Both the position numbers and the translations under genes were made by a program. The notes beneath the pieces were generated by a model. That model made no database searches, was not told where the DNA came from, and saw only the letters and a list, made by a program, of their open reading frames with translations. A stretch of DNA of 64,000 bases from Candidatus Woesearchaeota archaeon (GTDB taxonomy: Archaea > Nanobdellota > Nanobdellia > Woesearchaeales > GCA-2686295), in the NCBI GenBank assembly GCA_016784125.1, contig JADHVI010000002.1, forward strand, positions 35,653 to 99,652. The letters run 5' to 3'. Each line of letters begins with the position of its first letter. Position 1 is the stretch's first letter. This document shows, one piece after another, positions 1-64,000 of the stretch.

Positions 1-1
1 C

Positions 2-550
2 ATTGATGGACCTGCGACAATTCACAATAAAATAAGAGGGGTGAAAGTTTTTGATAAGGTTATGAAGAACATTAAAGATGATAAAAGAATTATTTTAACG
101 CCAACTCTTACAACAACTAATTACAAATATATTGATGCACTTGTTAAAATTGCAAGGAATAGTGGAGTAGAAGGCATTACTTTCAGCACATACACATCTC
201 ATTCCAAAGGAAAAGATTCACTTCTTCTACAAGGCAAACAACTTGATGAAGCTATGAATAGTTTGTTGAAGGTTTGGAAGAAAAATAAAGACATTGTTTA
301 CTTAACACCTAAAATTATCAAAATTCTAAAAACAAAGGCTCATTACAAAACATGTTTCTTTTTAGGAAATGACTTTGTTTCTTACGACGCGACTATGAAT
401 ATTAAGAAACCATGTGTTATTGGAGAGGATGTAAATTGTAGCACTTGTGGTTGTATTGTTCCCATAGTTACTCACGCTTTGAAACTCGCAGACGTCAGAG
501 CATGGTTTATGTTTGATAGGTTATTTCCTGAAAAATACTATAAAATATAG
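2..550 (+). CDS. radical SAM/SPASM-like protein, C-terminal fragment (5' end outside window)
   Basis: The frame is open from base 2 (IDGPATIHNKIRGVKVFDKV...) upstream of the listed Met at 41. A C-terminal Cys cluster (CVIGEDVNCSTCGC) resembles an auxiliary Fe-S/SPASM region. Confidence 0.5.
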   Translation: MDGPATIHNKIRGVKVFDKVMKNIKDDKRIILTPTLTTTNYKYIDALVKIARNSGVEGITFSTYTSHSKGKDSLLLQGKQLDEAMNSLLKVWKKNKDIVYLTPKIIKILKTKAHYKTCFFLGNDFVSYDATMNIKKPCVIGEDVNCSTCGCIVPIVTHALKLADVRAWFMFDRLFPEKYYKI

Positions 551-633
551 TTTTTCTTAAAAAAGAGTTACTTTTGCCCCTTACAAGTAGTTAATACCGA
601 AAGATTTAAATACTAGTACCACTATATAGTGGT

Positions 634-692
634 TATGAGGCGGGCGTGAAGAGTGGCTATTTACGTTTCTTAGCAGCCAAACACCTCATACA
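634..692 (+). ncRNA. candidate small structured RNA (H/ACA-like hairpin followed by ACA)
   Basis: A locally GC-rich stretch lies in an AT-rich convergent spacer. ATGAGG (635-640) pairs with CCTCAT (684-689) and is followed directly by ACA (690-692). There is an inner TGGCT/AGCCA helix. A TTTAAATA box at 605-612 sits about 25 nt upstream. Confidence 0.15.
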
Positions 693-751
693 CCCCTTTA
701 ACTCTTCATAGCCCAAACTCATACTTTCTACAAACAATAAAAAAGAACTAG

Positions 752-2107
752 TTAAAACTTCATTCCCATCTTGCCGCCCATTTTCTGCATCATCTTGTCC
801 ATATTCTTCTCAGAACCACCTTTCATCATCTTGACAAGTTTCTTGGACTGTTTATACTGCTTCAATAAAGAACGGACATCACTGGCAACCAAGCCAGCAC
901 CCTTTGCAACTCTTTCAACGCGAGCACCGTTCATAATAGTAGGATCTTCAAGTTCTTCCTTAGTCATGCTATCCATAACAAAACGCCATTTCTCAATATT
1001 ACCTTCTTGAGCTTGCAAAGCCTCTTTAGGAATCTTCAATTGGCTCATGCCAGGAACCATTTGCATAATTTTACTCATAGAACCCATTTTTTTCATAGCT
1101 TTCATCTGATCATACAAATCAATAAGATTATAATCACCTTTCAGGAATCTCTGACCAAGGTCTTCAGCCTCTTCTTCAGTCATGGCTTCTCTAGCTTTTT
1201 CAAGCAAAGCTTCAATATCACCCATTCCAAGCAAACGACCGACAAAGCCTTCTGGTTTGAATTCTTCAATATCATTTATTGCTTCACCCACACCTATAAA
1301 TTTTACATGTGCACCAGTAACAGAACAAGCAGTCAAAGCACCACCACCTTTAGCAGTACCATCAAGTTTTGTAATTACAACACCAGACACACCACAAGTT
1401 TCATGGAATGCAGCAGCTTGTTTCTCAGCTGCTTGACCAATATCTGCGCTGATGACTAATAAGTTTTCATCTGCTTCAACTTCCTTATTGAGTTTGTTCA
1501 ACTCATCAATCAATTCATCGCTGAGAGCATCTCTTCCAGCACTATCAATAATAACAATGTCAAAGGTTGATAATTCTTTTTTGTGAGCCTTATAAATCTT
1601 AACAGGGTCCTTCTCTTTAGCATCCCCAAAAAATGAAACTTGCGCTTTTTCAGCTAGTTGCTTCAATTGTTCGTGTGCAGCAGGTCTCCAAGTATCTGTT
1701 TGAATAATTGCAACTTTGTGACCTCGAGTTTTATAGAATTTTCCAAGTTTACCTGCCAAAGTCGTTTTTCCACTTCCAAACAAGCCAACAAGCATAATTT
1801 TGAATGGTTTTTTCTTCTTAATTTCAATTTTTGAACCAGCACCGCCCAAGAATTCAACCAATTCGTCGTAAACTATCTTTACAAGTTGTTCTTTCTTTGA
1901 AATTGCTGATGGCTCAGCCTCTTTTAGAGCACGCTCTTTGATTTTTTTGGTGAGCTCAAATACTAATTTTACATTTACGTCGGATTGAAGCAAAGCACGT
2001 TGTATATCTTTAACTAATTCGTTGACTAGTTTCTCGTCCACAAACATCGCTTTCGTTACCTTTTGTAAGGTGTTTTTCAGTGAGTCTGAAAGCTTGTCCA
2101 ATACCAT
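752..2107 (-). CDS. srp54: signal recognition particle protein SRP54 (archaeal type)
   Basis: 451 aa with an MVLDKLSDSL N-terminus, GTPase P-loop GLFGSGKTT, DTWRPAA and TKLDGTAKGG motifs, and a Met-rich C-terminal M domain. Confidence 0.96.
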   Translation of the reverse strand: MVLDKLSDSLKNTLQKVTKAMFVDEKLVNELVKDIQRALLQSDVNVKLVFELTKKIKERALKEAEPSAISKKEQLVKIVYDELVEFLGGAGSKIEIKKKKPFKIMLVGLFGSGKTTLAGKLGKFYKTRGHKVAIIQTDTWRPAAHEQLKQLAEKAQVSFFGDAKEKDPVKIYKAHKKELSTFDIVIIDSAGRDALSDELIDELNKLNKEVEADENLLVISADIGQAAEKQAAAFHETCGVSGVVITKLDGTAKGGGALTACSVTGAHVKFIGVGEAINDIEEFKPEGFVGRLLGMGDIEALLEKAREAMTEEEAEDLGQRFLKGDYNLIDLYDQMKAMKKMGSMSKIMQMVPGMSQLKIPKEALQAQEGNIEKWRFVMDSMTKEELEDPTIMNGARVERVAKGAGLVASDVRSLLKQYKQSKKLVKMMKGGSEKNMDKMMQKMGGKMGMKF

Positions 2108-2181
2108 GTGACGAGAAAATAATGGATGGTTTATAAATATTTAGGAATGTTTATATATGTCAACTTCCTAGTTTAGTCAGG

Positions 2182-2376
2182 GTGAGCGTTATGCATAGAC
2201 ATGAAAAAATCAGCATTTTATTGAAAAGCATTATTTCTGAAATTCACAACTTAGAGAGAAAAGATTTTGATGACGAGAGAAAAAGATCTAATGCTTGTGA
2301 AAAAATCAACGACGAGCTGCACAAAGCGTACTCAATGATTAACGAATTGAAAAAAGAGTTTCAGGAAAAACTTTAG
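2182..2376 (+). CDS. hypothetical small coiled-coil protein
   Basis: 64-aa ORF with a GTG start and charged helical composition. No recognisable family. Confidence 0.3.
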   Translation: MSVMHRHEKISILLKSIISEIHNLERKDFDDERKRSNACEKINDELHKAYSMINELKKEFQEKL

Positions 2377-2669
2377 ATACCTAATTCCATTCTAGCCTGA
2401 TCGGACATTTTCTTAGGAGTCCAAGGCGGATCAAATATAAATTCCACTTTAGCTTTCTTAATACCTTTAATTTTCATTATCGCAGCCTCTGATTCTGACA
2501 TTAATTGAGGTGCAATCGGGCAGCCAGGAGATGTTAATGTCATTTTCACTTCAGCCATATCATTCTTGATATAAACAGCATATACCAATCCCAAATCAAC
2601 TATGTTAATACCTAATTCAGGGTCGATAACTTTTTTCAAAGCTTTCATAACATCTTCTTTATTGACCAT
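2373..2669 (-). CDS. DUF59/MIP18-family Fe-S assembly protein (SufT/PaaD-like)
   Basis: MVNKEDVMKALKKVIDPELGINIVDLGLVY...TLTSPGCP is the classic DUF59 signature. I moved the start to the internal Met at 2669 because the upstream 42 codons are hydrophobic junk that overlaps the divergent HAD gene. Confidence 0.8.
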   Translation of the reverse strand: MVNKEDVMKALKKVIDPELGINIVDLGLVYAVYIKNDMAEVKMTLTSPGCPIAPQLMSESEAAIMKIKGIKKAKVEFIFDPPWTPKKMSDQARMELGI

Positions 2670-2741
2670 GATAATAAAATTGGTTATGGGGTATATAAAG
2701 ATTACGATTAGCTTTTTATAAATATCTTTGTTCCTAATAGT

Positions 2742-3332
2742 ATGACATATGTGATTTTCGACGTAGGAAATGTTATTATTGAAGCAAATCATCAAATTAC
2801 GTTTGAAGCTTTGAAGAATTTGGGCGTTTCTCCAGAAAAAGCAGTGGATTTCTACACCATTCCTGAATATTCAGAGTTTTCCAGGGGAAATATCACTGAA
2901 GAACAATTCCACATGGCACTAATCCAACATTTTGGAATGGATTTATCCTTGGATCAAGTCAGACAAGCTCATGACTCTCATATATATGCGTTGGTTGATA
3001 GAATAAAGGACACATTAGATTATGCCAAAGCACATGCAAATATTGGTTTTCTGACAAACACAAATATATGGCAAACTGCACGTGAAAAACAATTTATAGA
3101 TTTAGAGCTATATGGAGGACCAGTCCTAAGATCGCACGAATTACACCTACTAAAATCAGACCAAGGATTATTTGAAAAAGCCACAGAAATAATTGGTGCT
3201 TCAGAAGAAGATATTATTCTTGTAGATGATTTAACAAATAATTGTTTGGAAGCAAGACGGTATGGGTGGGATTTTATCCAATTTAAAGATGCACGCCAGA
3301 CTTATGATGCATTAATAAAAAAACTCAATTAG
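2742..3332 (+). CDS. HAD-superfamily hydrolase
   Basis: N-terminal VIFDVGNVII (HAD motif I-like) and C-terminal ILVDDLTNN (motif IV-like). 196 aa. Confidence 0.65.
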   Translation: MTYVIFDVGNVIIEANHQITFEALKNLGVSPEKAVDFYTIPEYSEFSRGNITEEQFHMALIQHFGMDLSLDQVRQAHDSHIYALVDRIKDTLDYAKAHANIGFLTNTNIWQTAREKQFIDLELYGGPVLRSHELHLLKSDQGLFEKATEIIGASEEDIILVDDLTNNCLEARRYGWDFIQFKDARQTYDALIKKLN

Positions 3333-3865
3333 GCATGACCATCTAGAACATCTTTCATTCTGTGTTTTTCTGTGTATTGCGCCTGTGTTTTTAGTTGGAA
3401 TGATCTCAGAACTTCTTGAACACGCTCCATCTTCTTTGCAGGTTCGTCCATTCGTTTCATTTTAAGTTCTTTGGCACCTTGTCTACTAAGGTCTAGTATG
3501 ATTGTACCTGTTCCAAAGTATCGATTAAAAAAACCCGTATTATCATATGATATCTGAGAAATGTTCTGATACGAAACATTCTTTGTTTTTTTGAAGAGAA
3601 ATAATATACTATTGCAAGCCTTCAATTTATCATCAAAAAATGCATATTGAACTTTCTTTGCAGCTATTTGACTAAGAAGCAAGATTATTAATCCAATTAT
3701 GACAATGGTTATAATCAGCCAATGCAAAGGTGCTATCGTGTGCAAAATTGTCGTTGTGAATTCAAGTATTATCAAAATGATTATTACAATGACTATAGTT
3801 GTTAGCATCTTCAAGAAATTCATTAACAACACTTTGTGAGTGTTTGGCCGGAATACAGTAGGCAT
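3329..3865 (-). CDS. membrane protein with bacterial PH (bPH_2/DUF304-like) domain
   Basis: Two long hydrophobic helices are followed by YAFFDDKL...ISYDNTGFFNRYFGTGTIILD, which resembles YdbS/YdbT-type PH domains. Confidence 0.5.
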   Translation of the reverse strand: MPTVFRPNTHKVLLMNFLKMLTTIVIVIIILIILEFTTTILHTIAPLHWLIITIVIIGLIILLLSQIAAKKVQYAFFDDKLKACNSILFLFKKTKNVSYQNISQISYDNTGFFNRYFGTGTIILDLSRQGAKELKMKRMDEPAKKMERVQEVLRSFQLKTQAQYTEKHRMKDVLDGHA

Positions 3866-3978
3866 ATATCCATTTATGATATTTGAAATTAATATATTTT
3901 TCGTTAAAACGTAAAAAACTACTTAACAGTAATGAAAATACTAACCTTTATATGCTGCTTTCTACTCCTGATTGAAAA

Positions 3979-4791
3979 ATGAATGATGAAGGATTGATTT
4001 TCCCATGGGAACAAATTGAAGTTGGGTCAAAACACAAGTTAGCTCCATTTTTTCAAGGTTACAAACATGTATTTGCAAAACTCATTGAATTGGATAGAAT
4101 ACCCCTATCCTCAGCAGAGTACATGTCTCGAATTGTTGAATTAAGATCAAAAGATTCCAAATTACGTAAAAAACTAAAAATTGAGTGGCAAAACTATTTT
4201 AGCGCAGAAGATGAAGTCAGAGAACATCTTCGAACTGTACAAAATGAATGGACACATGGTCCGGGATTGAGCGGCTATCGAACTCAAGACATTCTACTTC
4301 GTAACGGTAAAGGTGATGCATTAATCGTTTTTTTGTATGACAACCAAAACAATCTAACAAAAGAAGGTGTCACATTGATAAATGCAATGGGTGATAGTCG
4401 AACAGTTTTTACCGCAGGAACGAATGGTTTGTATGAAGCATTAGAGGATGGCAACAGCATTCATATTCCAGCATCTTCTATGCTAGAAGAAAACATCGCA
4501 AATCTACTTCCCATTCTAGCAAGACACTCAGATTTTGTTCCTCCTGAATTCTCAGTTGATCCTCATTTAGTTTCAGAATTTAGAGAGCATTATGGTAGTG
4601 AAAAGCCCATAACTATAAGTACAGATCAAGCAGACTCAGAAGGATGTTTAAGAATTTGGAATATGCAGCCAGGAGGATATCATTTCAAAGCAATAAAAGA
4701 ACTTTTTTGCAAATACATAATTAGTGTAACAAAACCAAGTTCATATGAACAAAGACAAACTCAAATAAGTCTTACTTTAGATGAAAGATAA
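3979..4791 (+). CDS. hypothetical protein
   Basis: 270-aa ORF filling an otherwise empty gap. No family recognised. Confidence 0.5.
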   Translation: MNDEGLIFPWEQIEVGSKHKLAPFFQGYKHVFAKLIELDRIPLSSAEYMSRIVELRSKDSKLRKKLKIEWQNYFSAEDEVREHLRTVQNEWTHGPGLSGYRTQDILLRNGKGDALIVFLYDNQNNLTKEGVTLINAMGDSRTVFTAGTNGLYEALEDGNSIHIPASSMLEENIANLLPILARHSDFVPPEFSVDPHLVSEFREHYGSEKPITISTDQADSEGCLRIWNMQPGGYHFKAIKELFCKYIISVTKPSSYEQRQTQISLTLDER

Positions 4792-5553
4792 TAATTCTGT
4801 TGCAGTAAAAGTCACACGTTTCTTCTTCGCTTTCTCACCTGCATCTCCACACAACCATGCAGAATTAATTGCAGATTGCAAAGGAGATAATTTCTGCGCC
4901 AAAAAACCAACACACAGACCTGCAAGGATATCACCAGTCCCACCAACAGTCATTTCTGGCACGCCCGTCTCGTTGATGTAAATCTTCTTTCCAGTTAAAA
5001 TTTTATCCTTATTTCCTTTTAACAAAATAATTTTTTCTTCAGAAAGATATTTCTCCTGGTATTTACAATTAACACGCATAACTTCATACTCTCGATGATG
5101 AGGTGTACATATAAAATTTGTTTTCATTTTTCCAATGTTAACTGCGTGCAAAGCATCTGCATCTATAACTAACGGTTTTTTGATTTTTTCAAGCAATGTT
5201 CTCATAAAAGACAATTTCTGTTTTGATCTTCCAATCCCATTACCAATCAAAACTGCATCAGCTTTATTTACAAATTTCATAATTGCAGGTATCTGTGCGC
5301 TAGAGAATTCTCTGCATTTAAGTTTATGAGTTATAATATTAGGGTTGTAGGTATTTATCGCCCACGCAACTTTTTGTGGTGCAACAACTTCAACTAAATC
5401 CACGCCTGCCTTAAAAGCAGCAATCGCAGCAAGTATTGGCGCACCAACAAATTCTTCAGAACCACCAATAATCAATACTCTGCCTGAATCTCCTTTATGA
5501 GAAGTGAGTTTTCTTTTTGGAAATTTACAGTTTTTCTTTGAAACAAGCATCAT
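4777..5553 (-). CDS. nnrD: ADP-dependent NAD(P)H-hydrate dehydratase (YjeF C-terminal/carbohydrate kinase family)
   Basis: HKGDSGRVLIIGGSEEFVGAP near the N-terminus and GGTGDILAG near the C-terminus are the family signatures. Confidence 0.85.
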   Translation of the reverse strand: MMLVSKKNCKFPKRKLTSHKGDSGRVLIIGGSEEFVGAPILAAIAAFKAGVDLVEVVAPQKVAWAINTYNPNIITHKLKCREFSSAQIPAIMKFVNKADAVLIGNGIGRSKQKLSFMRTLLEKIKKPLVIDADALHAVNIGKMKTNFICTPHHREYEVMRVNCKYQEKYLSEEKIILLKGNKDKILTGKKIYINETGVPEMTVGGTGDILAGLCVGFLAQKLSPLQSAINSAWLCGDAGEKAKKKRVTFTATELLSFI

Positions 5554-5556
5554 GAA

Positions 5557-6780
5557 TTATTTCTTAAGCTTTTCTTCAATTCTTAATAACCGATTGTATT
5601 TTGCAGTTCTTTCCCCTCTACATGTCGCACCGGTTTTTATTTGACCAGTTCCTAATGCAACTGCCAAATCCGCAATGAAAGTATCTTCTGTTTCACCGCT
5701 TCTATGACTAACCATTACTTTCCAATCATTTCTAAAAGCGAGTTCTGCAGCTTTGATTGCCTCTAACAGCGTTCCTATTTGATTAACCTTCAACAATAGC
5801 GCATTACATGCGCCCACATCCATGGCTTTTCTAATTCTATCAACATTTGTAACCAATAAATCATCACCTACAACTTGTATCTTGTCTCGGTTCTCCTTTG
5901 TGAATTTTGCAAATGCAGCAAAATCCTCTTCATCAAAAGGATCCTCTATTGAAATAATAGGATATTTCTTTATTAGCTTGCAATATAAATCTGATAATTC
6001 GTCAGAAGTTAATTCTTTTCCTTCAACAGTATATTTTCCTTTGTTATAGAAATCTGATGCAGCAATATCCATCGCGATTTTTACTTTTCCTTGATAACCA
6101 AGTTCTTTTACAGCTTCAAGTATTAATTTGATTGGTTCTTCATAGCTTTCCAAATCTGGTGCAAACCCACCTTCATCACCAACACCTGTTGACAAGTTTT
6201 TTTGTTTCAAAACTTTTTTCAGTTGTTGATACACTTCAGCGCCAATTCTAAGAGATTCTGCAAAGGTCTTTCCTTGAGGAACTATCATGTATTCTTGGAA
6301 ATCCAAAGCATTATCCGCATGCATACCACCATTGATAATATTCATGTAAGGTGTTGGTAAACACATGTCTCTATTAGTTAGCGTTTGTAAATATTCAAAG
6401 AGTTCCATGCCTTTCTCTTTGGCTGCGACTCTTGCACAAGCCATACTAACAGCTAAGATTGCATTTGCACCTAGCACAGTTTTTTCATCTGTGCCATCTA
6501 GTTGTATCATCATGAAGTCAATCTCTTTTTGATTGGTAACATCTTTTCCAGTTAGCATTTTTCCAATCCTTGTCACATTTTCAAGTGCTTTCGTAACTCC
6601 TTGTCCGTGATATTCTTTACCGCCGTCTCTTAACTCCAACGCTTCGTGTGTGCCTGTGCTTGTTCCACTAGGAACAATTGCTCTAGCAGAATAGTTTTCT
6701 GTAAACACTTCTGCTTCTACTGTGGGATTTCCCCTTGAATCAAGAACTTGTCTTCCGAGAATTTTTGTGATTTTTGCCAT
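5557..6780 (-). CDS. eno: enolase (phosphopyruvate hydratase)
   Basis: 407 aa with ILGRQVLDSRGNPTVEAEV, SGETEDTFIADLAV and IKTGATCRGERTAKYN motifs. Confidence 0.97.
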   Translation of the reverse strand: MAKITKILGRQVLDSRGNPTVEAEVFTENYSARAIVPSGTSTGTHEALELRDGGKEYHGQGVTKALENVTRIGKMLTGKDVTNQKEIDFMMIQLDGTDEKTVLGANAILAVSMACARVAAKEKGMELFEYLQTLTNRDMCLPTPYMNIINGGMHADNALDFQEYMIVPQGKTFAESLRIGAEVYQQLKKVLKQKNLSTGVGDEGGFAPDLESYEEPIKLILEAVKELGYQGKVKIAMDIAASDFYNKGKYTVEGKELTSDELSDLYCKLIKKYPIISIEDPFDEEDFAAFAKFTKENRDKIQVVGDDLLVTNVDRIRKAMDVGACNALLLKVNQIGTLLEAIKAAELAFRNDWKVMVSHRSGETEDTFIADLAVALGTGQIKTGATCRGERTAKYNRLLRIEEKLKK

Positions 6781-6878
6781 ATTAAAACGAACACGTCTTT
6801 CTATAAAAAAGTTGTGGTAGAAAAAAAGAGAAGCTTTTTATATGCTCCTATCATTGCAAGGTTTGTAGGTGAGCATGG

Positions 6879-7517
6879 GTGAGAACTAGCATAATCACAT
6901 TATTGGTTATTATTGTAATTTCTATATTAGTAAGTTTCTACTTCTTACCACATTTGCCTGATGAAGTTGCAAGTCACTGGAATTCACAGGGAGAAGTTGA
7001 TGGTCACATGTCAAAATTTTGGGGTGCATTTTTAATGCCCATAGTTTCGATTGCATTATTCTTATTATTTGTATATCTTCCAAGAACAGATCCACTAAAA
7101 GGTAACTTAGAAAAATTTCGAAAATATTTTGATGTATTCATAATATTAATTTTCCTATTTTTATTATATATTCATGTCCTAACATTGATATGGAATTCAG
7201 GGATAATTTTTGATATGGGTAAAGCAGTTGTACCAGCAGTCGGAGTTTTGATTTTATATATTGGTTTCTTGCTAGAAAAATCTAAGAGAAACTGGTTTGT
7301 TGGTATTAGAACTCCTTGGACTCTTAGCAGCGACAAGGTTTGGAAGAAAACACATCATTTAGGCGGCAGACTTTTCAAGGTACTCGGAGTAATTTTCATC
7401 TTGAGTCCGTTCGTATTTGAGCAATTCATAGCTATAATGATTGCAATTATCATAATAATAGTTATCTATTTATTCCTCTATTCTTATCTAGAATACAAGA
7501 AAGAAAAAAGACGTTAA
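6879..7517 (+). CDS. SdpI/YhfL-family membrane protein (DUF1648 + SdpI)
   Basis: HWNSQGEVDGHMSKFWG (DUF1648-like) and NWFVGIRTPWTLSSDKVWKKTH (SdpI-like), with multiple TM helices. Confidence 0.7.
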   Translation: MRTSIITLLVIIVISILVSFYFLPHLPDEVASHWNSQGEVDGHMSKFWGAFLMPIVSIALFLLFVYLPRTDPLKGNLEKFRKYFDVFIILIFLFLLYIHVLTLIWNSGIIFDMGKAVVPAVGVLILYIGFLLEKSKRNWFVGIRTPWTLSSDKVWKKTHHLGGRLFKVLGVIFILSPFVFEQFIAIMIAIIIIIVIYLFLYSYLEYKKEKRR

Positions 7518-9922
7518 ATTCCTAATTTTTTCTCTAGTTCTGCAATTGCAAGTGTTGTTTTAATGACGGTGTCTGGATTCAAACTCATGGTTTGTATACC
7601 GCATTCAACAACGAATTCTGCAAACTCCAAGTAATCAGATGGTGCTTGTCCGCAAATTCCAATATATTTTCCTTTTGCATTACAAACTTCAATGACTTGC
7701 TTCACCAATTTTTTGACTGCAGGATTTCTCTCATCGTATACATGCGCAACTAATTCAGAATCTCTATCAACCCCTAGTGTTAGCTGTGTCAAATCATTTG
7801 TTCCTATACTAAAACCATCAACTACCTCTAAGAATTCTTCTGCTAAAATAACATTACTTGGAATTTCACACATCCCAATAACTTTCAATCCGTTTTCTCC
7901 TTTTTTCAAACCAAACTCGGCCATTGTATCAATAACTTTTTTTGTTTCTTCAACAGTTCTTGGAAATGGAATCATGACTTCAACGTTTGTTAGTCCCATT
8001 TCATTTCGAACTTTTAAAAAAGCTCTACATTCAAGACCAAATGCTGCTTTGTAATTTTTATCATAATACCTTGATGCGCCTCTCCAACCAATCATTGGGT
8101 TGTCTTCGACGGGTTCAAATTGCCTTCCACCAACAAGGTTTGCGTATTCATTTGATTTAAAATCTGACAATCTGACAATAACTTTCTTTGGATAAAAAGC
8201 CGCTGCGATTGTACCAATTCCTTCTGCTAATTTATCTACAAAGTATTGTCCTTTGTCTTTATACCCATAAGTGAGTTCTTCAATTTCTTTCTTGACAGTT
8301 TCATCTTTTAACTCATCAAACCTTAGCAATGCTAATGGATGTACTTTGATATAAGAATTAATTATAAATTCTTCTCTTGCAAGACCAACACCTTCATTTG
8401 GTATAAAACTTGTTTCAAATGCTTGATCTGGCGCTCCAAGATTCATCATTATCTTGGTTTTTGTCTTTGGTATATTATCAAGTTTTGTTTCAATAATATC
8501 AAATTCTAGTTTTCCTCTAAAAACGTGGCCTTCTGCTCCTTGCGAACAATCAACTGTTACATCTTCTCCTTGCATAATTTCTTCAGTTCCAGTTTTTGTT
8601 CCAACAACGCAGGGTATTCCAAGTTCTCTTGAAATAATTGCCGCGTGACAAGTTCGTCCACCTCTATTAGTCACAATTGCAGAAGCTATTTTCATTATTG
8701 GCTCCCAATCCGGATCAGTCATATCTGTTATAAGAACTTCTCCTTCTTTGAAATCATGAATTTTATGAACTTCTTTTATGACATTTGCACTCCCAGAACC
8801 AATTTTTGAACCAACCGATTTTCCGGTGATTAATAATGCTCCAGATTGTTTTAACTTATAATTTTGAAGTACGTTTTGATCTTTTTGACTTTGAACTGTT
8901 TCAGGCCTGGCTTGTACAATAAAAATTTCGCCAGTTTGGCCATCTTTTGCCCATTCCATATCCATTGGTTTGAAATGGCCTGCTTTTTCTGAATAATGAT
9001 CTTCAATGGTCTGCGCCATTTTTGCAAGTTCTAATACTTCGCAATCGTTTATAGATAGAATTTTTCTATCGGCTTCTAGCACATCTATATTCTTTGTTGG
9101 GTTTTTGCTATCATGCGTATAAATCATCTTGATAGCTTTTCTTCCAATTCGTTTCATAATAATTGGTTTAAAACCTTTTCTTAAGGTTGGTTTATGAACA
9201 TAGAATTCATCTGGGTTCACTGCTCCTTGAACTATGTTTTCTCCAAGGCCATAAGCAGAGGTTATGAATATTGCATCTTTAAAACCTGACTCTGTATCAA
9301 TAGAAAACATTACTCCAGAACAAGCAAGATCTGAACGAACCATTTTTTGCACTCCAATACTTAATGCAATAGAAAAATGATCAAAGTTCTTATCTACTCT
9401 ATAACTAATCGCTCTATTTGTAAAAAGACTTGCAAAACATTTTTTACAAGCGTCAATTATTTCTTCGTATCCATGAATATTTAAGTATGTTTCTTGTTGT
9501 CCTGCAAAACTTGCATCTGGTAAATCTTCCGCAGTAGCACTACTTCTAACTGCAACATCTGTATTTGCACCATATTGTTTTTCTAAATGCTTATAAGAAT
9601 CTATAATAGCTTCTTTTAATTCTGGTGGGAATTCTAGATTTCTAATTAATCTTCTGACTTTTTCTCCTCGTTCCTGTAAATTATGAAGATCTGAAGTGTT
9701 TAAGTCTGATAATATGTCAACAATTTTTTCTTTGGCGGCTGTTTTTTCAAGTAAATATCTATAAGCATATGCTGAGACTGCAAAACCATTTGGAACCTTA
9801 ACACCTTTCTTTGTTAAGTTTTGATACATTTCCCCAAGAGAAGCATTCTTTCCACCTACTATTGGTACATCTTCAATTCCTAATTGGTCAAACCACAGAA
9901 TAAACTCTTTTTCTTCGCTCAA
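7514..9922 (-). CDS. ppsA: phosphoenolpyruvate synthase (pyruvate, water dikinase)
   Basis: 802 aa with an ATP-grasp N-terminus (GGKNASLGEM), swivel-domain catalytic His (GGRTCHAAIISRELGIPCVVG), and a PEP-utilising C-terminal TIM barrel (FSIGTNDLTQ). Confidence 0.95.
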   Translation of the reverse strand: MSEEKEFILWFDQLGIEDVPIVGGKNASLGEMYQNLTKKGVKVPNGFAVSAYAYRYLLEKTAAKEKIVDILSDLNTSDLHNLQERGEKVRRLIRNLEFPPELKEAIIDSYKHLEKQYGANTDVAVRSSATAEDLPDASFAGQQETYLNIHGYEEIIDACKKCFASLFTNRAISYRVDKNFDHFSIALSIGVQKMVRSDLACSGVMFSIDTESGFKDAIFITSAYGLGENIVQGAVNPDEFYVHKPTLRKGFKPIIMKRIGRKAIKMIYTHDSKNPTKNIDVLEADRKILSINDCEVLELAKMAQTIEDHYSEKAGHFKPMDMEWAKDGQTGEIFIVQARPETVQSQKDQNVLQNYKLKQSGALLITGKSVGSKIGSGSANVIKEVHKIHDFKEGEVLITDMTDPDWEPIMKIASAIVTNRGGRTCHAAIISRELGIPCVVGTKTGTEEIMQGEDVTVDCSQGAEGHVFRGKLEFDIIETKLDNIPKTKTKIMMNLGAPDQAFETSFIPNEGVGLAREEFIINSYIKVHPLALLRFDELKDETVKKEIEELTYGYKDKGQYFVDKLAEGIGTIAAAFYPKKVIVRLSDFKSNEYANLVGGRQFEPVEDNPMIGWRGASRYYDKNYKAAFGLECRAFLKVRNEMGLTNVEVMIPFPRTVEETKKVIDTMAEFGLKKGENGLKVIGMCEIPSNVILAEEFLEVVDGFSIGTNDLTQLTLGVDRDSELVAHVYDERNPAVKKLVKQVIEVCNAKGKYIGICGQAPSDYLEFAEFVVECGIQTMSLNPDTVIKTTLAIAELEKKLGI

Positions 9923-9969
9923 AAAATCACCTCTCTTCTTAACAATACCTTAACACCAGTCATATATAA

Positions 9970-10069
9970 AGCTTACTATATTTCTACAAAATACAGAAAT
10001 TAAAAAACTTTAGTCTTCTAGCTTACTATATTCTTACAAAATGTAGAAGTTCAAAAACTTTAGTTTTTG
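9970..10069. repeat. imperfect 2 x 50-bp tandem direct repeat in the ppsA/HIT divergent intergenic region
   Basis: Unit 1 (9970-10019) and unit 2 (10020-10069) align without gaps with 41/50 identities by hand count. Each unit carries a TTCTACA-N3-TGTAGAA-like imperfect inverted repeat. Confidence 0.8.
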
Positions 10070-10120
10070 TAACTTTTGAAAAAGAAAATGTTTTTATAAG
10101 AAAATATTTTCTGAAAATTC

Positions 10121-10528
10121 ATGGATTGTGAATTATGTAAAGCAATTAATGAAACTGACAGAATCATTTTTGAAACAGAGCTTTCTTTTTGTATTATTCC
10201 AAAGTGGCCTTTGAAAACAGGTCATGTTATGGTTCTTCCAAAAAGGCATGTTGTTGATTGGAGTGAGCTTAACAAAGAAGAAGCAAAAGACTTAATAGAC
10301 TTAATTGATAAAATGAAGTTTACTTTGTTAAAAGGATTTGAAGAAGATTGTTTAATTTTGAATCATGCAGGCAAACTACGTTCTCAACAGCATTTGCATG
10401 CGCACATTGTGCCTTCTAAAAAAGCCATGAGGGATTTTTTCCTTCTAACAGAAAATATTCCCAAATATGAAGATGTTCCTGAGAAAGTAATGATTGAGAT
10501 GTGCGAACATGTCAAGAAATTACTCTAA
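10121..10528 (+). CDS. HIT-family (histidine triad) nucleotide hydrolase/transferase
   Basis: The histidine triad HLHAHIVP is at the expected position. 135 aa. Confidence 0.85.
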   Translation: MDCELCKAINETDRIIFETELSFCIIPKWPLKTGHVMVLPKRHVVDWSELNKEEAKDLIDLIDKMKFTLLKGFEEDCLILNHAGKLRSQQHLHAHIVPSKKAMRDFFLLTENIPKYEDVPEKVMIEMCEHVKKLL

Positions 10529-10780
10529 TTCTATTACCCAATGACCATTTTTTTCGATTTCTTTTGCAGAATGATAATCTGTTAGTTTAACTTTATTCAG
10601 ATTTTTAACTTTCTTCTTCAAAACTCGTCCAGTGTACTTCTTTGTCTTTGGATCATATTCTTCTAGAACTAATGTATCTCCTTCTGCAATGTCAAAATCT
10701 GCTAATCTTAAATCAGTTGTTTTTTTACCTTCAACAATTCTTTGAAATAAATCCGGCCAAGTCTTTTTTTTGATTTCCAT
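10520..10780 (-). CDS. ASCH/DUF3850-like small PUA-fold protein
   Basis: 86 aa. KKTWPDLFQRIVEGKKTTDLRLADFDIAEGDTLVLEEY resembles DUF3850/ASCH N-termini. Confidence 0.45.
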   Translation of the reverse strand: MEIKKKTWPDLFQRIVEGKKTTDLRLADFDIAEGDTLVLEEYDPKTKKYTGRVLKKKVKNLNKVKLTDYHSAKEIEKNGHWVIELE

Positions 10781-10855
10781 AATAATTCAAAGTTTTAGAA
10801 GTATAAAAAAGTTTCTTATAAAAGTTTGACTTTTGAAAATCTTAAAAATAAAGAT

Positions 10856-11716
10856 TTAACAAAACTTATCCATTAGTTTCTTTATAGAAATGTTATCAAT
10901 TTTCTGTTTGACTAAGGGTGTTCGTTTTAATACAGGGTGCTCTTCTTCATACAATGGTTTTTCTTCTTTGTAGAAAACTCCGATTGGTATTTTATCCCAT
11001 CCTTCTAATGATTTTTTAAATGCCTTCTCCTGATTATCTGGCTTGTAGCCTTTTTTCTGTAAGTCATAGATTCTTTCTTTGAACCATGGGAATGTATTAT
11101 GTTTGTTGAAGCTAACACATACCTGGAATATATCTACAAATGCAAATCCTTTGAACGCAATTGCATCCGCAATTGTGTTTGTCAAATGATCCATATCTCC
11201 TGAGAAACTCCTAGCAACATAAGATGTTCTTTGCGCAACCGCCAAAGCTATTGGATTAATTGGATCATCCATATTGCCGCCTGGTGAAGAACTTGTTTTG
11301 TCTCCATGCATGGTTGTTGGTGATGTTTGCCCTTTTGTCAAACCGTAAATCTGATTATCATGAACTAATAATGTAACATTTATGTTTTTTCGGAGTGAAT
11401 GTATGAAATGATTCATTCCCTCTCCAAAAACATCTCCGTCCCCACCTATAACTATAACGTGTAATTTTTTGTTCGCGATTTTCGCACCCATTCCAACAGG
11501 CAATCCTCGTCCATGTACTCCGTGAAATCCGAATGTGTTTATCCATTGAGGTAGTTTTGATGAACATCCAATGCCTGCTACAACAAGTACATCTTTTGGA
11601 TTCAGTTTTAGTTGTACTAATGCTCTTTTTAGTGCTGTCAATATGCCAAAGTTTCCGCATCCCGGACACCAATCAGGTGAGTATCCACTCGTATTCAAAT
11701 CTCTCAGCTCAGTCAT
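10856..11716 (-). CDS. korB: 2-oxoacid:ferredoxin oxidoreductase, beta (TPP-binding) subunit
   Basis: WCPGCGNFGIL and GGDGDVFGEGMNHF TPP-binding motifs. It overlaps the alpha subunit gene by 8 nt. Confidence 0.92.
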   Translation of the reverse strand: MTELRDLNTSGYSPDWCPGCGNFGILTALKRALVQLKLNPKDVLVVAGIGCSSKLPQWINTFGFHGVHGRGLPVGMGAKIANKKLHVIVIGGDGDVFGEGMNHFIHSLRKNINVTLLVHDNQIYGLTKGQTSPTTMHGDKTSSSPGGNMDDPINPIALAVAQRTSYVARSFSGDMDHLTNTIADAIAFKGFAFVDIFQVCVSFNKHNTFPWFKERIYDLQKKGYKPDNQEKAFKKSLEGWDKIPIGVFYKEEKPLYEEEHPVLKRTPLVKQKIDNISIKKLMDKFC

Positions 11717-13469
11717 TGTACACCTTTTTTATTCCATCATAAATTTCGCTTGGATAGAGCGTTCTTCCATTATGCTTCAATACTTTATGTTTAATTTTAA
11801 AACCTGTAAATTCTCTTATTATTCCTGCTAGTTGTGCAGTAACATTTTCTTCTACATTCACAACTTTCTTCGCGTTTTTCAAAAATCTCTTTACATAATC
11901 TACATGCATAGGATAAATATAAACAAAGTGCAAGAAGTTTGCTTTAATACCATCTTCTTTCAAATACTTCATCGCTTCTAGTATGGCTCCTTTTGTTGAT
12001 CCCCAACCAACAATTGTTACGTCAGCGTTTTGAGGACCATAAAGTTTTGGTAATGGAATTTCTGATAATGCAGTGTCCAGTTTTCTGAATCGTTTACCAT
12101 CTTGTATTAGTCTATTATCAGGGTTTTCGCAAATGTTTCCATATTCATTATGTTCATCACTGCTTGATCTGAATAGAGTTTTTTGTCCAGGAATCGCTCT
12201 TGGTGAAACTCCTGAATCTGTGTTCATGAATCGTTTGTAATCAACCCATTGATTGGCTTCTTCATCTGAAAGTAACCATCCTCTATCTATTTTCAAGTTT
12301 TTCGTATCAAATTCTTTGACAGATTTATATGATGCTGCTAAGTGTTTATCAGAAACTATAAACACTGGTAATTGATATTTATCTGCTAAGTTAAATGCAT
12401 TGAATGTTTCGTAGAAGCATTCTTCTGCATCTCCTGGTGCGATTAGAATACGAGGAAATTCTCCGTGCCCTATATTTAAAACAAATTTTAAATCTCCTTG
12501 GCCTTGTCTTGTTGGCAATCCAGTTGCAGGTCCTGGTCTTTGAACATTAACTATTACTAATGGTACTTCACTTATTCCTACTAAGCTTGTTGTTTCAGTC
12601 ATCAATGCTAATCCACCACCACTAGTTGCAGTCATTGATCTCACACCTGCAAATGATGCTCCAAGTGCCATGTTAATAGCAGTAATTTCATCGTCAGCTT
12701 GTTTCATCACAACTTTTGCTTCTTTTTCTTTTCTTACAAAGTAACCCATTATTGATGACGCAGGAGTCATTGGATATGCGGACATAAATTTACAACCTGC
12801 TTTTATTGCTCCTAAAGCAATTGCTTCATTTCCTCTAATCAACATTTTCTTTGTTCGCGGTCTTTTCTCTAACTTTATTTCGAAATCATTTTGAAAATTT
12901 TTCTTGATATAATCATATCCTTTCTTTGCAATATGAACATTTATCTCTGCAATCTTGGATCCTTTTAATCTCCTATTATTTACTCCTCTAATGGCCTCTG
13001 CCAAACATGTGAAATCATAATCAAGAATGGCCATTGATGCTCCTACTGCAACAGAGTTTCTCATGACTCTTATACCACCTTTTGTTTCGTTGACTAATTT
13101 CATTAAGGGAACATCATATAATTTGATGTCAGATCTAATCTCTCCTTCTTGTAGTTTTATTTCACTTGCATCATATACTATTCCACCACCAGCTGTTAAA
13201 AAGTCTTTGTGTCTATTAATAGTATCTTTGTTTAAAGCTACAATAAGATTATACATTAATATTGGACAAGTAACTTCATCTTCTTCAACTCTTACGCCGA
13301 ATGAATTATGACCTCCTCGAATCAATGAAGGATACTCTACATGCGTATGGATGTTCAATCCGCCTTGCACCATTGCACGAGCAAATTTTTCACCTGCAGT
13401 CATTATTCCATAACCAGCTTCCCCGCCTATCAACCAAGAAAGCCTATTTATGTCTAGGGCCATACTCAA
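11709..13469 (-). CDS. korA: 2-oxoacid:ferredoxin oxidoreductase, alpha (fused gamma-alpha) subunit
   Basis: 586 aa with an N-terminal gamma-like domain (GGEAGYGIMTAGE) fused to an alpha domain (AYPMTPASSI, GGLALMTE). This matches the two-subunit archaeal OFOR layout. Confidence 0.92.
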   Translation of the reverse strand: MSMALDINRLSWLIGGEAGYGIMTAGEKFARAMVQGGLNIHTHVEYPSLIRGGHNSFGVRVEEDEVTCPILMYNLIVALNKDTINRHKDFLTAGGGIVYDASEIKLQEGEIRSDIKLYDVPLMKLVNETKGGIRVMRNSVAVGASMAILDYDFTCLAEAIRGVNNRRLKGSKIAEINVHIAKKGYDYIKKNFQNDFEIKLEKRPRTKKMLIRGNEAIALGAIKAGCKFMSAYPMTPASSIMGYFVRKEKEAKVVMKQADDEITAINMALGASFAGVRSMTATSGGGLALMTETTSLVGISEVPLVIVNVQRPGPATGLPTRQGQGDLKFVLNIGHGEFPRILIAPGDAEECFYETFNAFNLADKYQLPVFIVSDKHLAASYKSVKEFDTKNLKIDRGWLLSDEEANQWVDYKRFMNTDSGVSPRAIPGQKTLFRSSSDEHNEYGNICENPDNRLIQDGKRFRKLDTALSEIPLPKLYGPQNADVTIVGWGSTKGAILEAMKYLKEDGIKANFLHFVYIYPMHVDYVKRFLKNAKKVVNVEENVTAQLAGIIREFTGFKIKHKVLKHNGRTLYPSEIYDGIKKVYND

Positions 13470-13507
13470 AAAGTAAAGAACACAGTATTTAAACTTGTTT
13501 GAGCATT

Positions 13508-14191
13508 CTAAAGTGAAAAAAATCTTTGTCCATCAACCGATTGGTTCAAGTATTTTGTTTTGCTACGCTTGAAATTCACATTCATAGTCACTGTTTTTAA
13601 TCTGTTATAACCAAAATCCAACTGTGCTCTTCGAAGATATCTTGATCTTGGAAAATAAACAGTCATTTTTCCTCCAATCTTAGAAATATATTTGGGATCA
13701 ACAATAGCATCACCTATGCTAATACCTTGAGGCTCTTCAAAAAGAATAGGTGGTAATAATCCTCTGTTACTTGGAGGTATAAAGCCAATCGTATACGTTA
13801 AATCGCTTAAATCTCCATTCGAGTTGATAACTGTTTCAAATAAATTTCCATTTCGAGAAAAATTATCCAATGATAAAACTAGTGCACCTCTCCCAAAATA
13901 ATCATCTTCTTGAATATATGCTCTTAACAAATAACAATCCTTAAATTTTTTAGGGATAACTGTTTTTTGTGGAATTTCTTCAGGCAATTCAGTCCAAGTA
14001 AGAATTTTTCTTGCTTTAAAATCAAAAGATTCTCTCACCAAATGCGCGATTGGTGCTTCCTCCTTAAAAAGCAACAACATTTCAACATAGTCATGCATCA
14101 AGCCTTGTATTGTTTCAAAAGATGTTTCACTAATAAAATCATACATGGACCTTATGGATACTTCAAGAGTCTTAACATTAATTAGTTTCAT
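13508..14191 (-). CDS. hypothetical protein
   Basis: 227-aa ORF downstream of the OFOR genes on the same strand. No family recognised. Confidence 0.5.
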   Translation of the reverse strand: MKLINVKTLEVSIRSMYDFISETSFETIQGLMHDYVEMLLLFKEEAPIAHLVRESFDFKARKILTWTELPEEIPQKTVIPKKFKDCYLLRAYIQEDDYFGRGALVLSLDNFSRNGNLFETVINSNGDLSDLTYTIGFIPPSNRGLLPPILFEEPQGISIGDAIVDPKYISKIGGKMTVYFPRSRYLRRAQLDFGYNRLKTVTMNVNFKRSKTKYLNQSVDGQRFFSL

Positions 14192-14275
14192 CGAGTACGA
14201 GAATTAGAATTTTTATATAAATATATAGCTCATATTCGATAAATTTTATAAATATAGCAGGATTAAAACTAGAAA

Positions 14276-15028
14276 ATGGAAGAGATTTCTTTTGAAAATA
14301 GATATGGTGAAAAGCTAGCAGGAGTAATTTCAAAGAATAATGATTCTGATATAATAGTAGTTATATGTCACGGATTTGTAGGCAATATGAATATTAATTT
14401 CTTCCAAGAATTACTTGAAAATCTGAATGAAAATAATTTTAACGTTTTGAAGTTCGATTTTGCAGGCAATGGAGAAAGTGAAGGAGAAATTGGTGATGCA
14501 TCATATCTTAAAGAACGCGAAGATTTGGATTCTGTCTTGAACCAATTAGAAGAAAAAGGTTTTAAGAAATTCTGCTTGGTCGGTCATAGTATGGGTGGTG
14601 GTGTTTCAATCATGACTGCTTCTGAAGATCAAAGAGTTAAATGGATTGTAGATATTGCAGCACCAGCCTATCCTAATAGAATTAAAGATTATTGGTTTGG
14701 CGAAGAGAAGGTTAAGGAAGCTTTGACAAAAGGGCAAACAACTATTAAGACAAAAAGATATGAATTCATTTTCAACAAAAAATTCTTTGTTGATTTAGAA
14801 AAAGCAGATATTAAAGGATCTATCAAAAAAGTAAAAGTTCCATTGTTAATAATTCAAGGAACTAGTGATGAAAGAGTTTCTTTGGAAGAGTCTGAAGAAC
14901 TTTTCATCCTTGCAAATAATCCTAAGACGATGCAGATTATTAGCGGCGCAGATCATTGCTTTATTGGTAAGGAAGGAGATCTTTTTGCAACAATTATTAA
15001 TTGGTGTTTAAAATGGATAAAAGAATAA
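14276..15028 (+). CDS. alpha/beta-fold hydrolase
   Basis: Nucleophile elbow GHSMGG, an HG oxyanion region (CHGFVGN), and a C-terminal GADHCF His motif. Confidence 0.8.
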   Translation: MEEISFENRYGEKLAGVISKNNDSDIIVVICHGFVGNMNINFFQELLENLNENNFNVLKFDFAGNGESEGEIGDASYLKEREDLDSVLNQLEEKGFKKFCLVGHSMGGGVSIMTASEDQRVKWIVDIAAPAYPNRIKDYWFGEEKVKEALTKGQTTIKTKRYEFIFNKKFFVDLEKADIKGSIKKVKVPLLIIQGTSDERVSLEESEELFILANNPKTMQIISGADHCFIGKEGDLFATIINWCLKWIKE

Positions 15029-15447
15029 TTATACTTGGATTATTTGTTTTACTGACTGCTTGCTCTACGCAGGAAACCACAAATTATGAACATAGAGATG
15101 TTATCATTAATGATATCAACATTGACGTTGAAATTGCAGATAGTTTCTCAGTACAAATGCAAGGACTAATGTATCGCGAAGAACTTGGCGAATACAGTGG
15201 CATGTTATTTATTTTTCCTGATGAAATAGAACGAACTTTCTGGATGAAAAACACATTGATTCCTCTGGATATGATATTCATTGATTCCAATATGAAAATT
15301 GTCAAGATTGTTCAGGCCAAACCTTGTATCAAAGATCCATGCGAGCATTACCCTTCAGAAAGAGCAGCCATGTATGTTTTAGAAGTTAACAAAGGTTTTA
15401 GTGAGAGTCACGGTATTAAAGAAGGCAATATAGTTTTAATACGTTAA
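15013..15447 (+). CDS. DUF192-domain secreted/lipoprotein
   Basis: Lipobox-like LLTAC and the DUF192 core MLFIFPDE...FWMKNTLIPLDMIFID. I prefer the ATG at 15013 to the listed TTG at 15001. Confidence 0.75.
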   Translation: MDKRIIILGLFVLLTACSTQETTNYEHRDVIINDINIDVEIADSFSVQMQGLMYREELGEYSGMLFIFPDEIERTFWMKNTLIPLDMIFIDSNMKIVKIVQAKPCIKDPCEHYPSERAAMYVLEVNKGFSESHGIKEGNIVLIR

Positions 15448-15478
15448 TTTTTTATATTCATATTAATAACTAAATGTT

Positions 15479-15901
15479 ATGTCAATCAAATTATTTACGG
15501 CCACAAAAGCATTTATTATTCATAACAGTAAAGTGCTTGTTGTTAGGGAATCTTCTAAGTATGAGGATGGCGCGAATGCAGGCAGATTTGATGTTGTTGG
15601 TGGGAGAGTTGAACCTGGTGAGAGATTTGATGATAGTCTTCTAAGAGAAATCAAGGAAGAGACAAGTTTGGATGTGAGTATTGGTAAGCCTTTCTTTGTC
15701 AATGAATGGAGACCTGTTGTTCGTGATGAACAGTGGCAAATAATTGGTGTTTTCTTTGAATGCAAAACCAACTCTGATAAAGTTATTCTCAGTCAAGATC
15801 ATTCAGAATATAAATGGATTAATCCAGCAAATTATAAAGAAGAAAATTTAATTTCTAATTTGTATCCTGCTTTTGAAGCCTTTATAGAAAAATTAAATTA
15901 A
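15479..15901 (+). CDS. NUDIX hydrolase
   Basis: Nudix box GGRVEPGERFDDSLLREIKEETSL. Confidence 0.88.
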   Translation: MSIKLFTATKAFIIHNSKVLVVRESSKYEDGANAGRFDVVGGRVEPGERFDDSLLREIKEETSLDVSIGKPFFVNEWRPVVRDEQWQIIGVFFECKTNSDKVILSQDHSEYKWINPANYKEENLISNLYPAFEAFIEKLN

Positions 15902-17062
15902 TGTGTAAACTTCTTTTGCAATCTCTAGTTCTTCATCTGTTGGTATAACATAGAGTTTTATTTTTGAGTCATCAGTTGATATTATTATTTCGTTGTTCTT
16001 GTTTTTTGTTTTATCATATTTTAAATCCAGACCTTTCAAATGATTGAAAACTTTTTCACGTACAAACCATGCATTTTCACCGATACCTCCTGAGAAAACA
16101 ATACATTCTGCTCCGCCGAGTATTGCATGATAGCTTCCAATGTACAAAGCGATTTTGTAAGCCAACATATCTAAAGCCAACCCCGCTTTGTCATCTCCTT
16201 TATCTGATAATTCCTTCAATTCTCTTATATCCGATGTCTCTTTGCTTATTCCTAGTAATCCTGATTTTCTATTCAAAATGGTCTCTATATCTGTTGCTGT
16301 ATAATGTTTTTTCTTAATTAAATATAGTGGAATATCTGGATCTAAATCACCAGAGCGTGTACCCATCATTAGTCCATCCATTGGAGTAAAACCCATTGTT
16401 GTGTCAACTGATTTTCCATCTTTGATTGCCGTAATGGATGATCCGTTTCCTAAATGACAGGTTATCATCTTGGCATTTCGTTTGCCTAATAATTTTCCTG
16501 CTTGGTAGCTCAAATATTTATGACTAATTCCATGGAATCCATATTTTCTGATATGATATTTCACGTAGAATTCATATGGAATTCCATACATGAATGCTTC
16601 TCGTGGAATTGTTTGGTGAAATGCTGTGTCAAAGACTGCAAATTGTTCTGTGTGTGGCAATATTTTCTTGCATGTTAGTATGCCTGCAAGGTTTGGTGGA
16701 TTATGCAACGGTGCTAATTCTGATAATCGTTTTATGTTCTTAATGACTGTTGAATCTATTTTTACCGGTGCTTTGTAGAATTCACCACCATGTACAACTC
16801 TGTGACCGACGACTTTTATTTCATTAAATGTTTTTATGAGTTTATTCTTTTTCAATGAATCTAAAGCAAGAACTACTGCCTCAACATGATCATTCACAAT
16901 TTTTTTTTGTTCCTTAATTTCTCCATCTATTTCTAGCACTAATTTGCATCTTTTTAGTCCAATTGCATCTACATGTCCTCGCAAAATGGTTTGTTTTTTA
17001 GGCATATCTATGAGTCCATATCTCAAAGAACTACTTCCAGCATTAATTACTAGTATTTTCAT
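15893..17062 (-). CDS. ackA: acetate kinase
   Basis: MKILVINAGSSSLRY N-terminus, GHRVVHGG, HLGNGSS and FSGGIGEN motifs. Confidence 0.94.
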   Translation of the reverse strand: MKILVINAGSSSLRYGLIDMPKKQTILRGHVDAIGLKRCKLVLEIDGEIKEQKKIVNDHVEAVVLALDSLKKNKLIKTFNEIKVVGHRVVHGGEFYKAPVKIDSTVIKNIKRLSELAPLHNPPNLAGILTCKKILPHTEQFAVFDTAFHQTIPREAFMYGIPYEFYVKYHIRKYGFHGISHKYLSYQAGKLLGKRNAKMITCHLGNGSSITAIKDGKSVDTTMGFTPMDGLMMGTRSGDLDPDIPLYLIKKKHYTATDIETILNRKSGLLGISKETSDIRELKELSDKGDDKAGLALDMLAYKIALYIGSYHAILGGAECIVFSGGIGENAWFVREKVFNHLKGLDLKYDKTKNKNNEIIISTDDSKIKLYVIPTDEELEIAKEVYTLI

Positions 17063-18068
17063 GAATTTCCCTCTGCGCTTGTATGGCAGTTATGATTGTT
17101 ATGTCAACAATGTCTTGAACCGAGCATCCTCTACTTAAGTCATTGACAGGTTTTGTTAATCCTTGTTGTATTGGTCCAACCGCATGTGCTTTTGCTAATC
17201 TTTCTACTAATTTGTAGGCAATGTTTCCAGCGTTTAAAGTTGGGAATATTAATATATTTGCATCTCCTTTCAATGGTGAATGAGGACATTTTTTTATCGC
17301 AACTTCTGGAACCAAAGCCGCATCAACTTGCAAATCACCATCTACTATTAGCTCAGTACATTCATATTTCACTATTTTAGTTGCTTCAATTACTTTGCTT
17401 ACTAGCGAATGTTTTGCTGAGCCATAAGTCGAGAACGATAACATTGCAATCTTTGGTTCAAATCCGAATTCTTTTGCTGTTTTTGCTGTGTCCATTGCAA
17501 TTTGAGCGAGGTCTTTTGCGTCAGGATTTATTTGTGTTGAACAGTCTGCGAAAAATAACAATCTTCTATTTTCTGGCCAAATCATCATAAACACTCCACT
17601 TACCTTGTGAAAGTGCTCCTTTGTCTTCACAATTTCAAATGCTGGGCGAAATGGTTTTGTTTCTGCTCTTGTTCCAGATATCATTCCATCTGCATGTCCT
17701 TTATGCAGCATCATGGCTGCAAAGTAATGTGGGAGGAGCATTTTTTCTCTTGCTTGTTCTTTCGACACATTTTTTTCTTTTCGAAGTTCCATATATTCAT
17801 TTACATATTCTGCAAAGTACACGTCATATTTTGGGTCCCTAATTTTCACGCCATCTATATTTAGCCCTAATTCAGAGGCTTTGCTTTCAATTCTTGGTCT
17901 ATCACCTATCAAATATGGAACTACAATACCTCTCTCCAGTATGATTTCAACCGCTCTTAAGACTCTTTCTTCGTCAGATTCTGGAAAAACTATTCTCTTC
18001 AAATCTTTCTTTGCTTCGGCTTCCCATCTATCTAAAAATACCCTCATAGCTTTATACGAGGGAGGCAC
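17043..18068 (-). CDS. pta: phosphate acetyltransferase (short, PTA_PTB-only type)
   Basis: 341 aa with RIVFPESDEERVLRA, LKGDANILIFPTLNAGNIAYK and SRGCSVQDIV motifs. It overlaps ackA by 20 nt. Confidence 0.93.
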   Translation of the reverse strand: MPPSYKAMRVFLDRWEAEAKKDLKRIVFPESDEERVLRAVEIILERGIVVPYLIGDRPRIESKASELGLNIDGVKIRDPKYDVYFAEYVNEYMELRKEKNVSKEQAREKMLLPHYFAAMMLHKGHADGMISGTRAETKPFRPAFEIVKTKEHFHKVSGVFMMIWPENRRLLFFADCSTQINPDAKDLAQIAMDTAKTAKEFGFEPKIAMLSFSTYGSAKHSLVSKVIEATKIVKYECTELIVDGDLQVDAALVPEVAIKKCPHSPLKGDANILIFPTLNAGNIAYKLVERLAKAHAVGPIQQGLTKPVNDLSRGCSVQDIVDITIITAIQAQREIHENTSN

Positions 18069-18135
18069 GTATTTAAACTTTTATTATCACTTGATAAAAA
18101 GAAATATTTATAATTGTTTGATGATTTGTAATACT

Positions 18136-18703
18136 ATGAGGGATGTTCAACATAATATTGACGATATTTTTCCTAATAGGTGGTCTCCTAGGTCTTTGAT
18201 TGGAGAGATGACTAAGGATAATCTATATATATATATTATTAGAAGCTGCTCGATGGGCTCCTTCTGCCAGGAATGAACAACCTTGGAGATTTATTTATGG
18301 ATTGAAGGGTTCTCCTGAATGGGATGAATTATTTGATCTATTAGTTGAAGGTAATAAGGTTTGGGCCAAGAATTCTAGTGTTTTAATCTTACTTGTTTCA
18401 AAAAAAATCTATGACCATCAAGATAAACCAAATATTAATCATTCTTTCGATGCGGGTGCTGCCTGGGAAAACCTCGCCCTACAAGCCAGTATGAATGGTT
18501 TCTATGCTCATGCAATGGCTGGTTTTGATCATGATATTGACATTCCAGAAAAATATAATCCCGAGATCATGATTGCTATTGGAAAAATCGGGAAAAAAGA
18601 ACTTCTTTCGGAGGATTTGCAAGCCAGGGAGAAACCCAGTGATCGCTTGACAGTAGAAGATTTTTCTTTTAATGGTTTAGAAAATTTTAAAAAACATTTT
18701 TAG
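18136..18703 (+). pseudogene. nitroreductase-family gene interrupted by a frameshift in a (TA)n run
   Basis: The N-terminal piece (MRDVQHNIDDIFPNRWSPRS...MTKDNL) is in frame 1. The rest (LLEAARWAPSARNEQPWRFIYG...) is in frame 2. The switch lies in TATATATATATAT at 18224-18236. Confidence 0.7.
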
Positions 18704-18792
18704 AAACCTCAGTTAATGAACAAGTCATACTTGAATTATTTTGTAGATCTGGAGTAAATCGAAACATTTATATATTAATAACAGTTCTTAAT

Positions 18793-18804
18793 TAATAATT
18801 ATTA
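18793..18804. promoter_or_regulatory. perfect 12-bp palindrome TAATAATTATTA (Fur/PerR-box-like) upstream of the Fur-family gene
   Basis: The palindrome is seen directly and ends 18 nt upstream of the ATG at 18822. It resembles AT-rich Fur-box half-site architecture, but the genome is AT-rich, so chance is possible. Confidence 0.3.
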
Positions 18805-18821
18805 CTAATAAGGGATTTTTT

Positions 18822-19205
18822 ATGGTAACAAGAAATACATTTCAAAGACAAAAAATACTTGAATATCTTAGCAGTGTAAAAACTCATCCTACAGCAGAAA
18901 TGGTTTACAAAGAAGTCTTAAAAGACATTCCAACAATTACACTAGCAACTGTATACAGAAACCTAAACTTGTTAGCTAAACAAGGGGTAATACTCAGATT
19001 AGAAGTAAATAAAGAATATCACTATGATGGGTGTACTGAAGAACACCAACACGGTGTGTGTCAGAAATGCGGAAATATAATGGATTTTATGAACGAAGAA
19101 TTGTCACAATATGTCATAACACACTTGAAACAAAAAGATTTTAAACCTTCAACAGTCAACATAATCTTTCAAGGGACTTGCGAAAGTTGCAATGAGGTGC
19201 TTTAA
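18822..19205 (+). CDS. Fur-family metalloregulator (PerR/Fur-like)
   Basis: 127 aa with a winged-helix N-terminus (ATVYRNLNLLAKQG), an HHG-containing metal site (EEHQHGVCQKCG) and a second CxxC (CESC). Confidence 0.85.
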   Translation: MVTRNTFQRQKILEYLSSVKTHPTAEMVYKEVLKDIPTITLATVYRNLNLLAKQGVILRLEVNKEYHYDGCTEEHQHGVCQKCGNIMDFMNEELSQYVITHLKQKDFKPSTVNIIFQGTCESCNEVL

Positions 19206-19264
19206 TGGGATGTTGTAAAAAGAAAACAGACACTAAAACCAAGAAAAAGTCTTGTAAAGAATAA
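19205..19264 (+). CDS. candidate 19-aa Cys/Lys-rich micro-ORF (MGCCKKKTDTKTKKKSCKE)
   Basis: Its ATG overlaps the Fur stop codon (TAATG). It lies between the regulator and the peroxiredoxin gene. It is not in the ORF track because it is under 60 aa. Confidence 0.2.
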   Translation: MGCCKKKTDTKTKKKSCKE

Positions 19265-19329
19265 TGCTCAAATCTTTAAAAAAAAGTAATAGAACTAGCT
19301 CAAGCTATATTCTAAAGGAGGAAAACAAA

Positions 19330-19926
19330 ATGAAAAACGAAGAAAATTGTGATTGCTATGAAGTTGCAGACATAAATAAACCAGCGCCTGCATTCACAGC
19401 AGAAGCATTCCACAAAGAACAAATAAAAAAAATTAATTTAGAAGATTACAAAGGAAAATGGGTTGTACTATACTTCTACCCAGCAGACTTCACATTTATC
19501 TGCCCAACTGAATTAGGAGATATGGCAGATCACTACGAAGAATTAAAAAAGATGAATGTAGAAGTATTATCAGTATCAACCGATACAGTTTTTGTTCATA
19601 AAGCATGGCATGATGATTCAGAAACCATCAACAAAATCAAATTTCCAATGGTTGCAGACCCAACAGGATTTATCTGCAGAAGTTACGGAACAATGATTGA
19701 AGAAGAAGGATTATCTTTAAGAGGAACATTCATTATCAATCCTGAAGGAGTATTGAAAGCATTCGAAATACACGATAATTCAATCGGAAGATCAGCAAAG
19801 GAATTAATAAGAAAAATACAAGCAGCTCAATACGTCGAAACTCATGGCGGAGAAGTATGCCCTGCAAATTGGAAGCCAGGAGAAAAAACACTGAAACCAA
19901 GTCTCGAACTTGTTGGAAAAATATAG
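19330..19926 (+). CDS. ahpC: typical 2-Cys peroxiredoxin (AhpC/Prx1 type)
   Basis: FYPADFTFICPTE peroxidatic Cys motif and GEVCPANW resolving Cys motif. I chose the ATG at 19330 because AAGGAGG lies 8 nt upstream. Confidence 0.92.
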   Translation: MKNEENCDCYEVADINKPAPAFTAEAFHKEQIKKINLEDYKGKWVVLYFYPADFTFICPTELGDMADHYEELKKMNVEVLSVSTDTVFVHKAWHDDSETINKIKFPMVADPTGFICRSYGTMIEEEGLSLRGTFIINPEGVLKAFEIHDNSIGRSAKELIRKIQAAQYVETHGGEVCPANWKPGEKTLKPSLELVGKI

Positions 19927-20322
19927 GTGATACAAATGTTAGAACAAAATGAAATTTATAAATGTCCACTCTGTGGCAATGTAATTTCAGCACAAGAAGC
20001 TAATGGACCAATCCCAGTTTGTTGCGGACAAACCATGAAGAAGATGCCTGAAATAACAGTCAAAGAGGAAGGCACAGAAAAACACAAACCAGTTGTAAGC
20101 ATTAAAGGCGATAAAGTTATTGTCAATGTTGGCTCAATCGACCACCCAATGGACGAAGATCATTGGATTGAATTCATACAGATCTTAAAAGACGGTAAGG
20201 TTATTGCTGAGAAGAAGCTATATCCAGGTGATAAGCCTAGAGCAGAATTCTTAGTTGAAGATTCAAATAACATTAGATCAAGAGCATATTGCAACATGCA
20301 CGGTTTATGGACAAACGATTAA
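19927..20322 (+). CDS. dfx: desulfoferrodoxin (2Fe superoxide reductase)
   Basis: N-terminal desulforedoxin-type CPLCGN...CCG and a C-terminal SOR site (KHKPV...CNMHGLW). An alternative start is the ATG at 19936. Confidence 0.9.
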   Translation: MIQMLEQNEIYKCPLCGNVISAQEANGPIPVCCGQTMKKMPEITVKEEGTEKHKPVVSIKGDKVIVNVGSIDHPMDEDHWIEFIQILKDGKVIAEKKLYPGDKPRAEFLVEDSNNIRSRAYCNMHGLWTND

Positions 20323-20373
20323 TTTTTTATTTTATTTTAAAGATATTCTGGAGATAATAGAACAATTTCAGCA

Positions 20374-20730
20374 CTAAAAAGCACAATATTTACAATTAGT
20401 TTTCTTGCATGTTTCATTATTACCATGCCACTTCAAAGCCCAGATTTTCATGCTTTTTATAACACTAATAAAAGCTAATCCTTTATCTGTTAGAATGTAC
20501 TGACAAGTAATTGGAAATGCAGAAGTGTCTATATTCTTTTGAACAATATCTAGCTTCTCAAGTTCTTTTAGTCTTGAAGACAATAATTTTGGCGTAATAC
20601 CTGGAATTGAGCGTTTGAGTTCAGAGAATCTTTTGTTAGATGTTCCCTTATATAACTCTTGTAAAATCAACAAAGTCCATTTTTTCCCTATGAAATCAGC
20701 AACTTCATAGATAGTGCATTCTGGTTTCAT
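20374..20730 (-). CDS. HxlR-family winged-helix transcriptional regulator
   Basis: C-x-I-x-x-V-x-D-x-IGKKWTLLILQEL ... FSELKRSIPGITPKLLSSRLKELE is the canonical HxlR pattern. Confidence 0.85.
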   Translation of the reverse strand: MKPECTIYEVADFIGKKWTLLILQELYKGTSNKRFSELKRSIPGITPKLLSSRLKELEKLDIVQKNIDTSAFPITCQYILTDKGLAFISVIKSMKIWALKWHGNNETCKKTNCKYCAF

Positions 20731-20807
20731 TTTGTATAGTAAAGTATTTGTTATTTAAATAAGTATCCTTTTTATAGCTAGTATTATAAAGATATTAATT
20801 CAGTAAG

Positions 20808-21815
20808 TTAAGGCTTATTTTTCTTATGTCTCATCCATAAAAACATTCCCACTATTAAAATAAAAATCAAAAACAATATAATGCTCAAAAGATTCGCATA
20901 CTGCCAACCAATAAGTGCATTCTGAATTGAATAAAAGTATTGCTTTGTACCAAAGACATCCCATGAATTAAATACACTCGTACCCTTAAATATCAGAAGT
21001 ATAAAACCTATGAATAAGAACAAAATACCAGCTATAAAATTAGTTGAATGAATGTGATAAGTTTTATCATCTATCTTAAACTTAAACATTTTACCTTTAA
21101 TAAATCTGCTTTTAGACAAATCAAATTTATCATAAAGCATAGATAAGACAAATAAAGGCACAAGATTGCCAATAGAATAAAACAGCAGAAGCATAGCAGA
21201 ATAAAAAATATTATGAAGCAAAGCACCAATACCAAGAATTCCTGCAAGTATAGGACCTAAGCAAGCAGTCCAACCAATAGCAAAAAATACTCCGAATAAT
21301 AAAGTTCCAGGAATATCATTATTGAATTTTCTATTAGGCTTTATAAAAGAAGCAAAACCTTTGCCAGAGATTGAAACAAGACCCATCAGAATCAAAAAAA
21401 CTCCTGCAAGTGTTACTAACCAATTACTCTGTAATATTGAAAGTGATCGTTCACCAATAAAGCCCGCAATAATACCCATCACTACAAATACTGCTGCAAA
21501 GCCTACAAAAAATACGAGAGTCATCTTAGTGATATTCTTCTTCTCTTTGAATGTATAAGAGAAGTAAGCAGGTAAGAATGGTAAGATACAAGGAGATAAT
21601 ATACCTAAAATACCAGCAACAAAAGCTATGAAAAAAGAGATTTTGACAGAGAAGTCAAGGGTTTGTTGTTGATTTGATTCTATTATCTTCTGTAAACCAA
21701 TAGGTAATTCTGAAGAGTTATCTCCATCATGACTATGATTTTCATGTGCAGTTACAATCGAAGCAAAAGCTACTAAGAAAATCAATAATAACAAAACTGA
21801 AAATAATCTCTTCAT
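20808..21815 (-). CDS. ccdA: CcdA/DsbD-family transmembrane thiol:disulfide electron transporter with His-rich N-terminal segment and C-terminal TM extension
   Basis: A signal peptide is followed by AHENHSHDGDNSS. TM1 motif SPCILPFLPAYFSY and a second Cys helix (GWTACLGPILAG) are typical of CcdA. About 100 extra hydrophobic residues follow at the C-terminus. Confidence 0.8.
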   Translation of the reverse strand: MKRLFSVLLLLIFLVAFASIVTAHENHSHDGDNSSELPIGLQKIIESNQQQTLDFSVKISFFIAFVAGILGILSPCILPFLPAYFSYTFKEKKNITKMTLVFFVGFAAVFVVMGIIAGFIGERSLSILQSNWLVTLAGVFLILMGLVSISGKGFASFIKPNRKFNNDIPGTLLFGVFFAIGWTACLGPILAGILGIGALLHNIFYSAMLLLFYSIGNLVPLFVLSMLYDKFDLSKSRFIKGKMFKFKIDDKTYHIHSTNFIAGILFLFIGFILLIFKGTSVFNSWDVFGTKQYFYSIQNALIGWQYANLLSIILFLIFILIVGMFLWMRHKKNKP

Positions 21816-21820
21816 CTTAT

Positions 21821-22261
21821 TTACTCAACTATTAATTGTCCTCTCATACTACCATGACCAGCTCCACAAGGAACATTACAAAAAAATGTAAATGTTCCAG
21901 TTTTATCGGCTATAAAGTTTACATTCACTTCTTGTCCTGGTTCTAACATTTCATTCACACCGAATTGTGAAAGCATAAAGCCATGAGTTACATCGACACT
22001 CTTTATGTGTAATTCCACGTTATCACCAAGATTCACTCTAATCTCAGAAGGTTCAAAGTTCCAATTTCTGGCAATGAGATCAAATTCTCTCACTTCACCT
22101 GAGAACTTGTCATCTCCATTAGCAACATCAGTTGCTTGAGAGTCAATTGTTTGTTGATTACAAGCAACTAGCAATAATAGACTGGCAAGTAATAATATTA
22201 ATTTTTTGTTTTGCAATTTTGTCACCTCATTAAAAAAAATAAAAAAATTATGGTTGAACAA
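21821..22261 (-). CDS. stand-alone cupredoxin lipoprotein with CuA-type metal site
   Basis: Lipobox LLLVAC. The spacing H-x34-C-x3-C-x3-H-x2-M (THGF...FFCNVPCGAGHGSM), counted by hand, matches the binuclear CuA consensus. Confidence 0.75.
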   Translation of the reverse strand: MFNHNFFIFFNEVTKLQNKKLILLLASLLLLVACNQQTIDSQATDVANGDDKFSGEVREFDLIARNWNFEPSEIRVNLGDNVELHIKSVDVTHGFMLSQFGVNEMLEPGQEVNVNFIADKTGTFTFFCNVPCGAGHGSMRGQLIVE

Positions 22262-23399
22262 TTTCTCCTGTCGTCAAGTCCTTATATGGTTGTCTAGAAA
22301 CGTCCACTAACCTAAATACATAAGTACCATCAGTTTCTACTGTGCCAACATCCTTCCACGCGCTAACAATAACAGAATAAGCACCAACATCACCTTCCAA
22401 TATAATCGTAGGAACTTTTACAATGTTATATTTTTCAATTAATGCTTGACCTTCTGAAGTAGAAATATCAACTGATTTTTCCTCTCCGAAAACAGCACCC
22501 ATATTTACCAAAATTGGTTTATGAAAACTATTTGGATCATAACATTCAGTACATGTTTCATCTGTTATGACAGTCATTGAAAGCAAACCAACAACTCTAT
22601 TCTCGGTTAAATCAACATAAGGAGGAGTTAATAATCTAGTCACATAATAACCGTTTGATTCCACACTTCCCAGTTGATTCCAACTACCAGTAATACCTGA
22701 ACCATAAATTTCCAAATCACTTGACAATATTAAAGTTGGAATTGTTTGTATGTTATATTGAGATATTAACACTTGACCTTCAACACTGTTCATTTCAATC
22801 GTACGCTCATCAGTAATAACTACTCCAGATTGTTTCACACTATTTAACAAAACATCCAAATTATAACAATTGTCGCACGAAGAATCTTGAACTAATATTG
22901 TTAATACTCTTCCTTGTAATTCGCCAGAAACTGCATCAGTATATGGCGGTATGAGCGATCTAAAGACTAAAGCATCATCCTGAAGTTCCATATTTCTAAT
23001 AGAAGTCTTGTTAATTTGACCAAACAATAATACACTTGGAATCTTTTCTATTCCATATTCAGAAATCAGTTCTTTTGCTTCTTCTGAATCAAAGTTTAAA
23101 GATTGTTCTTGTGTTATATTTACGTGAGACTTCTTGATAGTATCAATAATTGGTTGAATATCAAAACAATCATTGCAACTATAATCCGTTATAGTTATCA
23201 TTTGTAGCTCAGCAGGTTTGGTTGCTTCTTTTACCACTGCAAGTCTCTCATCAAGCAAACTATCAAAAGAAGATGTTTGCACAATATTAAATATGGCTAC
23301 CAGTATCAAAACGATTCCCAATACTAAATAGTAATTTTTATGAGAGTTGACTTGTTTGCTGGTTTTTTTAGCGTTTTTCTTATTTTCCATTAACATCAC
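22248..23399 (-). CDS. membrane-anchored protein with three tandem thioredoxin-like CxxC repeats
   Basis: A basic N-tail and one TM are followed by three repeats of about 100 aa. Each repeat has ITD-x-x-CxxC(F/Y) (CNDC, CDNC, CTEC) and a downstream (I/V)P(S/T)(V/L/I)(L/I)L cis-Pro-like element. Confidence 0.7.
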   Translation of the reverse strand: MMLMENKKNAKKTSKQVNSHKNYYLVLGIVLILVAIFNIVQTSSFDSLLDERLAVVKEATKPAELQMITITDYSCNDCFDIQPIIDTIKKSHVNITQEQSLNFDSEEAKELISEYGIEKIPSVLLFGQINKTSIRNMELQDDALVFRSLIPPYTDAVSGELQGRVLTILVQDSSCDNCYNLDVLLNSVKQSGVVITDERTIEMNSVEGQVLISQYNIQTIPTLILSSDLEIYGSGITGSWNQLGSVESNGYYVTRLLTPPYVDLTENRVVGLLSMTVITDETCTECYDPNSFHKPILVNMGAVFGEEKSVDISTSEGQALIEKYNIVKVPTIILEGDVGAYSVIVSAWKDVGTVETDGTYVFRLVDVSRQPYKDLTTGEIVQP

Positions 23400-23422
23400 C
23401 TGGTTTAGTTAAAAAAATTATT

Positions 23423-23647
23423 TTAACAACCGCCCACCATTGTTGGTAGATTTTGTATGCTTGTTGGCAAAGCTGCGGGTTGACTACCGCTGCCTCCTGA
23501 TGATAACGGCGTTGTGCTAGTTGAAGAGCCAATTGATAGATCTTCATTAGCGATTTCTGATTTTAAATTGTTTAATTGAACTGCTTGAACGATTGACAGC
23601 ACCACAAGTACTACCATCACCACAGTTACTATTGTTGTTGATTTCAT
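23423..23647 (-). CDS. small membrane-anchored protein ending in NLPTMVGGC-COOH
   Basis: 74 aa with a GAGGTG SD 7 nt upstream. It has an N-terminal TM, a Ser/Thr/Gly linker, and a C-terminal tail shared with the 258-aa protein. Confidence 0.6.
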   Translation of the reverse strand: MKSTTIVTVVMVVLVVLSIVQAVQLNNLKSEIANEDLSIGSSTSTTPLSSGGSGSQPAALPTSIQNLPTMVGGC

Positions 23648-23661
23648 TTTTTTACACCTCG

Positions 23662-24105
23662 TTAGTATTCACATCCTGTAAGCTCAGCCAATCTTTCAAA
23701 AGATTGAACACGCTCATATTCCTGACCATCTATTACCCATGTTGGTCTTAGATTAAGGTCTTCTTCAATTTCATAATTAATATATTTGAATGATTTACCA
23801 AACATCTGTTTTTGACCATTCGTATATTGACACCAATCTTCACCATACATCACAGCGCCCTTCTCTGTTAAACATTTAGCAAAGTTATCCCAGTTACCAG
23901 GTTTTTGGCTTGAATAAACACCGAATATTACTAATAAAATAACTATTGCCAAAGAAACAAAACCAATTGTTTTATTTCTTCTACTTCTGGAAACTTTGTT
24001 AGTTTTGAAAAGTTTATCTCGCTGTTTCCTATTAGATTCCACCTGTTCACTGGCAGCCTTCTGATTCTCTAATCGACGTTTTCTTCTCTCATTTTTTGAC
24101 ACCAT
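23662..24105 (-). CDS. membrane-anchored thioredoxin-like protein with a single active-site Cys (VKOR-associated Trx-domain type)
   Basis: GAVMYGEDWCQYTNGQKQMFG ... RPTWVIDGQEY ... LAELTGC resembles the Trx-like domain fused to VKOR homologues (YGA-WC-x-HC-x-x-QK), but CxxC is reduced to C-Q-Y-T. Confidence 0.6.
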   Translation of the reverse strand: MVSKNERRKRRLENQKAASEQVESNRKQRDKLFKTNKVSRSRRNKTIGFVSLAIVILLVIFGVYSSQKPGNWDNFAKCLTEKGAVMYGEDWCQYTNGQKQMFGKSFKYINYEIEEDLNLRPTWVIDGQEYERVQSFERLAELTGCEY

Positions 24106-24125
24106 TTTTTATGCGTTTTATGCGT

Positions 24126-24299
24126 TTATCCGCAGCCCCCTCCGACGTAATCTGAACTTGGCGGTGGTATAGTGTTTGGGTCTCCCGAAGAACATCCCAC
24201 TACTACTAAGGCTAAGATTACTAACAAAGCCACTACAAATAACATTTTGTTTCTTGCGTATAACAATTTCAAAGAATTGTATATTACACCTATATTCAT
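24126..24299 (-). CDS. small anchored/lipoprotein-like protein ending in YVGGGCG-COOH (not in ORF track)
   Basis: 57 aa: MNIGVIYNSLKLLYARNKMLFVVALLVILALVVVGCSSGDPNTIPPPSSDYVGGGCG. Its ATG is 1 nt after the upstream stop, with GGAGG 8 nt upstream. An alternative start at 24245 gives a 39-aa lipobox (VVGC) form. Confidence 0.45.
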   Translation of the reverse strand: MNIGVIYNSLKLLYARNKMLFVVALLVILALVVVGCSSGDPNTIPPPSSDYVGGGCG

Positions 24300-24300
24300 T

Positions 24301-25077
24301 TTAACAACCTCCTACCATTCCTGGTAAATTATCCAAAGCAGATGTATCTCCACCCGCAACAGTCATTCCTAACTCAATCATGTTCTTTGGAAAGAATAGT
24401 GTCTTCCACTTTATTACTTCTCGCAATATTTCTCCATCATTGTAATCAGTGTAAGCTGTTAAGTAAAGAGTCACTGATAGAAGAGCAGGGTTATGTTGAC
24501 AACCACATTTAGAGTTGCCGTTCTTGTCAGCGCCTGCAGGGCCAATTCCACAACAATATTCACATGAAACTCCATATGGATTTGAAGCGAGATTTATGTA
24601 TCTCTGGAATGCTTCTGGATTACTTTGTTTTACTTCTGATTTCAATCCTTCAAACATCCTTGCCAGAGTTGCTAATGAAGTAACTGGATCATCAAAGTTT
24701 ACTCCTAACGCATCTCCATACTCAGGTGTTCCTGTTGGAAATAAAATAGCCATTGCATCTTCTGCAGTGTATATATTCTCTACAGGAAAAACTGCCGCAA
24801 TAGCATGACCTGTTGATGTTATCTTTGATAAGTCAAGATCTAAAAGATCAGTTCCGCCAGCATTAATTGATCTTGCACTAACAGAATTTAAATCACCAGA
24901 GATACTGTTTATTTGTGTTTGATTAAAAATCATTACTACAAGTACTAAGACAAACAAACCAATGATTGGCATTGTAAGTGCGTTCTCTGTCTTTTTCGTT
25001 TTGGCTTTTGTTGTTTTAGTTGTCGTTTTAGCTTTAGTTTTCGTTTCCGCTTTTATTTTTGTTTTTCCTTTTTCCAT
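24301..25077 (-). CDS. membrane-anchored Cys-rich protein ending in NLPGMVGGC-COOH
   Basis: 258 aa with a Lys/Thr-rich cytoplasmic tail, one TM, the Cys cluster SCEYCCGIGPAGADKNGNSKCGCQHNP, and the same C-terminal tail as the 74-aa protein. Confidence 0.65.
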   Translation of the reverse strand: MEKGKTKIKAETKTKAKTTTKTTKAKTKKTENALTMPIIGLFVLVLVVMIFNQTQINSISGDLNSVSARSINAGGTDLLDLDLSKITSTGHAIAAVFPVENIYTAEDAMAILFPTGTPEYGDALGVNFDDPVTSLATLARMFEGLKSEVKQSNPEAFQRYINLASNPYGVSCEYCCGIGPAGADKNGNSKCGCQHNPALLSVTLYLTAYTDYNDGEILREVIKWKTLFFPKNMIELGMTVAGGDTSALDNLPGMVGGC

Positions 25078-25196
25078 TTTTTTAAATCCTCTACCCGTTT
25101 TAAAAATGTCTTAAATAGTTAAAAAGTCATCTTATATTTAAAAAGAATGCAATATTAGTGAAAAAATAGGGAAAATTTATAAATCACTTTTAGGTT

Positions 25197-26963
25197 TTGG
25201 AACTTCAGGGGGAAAAAATAGTGAAAATTAATCGACCATTTGTAATCCTATTAATATCATTAATAATGTTAGTTATAATAGGCGTAGTTGTATTTACTAA
25301 TGTTCTCTCATTCAGAAATATAGAATCAGTTCTAATAAATCAGTTAAAAGAAAATCAGTTGACTCAAACAGAGTTTGCAGCTTCTCAAATAGAAGATTAT
25401 GTACTCCAAGTAAAAAACGAGTTGATAACACTAAGCAAGTTTCCAGACATAGATTCCTTCAATATGAATGAATGCAATGGCGATATGTCCATAGTTCATG
25501 GGGATATAGAAGGAAAAATAAATAATCTATTAAGAGTTGAAAAAGATGGAACCGTAATTGAATGTTCATCACCAATTTATTCTAATTTTGTCGGTTTGAA
25601 CATACAAAATAAGGATTATTTTCGGATCCCTAAAGAAACAAATGAGCCGTTCATAGATAGTTCTATTAGACAAGGAAACATGAGACAGATAATCATCGCA
25701 GCACCTCTTTTTGAAACAACAGAGTATACTCCTTATCCAAATTTTCTTGGTCGGTTTGAAGGTTTACTGTTGAGTATCATCGAAGTTAATACACTTTACA
25801 ATATGTACATACACCCAATAGCAGATCCTGAAAAAAGCTCTTTCTTATTAATCAGTTTGGAGACTGGCGAGACTATTCTTAAAAGTAATAATATGGCAGA
25901 ATACTCTGAGATCAAGAATGATATTCCAATAAAAAGCAGACAGTTGAGTGCAATCAGTAATTTTAATGGTTTCGGAGAAACAATCTTTACTTCATCAGAT
26001 ATGATTCTAGGCTCTGAAACTTGGAGATTAATTGTTTTAACACCTCTGGAAAATATAGAGGAAAATGTGGGGAGTGTTCAAAAAAGACATTTTTTCATTC
26101 TAGGATTTGTAATAGTTGTAATCATTGCATTGTTCTTTTTTATGATAACACTTTACAAGTCAAAAGAAAAAGTACAACTAAAATTAGATAGAGCCAATGT
26201 AACCTTAGAACAGTTAGGCATCAATATTGAAACTGAAACAGACAAATACAATCAAGCAGATATAACTCTTGAACCAAAAAAAATATACTTAATAAAAGAA
26301 GACGACGAAAATCATGCACATGAATTGTTTATAGATTCTCTTAATAAGGGATTTGCAGGTCTTGGAATTGTAAGAGAAAATCCACGCGAGCTTAGAAAAA
26401 AGTACAATTTACAAAAAACTTCTTTCATATGGATGACAGATACTAAAACTGTAGATATTCCTACAGAAATGAAGATAGATAACTTGTACAGGTTAATCTC
26501 AGAGTTTGTCAAGAAGAGCAAAAAGTGTGTCATTCTAATAGATAGACTTGATTATATTTTATCCGAGAACAGCTTCGAAGATGTCATAAAGAGAATTCAT
26601 TCTTTGAAAGATTTGGCATTATCAAATAATTGCATAATAATAATCTCTGTTAATCCAGAACTGGTTCCTGATGTTCAGCTTAAAGCAGTAGAAACTGAGA
26701 CAATCGATTTGTATGGAAAACATCTAAGTGATAAAGTGAATCTTTCTGAGATGGAGTTTGAAATGCTAAAACTTGTGAATGAATATAATACTACAAATAA
26801 GCTAATATCTTACAAAGACATTACAAGTAAATTCAATATTACAAAGCCAACAACAAGAGCAAAGATTAACAACTTGCAAAATCTTAGTTTAATACAAGTA
26901 GAACAGAGAGGAAGGTTTAAATCTCTTAAAATCACGTCGACAGGAAGAAGAATTATAGGTTAA
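25197..26963 (+). CDS. membrane-bound one-component sensor/regulator: extracytoplasmic sensor domain - TM - DUF835 - winged helix
   Basis: Two TM segments flank an external domain of about 260 aa. The DUF835-like core is GLGIVRENPRELRKKY...FIWMTD...CVILIDRLDYIL. A C-terminal wHTH follows (ISYKDITSKFNITKPTTRAKINNLQNLSLI). An alternative start is the GTG at 25221, 8 nt after GGGGG. Confidence 0.7.
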   Translation: MELQGEKIVKINRPFVILLISLIMLVIIGVVVFTNVLSFRNIESVLINQLKENQLTQTEFAASQIEDYVLQVKNELITLSKFPDIDSFNMNECNGDMSIVHGDIEGKINNLLRVEKDGTVIECSSPIYSNFVGLNIQNKDYFRIPKETNEPFIDSSIRQGNMRQIIIAAPLFETTEYTPYPNFLGRFEGLLLSIIEVNTLYNMYIHPIADPEKSSFLLISLETGETILKSNNMAEYSEIKNDIPIKSRQLSAISNFNGFGETIFTSSDMILGSETWRLIVLTPLENIEENVGSVQKRHFFILGFVIVVIIALFFFMITLYKSKEKVQLKLDRANVTLEQLGINIETETDKYNQADITLEPKKIYLIKEDDENHAHELFIDSLNKGFAGLGIVRENPRELRKKYNLQKTSFIWMTDTKTVDIPTEMKIDNLYRLISEFVKKSKKCVILIDRLDYILSENSFEDVIKRIHSLKDLALSNNCIIIISVNPELVPDVQLKAVETETIDLYGKHLSDKVNLSEMEFEMLKLVNEYNTTNKLISYKDITSKFNITKPTTRAKINNLQNLSLIQVEQRGRFKSLKITSTGRRIIG

Positions 26964-26967
26964 AAGC

Positions 26968-26991
26968 TTTCACTAATTTTTCACTATTTTT
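26968..26991 (+). promoter_or_regulatory. two 11-bp-phased direct repeats TTTCACTA(A/T)TTTT upstream of the copper-island promoter
   Basis: 26968-26980 and 26979-26991 differ at one base. A third TCACTAT at 27014-27020 lies just beyond the TATTTATATAT box. The same 10-mer occurs inverted at 25154-25163, in the sensor gene promoter. Confidence 0.25.
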
Positions 26992-27041
26992 TATTCTAGT
27001 ATTTATATATGAATCACTATTATTCTATTAGGTGAAACAAA

Positions 27042-27431
27042 ATGTATGGATATAATAAACAAACAAACGCTTCATTTGAAGAAACAATTGAAAAAACAAA
27101 AGAAGAATTACAAAAAGAAGGTTTTGGTGTTTTAACTGAAATCGATGTCAAAGCAACGTTTAAAAAAAAACTAGGTGTTGAGTTTGACAAATACATCATA
27201 TTAGGTGCTTGCAACCCACCATTTGCATACAAAGCTTTACAGGTAGAAAAGGAGATAGGTTTGATGTTACCTTGCAATGTAATCGTGTATGAACAAGAAG
27301 GCAAAACAGTTGTCTCAACAATATTACCTACCGTTGCTATGAGCATGGTTGGGAATGAAAATCTGAAAGCCATAGCAGAAGAGATTGAAGAAAAACTGAA
27401 GAGAGTTGTAGATAATATATCTGAGAATTAA
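27042..27431 (+). CDS. DUF302-domain protein
   Basis: FEETIEKTKEELQKEGFGVLTEIDV...YIILGACNPPFAYKAL...LPCNVIVYE matches the DUF302 pattern. Confidence 0.85.
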   Translation: MYGYNKQTNASFEETIEKTKEELQKEGFGVLTEIDVKATFKKKLGVEFDKYIILGACNPPFAYKALQVEKEIGLMLPCNVIVYEQEGKTVVSTILPTVAMSMVGNENLKAIAEEIEEKLKRVVDNISEN

Positions 27432-27443
27432 TGGAGGTAAAAA

Positions 27444-27617
27444 ATGGTATTTGGTTTATTTAAAAAAACAGATCCCATATGTGGGATGAAGGAAGAAAAA
27501 GGTAAAGGTATTACAAAACACGGACAATGGTTTTGTAATGAAAGCTGCTTGAGAAAATATGAAGCAGGAGAAGAAAAAGATGAGAAGAAACATGAAGGAT
27601 CATGTTGTTGTCATTAG
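27444..27617 (+). CDS. YHS/TRASH-type metal-binding mini-protein with CCCH C-terminus (not in ORF track)
   Basis: 57 aa: MVFGLFKKTDPICGMKEEKGKGITKHGQWFCNESCLRKYEAGEEKDEKKHEGSCCCH. DP-x-CGM...FC-x-x-x-C is the YHS/TRASH signature. GGAGGT lies 5 nt upstream. Confidence 0.65.
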   Translation: MVFGLFKKTDPICGMKEEKGKGITKHGQWFCNESCLRKYEAGEEKDEKKHEGSCCCH

Positions 27618-27626
27618 GAGATACAC

Positions 27627-28049
27627 ATGTTTAACAATGTAAAAGAACGGATTATAGGAACAACAGGGAGTATTTCCGGATTTGCAAGTGTACTTGGTTC
27701 TTGGCAAATATGTCACAATGTTTGTCTGGGATTAATAGCTTTGTTAAGTGTTATAGGAATAACTGTGACAGGTATGCCTCTAATGTTTCTGACAAAGCTA
27801 GCAATTCCTCTTTGGACAGCGGCAGTTATACTATTAGGAATAACTACTTGGTTTTTCGTTAAGAAGAAGTGTATTTCTGGAAAACTCATAATGATAAACT
27901 CTGGCTTGATAATTGCAGGCATTCCTTTTCAAGCACTTCAAAGATTCTCAATAATTTTCTGGATTGTTGGTGGAATCATAGCTGCAACAGGAATTGGTTT
28001 TTTTATCAAGGATAAGATTCAAAAACAAAAGATGAAGGTGAAAAAATGA
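27627..28049 (+). CDS. four-TM membrane protein with intramembrane CxxxC (CHNVC)
   Basis: 140 aa, hydrophobic, with the Cys pair at the start of TM1. It overlaps the next gene by 4 nt. Confidence 0.6.
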   Translation: MFNNVKERIIGTTGSISGFASVLGSWQICHNVCLGLIALLSVIGITVTGMPLMFLTKLAIPLWTAAVILLGITTWFFVKKKCISGKLIMINSGLIIAGIPFQALQRFSIIFWIVGGIIAATGIGFFIKDKIQKQKMKVKK

Positions 28050-28516
28050 ATAAAAACGTTGAGAAATATTTTTTATATGGATTTCTTGTTTTAGCAGCTT
28101 TCGGTTTAATATTGGCTTTCACTGGTTTTACGTTTGATAGTGTAAGCGCAGAAAAAACAGTTGATAACAAACAGAACATAGAAACGAGTGAAGAATCATT
28201 TAAGTTAATTTCTTCGGGAAGTACAGATTCTGGTGACGTTTCAGTTGATTTGAAACCTCACAAAGTAGTTAATGGAAAATTAGAAGTGGATATTTCTGTA
28301 AATACTCATAGTGTTAGTTTAGAAGGATTTGATTTGAAAGAGTTAACAACTTTGGAGTTTAATGGTAAATTCATCAAACCAACTTTAGCACCATCATTAA
28401 CAGGACATCATAATTCTGGAACATTAACTTTTGATGTTAATGAAAATATTGATAGTTTTACAATAAAAATAATTGGAATTCCAAAAGTTGAGGAAAGAAT
28501 TTTTGAGTGGAGGTAA
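28046..28516 (+). CDS. secreted/anchored beta-rich protein of copper island
   Basis: N-terminal TM. VDISVNTHSVSLEGFDL...LTGHHNSGTLTFDV resembles proteins seen next to metal-resistance genes. No family name is assigned with confidence. Confidence 0.55.
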   Translation: MNKNVEKYFLYGFLVLAAFGLILAFTGFTFDSVSAEKTVDNKQNIETSEESFKLISSGSTDSGDVSVDLKPHKVVNGKLEVDISVNTHSVSLEGFDLKELTTLEFNGKFIKPTLAPSLTGHHNSGTLTFDVNENIDSFTIKIIGIPKVEERIFEWR

Positions 28517-28518
28517 AA

Positions 28519-29001
28519 ATGAAAAAAAATAGTTTAATTATAATTAGTTTGTTGCTTATCAGCATATTTTTGATTTCAGCTTGCAGCCCAAACAACAGTA
28601 AATATTTTGATAATGAGGGAAATGGTGAATTTTCTGACACAAAAATATCTGCTTACAAATCACGATATTGTGGTTGTTGTGTAGGTTATGTTGCTGAATT
28701 GGAGAAATATAGCTTCGACATTGAAACTATTGAAATGGAGGATCTGACATCTATAAAGAATCAACATAATATTCCTCAAAGCCTACAGAGTTGTCATACA
28801 TCTGTTGTTGGAGAATATTTCATTGAAGGACATGTTCCTATAGAAGCAGTTAGAAAGCTTCTTGAAGAAAAACCAGACATAGATGGAATTGGATTAGCCG
28901 GTATGCCTTCTGGAACTCCTGGTATGCCTGGTGCAAAAAGAGAAGCATGGCACATATATGCTCTGAAGGATGGAATACAGTCAGAATTTATGACTATATG
29001 A
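28519..29001 (+). CDS. copG: DUF411/CopG-family periplasmic metal-binding protein
   Basis: Lipobox LISAC, the CGCCxxY motif (YCGCCVGYV), CHTSVVGEYFIEGHVP and GMPSGTPGMPG. I chose the ATG at 28519, 5 nt after GGAGG. Confidence 0.85.
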   Translation: MKKNSLIIISLLLISIFLISACSPNNSKYFDNEGNGEFSDTKISAYKSRYCGCCVGYVAELEKYSFDIETIEMEDLTSIKNQHNIPQSLQSCHTSVVGEYFIEGHVPIEAVRKLLEEKPDIDGIGLAGMPSGTPGMPGAKREAWHIYALKDGIQSEFMTI

Positions 29002-29011
29002 GGTGATAAAT

Positions 29012-29503
29012 ATGAAAAGAAAAAATTATCATGAACAAACAGTATTAGGAATGGGAATTGCACTGATAGTAATAGCAGTTTTGGTAGTTACAATAATTCC
29101 GGGTCGTTATATGTATGGACACCATATGAGTATGGACGGTCACATGAGTAATCACATGGATAATGATCATATGAATATGGATGAGAAAATGAGCTCATTC
29201 ATGTTCCTAAGAGATGATATGAGACATGAATTGATAACAGATGGCAATTACAAATGTTGTTTAGAAACCTCTTGCACTTACTGTCTTGCAAAACATGGCG
29301 AATGTGATTGTTTAGAAGATATTTATAATGGAAAACATCCTTGTGGTGAATGCATTGGTGAAATATTGGAAGGACATGGCAATATTTTTGTAGCAAAATA
29401 TTTTGCAACTGCCATAGCAGAGAAAGTTGGAGAAAATCATTTAGATTCTCTCAAACAAATCATCTCTGAAAAGTATAATATAACTGTAGAAGAACAGGTT
29501 TAG
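29012..29503 (+). CDS. membrane-anchored His/Met-rich, Cys-rich putative copper-binding protein
   Basis: YGHHMSMDGHMSNHMDNDHMNMDEKM is followed by KCCLETSCTYCLAKHGECDCLEDIYNGKHPCGECIGE. I chose the ATG at 29012, 6 nt after GAGGTG. Confidence 0.65.
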   Translation: MKRKNYHEQTVLGMGIALIVIAVLVVTIIPGRYMYGHHMSMDGHMSNHMDNDHMNMDEKMSSFMFLRDDMRHELITDGNYKCCLETSCTYCLAKHGECDCLEDIYNGKHPCGECIGEILEGHGNIFVAKYFATAIAEKVGENHLDSLKQIISEKYNITVEEQV

Positions 29504-29507
29504 AAAA

Positions 29508-29960
29508 ATGATGAAAAAATACTTGGTGCTAATAATTTTTTTTGTTTTGTTATTAAACGCATGTTCTGAACAAACAGAAGAAACAACAACGCAAGAAAAT
29601 GAAACAAAACTTGAAATGGTTGATTCAAATTATATCTTGGAAAGTGTAGATAATTCGAATGTGGTTTTACTAGATGTAAGAACAGAAAAAGAATTTAGTG
29701 AAGGACATATTCCAAATGCTGTCATGGTAGACAGGTACTCTGCACTAAATGAAAATGGTGATCTTAAAAGTGTTGGAGAACTAGAATTTTTATTTAGCAA
29801 TGTGGATAAAAACAAAGAAATCATTGTTTACTGTCGATCTGGAAGAAGAGCAGGTCTTGCTGCGGAAGCTATGACAAAAAAACTTGGATTTGAAAATGTC
29901 AAGATTTACCAAGGTTCTATGAATGATTGGAATAGTAAGAACTTGACTATAGAACAATGA
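29508..29960 (+). CDS. rhodanese-domain lipoprotein (sulfurtransferase)
   Basis: Lipobox LLNAC, GHIPNAV, and the active-site loop YCRSGRRAG. Confidence 0.85.
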
Positions 29961-32173
29961 AAGAAAATAGCAAAACAACTATACAAATAGAGGGCATGAG
30001 TTGTGCTAGTTGTGTTGCAACTATAGAACATGCATTAAAAAAAAAGAAGGGCGTGAATAATGCTTCTGTAAATCTGGCAACAAAGAAATCAACTATTGAG
30101 TTTAATTCAATTCAAATTTCTGAAGAAGAACTCAAAAAAACCATTGAAAATGCTGGTTACAAAATTTTCTTAAAGTCAGAAAATAAAGATGAAGAGAAAA
30201 AAGTACGTGACAAAGAAACAAGAAATCTCAAATACAGAGTAATTGCATCAATTATTTTAGCTCTACCACTACTATATTTTGCCATGGGACCTCACATAGG
30301 TTTATCCATTAGTTCTTTTATTACAAATCACATGGCTTTAATACAATTCTTGATAACCACACCCATAATAATAGTTGGTTATGAATTCTATTATAAGGGT
30401 TTTAAATCAGTTATAAAGGCCAAAACTGCTAATATGGACACTTTGGTTGCTATTGGTACTGGTTCTGCGTATATCTACAGTATTTTTGCAGCTATTAATG
30501 GTAATGTTGAACACTTATACTTCGAAGTTGCTGGAATATTAATCGCATTCATTCTTCTTGGACGTTATTTAGAAGCAAAAGCAAAAGGAAAAACAGGTGA
30601 AGCAATAAAGAAACTAATGGGTTTATCAGCAAAAACTGCGCTTGTGATAAGAAATGGAAAAGAGATGGAAGTCTTAATTGATGAAGTCATTGTAGGAGAC
30701 ATCGTTATTGTTAAACCAGGACAAAAAATACCTGTTGATGGAATAATAACAAAGGGATATTCAAGTGTTGATGAAAGCATGATTAGTGGTGAAAGTATGC
30801 CAGTTGAAAAAACCATTGGAAATAAAGTTATAGGTGCAAGCATGAATAAAACTGGCAGCTTCAATTTCAAAGCTACAAAAATTGGTTCTGAAACTGTTTT
30901 GGCTCAGATAATTAAGATGGTCGAAGATGCGCAAGGAAGCAAAGCACCAATTCAGAAAATTGCAGATGTTGTTGCATCATATTTTGTTCCAGTAGTTGTA
31001 AGCATCGCAATTATTTCCGGTATAGCATGGTATTTCTTTGGAGGGTTTGCATTCGCCTTAAGTATATTTGTTGCAGTACTAATAATTGCTTGTCCTTGCG
31101 CTCTAGGACTGGCGACGCCCACTGCCATAATGGTTGGTACTGGAAAAGGTGCAGAAAATGGTATATTGTTCAAAAACGCCCAAAGTCTTCAGTTGGCACA
31201 AAAAATAAATACTGTTGTATTCGACAAAACAGGCACATTAACTAAAGGCAAACCTCAAGTCACAGATATAATAAGTTTTTCAAAATACAAAGATAGAGAT
31301 TTGTTATTATACGCTGCAGTTGCAGAAAAAAATTCAGAACATCCATTGGGTGAAGCAATAGTTAACTATGCAAAAGAAAAAAAATTGTCTTTAAAGAATC
31401 CTGAAAAGTTCAATTCAATAACTGGAAAAGGAATTGAAGTCCAATACAATGGTCTCCTTATTGATTTAGGAAATCGAAAGTTAATGGAAGAAAAAAATAT
31501 TAGTTACAACAATGCCTTAAAAGATCTCAGAACACTTGAAACCGAGGGAAAAACGGTTATGTTAATAGCCATAAACAAAGAATTAGCAGGCATAGTCGTG
31601 GTTGCAGATACATTAAAAGAACATTCAATAGAAGCCATAATAGCATTAAAGAGTATGGGTGTTGAATCTATAATGATAACAGGAGATAATAAAAGAACAG
31701 CAGAAGCAATTGCAAAACAATTAGGAATAAAAAGATTGCTTGCAGAAGTACTGCCACAAGATAAAGCCATTAATGTAAAAATATTACAAGAAGAAGGGAA
31801 AAAAGTGGCGATGGTTGGTGATGGAATAAACGACGCACCTGCACTTACACAAGCAGATATTGGAATTGCAATAGGAAGCGGCACAGATGTAGCCATTGAA
31901 TCAGGAGATATAGTTTTGATAAAAGAAGATTTACGTGATGTGGTGGTAGCAATGGACTTGTCAAGATACACCATGAAAAAAATTAAGCAAAATCTATTCT
32001 GGGCATTCTTCTATAATAGCATTGGTATTCCTTTAGCAGCAGGTCTTTTGTATCCTTTCTCAGGTTTTTTGTTAAGTCCAATCATAGCTGGAGCAGCAAT
32101 GGCATTTAGTAGTGTAAGTGTAGTTACAAATTCATTGTCCATGAAAAGATATAAAGCAAAAATGAGTTTATAA
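29957..32173 (+). CDS. copA: copper-translocating P1B-type ATPase
   Basis: N-terminal HMA domain GMSCASC, TGES, the transmembrane CPC motif ([11 protein letters not shown]), DKTGTLT and GDGINDAP. Confidence 0.96.
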
Positions 32174-32187
32174 TCCACTTAATTGAT

Positions 32188-33474
32188 TTATTTTTCTTCC
32201 CAATTCACTTTTAAGAAATGTGCTGAACAGCTAAAGCATGGATCATAAGCTCTTATTAACTTCTCAATTTCCAGTGTGATATAATCTTTACTTTTATTTT
32301 TCTGTAGCATTTGTTCAACGTATACTTGTATGTGTTCTTCCATTCCGCGCAGGTTCTGTACTGTGGGAGTTATAATATTACACTTAGTTACGTTTCCATC
32401 TGCATCAAATTGGTATTCATGAAATAAAACTCCTCTTGGTACTTCTGTCACTGCACGACCCGTGCCTGGCCGTATCTCAAACTGTAATGGTTCTTCTAAT
32501 TTGAATTCATTTTCTTCCAGAATTTTCACCCCATTATTTAACCAGTGTACGAGTTCTGCTGCTTGAGCAATATTATTGTAGAAAATGTTCTTGCTCGGAA
32601 ACAATATGTGATGTTCTGATAATATTCTTTTGATATCTGGAGTTATATTTTTATAGTTAAGATTGAATCTTGCCAATGCACCTGTTATGAATCCTTTTCC
32701 TTTTCTTACAGCGAATTTCGCAGTTGAATATTTTACTATGTATTCACTTATGAAATCTGTGTAATCATGAGATACTGTTTTTAATCCTTTATCTGAAATG
32801 ATTGGTCCTTCCAATAATGGTTGTCCTTCTTGTGCATAAATAGCAACGTGTTCAGAATCAAGTTCTAGTTTTGGATACTTAAGCTTACAAAACAACTTCA
32901 ATGTATCCATTGCATCATGCTTGCTTTCTTTTAATAGATCAAGTAAATACTGCACGTCTTCTTGTGAAGGAACATGAGTAAATCCTCCAACTACTGAAGA
33001 TACTGGGTGCATTTGTCTCCCACCAACTTTAGCGACTATTTCATTACCTGCTTTCATGAGTTTCATGGCTTTTTCAATTTCCCTCTTGTATTTGGGAGCC
33101 ATTTCTATAGCTGATTCATAACCAAGATAATCTGGCAAGGCTAAGAAATATAAATGTGTAGCATGGCTTCTAATTCTCTCACCGATAGACATGAGTTCTC
33201 GTAGTAGTTTTGTCTGCTCTGTGACTTCAATTCCAAAAGCATTTTCAGTCGCTTTAAGAGATGTCATACTATGACCTACACTGCAGATACCACAAATTCG
33301 TGAAGTAATTTCTTTTATGTCATCATATTTCCTTCCAACAACAAGACCTTCAAAAAATCTTGCACCTTCTACCGCACCCAACTCACATTTCGTCAGGTTT
33401 CCATTTTCTATTTCAACATCCAGATTTGCATGTCCTTCAACTTTCGTGATATGATTCAAAGTAATTTTTGTCAT
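32188..33474 (-). CDS. hydA: [NiFe]-hydrogenase large subunit, group 3b (sulfhydrogenase alpha)
   Basis: N-terminal RICGICSVGH (RxCGxC) and C-terminal DPCFSCSAH followed by a short cleavable extension. Confidence 0.93.
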   Translation of the reverse strand: MTKITLNHITKVEGHANLDVEIENGNLTKCELGAVEGARFFEGLVVGRKYDDIKEITSRICGICSVGHSMTSLKATENAFGIEVTEQTKLLRELMSIGERIRSHATHLYFLALPDYLGYESAIEMAPKYKREIEKAMKLMKAGNEIVAKVGGRQMHPVSSVVGGFTHVPSQEDVQYLLDLLKESKHDAMDTLKLFCKLKYPKLELDSEHVAIYAQEGQPLLEGPIISDKGLKTVSHDYTDFISEYIVKYSTAKFAVRKGKGFITGALARFNLNYKNITPDIKRILSEHHILFPSKNIFYNNIAQAAELVHWLNNGVKILEENEFKLEEPLQFEIRPGTGRAVTEVPRGVLFHEYQFDADGNVTKCNIITPTVQNLRGMEEHIQVYVEQMLQKNKSKDYITLEIEKLIRAYDPCFSCSAHFLKVNWEEK

Positions 33475-34268
33475 CTTAATTCAGTCCCTAACTCTTCAAA
33501 CTTCAAGCCAGCATATTTTTGCAGTCTTTGTTTGATGAGTTCTTTTGAAATCCCATTTCTTTCTAATAATTTTATTACTTGTGGAATATTTGCATCTTCC
33601 AATGGTCCATGACAACCTGTGCATGGATGATTTATATTTGGACATAGTGCGTTGCAACCACCTCTAATCATTGGTCCTAAACATTCTTTTCCATCGTCCA
33701 ATAAACAAAGATTCTCGTTCAATGTACATTCAACACAAACAGGTTCATTGTATACTCTCGGCTTCATTCCCATTAGGAAATGCTGCATCATTCGCATGAA
33801 TTCTATTTCAGCAGGTGGACAACCACTTATGCTGAAATCAACTTTGACGTGTTGCTCTATCGGCGTTGGTTTGACAGGTTTATTTTTCCCTGTTAGATTT
33901 GATTTATTATCATAAACAGTATTTTCAACTTTTTCATCATCTTCAAATATTTTTATGCCTGGTACATTTCCATGTGTTGCACAAGTTCCCCATGCAACTA
34001 AAATTTTTGATTCTTCTCGCCATTTTTTTAGGTGTTCCAAATCTTGTTCACTTGCAACCATTCCTTCTACAATACAAATATCATATGGTCCTGGTTGATT
34101 TTTTCCTTTTATCATAGGTGCTGAAACAAGATCTATTTCTCCTAATATTTCTAATAGCTTGTCTCTAATGAAATAAATAACTAGTTGGCAACCAGCGCAT
34201 CCAGTAATAGAATGTATGGCCACTTTCGGTTTAGGTTTCTCTTCCTTCTTTTTGAAAAAGTTACTCAT
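33471..34268 (-). CDS. hydD: [NiFe]-hydrogenase small subunit, group 3b (delta)
   Basis: ITGCAGCQ proximal-cluster motif and further Cys clusters (GGCNALCP, CTGCHGP). It overlaps hydA by 4 nt. Confidence 0.9.
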   Translation of the reverse strand: MSNFFKKKEEKPKPKVAIHSITGCAGCQLVIYFIRDKLLEILGEIDLVSAPMIKGKNQPGPYDICIVEGMVASEQDLEHLKKWREESKILVAWGTCATHGNVPGIKIFEDDEKVENTVYDNKSNLTGKNKPVKPTPIEQHVKVDFSISGCPPAEIEFMRMMQHFLMGMKPRVYNEPVCVECTLNENLCLLDDGKECLGPMIRGGCNALCPNINHPCTGCHGPLEDANIPQVIKLLERNGISKELIKQRLQKYAGLKFEELGTELR

Positions 34269-35052
34269 CTATACTCTTCACCTCATCATATCGAAATACT
34301 GGTCCGTCAGAACAAACATATTTTCCATTAATCATGCAATGTCCACATTTTCCTGTACAACATTTCATATGTCTTTCTAAACTAACCCATATTTGTTCAT
34401 CTGTAAATCCTTTTTGTTTTATAATTTCTATACTCTTATCTATCATAATTGGTGGTCCACACATTAATACAGAAGAATTTTCATTTGAGATATTGACTCG
34501 TTCTAAAATTTGTGTTACAAACCCTACGGGGCAATGAAATAAATTTTCTTCAGGTGCTTTGTCTACTGACAAGTTCAAATTATATCTTTTTGACCATTCC
34601 AACACTTCATTTTTGAAAAGAACATCTGATGGAGTTCTGAATCCAAAGAAGAGTTCTACATGTTTGTAATCTTCTCTATGTTTATCTATATATTCAATTA
34701 TGCCTCTAAGTGGAGCAACACCGCAACCACCACCTACAAGTATGAGATTTTGTCCTTTGAATTTCTCCATCGGGTAACCATTTCCATAAGGCCCTCGCAA
34801 ATATACTTTATCACCTTTCTTAAATTTGTTTAGAGCCTCAGTTACACTTCCAACAACTCGAAAATTTAAATCTAATTCTTTCTTATTATAAGATGCACTT
34901 GAAATAGGAGCTTCTCCAATTCCTGGTATGCTTACTTGTACAAACTGACCTGGTATAGGATTTAAGTTTGTCTGAATCCTAATCATGGTGTTATCATTTG
35001 TTTGTTTGATAACATCTTTGATTAAATATTTCTTTAGTTTGTATAAACTCAT
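34261..35052 (-). CDS. hydG: sulfhydrogenase gamma subunit (FAD/NAD(P)-binding, 2Fe-2S)
   Basis: Ferredoxin-reductase-type fold (RGPYGNGY, LVGGGCGVAP) and a C-terminal CCTGKCGHCMINGKYVCSDGPVF cluster. Confidence 0.88.
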   Translation of the reverse strand: MSLYKLKKYLIKDVIKQTNDNTMIRIQTNLNPIPGQFVQVSIPGIGEAPISSASYNKKELDLNFRVVGSVTEALNKFKKGDKVYLRGPYGNGYPMEKFKGQNLILVGGGCGVAPLRGIIEYIDKHREDYKHVELFFGFRTPSDVLFKNEVLEWSKRYNLNLSVDKAPEENLFHCPVGFVTQILERVNISNENSSVLMCGPPIMIDKSIEIIKQKGFTDEQIWVSLERHMKCCTGKCGHCMINGKYVCSDGPVFRYDEVKSIDE

Positions 35053-35999
35053 TGGAAGTCCTCATTAATTGTTTTTACAAAGTCTATCTTCGAGTGACAG
35101 TATTCTATACATCTACCGCAACCCGTACACATGCTTCTCTTGAATTTGTCTTGGAAAAACTGTGTTTTATGAAGTACTCTATGTCTATATCTCTTCAATC
35201 TTGTATCTCGAAATACATGCCCACCAGCTACTTGTGTAAAATCTTTTGAATGGCATGAATCAATTGTTCTGACTCTATCTCCATTTTTTGTTCTTGGATT
35301 TATTTCATCTTGTAAATCAAAGCAAAAACATGTAGGACAAAGTATGGTGCATCTTTGACATGAAACACATTGTTCTGAATCTTTTTCCCAAAAGTTATCT
35401 GCAAAGAATGGTTTCAAATCTTTTCTGTCCAAGTGTTTTTTTGTTTTTGGTAATGGGATATCCACTTCTGCTTCTGGCAAATGTCTAACTAGTTTTGCAC
35501 CATTGTCAGTTAAAACATCAATGAAATAGTTATGTTCTCGCTTGTGCAAAAGCAAGTCATACCCTTCTTTTTTTAGATCCATTGATTCACAGAAGCAATA
35601 CTTTGAAGGAGGAGTATGACAATTAATTCCTATTATAATAATACTATCTCTTCTCTTTTTGTAAGCTTCATCAGCATACTCATGGTTTAAGAATAGTTCA
35701 TCCAAAATAGCTATACCATTAATATCACATAATCTTGCGCCAAATATGAGTTTTTTCTTTTCTACTTTGTCAACTGATTTGGTTTCACCACTTCTTATTT
35801 TCAGTAATGCTTCTTTATTTGGCAAGAAATATTTCTTTATTGGAAAAAATGGATTTCCACTATTTAAATCTATATCACGGATGTTTTTAACAGTCTCAAA
35901 TCTAACCATTTTTGTCGTGACTGGAGCTATAAGCTCTCCTTCATCTTTCAAATGCTGGAGAAACTTGTTGTAATCCTCTTTTTTCAACACCCTTCCCAT
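35049..35999 (-). CDS. hydB: sulfhydrogenase beta subunit (AsrA-like 4Fe-4S protein)
   Basis: CVSCQRCTILCPTCFCFD and CTGCGRCIEYC ferredoxin-type motifs. First gene of the hydBGDA order. Confidence 0.85.
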   Translation of the reverse strand: MGRVLKKEDYNKFLQHLKDEGELIAPVTTKMVRFETVKNIRDIDLNSGNPFFPIKKYFLPNKEALLKIRSGETKSVDKVEKKKLIFGARLCDINGIAILDELFLNHEYADEAYKKRRDSIIIIGINCHTPPSKYCFCESMDLKKEGYDLLLHKREHNYFIDVLTDNGAKLVRHLPEAEVDIPLPKTKKHLDRKDLKPFFADNFWEKDSEQCVSCQRCTILCPTCFCFDLQDEINPRTKNGDRVRTIDSCHSKDFTQVAGGHVFRDTRLKRYRHRVLHKTQFFQDKFKRSMCTGCGRCIEYCHSKIDFVKTINEDFQ

Positions 36000-36034
36000 T
36001 AAGAATTTTAATAGTAAGGATTATATAAATATTA

Positions 36035-37210
36035 TCATTTCTTTCCAAGATAGATTCTTTCAACCTTTTCTTTTTTTGCGAATCTTCTTAGGATTTCTTC
36101 TATTTCTTCGTAGAACTCGTTGTTACCAAATGATTTTTCTAATTTGAAACTGTCTAATCTTGAGAACTCATTCCACAAACCAATTTTTTTAATCATATCT
36201 ACAAAGTCTTGGTAGTTCATATCAGTTGTTTTTGGAAACTTGTAAACTTCTTTACTCCAAATCTTTGCTTTCTGTTCTGTGCCAAAAACAGCGCTTGCAC
36301 CTTCTTTTTCTGCAAATGACATTATCCTGTCTCTTAAAATCTCAAGTTTTTTCTGTATTGCATTTTCTTCTGCTTTGAGTTTTGAGAATTCATCCACTAG
36401 TTTCACACCATCATCATCTTTGAACTCTTGTTCAGTCTTTTTTTCAAGCTCATATTGATGTTTCCATTCAGGACATATTGGCTTGAACTCACACCAGCCA
36501 CATAAAGCTGATTTTTTTGGTGGAAAGTCTTTGCATGATTCTATATCCTCTATCTTAGCAACGATATCATTTTGGAGTTGTTGCAATTGCGCCTCAGTTC
36601 TTTCAGAAGTGACTTCTTTGTCAAAAGCAAGCATATGCCATTTCAAAACAACTTTTTTTGCATCGGAAAAATTATTTTTAACCCAGATGGAATACATGGC
36701 TAGCTGTTTGTCAGAATCAGCTTCATTCTGATCTTTCATAGTATTATTAGTTTTGTAGTCAGTCACATAGTAAGTTGTTCCATCAACTTCTAACCGGTCA
36801 ATTCTAATATGATACTTGTTCCCGTCCGAAAGTTTCATCAAATCTTGCGTTTCCAAACCAATTATTTTTGTCTCATTAAATGGTTTATAATGTTCATAAT
36901 AATCTGAGATATATTTTTCTCCCATTTTACAATAATTTTCCTGTGTAAGACCTTCTCTTACTATAACAATATCATCAGTCCATTCTTTTTTCCATAAATC
37001 ATTGAAGAAAGAAAGAATTTCTTCTTTAGAATTAAGTTTTTGGAATTTTAAGTCTTTGTATAGTTTTTCCAAAGTTCTATGAACAAGATCTCCTAAGAAT
37101 AATTCAACGGATTTTTCGATTTCAGTTTTTACCTTATCTATATAATGGTATTTAAACTTCAGTTTACACTGTTCAAACGTCGATATTCTAGAATGCGAAT
37201 AAGTCGTCAT
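36035..37210 (-). CDS. PD-(D/E)XK nuclease (Cas4/RecB/AddB-nuclease-like) with Cys cluster and C-terminal coiled-coil extension
   Basis: SHSRISTFEQCKLKFKYHYIDK N-terminus, DRLEVDG...YYVTDYKT core, and CGWCEFKPICPEW. I moved the start to the Met at 37210 to avoid overlap with the protease gene. Confidence 0.75.
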   Translation of the reverse strand: MTTYSHSRISTFEQCKLKFKYHYIDKVKTEIEKSVELFLGDLVHRTLEKLYKDLKFQKLNSKEEILSFFNDLWKKEWTDDIVIVREGLTQENYCKMGEKYISDYYEHYKPFNETKIIGLETQDLMKLSDGNKYHIRIDRLEVDGTTYYVTDYKTNNTMKDQNEADSDKQLAMYSIWVKNNFSDAKKVVLKWHMLAFDKEVTSERTEAQLQQLQNDIVAKIEDIESCKDFPPKKSALCGWCEFKPICPEWKHQYELEKKTEQEFKDDDGVKLVDEFSKLKAEENAIQKKLEILRDRIMSFAEKEGASAVFGTEQKAKIWSKEVYKFPKTTDMNYQDFVDMIKKIGLWNEFSRLDSFKLEKSFGNNEFYEEIEEILRRFAKKEKVERIYLGKK

Positions 37211-37250
37211 TATTACTAGTAAATAAGAATGTCTTTTTATGTTTAACGCG

Positions 37251-37613
37251 TCAATGTCCAGTGAGAAGTTCTTTGACTTTATTTTTGGCTTTTTCTTTGT
37301 CATAACCAATTGGTATGCCAATTATTTTTACCTGATCAATTTTTCCTAGTTTTTCCATTAATCCGAGAAAGAATGTAACATCAAAGTCATGCAGTGAGAA
37401 CATTCTGTGTGGGTTAAGCAACTTCAGGTTATCAAAAACTTTTATTTCATCAATACCTTCTACGGCGTCCATTATGTAATCAAATTTTTCTTCCATTATC
37501 TGCTCTGGTGAAGTACAAATTACAAAATCTGCCTCGTCTTTTAATTCATTAGCTATTTCAACCGCTAAAGAGTCATATTCCAAGTATGGATTTCCAAAGA
37601 CAAGTATTCTCAT
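37251..37613 (-). CDS. hydrogenase maturation endopeptidase (HycI/HybD family)
   Basis: MRILVFGNPYLEYDSLAVEIANEL, DAV and SLHDFDV motifs match the metal-binding D/D/H pattern of the family. Confidence 0.8.
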   Translation of the reverse strand: MRILVFGNPYLEYDSLAVEIANELKDEADFVICTSPEQIMEEKFDYIMDAVEGIDEIKVFDNLKLLNPHRMFSLHDFDVTFFLGLMEKLGKIDQVKIIGIPIGYDKEKAKNKVKELLTGH

Positions 37614-37651
37614 AGTAAAATATATAAAAGAATTCAGTTTTAAATCTTCCT

Positions 37652-38557
37652 ATGAAGAAGGGGTTATGGCTGGTCTTTTTTACAGCAATCATATCTGGAA
37701 TTAGTATTTTCATCAATGCTTTTGGAGTCCAAGGTATCAATCCTTTTGTTTTTACTGGTGCTAAGAATCTCGTTGTGGGAATATTATTGCTATCAATCAT
37801 TTTCTTTGCTAAAGATTTTAAGAGTTTGAAGAAGTTAAAAGTCAGGGATTGGCGTAACTTGTCTTTGATTGGTTTAGTTGGTGGCAGCATACCATTCTTA
37901 TTATTCTTCAAAGGATTGCAACTGGCCACACCTGCTCAAGGATCTTTTGTTCACAAGACCATGATTGTTTGGGTTGCGATTTTTGCATTGTTCTTCTTAA
38001 AGGAGAAATTGAATTTCAAGATTGTCATTGGAGCAATTGCTTTGTTGGCTGGAAACTTCTTACTTTTGAAACTTTCATCCTTTGATTTAACACTTGGTAT
38101 CTGGTTAATTTTCCTTGCAACATTATTCTGGACTGCAGAGATTATAATATCAAAGAGAGTATTAACAACGTTATCTGGCAATACAGTTGCTTTTGGTAGA
38201 ATGTTTTTTGGTTCTGTGTTCATAATGATTTTCTTGTTAGCAACTAATCAGTTTTCCATTGCGTTCACTCTTTCATCCACCCAATTTATTTGGATTTTCG
38301 TCACGTCTGCTTTCTTGCTAGGTTATGTCTTAACTTTCTACAACGGTTTGAAAACTGTAAATGCCAGCACCGCAGTTGCTATTTTAGCAGTTGGTTCTGT
38401 CGTAACGACATTGCTTAACCTAATATTTTTGGATAAGCTAATTACACTATCTCAAATTGCAGGTTTAATTTTATTAGTGGTTGGAGTGCTTGCATTCACA
38501 CTCAACGTAGAAACTTTCAAGAAACTTTATTCTAATTTTTCAACTGCAAAACCTTGA
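37652..38557 (+). CDS. EamA/DMT-family transporter
   Basis: 301 aa, about ten TM helices in two similar halves. Confidence 0.8.
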   Translation: MKKGLWLVFFTAIISGISIFINAFGVQGINPFVFTGAKNLVVGILLLSIIFFAKDFKSLKKLKVRDWRNLSLIGLVGGSIPFLLFFKGLQLATPAQGSFVHKTMIVWVAIFALFFLKEKLNFKIVIGAIALLAGNFLLLKLSSFDLTLGIWLIFLATLFWTAEIIISKRVLTTLSGNTVAFGRMFFGSVFIMIFLLATNQFSIAFTLSSTQFIWIFVTSAFLLGYVLTFYNGLKTVNASTAVAILAVGSVVTTLLNLIFLDKLITLSQIAGLILLVVGVLAFTLNVETFKKLYSNFSTAKP

Positions 38558-39063
38558 TGTATAGTCACATCATCACCAATTTCTGCATCTGGTAAAATGT
38601 CTGATAGGACATTTCTCACTCGTTCACCATACTGCACTATTAGAATGTCTTCTTCTTTACCAATAACTTTTCCTTTGTAGACCTTGCAAAAGTCACAAAA
38701 GTGTGATCCGAATTGTTTATAATTTCCATCTCTTTTTTCAATATAATCATTATGTTGCTCAAAAAAATATTTTTTTATAACATCCAAATCCCAAATATCC
38801 TTCTTCATCTTGGTTGCGACTTCTGAAATTCTTCTAAATGCAGATGGAAATATAATCATCAATTCTCCTCGATCCATTTGTTTATTATTAAGCACATTTT
38901 GTCTTAGTTCTTCAAATTTTTTCTCATCAATGCTTCCCATTTCTAGTAAGACGTGTGCGCATGGAAATGAATATCGTAAGAAATATTGCTCAGGAGTCAT
39001 CTGCTCCATAATTCTCTTACCAGAATCATGGGGCGTCAAATGCTTAGCATTTATCTGTTTCAT
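38527..39063 (-). CDS. HypC/HupF-like domain protein with about 124-aa N-terminal extension
   Basis: The C-terminal 54 aa (CKVYKGKVIGKEEDILIVQYGERVRNVL...IGDDVTIHQGFAVEKL) align without gaps to the adjacent HypC (CLSVPGKITNIKGETAIVDYQGEKREAS...VGDYVIVNAKFVMEKI). Confidence 0.6.
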   Translation of the reverse strand: MKQINAKHLTPHDSGKRIMEQMTPEQYFLRYSFPCAHVLLEMGSIDEKKFEELRQNVLNNKQMDRGELMIIFPSAFRRISEVATKMKKDIWDLDVIKKYFFEQHNDYIEKRDGNYKQFGSHFCDFCKVYKGKVIGKEEDILIVQYGERVRNVLSDILPDAEIGDDVTIHQGFAVEKLE

Positions 39064-39259
39064 TCCAAATCTCCAAAGCTTTCTTTGCTTCCTCTTCAGG
39101 AATCTTTTCCATTACAAATTTTGCGTTAACAATAACATAATCACCTACTTTAACATCTTTTTTTAATTTTAATGAAGCTTCTCTTTTTTCTCCTTGGTAA
39201 TCTACTATAGCTGTTTCTCCTTTAATATTAGTTATTTTTCCAGGGACTGATAAACACAT
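39044..39259 (-). CDS. hypC: hydrogenase maturation chaperone HypC
   Basis: MCLSVPGKI N-terminus with the essential Cys2. 71 aa. Confidence 0.92.
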   Translation of the reverse strand: MCLSVPGKITNIKGETAIVDYQGEKREASLKLKKDVKVGDYVIVNAKFVMEKIPEEEAKKALEIWNETDKC

Positions 39260-39586
39260 TTATTCTACCTCTATTTCTTTAAGTATTATATCTTTTCCAT
39301 CAATAATTGTTGGCATCATGGCCTTGCACTGTGAACATTTGAACACATTGTGATCATGACCTTTTTCAAGTATTTCTGGTTCTCCTTCATAACCACATTC
39401 TTCACATTTAACAGTTGCTTTTTTCTTTGTGATTTTAACTTCCCAATCTGTCAAGGTAGTAAGTACTTCTTCCATTTCATGAGCAGGTAAGTGTCCAAGA
39501 TCTCCAACTTCAACAACTATCTTTCTCACTTTACCATGCTTTGTTGCTTTGTCTATTATTGCTTTTGCAATTGTTTGTTCATGCAT
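39260..39586 (-). CDS. hypA: hydrogenase nickel-insertion protein HypA
   Basis: MHE N-terminal Ni site and a zinc site of two CxxC pairs (CEECGY, CSQC). Confidence 0.92.
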   Translation of the reverse strand: MHEQTIAKAIIDKATKHGKVRKIVVEVGDLGHLPAHEMEEVLTTLTDWEVKITKKKATVKCEECGYEGEPEILEKGHDHNVFKCSQCKAMMPTIIDGKDIILKEIEVE

Positions 39587-39608
39587 TTTCTCTGTTTATT
39601 GTTGTCTT

Positions 39609-40805
39609 TTATAGAAGTGTGCTGACTTTCTTGAGACTCTTTATGAAATGATCAACCTCTTCTTCTGTGTTGTAAAAATATACTGAAGCCCGGACAGTTC
39701 CAGGTGACTTATGCTTGTTAAACCATGAATGTACACAGTGGGTTCCGCTTCTCACCATTACATTTGCTGAGTTATCTAGTAGCAAAGCTATTTGATGTGG
39801 ATCATTTTTTCCAAGATTAAAACTGGTTATTCCGCCTCTCTGCTCTGGTCCTGGCCCAAGAATGTTAATATTATCAAATGATTCTAATCCCTTTGTTAGT
39901 TTTGTTGTAAGCATTAATTCTTGTTTTTCAATGTTTTTCAAACCGATCTTCTGCAAGTATCTTGCTGCTTCAGCCAAACCAATTATGCCAGCGTAGTTTT
40001 GCAAACCTGCTTCAAATCTTTCTGGTACATCTTCCCATGTTCTTGAAGTATAAGTTGAATCTTTAACTGTTTCTCCACCTACCATGAACGGATGCAAATT
40101 TTCCAATAACGCTTTTTGTCCATACAAAATACCCATACCTGAAGGTCCGAGCATTTTATGACCTGAAAAAGCTAAGAAGTCAACACCTAATTTTCTCACA
40201 TCAACATCTTTGTGAGGTACTGATTGTGCAGCGTCCAACATTACAAGTGCACCGTTTCTATGCGCAATTTTTATAATTTCTTTTGCAGGGTTGGTAACCC
40301 CATCCATATTTGAAGTGTGTACAATAGAAACAAGTTTCACATCTCTGACCTCTCGTTTGAATGCTTCCATGTTAAAAGTATTATCTTCTTTTGAACCAAG
40401 AACTTTTAATTTGATTAATCCTTGTTCAGCTAGTAATTGCCAAGGTAACAAGTTCGAGTTATGCTCCTTGTCTGTTATTAGCACTTTATCTCCTTGTTTA
40501 AACTTGAATGAGTTAGCCACTAAATTAATAGCTTCAGTTGTATTCCTTGTGAATATGATTTCTTCTTTTCTCTTTGCATTGATGAATTTCCTCATGGTTT
40601 CTCTTGACTTCGCGACTTCATCCGTTATCTTGTTGCCTAGACGATGCATACTTCTTCCAGCACAAGCAGGAAACTCGTAGTAATACTTGTTCATAGCTTC
40701 AACTACTTGTTTTGGTTTAAGTGTAACACAGGAATTATCAAAGTACACTATTCCTTTGTCAAGAATTGGAAAATCCTTCCTTACTTTATCAACCCTTAGC
40801 CCCAT
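39609..40805 (-). CDS. cysteine desulfurase (class V aminotransferase, SufS/Csd-like)
   Basis: PLP-Lys region FSGHKMLGPSGMGILYG and catalytic Cys loop RSGTHCV. Confidence 0.9.
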   Translation of the reverse strand: MGLRVDKVRKDFPILDKGIVYFDNSCVTLKPKQVVEAMNKYYYEFPACAGRSMHRLGNKITDEVAKSRETMRKFINAKRKEEIIFTRNTTEAINLVANSFKFKQGDKVLITDKEHNSNLLPWQLLAEQGLIKLKVLGSKEDNTFNMEAFKREVRDVKLVSIVHTSNMDGVTNPAKEIIKIAHRNGALVMLDAAQSVPHKDVDVRKLGVDFLAFSGHKMLGPSGMGILYGQKALLENLHPFMVGGETVKDSTYTSRTWEDVPERFEAGLQNYAGIIGLAEAARYLQKIGLKNIEKQELMLTTKLTKGLESFDNINILGPGPEQRGGITSFNLGKNDPHQIALLLDNSANVMVRSGTHCVHSWFNKHKSPGTVRASVYFYNTEEEVDHFIKSLKKVSTLL

Positions 40806-40837
40806 GAAGAGAATTAACTATTGTTTGTTTATATAGT

Positions 40838-41548
40838 TTACTGTGACCATAGCATATTAAAATAGTTTTGATGAGATTTGGTAATTTCTTTGTTTTGTAT
40901 TTTTATTACTAAAGGTTCCTTATCCCATAGAATGAACAAAGCATTGTTTCCATAAATTATTGTAGTGCTCGGATTAACATTTTCTACAAATTTATATTCT
41001 AATAAGTCTCTTTTTTTTAGTTTTGATTTTAGTGATTTTGGAAAGATCGACCTTTGTTTTATTCTGTTTTCAATTCTTTTCTTATGCCATAACTCAAAAT
41101 ATGAACCAAACACTTCTCTGAACTCCAGATTTGCTGCGATAAGAGAAATTGGTTTCTTGGCGTACAGTATTTCTTCAAAAACAGCTCTCAAACCTTTCTT
41201 TCCGGTAAAGATATTTGCATCCAAAGAATTATCAGAGTTAACATCAATGTTCTTGATCTCTTTTGAAAGACTCGTTTCAATTTTTTTCAACTCGTCTTCT
41301 TTTATTTTAACTAAAGATAAAACTAGTTTTGGATCTCTTGCCTCATACCATTTAACTTTATTTTTTATTATGAAAGCAACTACGCCTTTTGCAACTAATC
41401 TACTTAGTGCTTCATAGATATTTGTCCTGTTGATATTTGTTTCAGAACTGATTTTATTAGGATAACTAGCACTCTGTTTAAGTAAATGCAAATAAACTTT
41501 AATCTCAGATGGACTAAAGCCAATCTTTGAAAGATTTTCTTCTAACAT
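40838..41548 (-). CDS. TrmB-family transcriptional regulator
   Basis: N-terminal wHTH LSKIGFSPSEIKVYLHLLKQSASYPNKISSETNINRTNIYEALSRLVAKGVV. Confidence 0.8.
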   Translation of the reverse strand: MLEENLSKIGFSPSEIKVYLHLLKQSASYPNKISSETNINRTNIYEALSRLVAKGVVAFIIKNKVKWYEARDPKLVLSLVKIKEDELKKIETSLSKEIKNIDVNSDNSLDANIFTGKKGLRAVFEEILYAKKPISLIAANLEFREVFGSYFELWHKKRIENRIKQRSIFPKSLKSKLKKRDLLEYKFVENVNPSTTIIYGNNALFILWDKEPLVIKIQNKEITKSHQNYFNMLWSQ

Positions 41549-41636
41549 ACATAATGGGAATTAAAATTTGTTTAAATAGTTGTGGTATAGAACAACAACT
41601 TAAATTATTATCATACTATAAAATTACTAAATAGAC

Positions 41637-42407
41637 ATGACTAAAATTAAAGAACCAATATGGGTTATTGGTTGTAATAATAGTGGAACAACAATTCTTA
41701 GAAATACAATTCTATCACACAAAAATGTTTGTGGACCAACAATAGACGGACAAGAGCTTCCCGGAATGCCAAAAATAATGACCCACTATCTAGGAGATAT
41801 GTTTTCTAGATTGTGGACTCATCCAAATACCAAGTTAAATTATTATGTTGACGAAAGTTTTTACAATGAAGAAATAAAATGCGAAATTATAAACGCCTAC
41901 AAACCTTATCTTAAACCAGGAAAAACATTCATTTCAAAAAGTCCTACCGATGTAATTAGAACTCGGTTCATTCAAGCTTGTTTTCCAGATACAAAGTTTA
42001 TTGGAATTGTCAGAAATGGATATGCGGTTTCAGAAGGAACTATTAGAAAAAGAAAAGAAGATCCTGATAGACATTTTCTCAAAGGGCTTTTCACATCTAT
42101 AGATCAAGCAGCAGAACATTGGTTTAGGGCAAATGTTATGATTCTATCAAATCAAACGCATCTTAACAATTATCTAATAATTCAATATGAAGATTTAGTA
42201 GAAAAGCCAAAAGAAACTCTTCATCAAGTTCTAGATTTCTGTAGCTTGGAAAAAGAAGGATTTCAAATTCCAACATTTCAAACAAATCTTAACAAAATAC
42301 AAATATCTACCTTAAATGAATATGAACTAGAAACAGTAACAAGGATCGCTCAACCAATGTTAATTCATTTTGGATATGAAATTCTAGGGCCAGATTTCAA
42401 ATGGTAG
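41637..42407 (+). CDS. sulfotransferase-family protein
   Basis: N-terminal PAPS 5'-phosphosulfate-binding-like loop WVIGCNNSGTTIL and an internal RNGYAVSEG (3'-PB-like). Confidence 0.6.
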   Translation: MTKIKEPIWVIGCNNSGTTILRNTILSHKNVCGPTIDGQELPGMPKIMTHYLGDMFSRLWTHPNTKLNYYVDESFYNEEIKCEIINAYKPYLKPGKTFISKSPTDVIRTRFIQACFPDTKFIGIVRNGYAVSEGTIRKRKEDPDRHFLKGLFTSIDQAAEHWFRANVMILSNQTHLNNYLIIQYEDLVEKPKETLHQVLDFCSLEKEGFQIPTFQTNLNKIQISTLNEYELETVTRIAQPMLIHFGYEILGPDFKW

Positions 42408-43678
42408 TTGTTCAATTAATTCAGCCTGAAAGAAGTCCGGGTTATGCTGACAATTCAAGGTCTGGTTGTTACGTGCCACTTGGATTGGTTTCAATTGCCA
42501 CATATATAAAACAAGAAGTTTCGTTTTCAGAAGTTGAAGTCATAGATGGAGAACTTCTTTCTAATCAAGAAATTATAGCCAGGTTAAAGCCCGGAGCATA
42601 TATTGGCATTGATACAAAAACTCCAAACTATTTTTCTGCTTTACAAATTGCCAGATATGCAAAGAAAAAAGGCTGTAAAGTAATTCTTGGAGGAGTTTAT
42701 GCTTCTGCAATCCCACACACAATAACAAAGCATAGTTCAGATTTAATAGATCATATAGTTGTAGGATACGGAGAAAAAGCATTTGCAGATATAATCAATG
42801 GGAAAAAGGATAAAATAATTGAAGTTCCAATATCTTCATTTGATGAATTACCCATTCCTGATAGAAATCTAGTCAATTTTGAAAAATACATACAACATTT
42901 CAAAGAACAACACCCAACTTGGAATTGGAGAGGAACAAATATTTTCACACATACTGGTTGCAAATATGACTGTCTTTTTTGTTCAAGAACAGGAACTAAA
43001 AAAATAGTTTATAGAAATCCTGAACTAATCTGGAGTGAAGTTCGCTCGCTTGTCGAAGATCATGGAATAGAATACTTAGTTGATTTCAGCGATACAATTA
43101 CTCAAATACCTTCAGCTTTAAGAGCGATAGTAGAATCTAAGCCAAAAGATTTAAACCCTTTATTTCATGTTTTCTCAACTGCCGATGGAATTAATCAAGA
43201 AACAATTGAGCTTTTGAAAAGATTAAACACAAAACATGTTTTTGTAGGTGCTGAAACCGGAGACAAAGTTCTTGCAAAAACCATTGAAAAAGGAAGAAAC
43301 TATTCTCCAAACTTAAGCTTAGAAGCAATAACTCTTCTTAGCAAAGAGGGAATTGATGTAACTCCTTCTTTCGTTCTTGGTTTGCCTGGAGAAACAGAAC
43401 AAAGCTTGAACAATACTCTTGAATTTGTAAAAAAAATAAAAGATGTTTCTAACTTTGAAGAAATATTTTGCTCTGCATTTATTCCTTTTCCCGGATCACC
43501 AGCTTTTAAAATTTTAGAAGAAAGAAAACTTCTTCCTGACACAGACATTTTTGATCCTGAAGAATTAAAGAAAATATGGATTAAAGAATCATGCGAAGTA
43601 GACTATGAAACAATAATAGAATGTGTTGATAAAATATTAGAATTAGCTAGTTATAAAATAACAATAAAAAAAAATTAA
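42401..43678 (+). CDS. B12-binding-domain radical SAM protein
   Basis: N-terminal cobalamin-binding-like Rossmann segment and the CxxxCxxC motif (GCKYDCLFCS). It overlaps the sulfotransferase gene by 7 nt (ATGGTAG). Confidence 0.8.
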   Translation: MVVVQLIQPERSPGYADNSRSGCYVPLGLVSIATYIKQEVSFSEVEVIDGELLSNQEIIARLKPGAYIGIDTKTPNYFSALQIARYAKKKGCKVILGGVYASAIPHTITKHSSDLIDHIVVGYGEKAFADIINGKKDKIIEVPISSFDELPIPDRNLVNFEKYIQHFKEQHPTWNWRGTNIFTHTGCKYDCLFCSRTGTKKIVYRNPELIWSEVRSLVEDHGIEYLVDFSDTITQIPSALRAIVESKPKDLNPLFHVFSTADGINQETIELLKRLNTKHVFVGAETGDKVLAKTIEKGRNYSPNLSLEAITLLSKEGIDVTPSFVLGLPGETEQSLNNTLEFVKKIKDVSNFEEIFCSAFIPFPGSPAFKILEERKLLPDTDIFDPEELKKIWIKESCEVDYETIIECVDKILELASYKITIKKN

Positions 43679-43695
43679 AAAAATTAAAATTCAAC

Positions 43696-45462
43696 TTAGC
43701 AAGATCCGCCTGCTGAAGGTGCTTGTGTTGGCGCTGGAGCTATTGGAATTACTTCACCACATTCTTCTGGTGCTTCATCAAATTCCAAACACAAAGCATT
43801 CTTGATACTTTCTGCATCTCTGCCCGTCATAAAGGTCTTTCCGTTTACTAAGAAAGTTGGTGAGACTTGCGGTGGTATTAAAGTTATTTGTCCATTTTGA
43901 GGATATTCTCTTACGAGTCCTTGAACCAACCTGTCTTCTTCTGCAGCAATTGTTAATTTATCATTTGCTTCGCAGTTCCTGATAACTTCTTTATCTATTC
44001 CAACTGCATCTGCTGCGGTTTCCCAACAAGTATCCGCATTTCTTGAGTCACACATCTCATTCACTTTTACTGTGAATTTAAAGAAAGATTCATATCCAAG
44101 TTCTCTTAAAGCACATAGCTCTCTTACTCCTTGGTTTCCTTCTTGTTCACCGTGCAAAGATCCAACTGTGTCGCCTGCAACATTTATGATGTAATGTGGT
44201 ACTATGTCAACTTTATCTCCTAATACTTGGTATACACCATATGCTGCTTCATCTGCAGGGTTTCCATATGGACAGAATGACATCACAAAGTAATCCAATC
44301 TTGGCTTGGCTGGTTTCTCATTAAAGCCAAGAAATGCTAGATTATCATCAACATATCCTAATATTTGTTCTTGTTGTGCTTCGAGTTGTCTTTGCATTTC
44401 TGCTTCATATGCTACTCTTGCTTCATCATCTATAAACCAGTTTGCACCGATTGCTTCATCTCTCAATCTGAATCCATTTCCTGATTCCATAAATGAACTT
44501 CTAAGCTCTGGATTGTTTTCCCAAGTAAACGTTTCTTCTAAGGATTTTTCAAAGATGAATGCTGGCAAGAATACAAGTCCATTTTCTTCCACTAATGCTT
44601 GTCCTTCTGCATCATCAACATCTACTTTTCTGATGTTTGCTCCTGGAAAAAACTGTGTTGTTACCGATTCAATATTTGCAGTATTGCAGGTTGAACAATC
44701 ATTATCTGTTAGAACTACAACTTCCAATTTTACTGATTCAAAACATGCTTCATGTTCACCACCAAGTGCTTCGCAAATCGCTGTTATGTAGCTTATCTCT
44801 AATCTTCCACCATTGTATGACTTCCCATTCAAATATACTGTTGGACTTGCGCTAGCACCTACTTTATTTGTTTCTACTTCACATGCTTTTAATAGTTCAA
44901 CACCATCATTTACAACGCAACTAGCAATTGCTTCTGTATCGATTGATAATTGATTTGCGCAGTTAGCATATTGTGCTTGTCCTGCTTGGTAATTTTGATT
45001 GAAGCATAACAGGTAATCATAGTGTTTCTCAGGAAAGAGTTTCTCAACACATAACTGCCTCATATTCTCATCTACTTCTGGCTGTCCATGTAAGCTTTGA
45101 AAATTATCTCCTTGTGAATTAACGATATAGTTAATGTTTAAATCAACATCACCATCAAATCTTTGTACCGCTTTTACGAGTTGTGTTTCAGCTTGTGTTC
45201 CTGGCGGACATTGACTCATTACGTATAAGTCAAATACAGCTTCACCTGCTGGTGCGCTTTCGTTCAATGCAAAAACTGATACTAATATAACTGCTATTAA
45301 CACTACAATCAAAGCTGCCAAACTTTTTTTGCCTAAAGGTTGACATCCGCATGAATCATCTTTGCAAACTTCTCCTACTTTATTCTTAATAGGTTTTTTA
45401 GAACTAGGCTTCTTTTTTGTCACTTTTTTTTTAGTTAATTTTTTTGCTGGCATAAATACCAC
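43696..45462 (-). CDS. membrane-anchored multi-domain thiol-redox-like protein (two GILT/DsbA-like modules + one Trx-like CxxC module) ending in GGSC-COOH
   Basis: Lys-rich tail with CKDDSCGC, then one TM. Two similar modules follow (YVMSQCPPG...SLHGQPEVDEN...LC and YFVMSFCPYG...SLHGEQEGNQG...LC). The central VVVLTDNDCSTCN...EGQALVEENGL module resembles the repeats of the 383-aa protein. Confidence 0.65.
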   Translation of the reverse strand: MVFMPAKKLTKKKVTKKKPSSKKPIKNKVGEVCKDDSCGCQPLGKKSLAALIVVLIAVILVSVFALNESAPAGEAVFDLYVMSQCPPGTQAETQLVKAVQRFDGDVDLNINYIVNSQGDNFQSLHGQPEVDENMRQLCVEKLFPEKHYDYLLCFNQNYQAGQAQYANCANQLSIDTEAIASCVVNDGVELLKACEVETNKVGASASPTVYLNGKSYNGGRLEISYITAICEALGGEHEACFESVKLEVVVLTDNDCSTCNTANIESVTTQFFPGANIRKVDVDDAEGQALVEENGLVFLPAFIFEKSLEETFTWENNPELRSSFMESGNGFRLRDEAIGANWFIDDEARVAYEAEMQRQLEAQQEQILGYVDDNLAFLGFNEKPAKPRLDYFVMSFCPYGNPADEAAYGVYQVLGDKVDIVPHYIINVAGDTVGSLHGEQEGNQGVRELCALRELGYESFFKFTVKVNEMCDSRNADTCWETAADAVGIDKEVIRNCEANDKLTIAAEEDRLVQGLVREYPQNGQITLIPPQVSPTFLVNGKTFMTGRDAESIKNALCLEFDEAPEECGEVIPIAPAPTQAPSAGGSC

Positions 45463-45486
45463 CCCTCATTCTTTAAATAAATTTAA

Positions 45487-46413
45487 TTATTCTTTTAGTT
45501 TTCTATCAATAATTTTTTTGAATTCTTTATAAGATTTTGGTCCTACTAATGATTCTTCTCCGTTTATGAAGAATGTTGGCGTTCCATAAATGCCTGCGAG
45601 ATGTCCATCCGCATAGTCATTGTTTAATTCATCATCATATTTCTGGGACAAAACACACTCATCATATTGTTCCATATTAATTCCCAAAGGAAGTACGAGT
45701 TCTCTAATTGTACTATCATTTAGAATTTCTTGGTTTTCAAATAGTGCAAAATAATAATCCCAATAGCCTTCTCGACTTTGTTCATAAACACATTGTGCAC
45801 TTAATGATGGCTCATGAGCGTGTTCGTGAATACTCAACGGAAAATCTCTGAAAACAAAAAGAATTTCATCTTGATTATTTTCATAAAGCTTTTTTACGGC
45901 TCCAAGAGCTGCTTCTCTAGAGTATTGACATTTGAAACAACCAAACTCTATAATAGTCACTTTTGCATCAGGATTACCAAACCATGGATCATCATCAACA
46001 CCCACTATTCCCGGATTCAACTCTGCCTTGTCTGCGATGCCACTAATACCATTTGATCCAGTTCCACCAGGATTAAAAGGACAAAAACCAGTTGCATCTT
46101 CACCATTGCAGTTCTGATAAAGAGCTAAGTAGTATATTCCTTGAATAGAGTAAACAATGCTAATAATAAACAATATTAGAAATATCCAAGAAATTATTTC
46201 AAAATGTCTGTAAATAAATCTTCCACCTACTGGACAACGCTTCATAAGTTTGCCTGTGATTTGTGCTTTTAACCTCTTGTCAAGACCCGTATCACATTTT
46301 CTCAAGGTAACTCTTTTGAACATACAATCCAATGCTTCCTTAGCAATAATTCTATGAGTGCTGCTAAATATTCCTAGAATTCCAAAGACGATGAGTGCTA
46401 TGATACATATCAT
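45487..46413 (-). CDS. DsbA-like thiol:disulfide oxidoreductase fused to an N-terminal Cys-rich two-TM domain
   Basis: DsbA domain with TIIEFGCFKCQYS (CxxC) and GTPTFFING. The N-terminal roughly 115 aa have two TM helices with Cys residues on both flanks (C-x10-C, RCP, NCNGEDATGFCP). Confidence 0.75.
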   Translation of the reverse strand: MICIIALIVFGILGIFSSTHRIIAKEALDCMFKRVTLRKCDTGLDKRLKAQITGKLMKRCPVGGRFIYRHFEIISWIFLILFIISIVYSIQGIYYLALYQNCNGEDATGFCPFNPGGTGSNGISGIADKAELNPGIVGVDDDPWFGNPDAKVTIIEFGCFKCQYSREAALGAVKKLYENNQDEILFVFRDFPLSIHEHAHEPSLSAQCVYEQSREGYWDYYFALFENQEILNDSTIRELVLPLGINMEQYDECVLSQKYDDELNNDYADGHLAGIYGTPTFFINGEESLVGPKSYKEFKKIIDRKLKE

Positions 46414-46540
46414 ATTTCTATAGCAAAAAAGGTATTTCTTTTAAAGTTTGTGATAAGTGCAAAACAAATAGAAAGTATATACTAGCTAAATATTAAAAAA
46501 AAAAATTGGATAAAACAGTTTGATTTCCAGGACTATTCAG

Positions 46541-46753
46541 TTAATGTTTGTTTTTCTGAAAGCAATCTCTACAATATACTGGTCTGTCTTCTCTTGGTTT
46601 AAAAGGAACTTCACATTCCTGCTTACATTCTGCGCAAGTAGCTTTATGCATTTCTCTTGGACCTTGGTTAAAACCTCCTCTGTTAAAACCTCCTCCATCA
46701 TTCCTACTGTTGAAACCTCCTCGGTTTCCACGGTCATTATTTTCTCGTTTCAT
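46541..46753 (-). CDS. small RGG-rich protein with CxxC-x17-CxxC zinc ribbon
   Basis: MKRENNDRGNRGGFNSRNDGGGFNRGGFNQG... then CAEC-x17-CRDC. I set the start at the Met at 46753 because the listed longer ORF runs into the tRNA gene. Confidence 0.7.
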   Translation of the reverse strand: MKRENNDRGNRGGFNSRNDGGGFNRGGFNQGPREMHKATCAECKQECEVPFKPREDRPVYCRDCFQKNKH

Positions 46754-46788
46754 TTTTTTATTTCCTCGTTGTTTTTTTTTATTAACTA

Positions 46789-46906
46789 TGCGCCGGCTGG
46801 GATTCGAACCCAGATAAGCGGCTTGGAAGGCCGCTGTCATTTACAGCACGCTGTGCCGAAACCAGATGATCCTGATTCTAGCGTGTAGCCGTTAGACCAC
46901 CGGCGC
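46789..46906 (-). tRNA. tRNA-Gly(UCC) with about 46-nt intron in the D-loop region
   Basis: Hand-folded. Acceptor GCGCCGG/CCGGCGC plus discriminator A. T arm CTGGG-TTCGAAT-CCCAG. Anticodon arm GCGGC-CTTCCAA-GCCGC. D arm GTC...GAC split by an insert at about 46840-46885 carrying a CACGCT/AGCGTG helix. Confidence 0.8.
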
Positions 46907-46970
46907 AGTAGATATTAGAGTAGAAGTTTGTTTTATAAAATTTTCGAAGATTACTATAAACTAATATTTT

Positions 46971-47969
46971 TTACAAAATTATTCTTTGTGCTTCTTGTGG
47001 ATTGTACAAGTCAAAGACAAGAATTGCCAGATTATTAGTTCTGGGAGAATTTCCTGCAGTCATAGAAATAGTATTACCAATATTGGTTTTATATTCTCCT
47101 GTTCTTTTAACAGTTGAATGAATATGACCATGTAAAGTTAAAAATGGTTGAGTTTTTTCAATGTATTCAAGCATTGCAACACTGCCTGCATGTATTAGTC
47201 GATCTTTTATTGGTTTTGCAAAAAGTCCACCACCATTAGAAGTTCTTGCAACATCCAAATGACCATATGGTGGTGCATGTGCAACAAAAATTGTTTTTTC
47301 AGGATTTTGAAGGTAAATTGGACTTTGTAAATCAAAACTTATTGATCCTTTATGTAACAAGTCTTGTTTACCAACTCTTATTAATTTAAATTTCTCTTTT
47401 TCTCCTTTCGAAACATCTTTTGATTCAAAACCACTCGTTCTAATTCCATAATCCATTCGTTCCAAGTTCATTTCAATTAATCTCTGATCACTAATATCAA
47501 CAACTTTTCCGTAATCAAATTTATCCCAATCTTTTAAACCCCAAGGAGACATTGGAACATAAGAATAGCCAACTATTTCTAAACCATCCGCAATAGGAAG
47601 TCTTTTTCCATGAATTGCAGTATAAGGCTCAATTTCATCCGCTACAAACAAATCATGATTTGCTTTAGCATCATCGTTTCCAAACAACACATATATTCCA
47701 GTATTTGGTAAATCATTTTTAAGATTAGAAAACATTCTTGATAAATCCTGAATTAAAAAATCTCTTTGAGAAACAATCAAATCTAATCCTCTCGCAGTTT
47801 TAGGCGTTATATCTCCTCCTAAAATAATTTGATCAGCTTTTATTTTCTTAGCATAAGCTAATAATTTCTTGTATTGGGGTATAACTCCGTGAATATCCGC
47901 TGTAAAAATAGTTTGATGTGATTTCTCTGATTGTTTTCTTGAGAATATGTTCATTGTTCTTTTCTCCAT
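46971..47969 (-). CDS. calcineurin-like metallophosphoesterase
   Basis: Motifs DIHG, GGDI, GNDD and GHIH in the canonical order. Confidence 0.8.
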   Translation of the reverse strand: MEKRTMNIFSRKQSEKSHQTIFTADIHGVIPQYKKLLAYAKKIKADQIILGGDITPKTARGLDLIVSQRDFLIQDLSRMFSNLKNDLPNTGIYVLFGNDDAKANHDLFVADEIEPYTAIHGKRLPIADGLEIVGYSYVPMSPWGLKDWDKFDYGKVVDISDQRLIEMNLERMDYGIRTSGFESKDVSKGEKEKFKLIRVGKQDLLHKGSISFDLQSPIYLQNPEKTIFVAHAPPYGHLDVARTSNGGGLFAKPIKDRLIHAGSVAMLEYIEKTQPFLTLHGHIHSTVKRTGEYKTNIGNTISMTAGNSPRTNNLAILVFDLYNPQEAQRIIL

Positions 47970-48901
47970 AAATTTGCAGAGTATGAATCTATCTCATTAT
48001 CATCAAACACTGTTAAAGCAGTTAGTCTTCCTGTGTATAATCTATTTAATCCTGGTATTTCTTCTTGAACAACAATATCTGATTCTAAGAAGTATCCACC
48101 AACAGATAGTCTATCAAGATATTTTAAGGCACTCGCAGTTCTAGAAGTTTTCTTTACTATTAAGCCTGAGAATTTAGCAGGTAATTTGGCTTTTGTTGCT
48201 TGTATGTCAGTAAAATCTCCTGCCATAAAGTGTATTTTTATATCATTAAATTCCATTACTGTTTCTTCATCAGATATTATTTCAGCTTTGATTTTACCAA
48301 CCTTAGTTTGTAATCCCTTCCGAATTTTTTCCATAACTTCAGATTTACTGTATTCTTGATCAACAAAATAATATTCTTTTCCAGGTAAAAGAAGTGTCGA
48401 TCCTACATCACCATGTGCTCCTAAGTAAATAATTGGATCTTCTTTTAGAGATGCGTGATTGTGACCTATCTTGTCTAAAATTGTTAATTGGTCATCTACA
48501 CAATCTTCGTCTTGAAACATGAATACTAAATCTGTTAGAAATCTATTGTGATTATACTTTTCATCAATTCTTTGTATTCCTGCACGTAATCTTTTTCTTG
48601 AAGCTGTAAAATCATTTTCAAATTCAGAAGCTGTGTACTTAGAAATTAAATCGAGCCCCACATTACTCATATAATGATATCCATTAAATCGTTTTATTGC
48701 TTTTTCCTTAACCAACAATTCAAGACGTGGAGAAATATCTCTGCCTGTAAAACTCGCCGGAACTAACGGACCATTGACCGTTTCAATTTTTTCACAGTAA
48801 AGATCTAATAATAAATTCATTAGAGGATTTCGTTTATTTTGAAGCACCATAGTAAAACTATGCGCAAATCGTTTATAAAGTTTTCTATTTTTACCACTCA
48901 T
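47951..48901 (-). CDS. hypothetical protein (C-terminal half weakly Rossmann/methyltransferase-like)
   Basis: 316-aa ORF overlapping the downstream phosphoesterase gene by 19 nt. IYLGAHGDVGS...YYFVDQ is only weakly MTase-like. Confidence 0.5.
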   Translation of the reverse strand: MSGKNRKLYKRFAHSFTMVLQNKRNPLMNLLLDLYCEKIETVNGPLVPASFTGRDISPRLELLVKEKAIKRFNGYHYMSNVGLDLISKYTASEFENDFTASRKRLRAGIQRIDEKYNHNRFLTDLVFMFQDEDCVDDQLTILDKIGHNHASLKEDPIIYLGAHGDVGSTLLLPGKEYYFVDQEYSKSEVMEKIRKGLQTKVGKIKAEIISDEETVMEFNDIKIHFMAGDFTDIQATKAKLPAKFSGLIVKKTSRTASALKYLDRLSVGGYFLESDIVVQEEIPGLNRLYTGRLTALTVFDDNEIDSYSANLWRKEQ

Positions 48902-48966
48902 AAGTAACTATTATTACACACATTCAAGCACAAACTTTAATAAAACCCTCGCGTTATAGAGCAGTA

Positions 48967-49623
48967 ATGAACAAAAACATACTCATAATAGCAGCTCACT
49001 CCGACGACCAAACACTTGGAACAGCCGGAACAGCCGCAAAATATGCGAAAGAAGGATTCGAAGTCAGAACAGTCATCTTCTCATGGGGTGAAGTATCATA
49101 TCCACATTTCAAAGAGAATGTCATAGTTAACACTAGAGAACGAGAATCTCTAAGAGCAGATAAGATAATAGGTGGAAAAGGAGTAAACTTTCTCAAAGTC
49201 CCTGAAAAAAAGATCAAAAATGAAGTGGAAATCTTCAAAGCAAAGAAAAAACTTGAAAGAATCATACGGAATTTAAGACCTGTCAAAGTGTTCACTCACT
49301 CACAACAAGATCCTCACCCAGTTCACAGAGTAACATCACAAGTAACTTTAGAAGTCATTGACAGCTTACCATGGAAAACAGAAGTTTACACATTCGACAT
49401 TTGGAATCCTTTCAGATTCAGCTTTGATAAACACCCAAAACTATTCATAGACACATCAGACACATTTGAGTTGAAGATTAAAGCTCTGAAATGTTTCAAA
49501 AGCCAGTTTAGCTTACACGGATTATTAAATTTCTTACCATTAATATCAACTTACGTCAAAAACTTTATAGATGGGAAAAAAATAAATAAGAAGTATGCGG
49601 AAGTATTTCGAAGGATAAGATGA
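48967..49623 (+). CDS. PIG-L/LmbE-family N-acetylglucosaminyl deacetylase
   Basis: ILIIAAHSDDQTLGTAG (AHPDDE-type motif) and HPVH downstream. Confidence 0.85.
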   Translation: MNKNILIIAAHSDDQTLGTAGTAAKYAKEGFEVRTVIFSWGEVSYPHFKENVIVNTRERESLRADKIIGGKGVNFLKVPEKKIKNEVEIFKAKKKLERIIRNLRPVKVFTHSQQDPHPVHRVTSQVTLEVIDSLPWKTEVYTFDIWNPFRFSFDKHPKLFIDTSDTFELKIKALKCFKSQFSLHGLLNFLPLISTYVKNFIDGKKINKKYAEVFRRIR

Positions 49624-50744
49624 AAAAGTTAGTGATTGCAACAGATAATTACGCACCAAGATGGGATGGCATATCAAGATTCCTATCAGAAATAGTTCCA
49701 AGACTATCAGACCAATTTGATATTACAATTATTGCACCGGATTACGGAAAGACGAAACAAAAAGGTTACAAAGTAAAGAAAATTCCTTTGAAGAATATAA
49801 TCGTGGGAGATTTCCAACCACCACAACGTAAATATGGGGAAATTAAACAGATAATAAAGGACGCAGACATTGTTTTTACACAAACCCAAGGGTTCATTGG
49901 AATGCCAACATTCATTGCTGCTTCTTTCAAACGTAAGCCCTTAGTTGCATTCATCCACAATATTGAATGGGAGTTAGTGCCAAAATCCATTTCTATTAAA
50001 ATTGCGAAGAAATTCTTGTATCCTTTTACTAAAATGGTGACTCGTTTTGTATATAATAACTATGACTTGCTAATTGTTCCCTCACATAACATATCCGAAA
50101 TACTCAGATGGGAAAAAATAATGACTCCTAAAAAAGTCGTCCATTTAGGAGTGGATACCAAAAAATTCGTTAAAGGAAATAAAGAACGCGCGAAGAAAAA
50201 AATTGGATTAAAAACCGAAGATTTTGTAATTGGTTATCATGGCAGATTAGGAAGAGAAAAAGACCTTAAGACTTTGATGAGAGCATTTGTAAGACTAAAA
50301 TCAGAGTATAAAAATATTAAATTACTAATCGTAGGTTCAGGAACAAGTGAAATCGAAGATCTTTTCAAAAACAAGGAAGGAGTCATTTATCCAGGTCCAA
50401 AAGAAGATGTAGTTCCATGGATACAAGCAATGGATGTTTTTGTTTTAACATCATTAACAGAAACAACTTCTTTATCTACACTAGAAGCAATGTCTTGTGG
50501 AACACCAGTTATCGCTACCCGAGTTGGCTTTGTCAATGACTACATAAAAGACGGAGAAAATGGTCTATTCTTCAAAAAAAGCGATCCATTTGATTTATCA
50601 AAAAAATTGAAAATTCTTATTGAAGACTCTAAACTTAGAGAACAATTCGGACAAAGAGGTAGACACGCAATTCTTGAAGAATTCAGCTGGGACATAACCG
50701 CAAAAAGAATCGGAGAAGCCATAGAAAAAGTTTCTAATAAATAA
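49620..50744 (+). CDS. glycosyltransferase family 4 (GT-B)
   Basis: C-terminal E-x7-E region (TETTSLSTLEAMSCGTPVIAT). It overlaps the deacetylase gene by 4 nt. Confidence 0.88.
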   Translation: MKKLVIATDNYAPRWDGISRFLSEIVPRLSDQFDITIIAPDYGKTKQKGYKVKKIPLKNIIVGDFQPPQRKYGEIKQIIKDADIVFTQTQGFIGMPTFIAASFKRKPLVAFIHNIEWELVPKSISIKIAKKFLYPFTKMVTRFVYNNYDLLIVPSHNISEILRWEKIMTPKKVVHLGVDTKKFVKGNKERAKKKIGLKTEDFVIGYHGRLGREKDLKTLMRAFVRLKSEYKNIKLLIVGSGTSEIEDLFKNKEGVIYPGPKEDVVPWIQAMDVFVLTSLTETTSLSTLEAMSCGTPVIATRVGFVNDYIKDGENGLFFKKSDPFDLSKKLKILIEDSKLREQFGQRGRHAILEEFSWDITAKRIGEAIEKVSNK

Positions 50745-53700
50745 TTATATCTTTAAGCTGGTAACCTTGCTCATCCCATGTTGATTCATACTTACGCCAA
50801 ACAAATTCTCAGCAGCAGTAATTAAACCATCATTATGACTTATAATTACATACTGTGCGTTTGATGAATAATCATGAATTAGCTCTGCTAGCTTTTCAGA
50901 GTTTTTCTTATCAAGAGCCGCGTCCACTTCATCAAGTATATAAAAAGAAGCAGGATCATGTTCTTGAACTGCAAAGATAAATGATAGTGCAGTCATAGTT
51001 TTCTCTCCACCGCTTAGACTTCTTATATCCATGAATTTTTTACCTGTGATTCTAACTTTGATTTCGACTCCACCCATGAAAGGATCATTTTCATCTTCTA
51101 ACTTCATAAATGCTTCTCCTTTGGTTGAAAGTGTCAAAAATATTCTTTGAAAATTTTTGTTTAAAATATCAAATGTTTTCATGAATAATTCTTTTTTCTT
51201 GCTGTCAATTTCATTTATCATTATGAGAATGTCTCCTCTTTCCTCTGTTAATTTCTCTTTTTTCTGCGTCAAAGAATCGTATTCTGCAGCTGCCTGATCG
51301 TATATTTCCAGAGCTTTCATGTTGACAGCACCAATGTCTTCAACCATTCTCTCAAACTGTTTGATTTCTCGTAGAATATCTTGTTCAGACTTGTTTTTGA
51401 ATAGCGGCACACCTTCAAATTGTTTGAATTCTTCTGCCAAGCCTTCAAGCTCGCCAATTATTCTTGCTCGTTCAAGAGAAATAGTATTATTCTTATGTTC
51501 AACATTTCTTATGCTTTCTTGCTTGTTAGAAAGTGCATTCTCGGCATTAGATACTTCTTCACCTAACTTAGTTCTTTTATTATACAAGTCTTTGTATTGT
51601 GAATAGAATTTTTTCTCTTTCTTCTCTTTTTCAGCCAAATCTTTTATTTGTTGTTTGATTAATTCCTCAAGCTTTTTCTTCTCCAAAGTAAATTCTTCTT
51701 TCTCTTTTATTTGGTTTTTTAGAATTTTATCGATGTTCTCTTGTTCTGGCAAAAGAATGTTTGTAATTTCAGAATCAACATTTTTCAACTCACCTTTCAG
51801 TTCAGAAATCTCTTCTTTTAATTCTTGTCTTTTCTGGTCAAAGGTGTTCATTTCGGCTAGGACAACAGGATTTCTCATTTGAGTCATTTTCTCTCGAAAC
51901 ATCTGCTTATCTGATTTTAATTGCGCAAGTTCACGGTTCTTAATAGATATTTTTTCAGTTGTTTCCTCTGTTCTTTTTTCAAGAGCCAATACTTCTTCTG
52001 ACAATTTCTTCTTCTCATCTCTCGTGGCTGATAAATCATCCGAATCCAAGTGTAATAATTTCTCTGTTTTCAGAATCTCTGTTTCCAACTCCGCCTTTTG
52101 ACTTCGAAGCTCAGAAATTCTTGTCTGGTTAGTTCTCTTTTTTGAATCTAATTTTTCAATAACGCTTTCTAAATCTTTAACTTCTGATTCCAACGCACTA
52201 ATTTGTTTGGTGACTTCTTCTTCTTGGAAGCTCATCTCAGGTGTTTTATGTCTGTAGCCTCCTTGCATTGCGCCACTGGTTTCTATTAAATCACCGGTAA
52301 GAGTAACCATTCGCACTTTTCCAATTCCAATTCTTCTGGCAATATCAACATCTTGTACAACCAAAGTATTCCCAAACACGTATTGGAAAACTTTTTCGTA
52401 TTTAGGATCATATTTCACTAAATCCATTGCCATACCAATTATTCCTTGTCCTTTCAAAGATCTATACTCTGTCTTAACGATTGGTGGTTTTAATTTGTTC
52501 AATGGTAAGAACGTGGCTGTTCCAAGTCTGTTTTCTTTCAAATGTTTGATGCAATTAGAAGCAATTTGATCATTGTCTACAACAACACTCTTGATTCTTG
52601 CACCTGCAGCAACTCCTAAAGCGAGTGAATGTTCTGTGCTCACATTTCCTAGTTGGCTCACCACGCCATATACTCCTTGGAATTTGGATTTGTTTTCCAA
52701 AATTGATTTTACTCCTCTATTGCTCGCCAATTGTTCTCTGACACCAGCATTCCTAATATTTAATCGTGATAACTCTTCTTTTCTTGATAGAAGTTTTGAT
52801 TGTGCGTTGTCTAATTGTGCTGAAATGGATGATTCATCTTCAAGTCTCGTATTCAATTCACTTGTTGCCTCTTTGAATTTCTGCTTGTTTTTCTTAAGTT
52901 CTGTAATGGCACTCTTATTTTCTTTCTCCACACACAAGACCTTATCAATCTTAGCATCAATACCTTGTAATATGATTTCATACTTGTCTTTTTCTCTGAA
53001 CATATTCTGCTGTTCCTCTCGCAACTTATCGATTTCTTCTTGTATAACTTCAGCCTTATGATCTATTTCTTCAACTTGTTTATCCATACTCTGGGCATCG
53101 CCAAGGTTATGTTTCTTCTTAAATTCCACTAGCTTAGCGTCTATCTTATTAATCTCGCTCTCTTTTAGTTGTATTGATCTCTCAGCATCTTGTTTGTTCT
53201 TTTTCAATAAGTTAATTTTACCTCCAAGATCATTCTCGCTTCGCTCCAACTCATCTTTTCTGTCAGAAATTTTTACAAGTTCTTGAGTCACCGTTTCAAT
53301 TCTTTGTTTGTTCAAAGCGAAATCAACTTTTATCTGTTCAACATCCCTATGAAGCTCAACTTGTTCTTTTTCTCCTTTTTCTTCTATTTCCCTGTTAATT
53401 GCGTTAATATCTTCTTTCTTCTTCTCAATTTTTTCTTTTAATTCAGAGACTTTATTTTGCAATGATTCGATTTGCTTTTCGTTTCCAGAAATTTGTTTGT
53501 CAAGCTCATTTTCTTTTGTTTTTCGCTCTTTGATTTGACCAGCTAAAACAGTTGCCTTGTTTCTTTTGATATCTGTATCTAACTCTTTGAATTTGAGAGC
53601 TTGATTCCTTTCATTTTTTAGTTCTCTTAAGAATCCTTTTCTTTCTGTAAGTATGATTTCAGCTTCATTGAGTCTTTCTTCAACTCTGTTCAATTCTCTC

Positions 53701-54242
53701 AAAGCTTTTTCTTTCTTATCTTCATAAACAGATATGCCTGCAATCTCTTCAATTACTTGTCTTCTTTCAACTAAAGACATTTCAACTAACCTAACAATAT
53801 CTCCTTGTAGAATTATATTGTAACCACTAGGATCAATTCTTGCTATGCTTAGAAAATCTATAATTTGTTGTCTCGTTCTTTTCTCTTCATTAATTTTGTA
53901 AACAGATTGGCCAGACGGTTTAATAATTCTTGTTAGTTTCATAAGTGTTGAATCAACAGGGAATATTTTGCTTGCGTTATCAAAATAAATAGAAACTTCG
54001 CCGTGCTTTGCAGGCTTCTTGCTTTTCCCCCCATTATAAATTAAATTAGCTGACTTCTCAGCTCTTAAACCTTTTGCTGACGATTTTCCAAGAACAAAAC
54101 ATAGTGCGTCAAGAACATTACTCTTTCCGGATCCATTCGGTCCGAGAATGACATTGAACTTGTCACCAAAGGGGATCTCTGTTTTCATCGCAAAAGACTT
54201 AAAGCCTTTCATCTCTAATTTCACTATTCTAGTCATGGGCAC
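50745..54242 (-). CDS. smc: chromosome segregation protein SMC
   Basis: 1165 aa with Walker A GPNGSGKSN, long coiled coils, a central hinge, signature LSGGEKT and Walker B YILDEVDAALD. Confidence 0.96.
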   Translation of the reverse strand: MPMTRIVKLEMKGFKSFAMKTEIPFGDKFNVILGPNGSGKSNVLDALCFVLGKSSAKGLRAEKSANLIYNGGKSKKPAKHGEVSIYFDNASKIFPVDSTLMKLTRIIKPSGQSVYKINEEKRTRQQIIDFLSIARIDPSGYNIILQGDIVRLVEMSLVERRQVIEEIAGISVYEDKKEKALRELNRVEERLNEAEIILTERKGFLRELKNERNQALKFKELDTDIKRNKATVLAGQIKERKTKENELDKQISGNEKQIESLQNKVSELKEKIEKKKEDINAINREIEEKGEKEQVELHRDVEQIKVDFALNKQRIETVTQELVKISDRKDELERSENDLGGKINLLKKNKQDAERSIQLKESEINKIDAKLVEFKKKHNLGDAQSMDKQVEEIDHKAEVIQEEIDKLREEQQNMFREKDKYEIILQGIDAKIDKVLCVEKENKSAITELKKNKQKFKEATSELNTRLEDESSISAQLDNAQSKLLSRKEELSRLNIRNAGVREQLASNRGVKSILENKSKFQGVYGVVSQLGNVSTEHSLALGVAAGARIKSVVVDNDQIASNCIKHLKENRLGTATFLPLNKLKPPIVKTEYRSLKGQGIIGMAMDLVKYDPKYEKVFQYVFGNTLVVQDVDIARRIGIGKVRMVTLTGDLIETSGAMQGGYRHKTPEMSFQEEEVTKQISALESEVKDLESVIEKLDSKKRTNQTRISELRSQKAELETEILKTEKLLHLDSDDLSATRDEKKKLSEEVLALEKRTEETTEKISIKNRELAQLKSDKQMFREKMTQMRNPVVLAEMNTFDQKRQELKEEISELKGELKNVDSEITNILLPEQENIDKILKNQIKEKEEFTLEKKKLEELIKQQIKDLAEKEKKEKKFYSQYKDLYNKRTKLGEEVSNAENALSNKQESIRNVEHKNNTISLERARIIGELEGLAEEFKQFEGVPLFKNKSEQDILREIKQFERMVEDIGAVNMKALEIYDQAAAEYDSLTQKKEKLTEERGDILIMINEIDSKKKELFMKTFDILNKNFQRIFLTLSTKGEAFMKLEDENDPFMGGVEIKVRITGKKFMDIRSLSGGEKTMTALSFIFAVQEHDPASFYILDEVDAALDKKNSEKLAELIHDYSSNAQYVIISHNDGLITAAENLFGVSMNQHGMSKVTSLKI

Positions 54243-54386
54243 CCTCTTTTTCTAGCTATTTACAATTAACACACATTTATTATATAAACTTTGTGAAAAG
54301 TTTTTATTCAAAAATATTTTTATTTTTGTTATATACAGCCTACTGTAAACAGCAAGATTATAGAACTACAAACAAAGACTCTGATT

Positions 54387-55895
54387 TTACTCAAAACCAT
54401 TTGTTAGGCTTTCAACATCTAATTCATAATTATCTATTACTAGAACATCTTCTATTTTGTTTTTGTACAAATCACGAATATTAATTCCTGTTATTTTATG
54501 AGCACATATGAGACCCGCAACCATTGCGCCAACAATGTTTCCTGAATTACCTGCACCATCACCAATCGCGTATAAATTATTTATACCATTAACAGCCGTC
54601 TTGTCAGTTTTGATTATGAGATTTCTGCCAAATTTTATTTCCGGCCAAACAATAATTCCTTTGTCAATAATACCTTCCATTATTTCTTTATTATCCAATT
54701 TGACGAACGCTTCCTTGAAATCTTCGATTATTTCCCCACCATAACTTTCATCCACACATCCAAGAGTATAATCAATATCTAAATGATCAATTACTTCTTG
54801 TGGCAACCCTGACAGAGTAGTTGTTTTCTGACCTTTGACAAGGTCGGATATTTTCTGAACAATTGGTTTACCATCTCCGAGTTTGAATGTACTCAACGCC
54901 AAGTCACGTGCATATTCAAACACATCCCCATTCACTTCTTCTGGTGATGTTAATCTTAAAAATGCAAAGTTTCCAATTTTAGAAGCATAATCATGATCAC
55001 TTGACCCATTAACACAAGCATATGGTCCTAGCTCTTTATCAACATAATTTTCAACAGCTACTTTTCCACCTTTTAGACAAGGACAGAAACTTCTCAAACG
55101 ATGTCCTGATTTTGTTGCGAGTAAAAAAACGAATTCGTACATCATATCAGCATATTGCAAAGCGATTTCTTTTGGGAAGGCCACTCTTCCTCCTATCAAG
55201 ACGTTTCGTGATTTAGTATCAATACTATGTTTTTTTACAATTGAAGGTATCAGAGTTGTGGCTCCGCTTCTACCCACACCCAGAACTACTTTTTTGCAGA
55301 TAATTTTTTCACCTGAACTTAACAAAACACCTTTACAAGTTCCATTTCCAATTATTATATCGGTGACTTCTGAATTGAATCGAAATTCTCCTCCCTTCTC
55401 AGTTATGTTTTGCATGAATCCTTCTACAAATCGTGGTAGTTTGTTACTTCCCACATGTCTGCATCTTCTAAGAAAGAGATTAACATCATGTTTTTGAAAT
55501 AAACTTATAACAGGGATAATGGCTTTGGGATTAGTGGGAGTATAACCAACATCCAATTGTCCTATTCGTAAACAATATTTTTCTGCCAAGTTAAGGTATA
55601 AATCATAGTACTTCTTTTCTTTTTCAGGAAGTAAGTCTTTTGTGTAATAATGTGATAATGCTTGTGAGAAATGGAATTTTCCATCAGAAAATGTTCCTGC
55701 GCCCCCGGCACCAGTCATAACATCAAAATCATTGATTCTTCCTTGAGCAACGAGTTCCTCTTTGCAGCGCACTCTTTCTTGTAAACCTTTTCCCTGCTCT
55801 AGAATTAGTATTTTTTTACTAGAATCTCTCTTTAGAATTTCAACGGCACCAGCCAAGACCGATGGTCCACTTCCGACGAATACTACATCATACAT
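54387..55895 (-). CDS. FAD-dependent oxidoreductase (COG2509-like uncharacterised dehydrogenase)
   Basis: N-terminal dinucleotide fold VVFVGSGPSVLAGA and a C-terminal GDGAGNSGNIVGA motif. Confidence 0.7.
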   Translation of the reverse strand: MYDVVFVGSGPSVLAGAVEILKRDSSKKILILEQGKGLQERVRCKEELVAQGRINDFDVMTGAGGAGTFSDGKFHFSQALSHYYTKDLLPEKEKKYYDLYLNLAEKYCLRIGQLDVGYTPTNPKAIIPVISLFQKHDVNLFLRRCRHVGSNKLPRFVEGFMQNITEKGGEFRFNSEVTDIIIGNGTCKGVLLSSGEKIICKKVVLGVGRSGATTLIPSIVKKHSIDTKSRNVLIGGRVAFPKEIALQYADMMYEFVFLLATKSGHRLRSFCPCLKGGKVAVENYVDKELGPYACVNGSSDHDYASKIGNFAFLRLTSPEEVNGDVFEYARDLALSTFKLGDGKPIVQKISDLVKGQKTTTLSGLPQEVIDHLDIDYTLGCVDESYGGEIIEDFKEAFVKLDNKEIMEGIIDKGIIVWPEIKFGRNLIIKTDKTAVNGINNLYAIGDGAGNSGNIVGAMVAGLICAHKITGINIRDLYKNKIEDVLVIDNYELDVESLTNGFE

Positions 55896-55952
55896 GCCGT
55901 TAGTTATAAATATAAAATAATGTTTATATAATTTGCGGTGCTATAGAATACA

Positions 55953-56741
55953 CTACAAAGCATTCTTCACATTTGAGAAATTCATCTTAACAAATTCTTC
56001 TGGTTTAAGTCTTTTTTCTTTTAGTTTTTTTAGGCCAAAACTCACATGCGTGCTACCTTTTGGAACAATGAATCCCGCCCTCGCACTCAACTCATTAAAT
56101 TGTTTTATGGCAACTTCTCTAGCGATTATTGAAGCAGCTGCAACCTCCAAGTATTTTGATTCTGCTTTTTCTTCCATTACATCTCCAACTTTACATCCCG
56201 GATACTTGTCTACAACATGAATGGTTTCTTTTGTTTTCAGAGCTTCGTAAACTTGTCGGTGCAAGTCATTCAAAATAACTGTTGAGTTCTCAATCTTTAT
56301 TCTCTCATTATACTCATCAGGAAATAGTTCTGTTATGAAATAGTTCTTTGGAAATTCTTTTCTGAGATTTCTTGCAATAAATAGTATTTGTCCGTCATCA
56401 AGATTTTTGGAGTCTTGCACATTTAAGTCTTGTAATTTTGCCCTTTCTTCGTTATTGGCTCTAAAGCCTGCTACAACCAAGCCACCAAATGTATCACCCT
56501 TCATTGTTTCATCGCTACCAACAATTACTTCTGAAAGCAAGGTTTGTTTTTCTTCAACTTTCATGCCAAGCTCTTTTTTTACAATATTCACAGCTTCTTC
56601 TTTTCCTTGAATATTCAGTTTACTTGTTGTGTAAAGAATAATTGTACAAGGCCCTTTCATCCTAGCTATTTCATACTTGGATGTTGGTTCTACAAAATAA
56701 AATCCTTTTTTCTCTAACTTTTTCAAGTCTGCAAGTTCCAT
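55953..56741 (-). CDS. rnhC: ribonuclease HIII-like protein
   Basis: N-terminal TBP-like/DUF3378 pattern (IILYTTSKLNIQGKE). Catalytic GSDETMKGDTFGGLVVAG, VQDSKNLDDGQILFIARNL, KAESKYLEVAAASIIAR and IVPKGSTHV parallel Bacillus RNase HIII motifs from memory. Confidence 0.75.
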   Translation of the reverse strand: MELADLKKLEKKGFYFVEPTSKYEIARMKGPCTIILYTTSKLNIQGKEEAVNIVKKELGMKVEEKQTLLSEVIVGSDETMKGDTFGGLVVAGFRANNEERAKLQDLNVQDSKNLDDGQILFIARNLRKEFPKNYFITELFPDEYNERIKIENSTVILNDLHRQVYEALKTKETIHVVDKYPGCKVGDVMEEKAESKYLEVAAASIIAREVAIKQFNELSARAGFIVPKGSTHVSFGLKKLKEKRLKPEEFVKMNFSNVKNAL

Positions 56742-57398
56742 CTAGAATGCTCCTAAAGAGGTTTGTGCTTTTTGATTATGATGTTTTTGCCAGGTATCCC
56801 ACGACTTACGCATATGTACAGAATATTTTTTGTTATTCCAGTACTTCTCGATAAATGCTTGTGTTTTTGGATCAGAAGGATATCCAGAGCCAAAATCTTT
56901 CCCAATTTCTTTCTTTATTTTTTCAATCTCTTCATCGCGAGCAACCTTTGCAACTATACTCGCAGCTCCAACTATTAAGTGGTTTAAATCTGCTTTATGC
57001 TCAACTTTAATCTTCACTTTTTTATTCTTTACTTGGTTCTTGATATAATCTTTATATGATACTAAGTTTGTGCTTGGACAATCCAATATTACTTCATTAC
57101 ATGGAATTCTATCTATTAGTTGTGCTGCTTTTCTGGCTTCCAACCAGTTAAGATTGTCTGAAGATGATTTGACTGCTTCGTCAATTTCATCAGGCCAGAC
57201 TTTTATAAAAGCTGTTCTGCAAACTTCTTTTAATACTATTAGAATCTCATTTCTTTTTTTTTCTGATAGTAACTTAGAATCTTTAACACCCATAGCTTGT
57301 AGCTTGAACTCGTCCTCTTTCCTAATTGAAGCAATGGCCATTACCATTGGACCAATAACCGGTCCTCTGCCAGCTTCGTCAACGCCCCCAATATGCAT
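56742..57398 (-). CDS. rnhB: ribonuclease HII
   Basis: GVDEAGRGPVIGPMV, VKDSKLLS and AASIVAKVARD motifs. Confidence 0.93.
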   Translation of the reverse strand: MHIGGVDEAGRGPVIGPMVMAIASIRKEDEFKLQAMGVKDSKLLSEKKRNEILIVLKEVCRTAFIKVWPDEIDEAVKSSSDNLNWLEARKAAQLIDRIPCNEVILDCPSTNLVSYKDYIKNQVKNKKVKIKVEHKADLNHLIVGAASIVAKVARDEEIEKIKKEIGKDFGSGYPSDPKTQAFIEKYWNNKKYSVHMRKSWDTWQKHHNQKAQTSLGAF

Positions 57399-57452
57399 AA
57401 TAGAAGTTAATGCGTTGGAATTTTTAAGGTTTTTGGAAAAAAAGGAAAAAAA

Positions 57453-57974
57453 TTATTTTTTTATTTGCCCTAAAGCTTTTTTTCCTATGTAGATATTATG
57501 GTTTTCAAGGTAAGTATCCAAGCCCTTATACGCGATTTTTAGTTTGTCTCGCCTATTGCTTTCATAAAGACCAGAACCTATTAATCCACCTAACACAACT
57601 CCGAAAATGTGTTTAGAGATTAAACCCACTACCACTGCACCTCCAGCTACATACGCAAACACTTCTTTTATTTTTCTTTGTTGTATTTCTTTCACATCAA
57701 CCATGCCTGTATCGTATCTGTTGATAATATCCTCAATTGCAGTTTGCTCTTCCTTTTCATCATGAAGTTTCTGAAAAGTCTCCGTAGTAATAACTTCACA
57801 ACAATCACTAACATAAGCAACTTTTAGTATAGAATCACTTTCTTTAACATACATTCTCCAAATTCGGTTGTTAGCGGTCAAAGAATATTTTTGCTCATAA
57901 TCTGCAGCTAATACTTTTGTTACTAAGTCTCCAAGCGTTGCACCTTTTATTTTCATTTCAGTCATATTTTTCAC
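57453..57974 (-). CDS. hypothetical protein with C-terminal glycine-zipper membrane segment
   Basis: 173 aa. AYVAGGAVVVGLISKHIFGVVLGGLIGSGL suggests a membrane-associated helix pair. Confidence 0.5.
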   Translation of the reverse strand: MKNMTEMKIKGATLGDLVTKVLAADYEQKYSLTANNRIWRMYVKESDSILKVAYVSDCCEVITTETFQKLHDEKEEQTAIEDIINRYDTGMVDVKEIQQRKIKEVFAYVAGGAVVVGLISKHIFGVVLGGLIGSGLYESNRRDKLKIAYKGLDTYLENHNIYIGKKALGQIKK

Positions 57975-58011
57975 CTTTTGATTTGCTCTTAATTGTAATT
58001 AAGGAAAATAA

Positions 58012-58028
58012 CTGCGTCGGTGACGCAG
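58012..58028 (-). terminator. GC-rich hairpin (CTGCGTC-GGT-GACGCAG) followed on the minus strand by TTATTTT
   Basis: Perfect 7-bp stem with a 3-nt loop, read directly. It lies 43 nt downstream of the 34-aa micro-ORF stop. Confidence 0.4.
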
Positions 58029-58070
58029 CATTTCTTCCCAGGGGTGAGCCCTTTTGTCCAGATTTAATTA

Positions 58071-58175
58071 TTACCAGTGAAGTAAGTGTAGTTGTAGCTG
58101 ATCAACGAACTCAGGATCAAGCTCGTTGATCTCATCATCGCTGTATTTCCGACCGTATACATCTTCGTATACCAT
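58071..58175 (-). CDS. candidate 34-aa acidic micro-protein (MVYEDVYGRKYSDDEINELDPEFVDQLQLHLLHW)
   Basis: Its ATG is 1 nt after the upstream micro-ORF stop, with a GAGGAAG SD-like element. It lies in a locally GC-richer patch and is followed by a hairpin terminator. Confidence 0.3.
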   Translation of the reverse strand: MVYEDVYGRKYSDDEINELDPEFVDQLQLHLLHW

Positions 58176-58176
58176 C

Positions 58177-58230
58177 CTATTCTTCCTCATCTTCGTAGAG
58201 GAAACCGTTGTTGTCTATTTTCCAACTCAT
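58177..58230 (-). CDS. candidate 17-aa acidic micro-ORF (MSWKIDNNGFLYEDEEE)
   Basis: A strong GAGGTGG SD (58237-58243) lies 6 nt upstream of the ATG at 58230. The listed 81-aa ORF extends upstream into the divergent regulator gene and looks artefactual. Confidence 0.3.
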   Translation of the reverse strand: MSWKIDNNGFLYEDEEE

Positions 58231-58337
58231 GTTTAACCACCTCATTATTATATGGAAAACTAAATATAAGAAAGTTATTGTTGAAAAGTACGGTTTTTCC
58301 GAAAAATATTTAAGTTTATTATCGTAAAAAAGCAAAT

Positions 58338-59357
58338 ATGCATAACACAATCGGAAGAATCGACTATGAAAGCATGGAGAAAAAAGTAAAGATAGATTTG
58401 AAAGATAGGAGAATTCTCTCACTATTAGACGATGATTCTAGAACCCCACTCACACAAATTGCAAAGAAAGTCCAGCTCTCCAGAGACGCTGTAGACTATA
58501 GAATTAAGAGGTTACAGAAAAAAGGAGTTATTCTAAGATTTGTTCCAAGTCTGAACTATGAAAAATTAGGTTTTCAAATATTTCACGTATTCTTACTCGT
58601 AGACGAATTTGATAAGGCAAAACAACAGGATTTGATAGATTATTTAAAAAATCACCAAAATATTTTCAGCATCATTGAATATAGTGATCGTTGGGATTTA
58701 GAGATCGTAATAATTGCTAAAAGCTTATTGGAGTTTGATAAAATAATATCTGATATAGCAGAGCACTCTCCAGATATCATTCTTGAAAAGGAAAAATTAG
58801 AAATTATCAGAAGATATAATTCAAACTATGTACCTCCATTAATCAAAGAGGAGCATGACAAAGAGAAGATTAAGCATGAGAAAGAATTTCCTGCCAAGCT
58901 TGATGAAACTGATTTCAAATTATTAAAACTTCTGGCAGGTAATTGCAGACAATCAACTTATGCTATTGGCAAGGAACTTGGTTTATCTGGCGATGCCATT
59001 AGTTATAGAATTAAGAAGTTGCAATTAGAAGATGTAATCAAAAAATTTACTATCCTAGTTAATTTCTCCTTATTACAATATCATTGGTACACTTTCAGTA
59101 TTGAAATGAAACTCTTCAACCTTCAAAACGAGAAGAAGTTTGAAACTTTCTTAGATCAGAATCCAAATATTATGAGATCTGCAAAGACTTTGGGTTCATG
59201 GGATTTGCTTCTATATGTCATTGTTGAGAATAGACAAGAATTTCATAGAATTGTTAAAGATATGAAAAACGTTTTTGCTAACATAATAAGAAATTATCAG
59301 ACATGGATTGCTTACAAAGAACATAAATTTGAAATTATGAGTGATGCGATAAAATGA
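58338..59357 (+). CDS. tandem (duplicated) Lrp/AsnC-type regulator, two HTH + two ligand-domain halves
   Basis: Two HTH_AsnC-like segments (KDRRILSLLDDDSRTPLTQIAKKVQLSRDAVDYRIKRLQKKGVI and TDFKLLKLLAGNCRQSTYAIGKELGLSGDAISYRIKKLQLEDVI), each followed by an alpha/beta half. Confidence 0.8.
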   Translation: MHNTIGRIDYESMEKKVKIDLKDRRILSLLDDDSRTPLTQIAKKVQLSRDAVDYRIKRLQKKGVILRFVPSLNYEKLGFQIFHVFLLVDEFDKAKQQDLIDYLKNHQNIFSIIEYSDRWDLEIVIIAKSLLEFDKIISDIAEHSPDIILEKEKLEIIRRYNSNYVPPLIKEEHDKEKIKHEKEFPAKLDETDFKLLKLLAGNCRQSTYAIGKELGLSGDAISYRIKKLQLEDVIKKFTILVNFSLLQYHWYTFSIEMKLFNLQNEKKFETFLDQNPNIMRSAKTLGSWDLLLYVIVENRQEFHRIVKDMKNVFANIIRNYQTWIAYKEHKFEIMSDAIK

Positions 59358-59374
59358 AACTTAAAATCTCTTTA

Positions 59375-60187
59375 TTAAATAGTCGCAGTCTTCCATTTTG
59401 ATTCAAAGAATTTCTTATAAGAATCTGTAATTGGTTTACTTTCAATCACTATTGCGGTTGGAACTTCATCCCAGTCCCAAGTTATTAATTTATTGGCATA
59501 AATAACAACTCCTGTTGGAGCAAAGTCATTAATGAACTTAACTTCTGATAATTTAATACCTTTAAAGATATCTCTAATTATTTCTTTGCTTTCAATAGTC
59601 GTCAATCCTTTTACTTTAATTCCTTTTTCTGCTCTTTTTAGGTGATAACTACGAAAAAATATCACTAAGTTTTCATAGAATAATTTCTTTTTAGGAGCGG
59701 TGAAGAAATAATAGGCATCTCCTTTTTTTAGAGTGGTCAAAATATCATAAAAAGCTGTTTTCAATCCGTTTATTCCTTCATATACTTTTGCTGTTTGTGT
59801 CTGATTAGCCATTAATTGCTTCTCTTTAAGGCTTGGTAGGAGTTCAGCGAACTTTCTTTTTTTATCTTCAAGATTGGATAAGAATATTTCTGGATCTTCT
59901 GCTTGAAAATATTTGGTTTTGCCTTTCAAGACATAGCTAATCAAACCTTTTTCCATCAGAGATCCTAAAAGATGATATACAGTACTGCTTTGAAGCTTTG
60001 TTTTATAGATAATTTTTCCTGAGGTTGTAGACCCTAATTCCAATAAAGCAAGGTATATTCTTGCTTCTGCATTTGAAAGACCCATATCTTCCAGTATTGA
60101 TGTATCCATAGTTTTGGGAATGACCTCAAAGATATAAAGCTTTCCAATATTGGAGAGTAAACCTTTATCATTGTCGTTTGATTCCAT
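59375..60187 (-). CDS. TrmB-family transcriptional regulator
   Basis: LEDMGLSNAEARIYLALLELGSTTSGKIIYKTKLQSSTVYHLLGSLMEKGLISYV wHTH. The true start may be the internal Met (MDTSILEDMG). Confidence 0.8.
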   Translation of the reverse strand: MESNDNDKGLLSNIGKLYIFEVIPKTMDTSILEDMGLSNAEARIYLALLELGSTTSGKIIYKTKLQSSTVYHLLGSLMEKGLISYVLKGKTKYFQAEDPEIFLSNLEDKKRKFAELLPSLKEKQLMANQTQTAKVYEGINGLKTAFYDILTTLKKGDAYYFFTAPKKKLFYENLVIFFRSYHLKRAEKGIKVKGLTTIESKEIIRDIFKGIKLSEVKFINDFAPTGVVIYANKLITWDWDEVPTAIVIESKPITDSYKKFFESKWKTATI

Positions 60188-60193
60188 TTTACA

Positions 60194-60883
60194 ATGGATA
60201 AATCTCTTGTGAAAATCGAATCAGATGAGTTTCAAGACACTATACTTAGAGCAATAAACCATCACAAAGGTCCGTATTTTATCGAAGTTTTAGGAATAAA
60301 TTATTGGATGTTTGAAGATTGTTTTAATCCAGCATATGCAAAAGCATCACTTTTGTTGATGCAAAATCAAGGAGTGAAGAAAGGCGACACAGTGCTAGTT
60401 CAATTCTCAGGACCAGGTCTGGACGCACGATTGGCTTATGAGAATGGTGCTTTCAAAGTTGTATCTGTTGAAAAATTTGAAATCCCCTATTTATGTGCAA
60501 AGTACAATACCCTCGTATCAGGATTGAATCATAAAATTGACAATAGAATAGGTGATTTATTCGACCCGATTGACAAAAACGAAAAGTTTGATTTAATTTT
60601 GGCCAACCCACCGTTTAGAAAAATGATTCCTAAAGGCAAAGTTGAATCAGCCATCAGAGATAATAATTACAATACCTTGAAAAGGTTTTGGAGTCAGGTT
60701 TCAAGTCATCTTAAATCAAATGGCAGAGTTAGAGCAGTATTTGCAGACGTAGGAGATATGAAGTTATTCGAAGAACTTGCCAAAAAAAATGGATTTAGGT
60801 CTAAAATTATTGCAACTAGTAAATACGCATCAAGCGTGAGAATTAAGGTATTCGAGTTTAAAATAGAATTTAAAAAAAAGTAA
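60194..60883 (+). CDS. SAM-dependent methyltransferase with NPPF motif (HemK/PrmC- or N6-MTase-like)
   Basis: Motif I-like VLVQFSGPGLD and motif IV ILANPPF. Confidence 0.7.
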   Translation: MDKSLVKIESDEFQDTILRAINHHKGPYFIEVLGINYWMFEDCFNPAYAKASLLLMQNQGVKKGDTVLVQFSGPGLDARLAYENGAFKVVSVEKFEIPYLCAKYNTLVSGLNHKIDNRIGDLFDPIDKNEKFDLILANPPFRKMIPKGKVESAIRDNNYNTLKRFWSQVSSHLKSNGRVRAVFADVGDMKLFEELAKKNGFRSKIIATSKYASSVRIKVFEFKIEFKKK

Positions 60884-60937
60884 AAAAATCTTAATACTCA
60901 AAAACAAAATTTTTTGGTACGAGAAATTTTCAATTTC

Positions 60938-62359
60938 TCAGTATCTATAGTGTTCAGATTTGTATGGTCCTTCTACTTTCACACCAATATAATCTGCTTG
61001 TTCTTTAGATAAAACAGTTAGTTTTGCACCTAGTTGGACTAAGTGTAGACGAGCAACTTCTTCGTCAAGCTCTTTTGGAAGCATGTAAACTCCTAGTTCA
61101 TAATCTTTTGTCCAAAGTTCAATTTGAGCAAGAACTTGATTTGCAAATGAGTTACTCATTACAAAACTCGGGTGTCCAGTAGCACATCCTAAGTTTACAA
61201 GTCTGCCTTCAGCTAAAATATATATGCTGTGTCCATCAGGAAATGTGTATCTGTGAACAGGACATTCTGAACCTTTGATTTCTTCTTTTTGAATTCCAGG
61301 CCATTTTTCAAGTTCAGCCATTTGAATTTCATTATCAAAGTGTCCAATGTTACAAACAATTGCTTGATCTTTCATTTTGCTCATATGTTCTGCAGTTATA
61401 ATGCCACAGTTACCAGTTGTTGTCACATAGATGTCTGCGTGTGGTAATGCATCTTCAACTGTGCATACTGTTAACCCAGTCATGCAAGCTTGCAATGCGC
61501 AGATAGGATCAATTTCAGAAACCATGACTTTCGCTTTTTCGTTAGATAATGATTCAGCGCAGCCTTTTCCAACATCTCCATATCCACAAATCATAGCTGT
61601 TTTTCCAGATATTAAAACATCCATTGCCCTCTTAATTCCGTCAACCAGGCTGTGTCTACAACCATAAACATTATCAAATTTTGATTTTGTTACAGAATCA
61701 TTTACGTTAATTGCAGGAAATAATAATTCCCCTTTATCTAACATTTGATATAATCTATGAACACCAGTTGTTGTTTCTTCACTCACACCTTTGACTTCTT
61801 TTGCAACTGCAGTCCAAACATCTTGTTTTTTTTCATATAGTTTTTTTAGAATATTTATTAATTCTTGATAATCTTCTCCTTCCAAACTATAATCTTTTTC
61901 TAGTAAACTTGGATCTTTTTCTATGTCTACACCTTTGTGTATCATCATAGTTGCATCTCCACCATCATCAACTATTAATTGTGGACCTTTCCAATCACCA
62001 AAATCTAGTGCTTTCATTGTGCACCACCAATATTCAGCAAGACTTTCACCTTTCCATGCAAATACTGGAACGCCTGATTTTGCAATTGCTGCTGCCGCAT
62101 GATCTTGTGTTGAAAAAATATTACATGAAGCCCATCTAACATTTGCGCCTAAATCAACTAATGTTTCTATTAAAACAGCGGTTTGTATAGTCATGTGCAA
62201 ACTTCCCATTATCCTTACGTCTTTTAATGGTTTCTTTGCACCAAATTTTCTCCTTACAGCCATCAAACCTGGCATTTCCTTCTCAGCTATTCCAATTTCT
62301 TTTCTTCCGAAATCTGCTAGCGAGATATCTCTAATCTTATAATTTTCATTTTCATCCAT
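60938..62359 (-). CDS. ahcY: adenosylhomocysteinase (long form with about 40-aa insertion)
   Basis: 473 aa with [21 protein letters not shown], the NAD-binding GYGDVGKG and HFDNEI. An insertion lies between DDGGD and SEETTTG, as in long-type SAHH. Confidence 0.95.
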
Positions 62360-62570
62360 AAATATCGCCTCCCGTGATATTTATGGCGTCCCAAAAATTT
62401 TGAATTTTTGATATATCCATAATTATCACCTAATAAAGTGTAAAAGTAAATATTTTATATAGTTTTCCCAATAAAACAAGTACTTTGTCCAACAATTTAA
62501 ACTATTTATGGACAAAAATCAGAAACTTTAAATATTAGTGGGACATTTATACAACTATAACACGATAAAG

Positions 62571-62646
62571 ATTGGCTCTCTTAAAGCAGTAGTTAATCCC
62601 CCAAGAGTTCCTACAGTGCTTAGAATTCTGAAGGGGGCCAATTTTT
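62571..62646 (+). ncRNA. candidate structured leader/sRNA with pseudoknot potential and 3' U-tract, upstream of the Lrp/AsnC gene
   Basis: Helices ATTGGC (62571-76)/GCCAAT (62637-42), CTCTT (62578-82)/AAGAG (62603-07) and CCCC (62598-602)/GGGG (62633-36) interleave. TTTTT follows at 62642-46. A CTTTAAATATT box at 62526-36 is a possible promoter. Confidence 0.25.
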
Positions 62647-62662
62647 ACTACGACAGAAGAAC

Positions 62663-63085
62663 ATGAGCATTGACAACAAAGACAAACAAATAATTGAAGA
62701 ACTTAAGAAAGACAGCAGGACAAGCATAAGGGACATTGCAAAGACTACTGGGATTAGACCAAGTACGGTTCACCAAAGAATCCACAAACTAAAGACTTCA
62801 GGAGTTATTGAGCGATTCACGTTAAAACTTAATAACAACTTAGTCGGCGAAAACTTCATAGTATTTATGTTCGTCTCTACAGAAAAAGACATCTCCCCTG
62901 CTGTCTTCAAAAATTCTCACATAAAAGAAGTCTTTGGCATAACAGGAGAATACGATCTTTTATTCAAACTTAAATTCAAAGACGTTGAAGAATTCAACGA
63001 TTTTGTTCTGGAATTTCGAAAACATACAGGCATTAAGAAAACCATAACTATGGTTGGAACAATTACACTGAAAGAAGAGATATAA
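62663..63085 (+). CDS. Lrp/AsnC-family transcriptional regulator
   Basis: IDNKDKQIIEELKKDSRTSIRDIAKTTGIRPSTVHQRIHKLKTSGVIE HTH plus a C-terminal RAM/ASNC domain. 140 aa. Confidence 0.9.
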   Translation: MSIDNKDKQIIEELKKDSRTSIRDIAKTTGIRPSTVHQRIHKLKTSGVIERFTLKLNNNLVGENFIVFMFVSTEKDISPAVFKNSHIKEVFGITGEYDLLFKLKFKDVEEFNDFVLEFRKHTGIKKTITMVGTITLKEEI

Positions 63086-63102
63086 ACAACGAGGTAAAAA
63101 AA

Positions 63103-64000
63103 ATGACTTTTAAACCAACAGAGAAAGAACTAGAAAGATACGCAAAAGTCCTGATCAATTTTGCACTAAATGACTGCAAAGGACTAAAAAAAGGAGAAAC
63201 AGTCCTAATTCAAGTACCAGAATGTGCTAAGCCAATGCTTATACATTTAAGGAGAGCAGTGCTAAAATCAGGCGGTCACGTAATAGCACAATACTTACCA
63301 GATGATATGGCCAGAGAAACATATGAAATTTCATCTGACGAACAATTATCATTCTTCCCTAGAAATTATCTAAAAGGATTGGTAGATTCCATAGATCATT
63401 CTGTGTACATCATCGCAGACACAGACAAAAAAGAATTGGAAGGAATTGATCCTAAGAAAATAATGCTGAGACAAAAATCCTTCAAACCAGCAATGAAATG
63501 GCGAGAAGACAAAGAAAATGCAGGCAAATTTACTTGGACAATGGGTATGTATCCAACAAAACAAATGGCTAAAGAAGTTGGGATGAGCGTAGAAGAATAT
63601 TGGAAGCAAATTTCTAAAGCATGCTTTCTAGATAAAAAAGATCCGATAAAGAAATGGCAGGAAGTCTACAATGAAATGGACAGGATAAGAAAAGCTCTAA
63701 ACAAACTTAAAATAGAAGAAGTTCATGTAAAATCTAAGTCCACAGATATGAAAGTACAATTCGGAAAGAAAAGAAAGTGGCTTGGCGGATCAGGTCGAAA
63801 CATACCAAGTTTTGAACTATTTATATCACCTGATTGGAGAGGAACAGAAGGAACATATGTTTTCACCGAACCACTTTACAGATATGGAACGCTAATAAAA
63901 GGCGGAAAACTAGAATTCAAAAAAGGAAAAGTTGTGAAAGCAACCGCGAAGAAAGGTGAACACATACTAAAAGAAATGATTGCGCAAAAAAATGCAGATA
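63103..64000 (+). CDS. aminopeptidase, M29 (AmpS/PepS) family, N-terminal part (3' end outside window)
   Basis: The frame is open from the ATG at 63103 (GAGGT 7 nt upstream) to the window end. LERYAKVLINFALNDCKGLKKGETVLIQ and the later FELFISPDW region resemble thermophilic M29 aminopeptidases. It is absent from the ORF track because it has no stop. Confidence 0.7.
   Translation, partial: MTFKPTEKELERYAKVLINFALNDCKGLKKGETVLIQVPECAKPMLIHLRRAVLKSGGHVIAQYLPDDMARETYEISSDEQLSFFPRNYLKGLVDSIDHSVYIIADTDKKELEGIDPKKIMLRQKSFKPAMKWREDKENAGKFTWTMGMYPTKQMAKEVGMSVEEYWKQISKACFLDKKDPIKKWQEVYNEMDRIRKALNKLKIEEVHVKSKSTDMKVQFGKKRKWLGGSGRNIPSFELFISPDWRGTEGTYVFTEPLYRYGTLIKGGKLEFKKGKVVKATAKKGEHILKEMIAQKNAD

Follow-up and report, generated by a model that had tools for sequence, protein, structure and literature searches.

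The question raised by this locus is what a C-terminus shared by two adjacent genes is for. In the window, the whole 64,000-nucleotide stretch of Woesearchaeota DNA that was analysed, two neighbouring predicted membrane-anchored proteins of 258 and 74 residues (the large and the small protein) have LPxMVGGC-COOH as their common C-terminus. The large protein ends in ...LDNLPGMVGGC and the small protein in ...IQNLPTMVGGC, both translated from the minus strand, and in these tails the terminal cysteine is directly followed by the stop codon. A preliminary description of this DNA had quoted these C-termini, and all of its quoted sequences were found on the minus strand where it had placed them. It had also extended the tail to a third adjacent protein, of 57 residues; the tail is shared by the 258- and 74-residue proteins, whereas the 57-residue protein carries a different motif and belongs to a different family. 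The features are collected in Table 1.

Table 1. Positions of the genes and tail codons considered in the window.
Feature	Position	Strand	Basis or remark
CcdA/DsbD-type transmembrane thiol-disulfide transporter	20808..21815	(-)	DsbD_TM 8.7e-14
Cupredoxin lipoprotein, full CuA-type motif C-x3-C-x3-H-x2-M	21821..22261	(-)	
TM-anchored protein, three thioredoxin-fold repeats (CNDC, CDNC, CTEC)	22248..23399	(-)	
Small protein, 74 aa	23423..23647	(-)	Translation, loci family, codon comparison
LPTMVGGC tail codons of small protein	23426..23449	(-)	
TM-anchored thioredoxin-like protein, 147 aa	23662..24105	(-)	Homologues in 25 loci
Small lipoprotein, 57 aa	24126..24299	(-)	Translation, homologues, codon comparison
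Large protein, 258 aa	24301..25077	(-)	Translation, homologues, AF2
LPGMVGGC tail codons of large protein	24304..24327	(-)	
dCache/DUF835/wHTH membrane sensor-regulator	25197..26963	(+)	Divergently transcribed
TM-anchored protein, 588 aa	43696..45462	(-)	Ends ...APSAGGSC

Conservation of the tail in orthologues, and its occurrence beyond what composition would give, were both expected by the preliminary description, and both held. The terminus [LI]P[GSQ]MVGGC was present in 120 of 120 homologues of the large protein among those listed, and among the window ORFs of at least 40 aa only the 258- and 74-aa ORFs ended in MVGGC. Genomes were scanned with a back-translated tail pattern and loci of 8 kb were examined, the counts covering the matches listed. 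About 109 of the 119 genome loci among these matches were DPANN archaea or CPR bacteria with real ORFs, and the ~10 listed matches in other bacteria were ORFs of at most 14 aa or lacked a stop. All of the tail-bearing ORFs in the 119 loci listed (169/169) belonged to the large superfamily or to the small family. A general sorting signal on diverse cargo was rejected on this distribution in the sampled loci, and the tail, first seen as one placed on assorted anchored proteins, belongs instead to one two-gene system. In an unbiased superfamily sample of 132 core-containing representatives, 122 had a terminal cysteine and 101 an xVGGC end, while a large subgroup of 23 had Gln instead of Met (LPxQVGGC). 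The motif was generalised to [LA]P-x-[MQ]-V-G-G-C, with x-V-G-G-C-stop as a simple search signature. The linkers before the tail varied in length and composition, and the flexible linker first described in the window was seen across the family.

The 169 related tails were closed by TAA (96), TGA (43), or TAG (30) and, because all three stop codons are used, no hidden recoding or downstream TM segment lies behind the tail. Synonymous codons were all in use at the Leu, Pro, Val, Gly, Gly, and Cys positions of these tails, and the tail is therefore selected as a peptide. As had been noted, the V-G-G codons of the large gene contain GGAGG and supply it to the 57-aa ORF, 8 nt upstream of the ATG. 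Supply of this ribosome-binding site as the sole cause of tail conservation was rejected, since codon choice ranges over every synonym and the tail persists where no gene lies close downstream. Chance or composition was rejected as the origin of the tail by its conservation in the listed homologues, its presence on only two window ORFs, and its restriction to DPANN and CPR. The tail is real and not a chance feature. It was unmatched in Pfam, NCBIfam, and the PDB, and the searchable literature held nothing relevant on an MVGGC tail, on disulfide or copper in DPANN and Patescibacteria, or on a C-terminal cysteine in Woesearchaeota; the earlier view that it is no named signal agrees with these searches. 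Judged from sequence, and among the listed loci, the tail marks a widespread, unannotated, predicted cell-surface system confined to ultra-small DPANN archaea and CPR bacteria.

The large protein begins with a basic N-terminus, followed by a TM helix that ends in FNQTQI, an all-helical core, a linker, and the tail LPGMVGGC-COOH. It had 955 homologues, and the superfamily formed 278 clusters at 50% identity. Residues Cys172, Cys175, Cys176, Cys191, Cys193, and His195 (CxxCC...CGCxH) were invariant in the core, as were Tyr120, Glu220, and Trp224, among sequences 25–48% identical. The AF2 models had pLDDT values of 81 for the full-length protein and 88 for the domain alone, and the all-helical domain model had a pTM of 0.87. 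The pLDDT was at least 90 in the core compared with 60–67 at the tail, and no confident docking of the tail onto the core was present in the model. No family for the large protein was found with Pfam-A 2025 or NCBIfam 20.0 profiles (NCBIfam, E ≤ 0.1), and the PDB contained no sequence match. Foldseek searches of the PDB with the full-length and domain-only models gave no match: the best E values were 1.1 and 2.8, and TM-scores reached 0.31 at most, the majority being below 0.2. As modelled, the core is a novel fold, confidently predicted and without a fold match in the PDB. The Cys5His core could be a metal site instead of a redox site. Five of the top 12 core columns co-varying with the Met or Gln type of the tail were located in the Cys loop, although these columns vary and the signal is confounded by phylogeny, so that it is a hint only. 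The basic N-terminus and the exported partners suggest an N-in, C-out topology for the large and small proteins; the positive-inside bias was modest for many family members. Tail-less large proteins of CPR bacteria had the C-terminus GHKTHGGAGxDGMHG.

In the small protein, a TM helix ending VQAVQL is joined by a Ser/Gly/Thr linker to the tail LPTMVGGC-COOH, and nothing else is present; its sole cysteine is the terminal one. A database search with the 74-aa query gave four matches (low-complexity sequence is poorly served by the word index), and the family was recovered by DNA pattern scans. It had at least 100 members in the genome loci, with a single cysteine in 88 of 100. Additional ETYEEMMARMHP or AEYEKMMDEMHP inserts were seen in some members. 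For the small protein, nothing was returned by Pfam, NCBIfam, or PDB sequence searches. When compared with the close relative L240, the 74-aa ORF showed five synonymous and one non-synonymous codon differences and the 57-aa ORF six and none, respectively. By this codon comparison both ORFs are under purifying selection, on which the preliminary description had made its proposal depend.

The large and small genes usually adjoined as a pair in the 119 loci listed, and a natural fusion (P0026) was found for the small protein. At 12 unique loci a tail-less large protein stood beside a tailed small neighbour; therefore, the arm formed by linker and tail can act in trans with the core. Position −5 of the paired tails was Met/Met in 67 cases, Gln/Gln in 21, Gln/Met in one, and Met/Gln in none, which represented 88 concordant pairs and one discordant pair, and a tree built from the cores implied about seven Met/Gln switches per gene. 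This co-switching, with mostly unshared codons, implies a common reader for both tails. Gene conversion was rejected as the source of the matched tails: 2.8 of 6 codons were shared, against 1.9 after shuffling, which corresponds to shared codon bias. Both proteins also had a polar Q-x-x-Q or N-Q-x-Q motif at the TM exit.

These pairs bear on a structural staple, in which the terminal cysteine would form a permanent disulfide with the odd fifth cysteine of the core or with another tail and hold a large–small complex together, with no relay. The invariant core cysteines are five, an odd number, and the tail cysteine as a sixth would give three pairs; the tailed small partner of tail-less large proteins is in keeping with a staple, and the polar motifs at the TM exit could pair the two helices. 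However, the small protein was retained beside a tailed large protein in 88 pairs, which leaves one cysteine too many, and seven other tail residues are conserved and co-evolving, beyond the need of a staple. The association with a CcdA reducing pathway argues for reduced or cycling thiols, and a permanent disulfide is improbable.

The 57-aa protein has a lipobox, LVVVGC/SSG (residues 31–36), and the C-terminus ...DYVGGGCG. In most homologues the [YP][VI]GGGCG motif of this family was internal and was followed by ~20 further residues. A homologue was located beside the cassette in 22 of the 119 loci listed. Pfam and NCBIfam gave only lipoprotein-signal-like matches and no family for the GGGCG lipoprotein, and no PDB sequence matched it. 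On its sequence, the 57-aa ORF is genuine and represents a third cassette family, separate from the LPxMVGGC pair.

The 588-aa protein had been listed as a fourth with a similar end. It contains two GILT/DsbA-like domains with monothiol CPxG sites, a linker, and AGGSC-COOH. Its terminal cysteine was indeed conserved, with Cys within the last four residues in 119 of 120 homologues; the tail, in contrast, was looser (G-x-C-COOH or GGCG-COOH after a linker), and from these sequences the protein is assigned to a separate GILT/DsbA-like family outside the cassette. An AGGCGG end was seen in CPR neighbours of GILT-like type.

In the window operon, the genes at 20808..23399 run in the same direction as the cassette with tight spacing. 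The thioredoxin-fold CxxC protein was the most constant cassette neighbour (78 of the 119 listed loci, CPR and DPANN), and three CxxC motifs were present in 58 of 59 multi-thioredoxin members of at least 300 aa. CcdA was found in 46 of these loci, again in both CPR and DPANN, and cupredoxin homologues in 14; the suspected linkage to CcdA, thioredoxin, and cupredoxin genes was thus recovered. The 147-aa thioredoxin-like protein, which we take to be of the type fused to VKOR, ends in ...TGCEY and its CxxC is degenerated to CQYT; among its homologues (25 of the 119 listed loci) some keep WC[PS]HC and most are monothiol. An optional 4-TM CxxC module was a further part of the system, for which Pfam, NCBIfam, and PDB sequence searches returned nothing. 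The dCache/DUF835/wHTH gene stood beside the cassette in six listed loci, and its product may be the operon regulator in this lineage. Upstream of the operon in the window, Fur/PerR, peroxiredoxin, desulfoferrodoxin, and HxlR genes formed a stress island. The surrounding metal island held the CuA-type cupredoxin, DUF302, a TRASH-like peptide, DUF411/CopG, a His/Met-rich Cys-rich protein, a rhodanese, and a CopA-type ATPase. Among the 119 listed loci, His-rich extracytoplasmic proteins were near the cassette in 39 and CopA in five, with MerT/HMA in a few.

M48/M56-type peptidases were near the cassette in 20 listed loci and could favour a C-terminal processing or anchoring signal, in which a dedicated enzyme would lipidate, cleave, or transpeptidate LPxMVGGC for attachment to lipid, wall, or host. 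However, the M56 genes pair with BlaI-type repressors in the fashion of a sensor/regulator module, and no transpeptidase or lipid transferase was conserved nearby. The motif starts with L-P-x, as in LPXTG, and VGGC fits a permissive lipobox in an organism that uses lipoboxes, but the chain stops at the cysteine, with neither a TM segment nor a basic tail behind it. A single recognising enzyme would also explain the matched tails in both genes, but the motif occurs on two families of one system and not on diverse cargo, and anchoring a linker-only protein at both ends has no obvious use. Such a signal is very improbable; for the modification or attachment site suggested earlier, no conserved candidate modifying enzyme was found in the listed loci.

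The reading we prefer, tentatively and with somewhat less than even confidence, is that LPx[M/Q]VGGC-COOH may be the functional end of a thiol arm, tethered to the membrane, that serves the Cys5His core within a relay fed by CcdA and thioredoxin. The system would be a module found only in DPANN and CPR, lying on the outside of the membrane and centred on the large protein. Three parts would make up the arm: the flexible linker, a conserved peptide for docking (Φ-P-x-[M/Q]-V-G-G), and the terminal cysteine. The large protein would carry the arm in cis, as a fusion, the small protein would provide it in trans, or both would apply. The terminal thiol of the arm would shuttle to and from the cysteine cluster of the core. 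Through mixed disulfides it would also swap reducing equivalents with the TM-anchored thioredoxin-fold proteins encoded alongside, and CcdA would recharge these proteins from the cytoplasm. We infer the docking of the tail on the core and the direction and cargo of the relay. The GGGCG lipoprotein and the terminal-Cys GILT-like oxidoreductases may follow the same principle, a glycine-flanked leashed thiol as the resolving or relay cysteine. The organisms that carry the arm system may be without an exported low-molecular-weight thiol.

CcdA and thioredoxin neighbours are expected equally of a copper-handling system, and the main rival to the thiol relay is capture and hand-off of a soft metal, mainly Cu(I). 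The terminal thiolates would take up Cu(I), Hg, or Ag at the cell surface and exchange it with a metal cluster bridged by cysteines of the Cys5His core, CcdA and thioredoxin would merely keep the thiols reduced, and the system would buffer or detoxify copper or metallate the CuA cupredoxin. The position of the window operon within a metal island, the His-rich neighbours, and the few loci with MerT/HMA and CopA fit this rival, as do the inserts of some small proteins and the ends of the tail-less CPR large proteins. The Cu-thiolate motifs of Cox17 (CCxC) and CopG (CxCC) resemble the CxxCC and CGCxH of the large protein, and this resemblance was counted for copper. The Scs systems provide a precedent: their DsbD-like and thioredoxin-like proteins are linked with tolerance of copper, and one component, ScsC, is a Cu(I) binder (PMC10907172, PMC8900818). 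However, dedicated copper genes (CopA and cupredoxin) are minority neighbours, and a single thiolate per arm is a weak site alone. The associated BlaI-like repressors lacked the C-terminal CxC...CxC motif and were rejected as CopY-type copper repressors, which also stands against copper. The conserved Met, offered in the preliminary description as a Cu(I) ligand, gives way in a large subgroup to Gln, which binds Cu(I) poorly, and the two genes make this switch in concert; Met is thus unlikely to be a ligand, and copper hand-off as a whole is rather unlikely.

The small protein alone might also be read, by analogy, as a carrier whose terminal cysteine is the only functional group, which the large protein, as a Cys5His enzyme of novel fold, would service and thioredoxin and CcdA would recharge. 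The prosthetic arm of ACP or of a lipoyl domain would be its analogue, with the difference that here a gene would encode the arm. These minimal DPANN and CPR cells may make no glutathione-like compound, and such a carrier would replace exported low-molecular-weight thiols at the surface. This is doubtful, though the protein-borne thiol considered in the preliminary description is compatible with the evidence.

The cell surfaces of CPR bacteria and DPANN archaea, two ultra-small, host-dependent radiations, are nearly all unannotated. Here, a predicted surface system conserved across domains is defined by a core domain, a minimal partner, a small lipoprotein, and an optional 4-TM CxxC module, and these four families merit curated models under any reading. 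If the tethered thiol is correct, redox or copper chemistry would proceed outside the membrane without conventional thiol buffers or a quinone-linked Dsb. If the small protein is a carrier, it would be a new class of redox carrier and would mark the ultra-small episymbiont lifestyle in both domains; a modification signal would be a new kind of C-terminal protein-sorting chemistry. One cysteine, one peptide, and one partner domain provide a testable handle.

Among known systems, the sortase (LPXTG), PGF-CTERM, and PEP-CTERM signals are alike in having a short C-terminal L-P-x motif after a low-complexity linker on surface proteins. Unlike them, LPxMVGGC is not followed by a hydrophobic helix or basic tail. 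No Thr-Gly was present at motif positions 4–5 in the 169 tails, no sequence follows the cysteine as in a tripartite signal (signature motif, TM helix, and terminal Arg/Lys cluster), neither the large nor the small proteins had an NCBIfam hit at E ≤ 0.1, and no sortase, archaeosortase, or exosortase was among the conserved neighbours in the 119 loci of 8 kb. The preliminary description was right that the tail is not PGF-CTERM, PEF-CTERM, LPXTG, or CaaX and that no TM follows the cysteine. The lipobox, CaaX, and Rab-GGCC motifs also have a cysteine preceded by small residues, and V-G-G-C fits a permissive lipobox. A lipobox cysteine ([LVI][ASTVI][GAS]C), however, ends an N-terminal signal peptide and the mature protein follows, whereas the tail cysteine is the last residue; only the 57-aa neighbour has a true lipobox. 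CaaX and Rab motifs belong to cytosolic proteins of eukaryotes, whereas the tail cysteine would be outside the cell, and it is single and terminal, neither four residues from the end nor part of a CC or CXC terminus. ThiS, MoaD, and QbsE (GG-CF) share Gly-Gly near the C-terminus followed by Cys. Compared with ThiS, MoaD, and SAMP, no β-grasp is present, the large protein being all-helical in the AF2 model and the small one a TM helix with a linker; compared with ubiquitin-like sulfur carriers, the proteins are membrane-anchored and probably exported, with no E1-like or JAMM genes nearby.

The Scs and CcdA/DsbD–thioredoxin pathways (TlpA–Sco) similarly combine a DsbD/CcdA transporter with several anchored thioredoxin-fold CxxC proteins (PMC10907172, PMC8900818). 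CcdA/DsbD and thioredoxin-fold CxxC partners were co-encoded with the cassette in the window operon, in CPR, and in DPANN. Further likenesses are a Cys protein of unknown, non-thioredoxin fold and a connection with copper and peroxide stress. Neither the large nor the small protein is related in sequence or fold to ScsA–D, Sco, or PCuAC, the distribution is DPANN/CPR only, and the C-terminal tail has no counterpart there.

C-terminal swinging arms for redox or metal transfer are known from mammalian thioredoxin reductase (-GCUG), MerA (a C-terminal Cys pair), and Erv2p (a CGC tail). The likeness lies in a flexible C-terminal extension whose glycine-flanked cysteine would carry electrons or a soft metal; flexibility is indicated here by the variable linkers and the pLDDT of 60–67 at the tail. 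These arms link a buried centre to external partners and can serve a neighbouring subunit in trans, as would be the case here. No flavin, NAD(P)H, or Erv-type catalytic domain was found in the large protein by Pfam, NCBIfam, PDB sequence, or Foldseek searches, and the resemblance is functional and not one of membership. In contrast to thioredoxin reductase, MerA, and Erv2p, the LPxMVGGC system serves a core without a PDB match and has one cysteine, the very last residue, on a membrane-tethered and probably extracytoplasmic arm; this arm also occurs as a separate small protein, and the putative docking peptide is itself conserved.

The minus strand of the window (G+C 33.7%) contained a co-directional, closely packed row of genes from 20808 to 25077, encoding among others a large and a small protein that both ended in LPxMVGGC. 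The window proteins matched those of DPANN archaea (Woesearchaeota, Nanoarchaeota, and MAGs titled 'archaeon') with up to 100% identity. The four C-terminal endings quoted in the preliminary description, from the 258-, 57-, 74-, and 588-aa proteins, were exact when the translations were re-read. In the 258-aa gene, the GGAGG reported within the V-G-G codons was also confirmed, 8 nt ahead of the ATG of the 57-aa ORF.

Positions of the tail-bearing genes and associated features in the window
Feature	Coordinates	Strand	C-terminal end
Oxidative-stress group (Fur/PerR-family regulator, peroxiredoxin, desulfoferrodoxin, HxlR-type regulator), directly adjoining the operon	18822..20730		
CcdA	20808..21815	-	
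Cupredoxin lipoprotein, full CuA motif	21821..22261	-	
383-aa protein, three thioredoxin folds	22248..23399	-	
Small protein, 74 aa	23423..23647	-	...NLPTMVGGC*
Thioredoxin-like protein, 147 aa	23662..24105	-	
57-aa ORF	24126..24299	-	...DYVGGGCG*
Large protein, 258 aa	24301..25077	-	...NLPGMVGGC*
57-aa peptide, TRASH/YHS-like CGM...C motif	27444..27617	+	...GSCCCH
4-TM protein with SWQICHNVC (next gene)	27627..28049	+	
166-aa TM protein	29003..29503	+	
588-aa protein	43696..45462	-	...APSAGGSC*
308-aa DsbA-like protein, N-terminal membrane region	45487..46413	-	

The shared tail was more than a chance resemblance. A database search gave 955 homologues of the large protein, none of them named or assigned a Pfam domain, and all 120 of those listed (55–98% identical) ended in [LI]P[GSQ]MVGGC. 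A DNA scan with back-translated L-P-x-M-V-G-G-C-stop, using one genome per prokaryotic species, gave at least 119 loci. About 109 of the 119 loci listed belonged to DPANN archaea (Woese-, Nano-, Aenigm-, and Micrarchaeota, with some evidently mislabelled MAGs) or CPR bacteria (Magasanik-, Uhr-, and Paceibacteria); the remaining ~10, from other bacteria, were ORFs of at most 14 aa or lacked a stop. Every synonymous form was found for the L, P, V, G, G, and C codons. Therefore, selection acted on the peptide, and preservation of the tail merely as ribosome-binding site DNA was ruled out. All three stop codons were used right after the cysteine, so nothing is translated beyond it. Purifying selection on the two short ORFs, on which the original claim had depended, was borne out by comparison with L240, a close relative in which both were called as genes: synonymous and non-synonymous codon differences numbered 6 and 0 for the 57-aa ORF, and 5 and 1 for the 74-aa ORF.

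The 169 tail-bearing ORFs of the 119 loci listed fell into two families only, a large superfamily and a small family, usually encoded adjacently in that order as a cassette. The large superfamily (150–460 aa) was composed of a basic N-terminus, a TM helix ending F-N-Q-x-Q-I, a conserved P-x-G-x-P-x-x-Y-G...G-V-S-F-D-D-P region, a C-x-x-C-C...C-G-C-x-H cluster, W-K-x-x-F-P, a linker of highly variable length, and the tail. Residues G116, P118, Y120, C172, C175, C176, C191, G192, C193, H195, E220, W224, and P230 were invariant among 24 members 25–48% identical to the window protein. The small family (64–150 aa) contained a TM helix ending V-Q-A-x-Q-L, a Ser/Gly/Ala-rich linker, and the C-terminus (L/V)PS(N/S)(L/I)Q(N/D)LPxMVGGC, whose terminal cysteine was the sole cysteine in 88 of the 100 members in the loci listed. 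A natural fusion of both proteins was found in one database entry (P0026, 335 aa). Its first tail was internal as LPGIVGGC, followed by EGGKK, the TM helix of the small protein, its linker, and NLPQMVGGC; the fusion reflects either loss of a stop codon or an artefact of assembly or gene calling.

An exhaustive profile search extended the superfamily to 278 clusters at 50% identity. Among the best 150 of these, 132 contained the core, the Cys5His domain, and ended in MVGGC (78), in [Q/I]VGGC (23), or in other terminal-Cys variants such as MVGSC, MRGGC, MAGGC, and QIGGCG (21), while 10 had no terminal cysteine. Therefore, the terminal cysteine was the most constant feature, and Met at position −5 was often Gln.

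AlphaFold2 with homologue alignments gave a confident all-helical core (full-length pLDDT 81; domain-only pLDDT 88.4, pTM 0.87) with a loop rich in cysteine; the tail was less ordered (pLDDT 60–67). A Foldseek search of the PDB found nothing (best E 1.1 and 2.8; TM-scores mostly below 0.2, maximum 0.31), nor did a profile search of PDB sequences with the large protein. Neither Pfam-A nor NCBIfam had a model for archaeal or CPR versions of the large protein, the small protein, the GGGCG lipoprotein, or the 4-TM CxxC module (both described below), and full-text literature searches gave no description of the system.

About 28 superfamily members in the loci listed lacked the tail, and a tailed small protein was adjacent wherever their surroundings were visible. 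Some, of 400–450 aa, began with a fused 4-TM module containing G-C-[PA]-x-C-G, and some from CPR bacteria ended in His/Met-rich GHKTHGGAGxDGMHG. The module, with its motif in a TM helix, occurred in ~20 related loci, fused or encoded alone nearby (e.g. L106:4501-5718, L011:6006-7316, L018:491-991, and L006:1508-1993). Its fusion partners were mostly tail-less large proteins; that in locus L017 kept the tail. The order of four TM helices with CxxC, a fifth TM helix, and an exported redox domain resembled VKOR–Trx fusions.

A metagenome scan for LPxQVGGC-stop showed that, in the pairs listed, Q-type large proteins had Q-type small neighbours. Position −5 (large/small) was M/M in 67, Q/Q in 21, Q/M in 1, and M/Q in none of the unique adjacent pairs listed. 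On an approximate neighbour-joining core tree, and by plain uncorrected counts, ~7 M/Q changes were required per gene and 70 of the 71 pairs listed stayed concordant. A change from ATG to CAR takes two substitutions. Paired tails had 2.8 of 6 codons in common, against 1.9 in shuffled pairs, an excess that fits shared codon bias instead of recent gene conversion. The recurrence of matched M/Q switches implies that one partner would read both tails.

The preliminary description had placed the 57-aa ORF under the same tail. The common tail held for the 258- and 74-aa proteins, whereas the 57-aa ORF, with YVGGGCG, represents a genuine third family with a related theme. A small lipoprotein (lipobox L-[VIA]-G-C) with [YP][VI]GGGCG lay beside the cassette in 22 of the 119 loci listed; the motif ended the protein in the window and its nearest relatives, and ~20 acidic residues followed it in most others. 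The 588-aa protein contained two GILT/DsbA-like thioredoxin-fold domains with monothiol C-P-x-G sites, and a cysteine lay within four residues of the end in 119 of the 120 homologues listed. These ended in G-[SNQAT]-C-COOH or GGCG-COOH after an Ala/Pro/Thr/Ser linker, and CPR homologues flanked by the large gene on one side and an M56 peptidase gene on the other ended in AGGCGG. Thus, exported redox proteins of these organisms generally tend to carry a C-terminal leash with a cysteine flanked by glycine, of which LPxMVGGC would be a specific, recognised version. The 308-aa DsbA-like protein adjoined the 588-aa protein; neither DsbB nor VKOR turned up in those parts of the window that were examined.

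Conserved neighbours, counted in 8-kb blocks around the cassette at the 119 loci listed, were alike in CPR and DPANN. TM-anchored Trx-fold CxxC proteins (78 loci) and CcdA (46) were the most frequent, ahead of His-rich extracytoplasmic proteins (39), some fused to a 4-TM 'SWQICHNxC' protein, mostly monothiol thioredoxins that we take to be the type fused to VKOR (25), M56/M48 peptidases (20), BlaI-type repressors (20), DUF7343 regulators (17), cupredoxins (14), and CopA (5). Large multi-domain thioredoxins had three CxxC motifs, which usually enclosed an acidic residue. In 20 of the loci listed, the large gene directly adjoined genes for a BlaI-type repressor and for an M56/M48 peptidase lacking a sensor (e.g. 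L006:5964-7384, L052:374-1805, and L035:5209-6338), which may form a thiol- or metal-sensing regulator pair. The M56 proteins had Cys motifs between hydrophobic segments, and CGCxNH in CPR echoed CGCxH of the large protein; the CopY Cys motif was not found in the neighbouring repressors. Typical DPANN-type cassettes and neighbours also occurred in many MAGs titled 'uncultured Methanosarcinales archaeon' (L004, L009, L015, L024, L026, L030, L035, L039, and others) and in one titled 'Candidatus Binatia bacterium' (L040), whose public labels or bins look wrong.

The window operon was flanked by two stress-gene groups: the oxidative-stress group upstream and, on the opposite side, a dCache/DUF835 sensor, DUF302, a TRASH-like peptide, DUF411/CopG, a His/Met- and Cys-rich protein, rhodanese, and a CopA-type ATPase. 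In L240, an Fe-type superoxide dismutase followed HxlR, and a 65-aa zf-CDGSH gene (L240:8955-9152) lay between the three-Trx and cupredoxin genes. These overlap in the window (~22248..22261) with the CDGSH gene absent, an indel within an operon otherwise ~97–98% identical. The cupredoxin had a complete CuA-type C-x3-C-x3-H-x2-M motif and was most similar in NCBIfam to the C-terminal domains of NosZ and CoxB. Its host appears to be anaerobic (the window encodes NiFe hydrogenase, Pta/Ack, and desulfoferrodoxin), and neither oxidase nor N2O reductase genes lay near the cupredoxin gene. The 166-aa TM protein, between DUF411/CopG and rhodanese/CopA, had a His/Met-rich run (HHMSMDGHMSNHMDNDHMNMD) and, after it, a Cys-rich domain (KCCLETSCTYC...GECDC...PCGEC); without a Pfam match, it is probably another uncharacterised copper protein. 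Homologues of the SWQICHNVC protein were found in 12 related loci, some fused to the His-rich domain (HWHPHL...HTH...IHLE) that neighboured the cassette at 39 of the 119 loci listed; Pfam had no family for either.

The topology is inferred to be N-in, C-out because the N-terminus of the window protein is strongly basic, a basic loop precedes the last TM helix in the 4-TM fusions, a modest positive-inside bias runs across the families, and all partners are exported. The tail is genuine, lacks annotation, and is conserved in two domains of life, and the preliminary description was essentially right. Of its mechanistic guesses, a protein-borne thiol stayed viable. Capture and hand-off of Cu(I) or another soft metal, the main rival, is rather unlikely: the metal island in the window, Met/His-rich inserts in some members, and analogy with Scs systems, in which DsbD-like and Trx-like proteins are tied to copper stress (PMC10907172, PMC8900818), favour it, but copper genes were a minority among the neighbours and replacement of Met by Gln weakens Met as a copper ligand. 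A purely structural disulfide staple is improbable. Most doubtful is a modification signal, and the proposed modification site was unsupported. Several observations speak against a sorting or anchoring signal: nothing follows the cysteine, the motif was confined to one two-gene system in the loci listed, and no transpeptidase or lipid transferase was among the conserved neighbours in the 8-kb blocks.

The tail may thus be a tethered terminal-thiol relay arm, a tentative reading given somewhat less than an even chance. It is favoured because the arm would be supplied in cis or in trans to the conserved Cys5His domain, recognition residues appear to co-evolve in both genes, and the putative partners are thioredoxins that CcdA would recharge. 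The finding suggests that DPANN and CPR organisms have a new surface system made up of several components. Thioredoxin reductase, MerA, and Erv2p have C-terminal arms, and the relay arm proposed here would work similarly, although it is unrelated to them.

Follow-up and report, generated by a model that had tools for sequence, protein, structure and literature searches.

How is DsbA re-oxidised where both DsbB and VKOR are absent? This question has stood open since the comparative surveys of disulfide pathways. Gaps in the known pathways are acknowledged, and about 20% of bacterial species are without any of them (2026 preprint, 10.64898/2026.03.05.709764). The same question is raised by a locus of a Candidatus Woesearchaeota archaeon (assembly GCA_016784125.1, contig JADHVI010000002.1), in which a DsbA is fused to a cysteine-rich membrane domain. 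The DNA analysed is a stretch of 64,000 nucleotides, below called the window.

Two neighbouring genes for exported thiol proteins

The two genes and their domains are as follows.

45487-46413, minus strand: 308-aa ORF, 24 nt from the 588-aa ORF
46060..46413, minus strand: its N-terminal five-cysteine module with two transmembrane (TM) helices, residues 1-118 (cysteine conservation, AF2, charge bias)
45487..45993, minus strand: its DsbA-like domain, residues 141-308 (Pfam, Foldseek, invariant columns)
43696..45462, minus strand: 588-aa membrane-anchored exported protein (Pfam GILT, AF2, Foldseek, PDB profile, homologues)
44728..45240, minus strand: its GILT/DsbA-fold module 1, residues 75-245, with monothiol VMSQCPPG and SLHGQPE (Pfam, homologues, AF2)
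44458..44727, minus strand: its central thioredoxin-like unit, residues 246-335, with DCSTC (BLASTP, PDB profile)
43753..44310, minus strand: its GILT/DsbA-fold module 2, residues 385-570, with monothiol VMSFCPYG and SLHGEQE (homologues, AF2)
43696..43752, minus strand: its flexible Pro/Ala-rich C-terminal tail ending in SAGGSC-COOH, a tethered cysteine (pLDDT 36-62)

Both ORFs are confirmed as real genes. Their features are far beyond chance, since archaea and bacteria alike conserve them at identities as low as 40-50%.

The 308-aa protein had been called a clear DsbA with a CFKC active site, and Pfam, Foldseek and the conserved active site agree. Thioredoxin_4 (PF13462) matches residues 141-303 with E 1e-21, and DSBA (PF01323) also matches (E 4e-12). 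The C-terminal domain resembles BdbD, alpha-DsbA and alpha-DsbA2 (Foldseek, TM-score ~0.8), and the AF2 pLDDT exceeds 90 across it. The CFKC motif (C159, C162) and the cis-proline region GTPTFF (T278-P279) are invariant among 30 orthologues; the orthologue alignment contains an additional invariant cysteine pair, C208 and C253. By its fold, which is that of thioredoxin with a helical insert, and by its active site this is a bona fide DsbA with putative oxidase activity. It is predicted to be extracytoplasmic from the charge bias of the loops only. The exported partners have many extra invariant cysteines. These probably form structural disulfides, a sign that disulfides are indeed made.

The 588-aa protein consists of a disordered Lys-rich inner tail, one TM helix, module 1, the CxxC unit, a long helix, module 2 and a disordered tail. 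The true start is probably the ATG at 45453 (585 aa), and the database copy begins three codons later than the ORF call. The AF2 model (pLDDT 89) supports the domain limits. GILT (PF03227) matches with 39.2 bits against a cut-off of 22.4; by fold the modules match S. aureus DsbA and mouse GILT (Foldseek, TM-score 0.76 for GILT), and profile matches in PDB include 6nwx (mouse GILT, E 9e-7) and 1a8l/1j08. The central unit gives profile matches to archaeal PDO and glutaredoxin-like proteins. It is similar to the third repeat of the 383-aa triple-thioredoxin protein at 22248-23399 (33% identity over 63 aa, E 2e-7, BLASTP), as had been noticed before.

Most of what the initial annotation had said of this protein holds among its homologues. 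The single TM helix is there. So are the two paralogous modules with one cysteine each (SQCPPG, SFCPYG): among the 120 best homologues, 94 have two copies of the monothiol CPxG, and all 120 together contain 231. SLHG-x2-E is present in both modules, its histidine and glutamate being invariant in an alignment of 50 sequences. The AGGSC terminus is real, a cysteine being found within the last five residues of 119 of the 120 best homologues. The density of such terminal-cysteine tails around the five-cysteine module is about 12-fold that in the rest of the source genome. The Lys-rich tail with CKDDSCGC is present too. However, this motif is not conserved: the inner tails of homologues are Lys- or His-rich, with His-rich ones on many CPYG proteins. 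CKDDSCGC was rejected as a cytoplasmic redox or metal site and is not counted among the core features, as homologues lack it.

A five-cysteine membrane module

The first 115 or so residues of the 308-aa protein had been read as two TM helices. In the AF2 model the helices are residues 2-19 and 71-99 of a 118-residue module (pLDDT ~80). An invariant cysteine, C3, lies at the start of the first helix and was absent from the initial annotation. The basic loop of residues 20-72 carries C30-x9-C40, not C-x10-C as first written, and C102-x8-C111 follows the second helix. This outer pair, also proposed earlier, is near-invariant in the module alignments (NCNG...FC), whereas the cysteine of the RCP motif (C59) is not conserved among 30 orthologues and is not a feature of the module. 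The net charge is +9.4 for the loop between the helices, -5 for the segment after the second helix and -12 for the DsbA domain. This bias predicts that C30 and C40 are inside and C3, C102 and C111 outside.

No relative of the module was found in Pfam (E<=1), NCBIfam or PDB (profile search, E<=10). With the full 308-aa model, Foldseek returned matches to the DsbA domain only, none informative on the module fold. Searches of the literature retrieved no description of the module, and none of a pairing of DsbA with a desulfurase. The family comprises 299 cluster representatives at E<=1e-3, from DPANN archaea and CPR bacteria. Of 150 cluster representatives, 146 preserve the spacing of C3, C30 and C40, and orthologues share the N-terminal cysteines. 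The helices hold three conserved serines, the loop is 53 residues long, and identity is 40-60% across archaea and bacteria. The alignment contains no conserved histidine or aspartate ligands and no known cluster motif, and the module has no mid-membrane cysteine. Approximately two thirds of the representatives are fused to DsbA and the others stand alone, some where there is no DsbA. The stand-alone modules often have cysteine-rich tails of their own. The module is also found with other outside domains. Thus it is an autonomous and undescribed family, more than an anchor, in the position expected of a membrane partner of DsbA.

A linked cysteine desulfurase

Further along the locus are a desulfurase gene and three inserted genes.

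39609..40805, minus strand: SufS-like (group II) cysteine desulfurase paralogue (PLP lysine in SGHK, catalytic cysteine in RSGTHCVHSWFN)
40838-41548, minus strand: TrmB-family regulator, inserted (Pfam)
41637-42407, plus strand: sulfotransferase, inserted (Pfam)
42401-43678, plus strand: B12-radical SAM enzyme, inserted (Pfam)

The three inserts (40838..43678), which separate the desulfurase from the pair of thiol genes, probably do not belong to the system. Another genome of this genus has the desulfurase, module-DsbA and GILT-type genes in one contiguous group.

The best NCBIfam match of the window desulfurase is TIGR01979 (SufS), whose cut-off of 475 bits it misses with 443. The SufS within the sufBDSC operon on contig 26 scores 575 bits against the same model. 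The window gene is not adjacent to sufBCD, and its SGHK and RSGTHC motifs provide the PLP lysine and the catalytic cysteine.

The loci were searched in species-representative genomes with a close alignment of the module family. In 67 of 80 loci a desulfurase gene occurs within 4 kb of the module, for the most part as its immediate neighbour. Six of the other 13 are cut by a contig end, and seven have sufficient flanking DNA, so that the adjacency holds in 67 of 74 evaluable loci. The desulfurase is downstream of the module in archaea and upstream in CPR, and it also flanks stand-alone modules without DsbA. Apparent fusions of DsbA or the module with the desulfurase (537 aa in L028, 446 aa in L014, 450 aa in L073) were discarded as overshoots of the ORF caller in another frame.

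The linked desulfurases share the signature RSGxHC(V)HSWFN, in contrast to R[AG]GHHCAMPL in SufS. All have the catalytic cysteine, except one end-truncated copy, and the PLP lysine of the window enzyme is also present in the SGHK motifs seen among linked copies. They form one clade (SH-aLRT 100) with the CPR members nested among the archaeal ones; the window desulfurase and the contig-26 SufS fall in separate clades. Among 301 genomes of the phylum, at least two Aminotran_5 genes are present in 65 of 75 module carriers and 47 of 226 others (OR 25). The desulfurase is the most constant partner of the module and is dedicated to it.

Other neighbours are less regular. Metal genes are close to the module in several loci, namely a P-type ATPase/HMA protein (L005) and a MopE-like protein (L006), and Met/His-rich and CCAHH membrane proteins occur near the module in G139. 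Hydrogenase maturation and Fe-S genes recur near the module locus.

Redox genes in the source genome and VKOR among carriers

The assembly of the source genome is 84% complete, and the absences given here refer to it. The initial annotation reported no DsbB or VKOR in the window; none was found genome-wide either (PF02600 and PF07884). Since the assembly is incomplete, the absence of VKOR is uncertain. There is also no UbiA-type prenyltransferase in this assembly and, by this search, no encoded quinone pathway. The sole MauE-family match (PF07291) is a 137-aa DoxX-like protein on contig 28. It contains no cysteine and was therefore rejected as the missing oxidase. The separate sufBDSC operon is retained on contig 26, and a CcdA is encoded in the window itself (20808-21815, DsbD_TM E 9e-14).

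Within the phylum, VKOR is present in 17-21 of 75 carriers of the module (23-28%) as compared to 50-52% of other genomes (p 3e-5 to 5e-4, phylogeny not corrected for). However, one genome of the same genus has both VKOR and the module, and in another case a VKOR-like gene lies within the module's gene cluster. As the two co-occur, the module is not simply a substitute for VKOR. The initial suggestion that the fused domain is a minimal partner for re-oxidation of DsbA, or for electron relay, thus fares unevenly: the cysteines are conserved and no DsbB or VKOR was found in the assembly, but the co-occurrence with VKOR and the lack of intramembrane cysteines limit it.

Comparison with known systems

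In DsbB, VKOR (including the VKOR-thioredoxin fusions) and the MauE pathway, a recent proposal, a membrane protein with cysteines likewise adjoins an exported DsbA or thioredoxin-fold protein or is fused to it. Cysteine pairs lie near the outer membrane face there as well, and the distribution of the module is partly complementary to that of VKOR. However, profiles of Pfam, NCBIfam and PDB revealed no relationship in sequence, and the module has two helices instead of four or five, lacks CxxC or CXC at a helix end, and carries one conserved cysteine pair on the cytoplasmic side, which these proteins do not. They depend on quinones, whereas no quinone pathway was found for the genome of the module; none of them has a cysteine desulfurase as a constant partner. 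The module is not a DsbB, as PF02600 has no match in it or in the genome and two helices do not make a four-helix bundle with two periplasmic cysteine pairs. It is not a VKOR: PF07884 matches neither module nor genome, and the VKOR cysteine layout (CxxC at a helix end plus a loop pair) is different. Nor is it a MauE, which has four helices and an outward CXC motif; PF07291 has no match in the module.

DsbD, CcdA and ScsB are similar in another respect, as they couple a cytoplasmic thiol partner through the membrane to exported thioredoxin-fold domains, sometimes fused. DsbD and CcdA require intramembrane cysteines. They have two of these and six to eight helices, the module neither, and no match to DsbD_TM or DsbD_2 was found in it. 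They carry the reducing power of thioredoxin, whereas the partner of the module is a desulfurase that would generate an oxidant. Moreover, this role is already filled, since the window has its own CcdA.

The window desulfurase is similar to SufS in belonging to group II and in having the PLP lysine and the catalytic cysteine. It differs in falling below the family cut-off, in its own clade with the HSWFN signature and in its location away from sufBCD. By analogy with SufS, which uses the acceptors SufE, SufU or CsdE, it probably requires a cysteine-bearing acceptor, and C30 and C40 of the loop are the sole cytoplasmic candidates in the module system. The predicted acceptor is a membrane protein dissimilar to SufE and SufU; residues 1-125 match no family in Pfam or NCBIfam, known acceptors such as SufE, SufU and CsdE included, and the proposed likeness is one of function.

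The modules of the 588-aa protein are similar to GILT in the above-cut-off PF03227 match, the 6nwx profile, the fold and the His-Gly-x2-Glu core. Unlike GILT, they have a monothiol CPxG in place of CxxC, are duplicated, anchored and prokaryotic, and are joined to a CxxC thioredoxin unit and a C-terminal cysteine arm. SoxY (...GGCGG) and DsrC (...CV) carry sulfur on C-terminal cysteine arms. The tails described here may be analogous, with a flexible Gly/Ala-rich end, a cysteine at or near it and a sulfur context; the carrier fold is GILT/DsbA-like, not SoxY- or DsrC-like.

Possible mechanism and alternatives

The likely mechanism is changed by the fact that the most constant partner of the module is a dedicated cytoplasmic desulfurase. 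The genes represent a conserved undescribed system of three or four components in the ultra-small DPANN archaea and CPR bacteria. These would be the dedicated SufS-like desulfurase, the two-helix module with two invariant inner-loop and three outer cysteines, an outside thiol-disulfide domain (here the fused DsbA) and, often, anchored GILT/DsbA-fold proteins with a single CPYG active-site cysteine and a cysteine-tipped flexible tail. The observations are the link between the genes, a paralogue dedicated to the module, the conservation of the cysteines, the folds, and an assembly in which DsbB, VKOR and UbiA were not found. Quite possibly, exported thiol proteins receive sulfane sulfur derived from cysteine, or oxidising power, through a relay fed by the desulfurase; we favour this reading tentatively.

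In such a relay, the desulfurase would draw sulfur from L-cysteine as an enzyme persulfide and might hand it on to C40 or C30 in the loop, just as SufE or SufU receives sulfur from SufS. The zero-valent sulfur could serve as the oxidant, two thiols and S(0) giving a disulfide and H2S. The oxidising equivalent or the sulfur atom would then have to reach the outer site C3/C102/C111, and this passage through the membrane is the most conjectural step. From the outer site it may proceed to the CxxC of DsbA, and also to and from the CPYG and tail cysteines, so that exported proteins would be oxidised without quinones or oxygen. There are points against this relay. With two helices and no intramembrane cysteine, sulfur or a disulfide would have about 30 angstroms to cross, and the seven loci with sufficient flanks have no adjacent desulfurase. 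Besides, as an oxidant S(0)/H2S is weak in comparison with DsbA of the E. coli type. Polysulfides do drive anaerobic DsbA-dependent disulfide formation (PMC11921322). In the strongest form of this reading, the desulfurase and the module would generate disulfides de novo in a third way, different from that of the quinone-dependent DsbB, VKOR and MauE and that of the flavin-dependent Ero1 and Erv. L-cysteine would be the terminal oxidant (Cys -> Ala + S(0)), the equivalents would cross via the two-helix protein, and the CPYG and cysteine-arm proteins would be shuttles. This form is doubtful.

The same genes could be a sulfur carrier relay rather than a disulfide generator. Persulfide sulfur would be handed outward onto the tail and CPYG cysteines, for persulfidation of the surface or for capture of thiophilic metals (copper) as sulfides, with DsbA as a transferase or editor. 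The Gly/Ala/Ser-rich cysteine tails, almost universal among the homologues and enriched around the module, are consistent with this, as are the cysteine-rich tails common on stand-alone modules and the His-rich inner tails of many CPYG proteins; a monothiol CPYG is also better suited to mixed persulfide chemistry than to the oxidation of dithiols. Genes for metal handling fit as well (L005, L006, G139), but they are not constant neighbours. Dithiol oxidation is the established role of a canonical CxxC DsbA, and two thirds of the modules have one fused to them. The likeness to SoxY and DsrC is one of analogy, and the membrane presents the same difficulty. We consider this explanation unlikely.

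Alternatively, the inner cysteine pair may bind a metal or an Fe-S cluster, for example by four cysteines in a dimer, built by the neighbouring desulfurase, and the module would sense redox state or sulfur, or take up electrons as a sink, and in this way tune the outside DsbA instead of relaying thiols. Desulfurases classically supply Fe-S assembly, two invariant cysteines per chain lie on a helical inner loop of a two-helix protein for which dimerisation is likely, and hydrogenase maturation and Fe-S genes recur nearby. However, a complete sufBDSC operon, SufS included, is already present in the genome, ligands or a cluster motif are not seen in the alignment, a dedicated desulfurase for a single small cluster site would be unusual, and the three invariant outer cysteines are left unaccounted for. 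All this makes a cluster distinctly improbable. Very improbable, in our opinion, is a membrane anchor with structural cysteines, where DsbA is re-oxidised by a VKOR encoded in the unassembled 16%, by host quinones or by ambient oxidants, and regulation or history accounts for the nearby desulfurase. It would agree with the incomplete source genome, with the same-genus genome that has both module and VKOR, and with VKOR in about a quarter of carriers. But five cysteines, three helix serines and a 53-residue loop would not be retained at 40-60% identity in a plain anchor, nor would such an anchor stand alone beside a desulfurase where DsbA is missing; the desulfurase clade travels with the module across domains, and VKOR is significantly depleted in module carriers.

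Significance

CPR bacteria and DPANN archaea constitute a large share of microbial diversity, are attached to hosts by surface proteins and are mostly devoid of respiratory chains. The locus offers a compact, transferable candidate of two or three genes and five named cysteines. If the sulfur-driven mechanism is false, an unannotated family with a dedicated desulfurase still wants a function. If it is true, it would be new redox biochemistry and a tool for anaerobic production of disulfide-bonded proteins. The third-generator reading, if true, would account for the folding of disulfide-bonded surface proteins in anaerobic, quinone-free CPR bacteria and DPANN archaea.

The thiol-redox gene pair and its neighbourhood

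The 308-aa and 588-aa proteins are encoded by two minus-strand genes separated by 24 nt. The overall description of this region as a two-gene thiol locus in the initial annotation is confirmed. The features discussed here are:

39609-40805, minus strand, SufS-like cysteine desulfurase (Aminotran_5)
40838-43678, TrmB regulator, sulfotransferase and B12-radical SAM enzyme (last two overlap; plus strand), between the desulfurase and the pair
43696-45462, minus strand, 588-aa anchored protein
45487-46413, minus strand, 308-aa protein with a DsbA domain

The desulfurase gene is 2.9 kb away from the 588-aa gene. Since the desulfurase and the other two genes of the system are contiguous in a genome of the same genus, the genes at 40838-43678 look like an insertion into a three-gene system. 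The 588-aa frame was called from GTG at 45462, but a start at ATG 45453, as in the public protein cluster (585 aa), is more likely. The genome (0.95 Mb, 84% complete, about 33% GC) is that of a DPANN archaeon, the nearest protein matches to the window coming from Woesearchaeota and Nanoarchaeota. An ORF at 19927-20322 appears from its sequence to resemble desulfoferrodoxin or superoxide reductase, and this similarity may point to an anaerobic lifestyle.

The N-terminal module of the 308-aa protein

The C-terminal part of the protein is a DsbA with a CFKC site, as initially annotated. Residues 141-303 match Thioredoxin_4 (E 1e-21) and also DSBA, and the AlphaFold2 model (mean pLDDT 84.5, above 90 in the DsbA domain) superposes in this region on Wolbachia alpha-DsbA, B. 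subtilis BdbD and further DsbA proteins. In 30 orthologues the CFKC site is invariant, as are the cis-Pro region and a further cysteine pair, C208/C253.

Residues 1-118, here called the module, have no match in Pfam, NCBIfam or PDB. The model of this part contains the two predicted transmembrane helices expected in the first 115 or so residues:

2-19, TM1
21-35, 44-59 and 61-69, three short helices
71-99, TM2, long

The 53-residue loop contains on average over orthologues 13.9 Lys+Arg vs 4.5 Asp+Glu; the DsbA domain and the segment following TM2 are acidic. The positive-inside rule thus predicts a cytoplasmic loop, with the N-terminus and the DsbA domain outside. Five module cysteines are conserved, C3, C30, C40, C102 and C111. 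C3 had been overlooked; the loop pair had been noticed, but its spacing is C-x9-C (C30, C40), not C-x10-C, and the cysteine of the RCP motif (C59), also listed initially, is not conserved in orthologues. The transmembrane region has no mid-membrane cysteine and instead contains near-invariant serines S17, S75 and S85.

A search with residues 1-125 against 1.8 billion cluster representatives yielded 299 proteins at E<=1e-3, and for 247 of these E was 1e-10 or lower. The majority, two thirds of the family, are fused to DsbA and are about 300 aa long. Many others are stand-alone modules of 130-175 aa, often with a short cysteine-rich C-terminal extension. The C3/C30/C40 spacing is intact in 146 of the 150 listed representatives, and the outer cysteine pair is visible in most of them. 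In species-representative genomes 281 module loci were confirmed, both in archaea (Woese-, Aenigmat-, Micr-, Alti- and Nanoarchaeia) and in Patescibacteria (e.g. Shapiro-, Falkow- and Gottesmanbacteria). Within the phylum of the window the module is present in 75 of 301 sampled genomes, almost always as a single copy.

The extension recurs in the stand-alone modules P0138, P0171, P0180, P0213 and P0237, e.g. as HCGSEHCxxxGCxCx6-7Cx6-8ACEGNCxCx4C. It has no Pfam match and often contains a final cysteine near the C-terminus.

A linked cysteine desulfurase

The window desulfurase was compared by tblastn with 80 genome loci containing the module. A gene 46-76% identical to it occurs within 4 kb of the module in 67 loci and mostly abuts it directly, on the downstream side in archaea and the upstream side in CPR bacteria. 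Of the 13 loci with no desulfurase nearby, six end at a contig edge on the relevant side. The desulfurase also accompanies stand-alone modules with no DsbA gene nearby (loci L006, L026, L058, L060, L061 and genome G139), and in locus L005 a separate DsbA gene lies between the desulfurase and the stand-alone module.

The catalytic cysteine is retained in every linked enzyme except one end-truncated copy. The signature RSGxHC(V)HSWFN is common to the linked enzymes, whereas the remaining SufS-type genes, from the same or related genomes, read R[AG]GHHCAMPL. In a maximum-likelihood tree (quick search) the branch dividing 66 linked enzymes from 21 others has an SH-aLRT support of 100, and the linked enzymes of CPR bacteria nest among the archaeal ones. 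The window enzyme scores 443 bits, below the SufS family cut-off of 475, vs 575 bits for the canonical SufS of the sufB-sufD-sufS-sufC operon on contig 26. In the 301 genomes, at least two Aminotran_5 genes were found in 65 of 75 module carriers vs 47 of 226 non-carriers (OR 25, p 9e-25, a statistic that ignores phylogeny).

The suf operon (C26:21376-25818) is a complete minimal one, and neither sufE nor sufU is visible beside it.

The 588-aa protein and cysteine-tailed relatives

An AlphaFold2 model based on a 50-sequence alignment (mean pLDDT 89) predicts the following parts, in the numbering of the 585-aa form:

1-38, disordered inner tail
42-63, TM helix
72-229, module 1
243-335, thioredoxin-like unit
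343-374, long helix
385-555, module 2
567-585, disordered tail

Modules 1 and 2 have the GILT/DsbA fold according to this model and to Pfam and profile matches: the protein scores above the Pfam GILT cut-off, matches the profile of mouse GILT (6nwx), and by Foldseek its modules resemble GILT (TM-score 0.76) and S. aureus DsbA (TM-score 0.71). As noted initially, each retains one cysteine of the expected pair. The CxxC position is CPxG, with 231 such motifs in the 120 best homologues and two per protein in 94 of them. The terminal cysteine, also noted, is general as well: 119 of the 120 contain a cysteine in the last five residues (...GSC, ...GNC, ...GCG, ...GCGV). The N-terminal CKDDSCGC is present in the 588-aa protein, but is not conserved. 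The central unit resembles archaeal PDO and glutaredoxin-like units.

In many loci of archaea and CPR bacteria, the gene directly upstream of the module encodes a single-module relative with the FVMSxCPYG site and the same kind of cysteine-ended tail. The 1.03 Mb surrounding the module contain 39 cysteine-tailed ORFs, spread over 32 of 80 loci; the entire 0.95-Mb genome of the window contains only three, two of them inside the window.

A 258-aa anchored protein encoded within 23662-25077 ends in ...NLPGMVGGC and belongs to no Pfam family. Since its homologue in G139 (225 aa, end ...PSQVGGC) is clustered with the desulfurase and a stand-alone module, the two thiol loci of the window are probably a single functional system.

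Known disulfide pathways

No match to DsbB or VKOR at E<=1 was found in the 84%-complete genome, which extends to the genome the absence initially noted for the window. The one MauE-family candidate, the 137-aa DoxX/MauE-family membrane protein at C28:8649-9062, was rejected, as it contains no cysteines; its score exceeds the Pfam cut-off for MauE, and it might wrongly be annotated as such. UbiA-family prenyltransferases, present in 14 of 14 control genomes, are absent from the genome, and thus no quinone synthesis is visible.

The region 20808-23399 encodes a CcdA-type protein (DsbD_TM, E 9e-14), a cupredoxin-like ORF and, adjoining CcdA, an anchored protein with three tandem CxxC thioredoxin units. 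The initially noted similarity of the central CxxC unit of the 588-aa protein to the repeats at 22248-23399 holds, the match being to the third repeat (E 2e-7). The genes at 20808-23399 look like the reducing arm of an envelope thiol system, and it would therefore be plausible for oxidation to have an arm of its own.

In the phylum sample 23-28% of module carriers have VKOR, vs 50-52% of other genomes (OR 0.29-0.36, again without regard to phylogeny). This complementarity is real but partial: a genome of the same genus contains both the module and VKOR, and in G139 a truncated VKOR-like gene is clustered with the desulfurase, the stand-alone module and the VGGC-tailed protein. This locus, L110 (G139:C6:14500-23500), also encodes a Met/His-rich small exported protein, an ArsR regulator, a CCAHH-motif membrane protein, two small membrane proteins and an NDH-2/SQR-like flavoprotein. 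Its desulfurase is of the HSWFN type, here HAWFN, and its stand-alone module has a tail with about ten cysteines.

Possible mechanism

The strength of the gene link requires that the module and a cytoplasmic group II desulfurase be functionally connected. The basic loop with its two invariant cysteines is the only cytoplasmic part of the module in the predicted topology, and group II desulfurases pass persulfide to a cysteine of an acceptor protein (SufS-SufE, SufS-SufU, CsdA-CsdE). Thus the most economical reading is that C30/C40 would be the persulfide acceptor.

Zero-valent sulfur oxidises dithiols, yielding a disulfide and H2S. Polysulfides drive DsbA-dependent disulfide formation in anaerobic cultures (PMC11921322). 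VKOR and MauE are arranged with thioredoxin-fold partners (10.64898/2026.03.05.709764), similarly to the module in its DsbA fusions. Because of this chemistry, the polysulfide precedent and the fusion to DsbA in two thirds of the family, we favour a route by which the desulfurase would supply exported thiol proteins with oxidising sulfur; all transfer steps of this route are inferred. One variant is that the sulfur itself is carried as persulfide on the monothiol CPYG modules and the cysteine-tipped tails. Such sites and tails would fit it, the tails by analogy with the C-terminal cysteine arms of SoxY and DsrC, which carry sulfur as persulfide. The weakest points of the oxidising supply are the co-occurrence with VKOR and the lack of an evident path across the membrane for sulfur or an oxidising equivalent.

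The initial proposal that the fused domain is a re-oxidation or relay partner of DsbA is thus partly supported and is extended by the dedicated desulfurase, although VKOR co-occurs in some carriers. The literature search revealed no described counterpart of the module and its dedicated desulfurase. Our hypothesis for their function is that the desulfurase would provide, through the module, the oxidising sulfur for exported thiol proteins.
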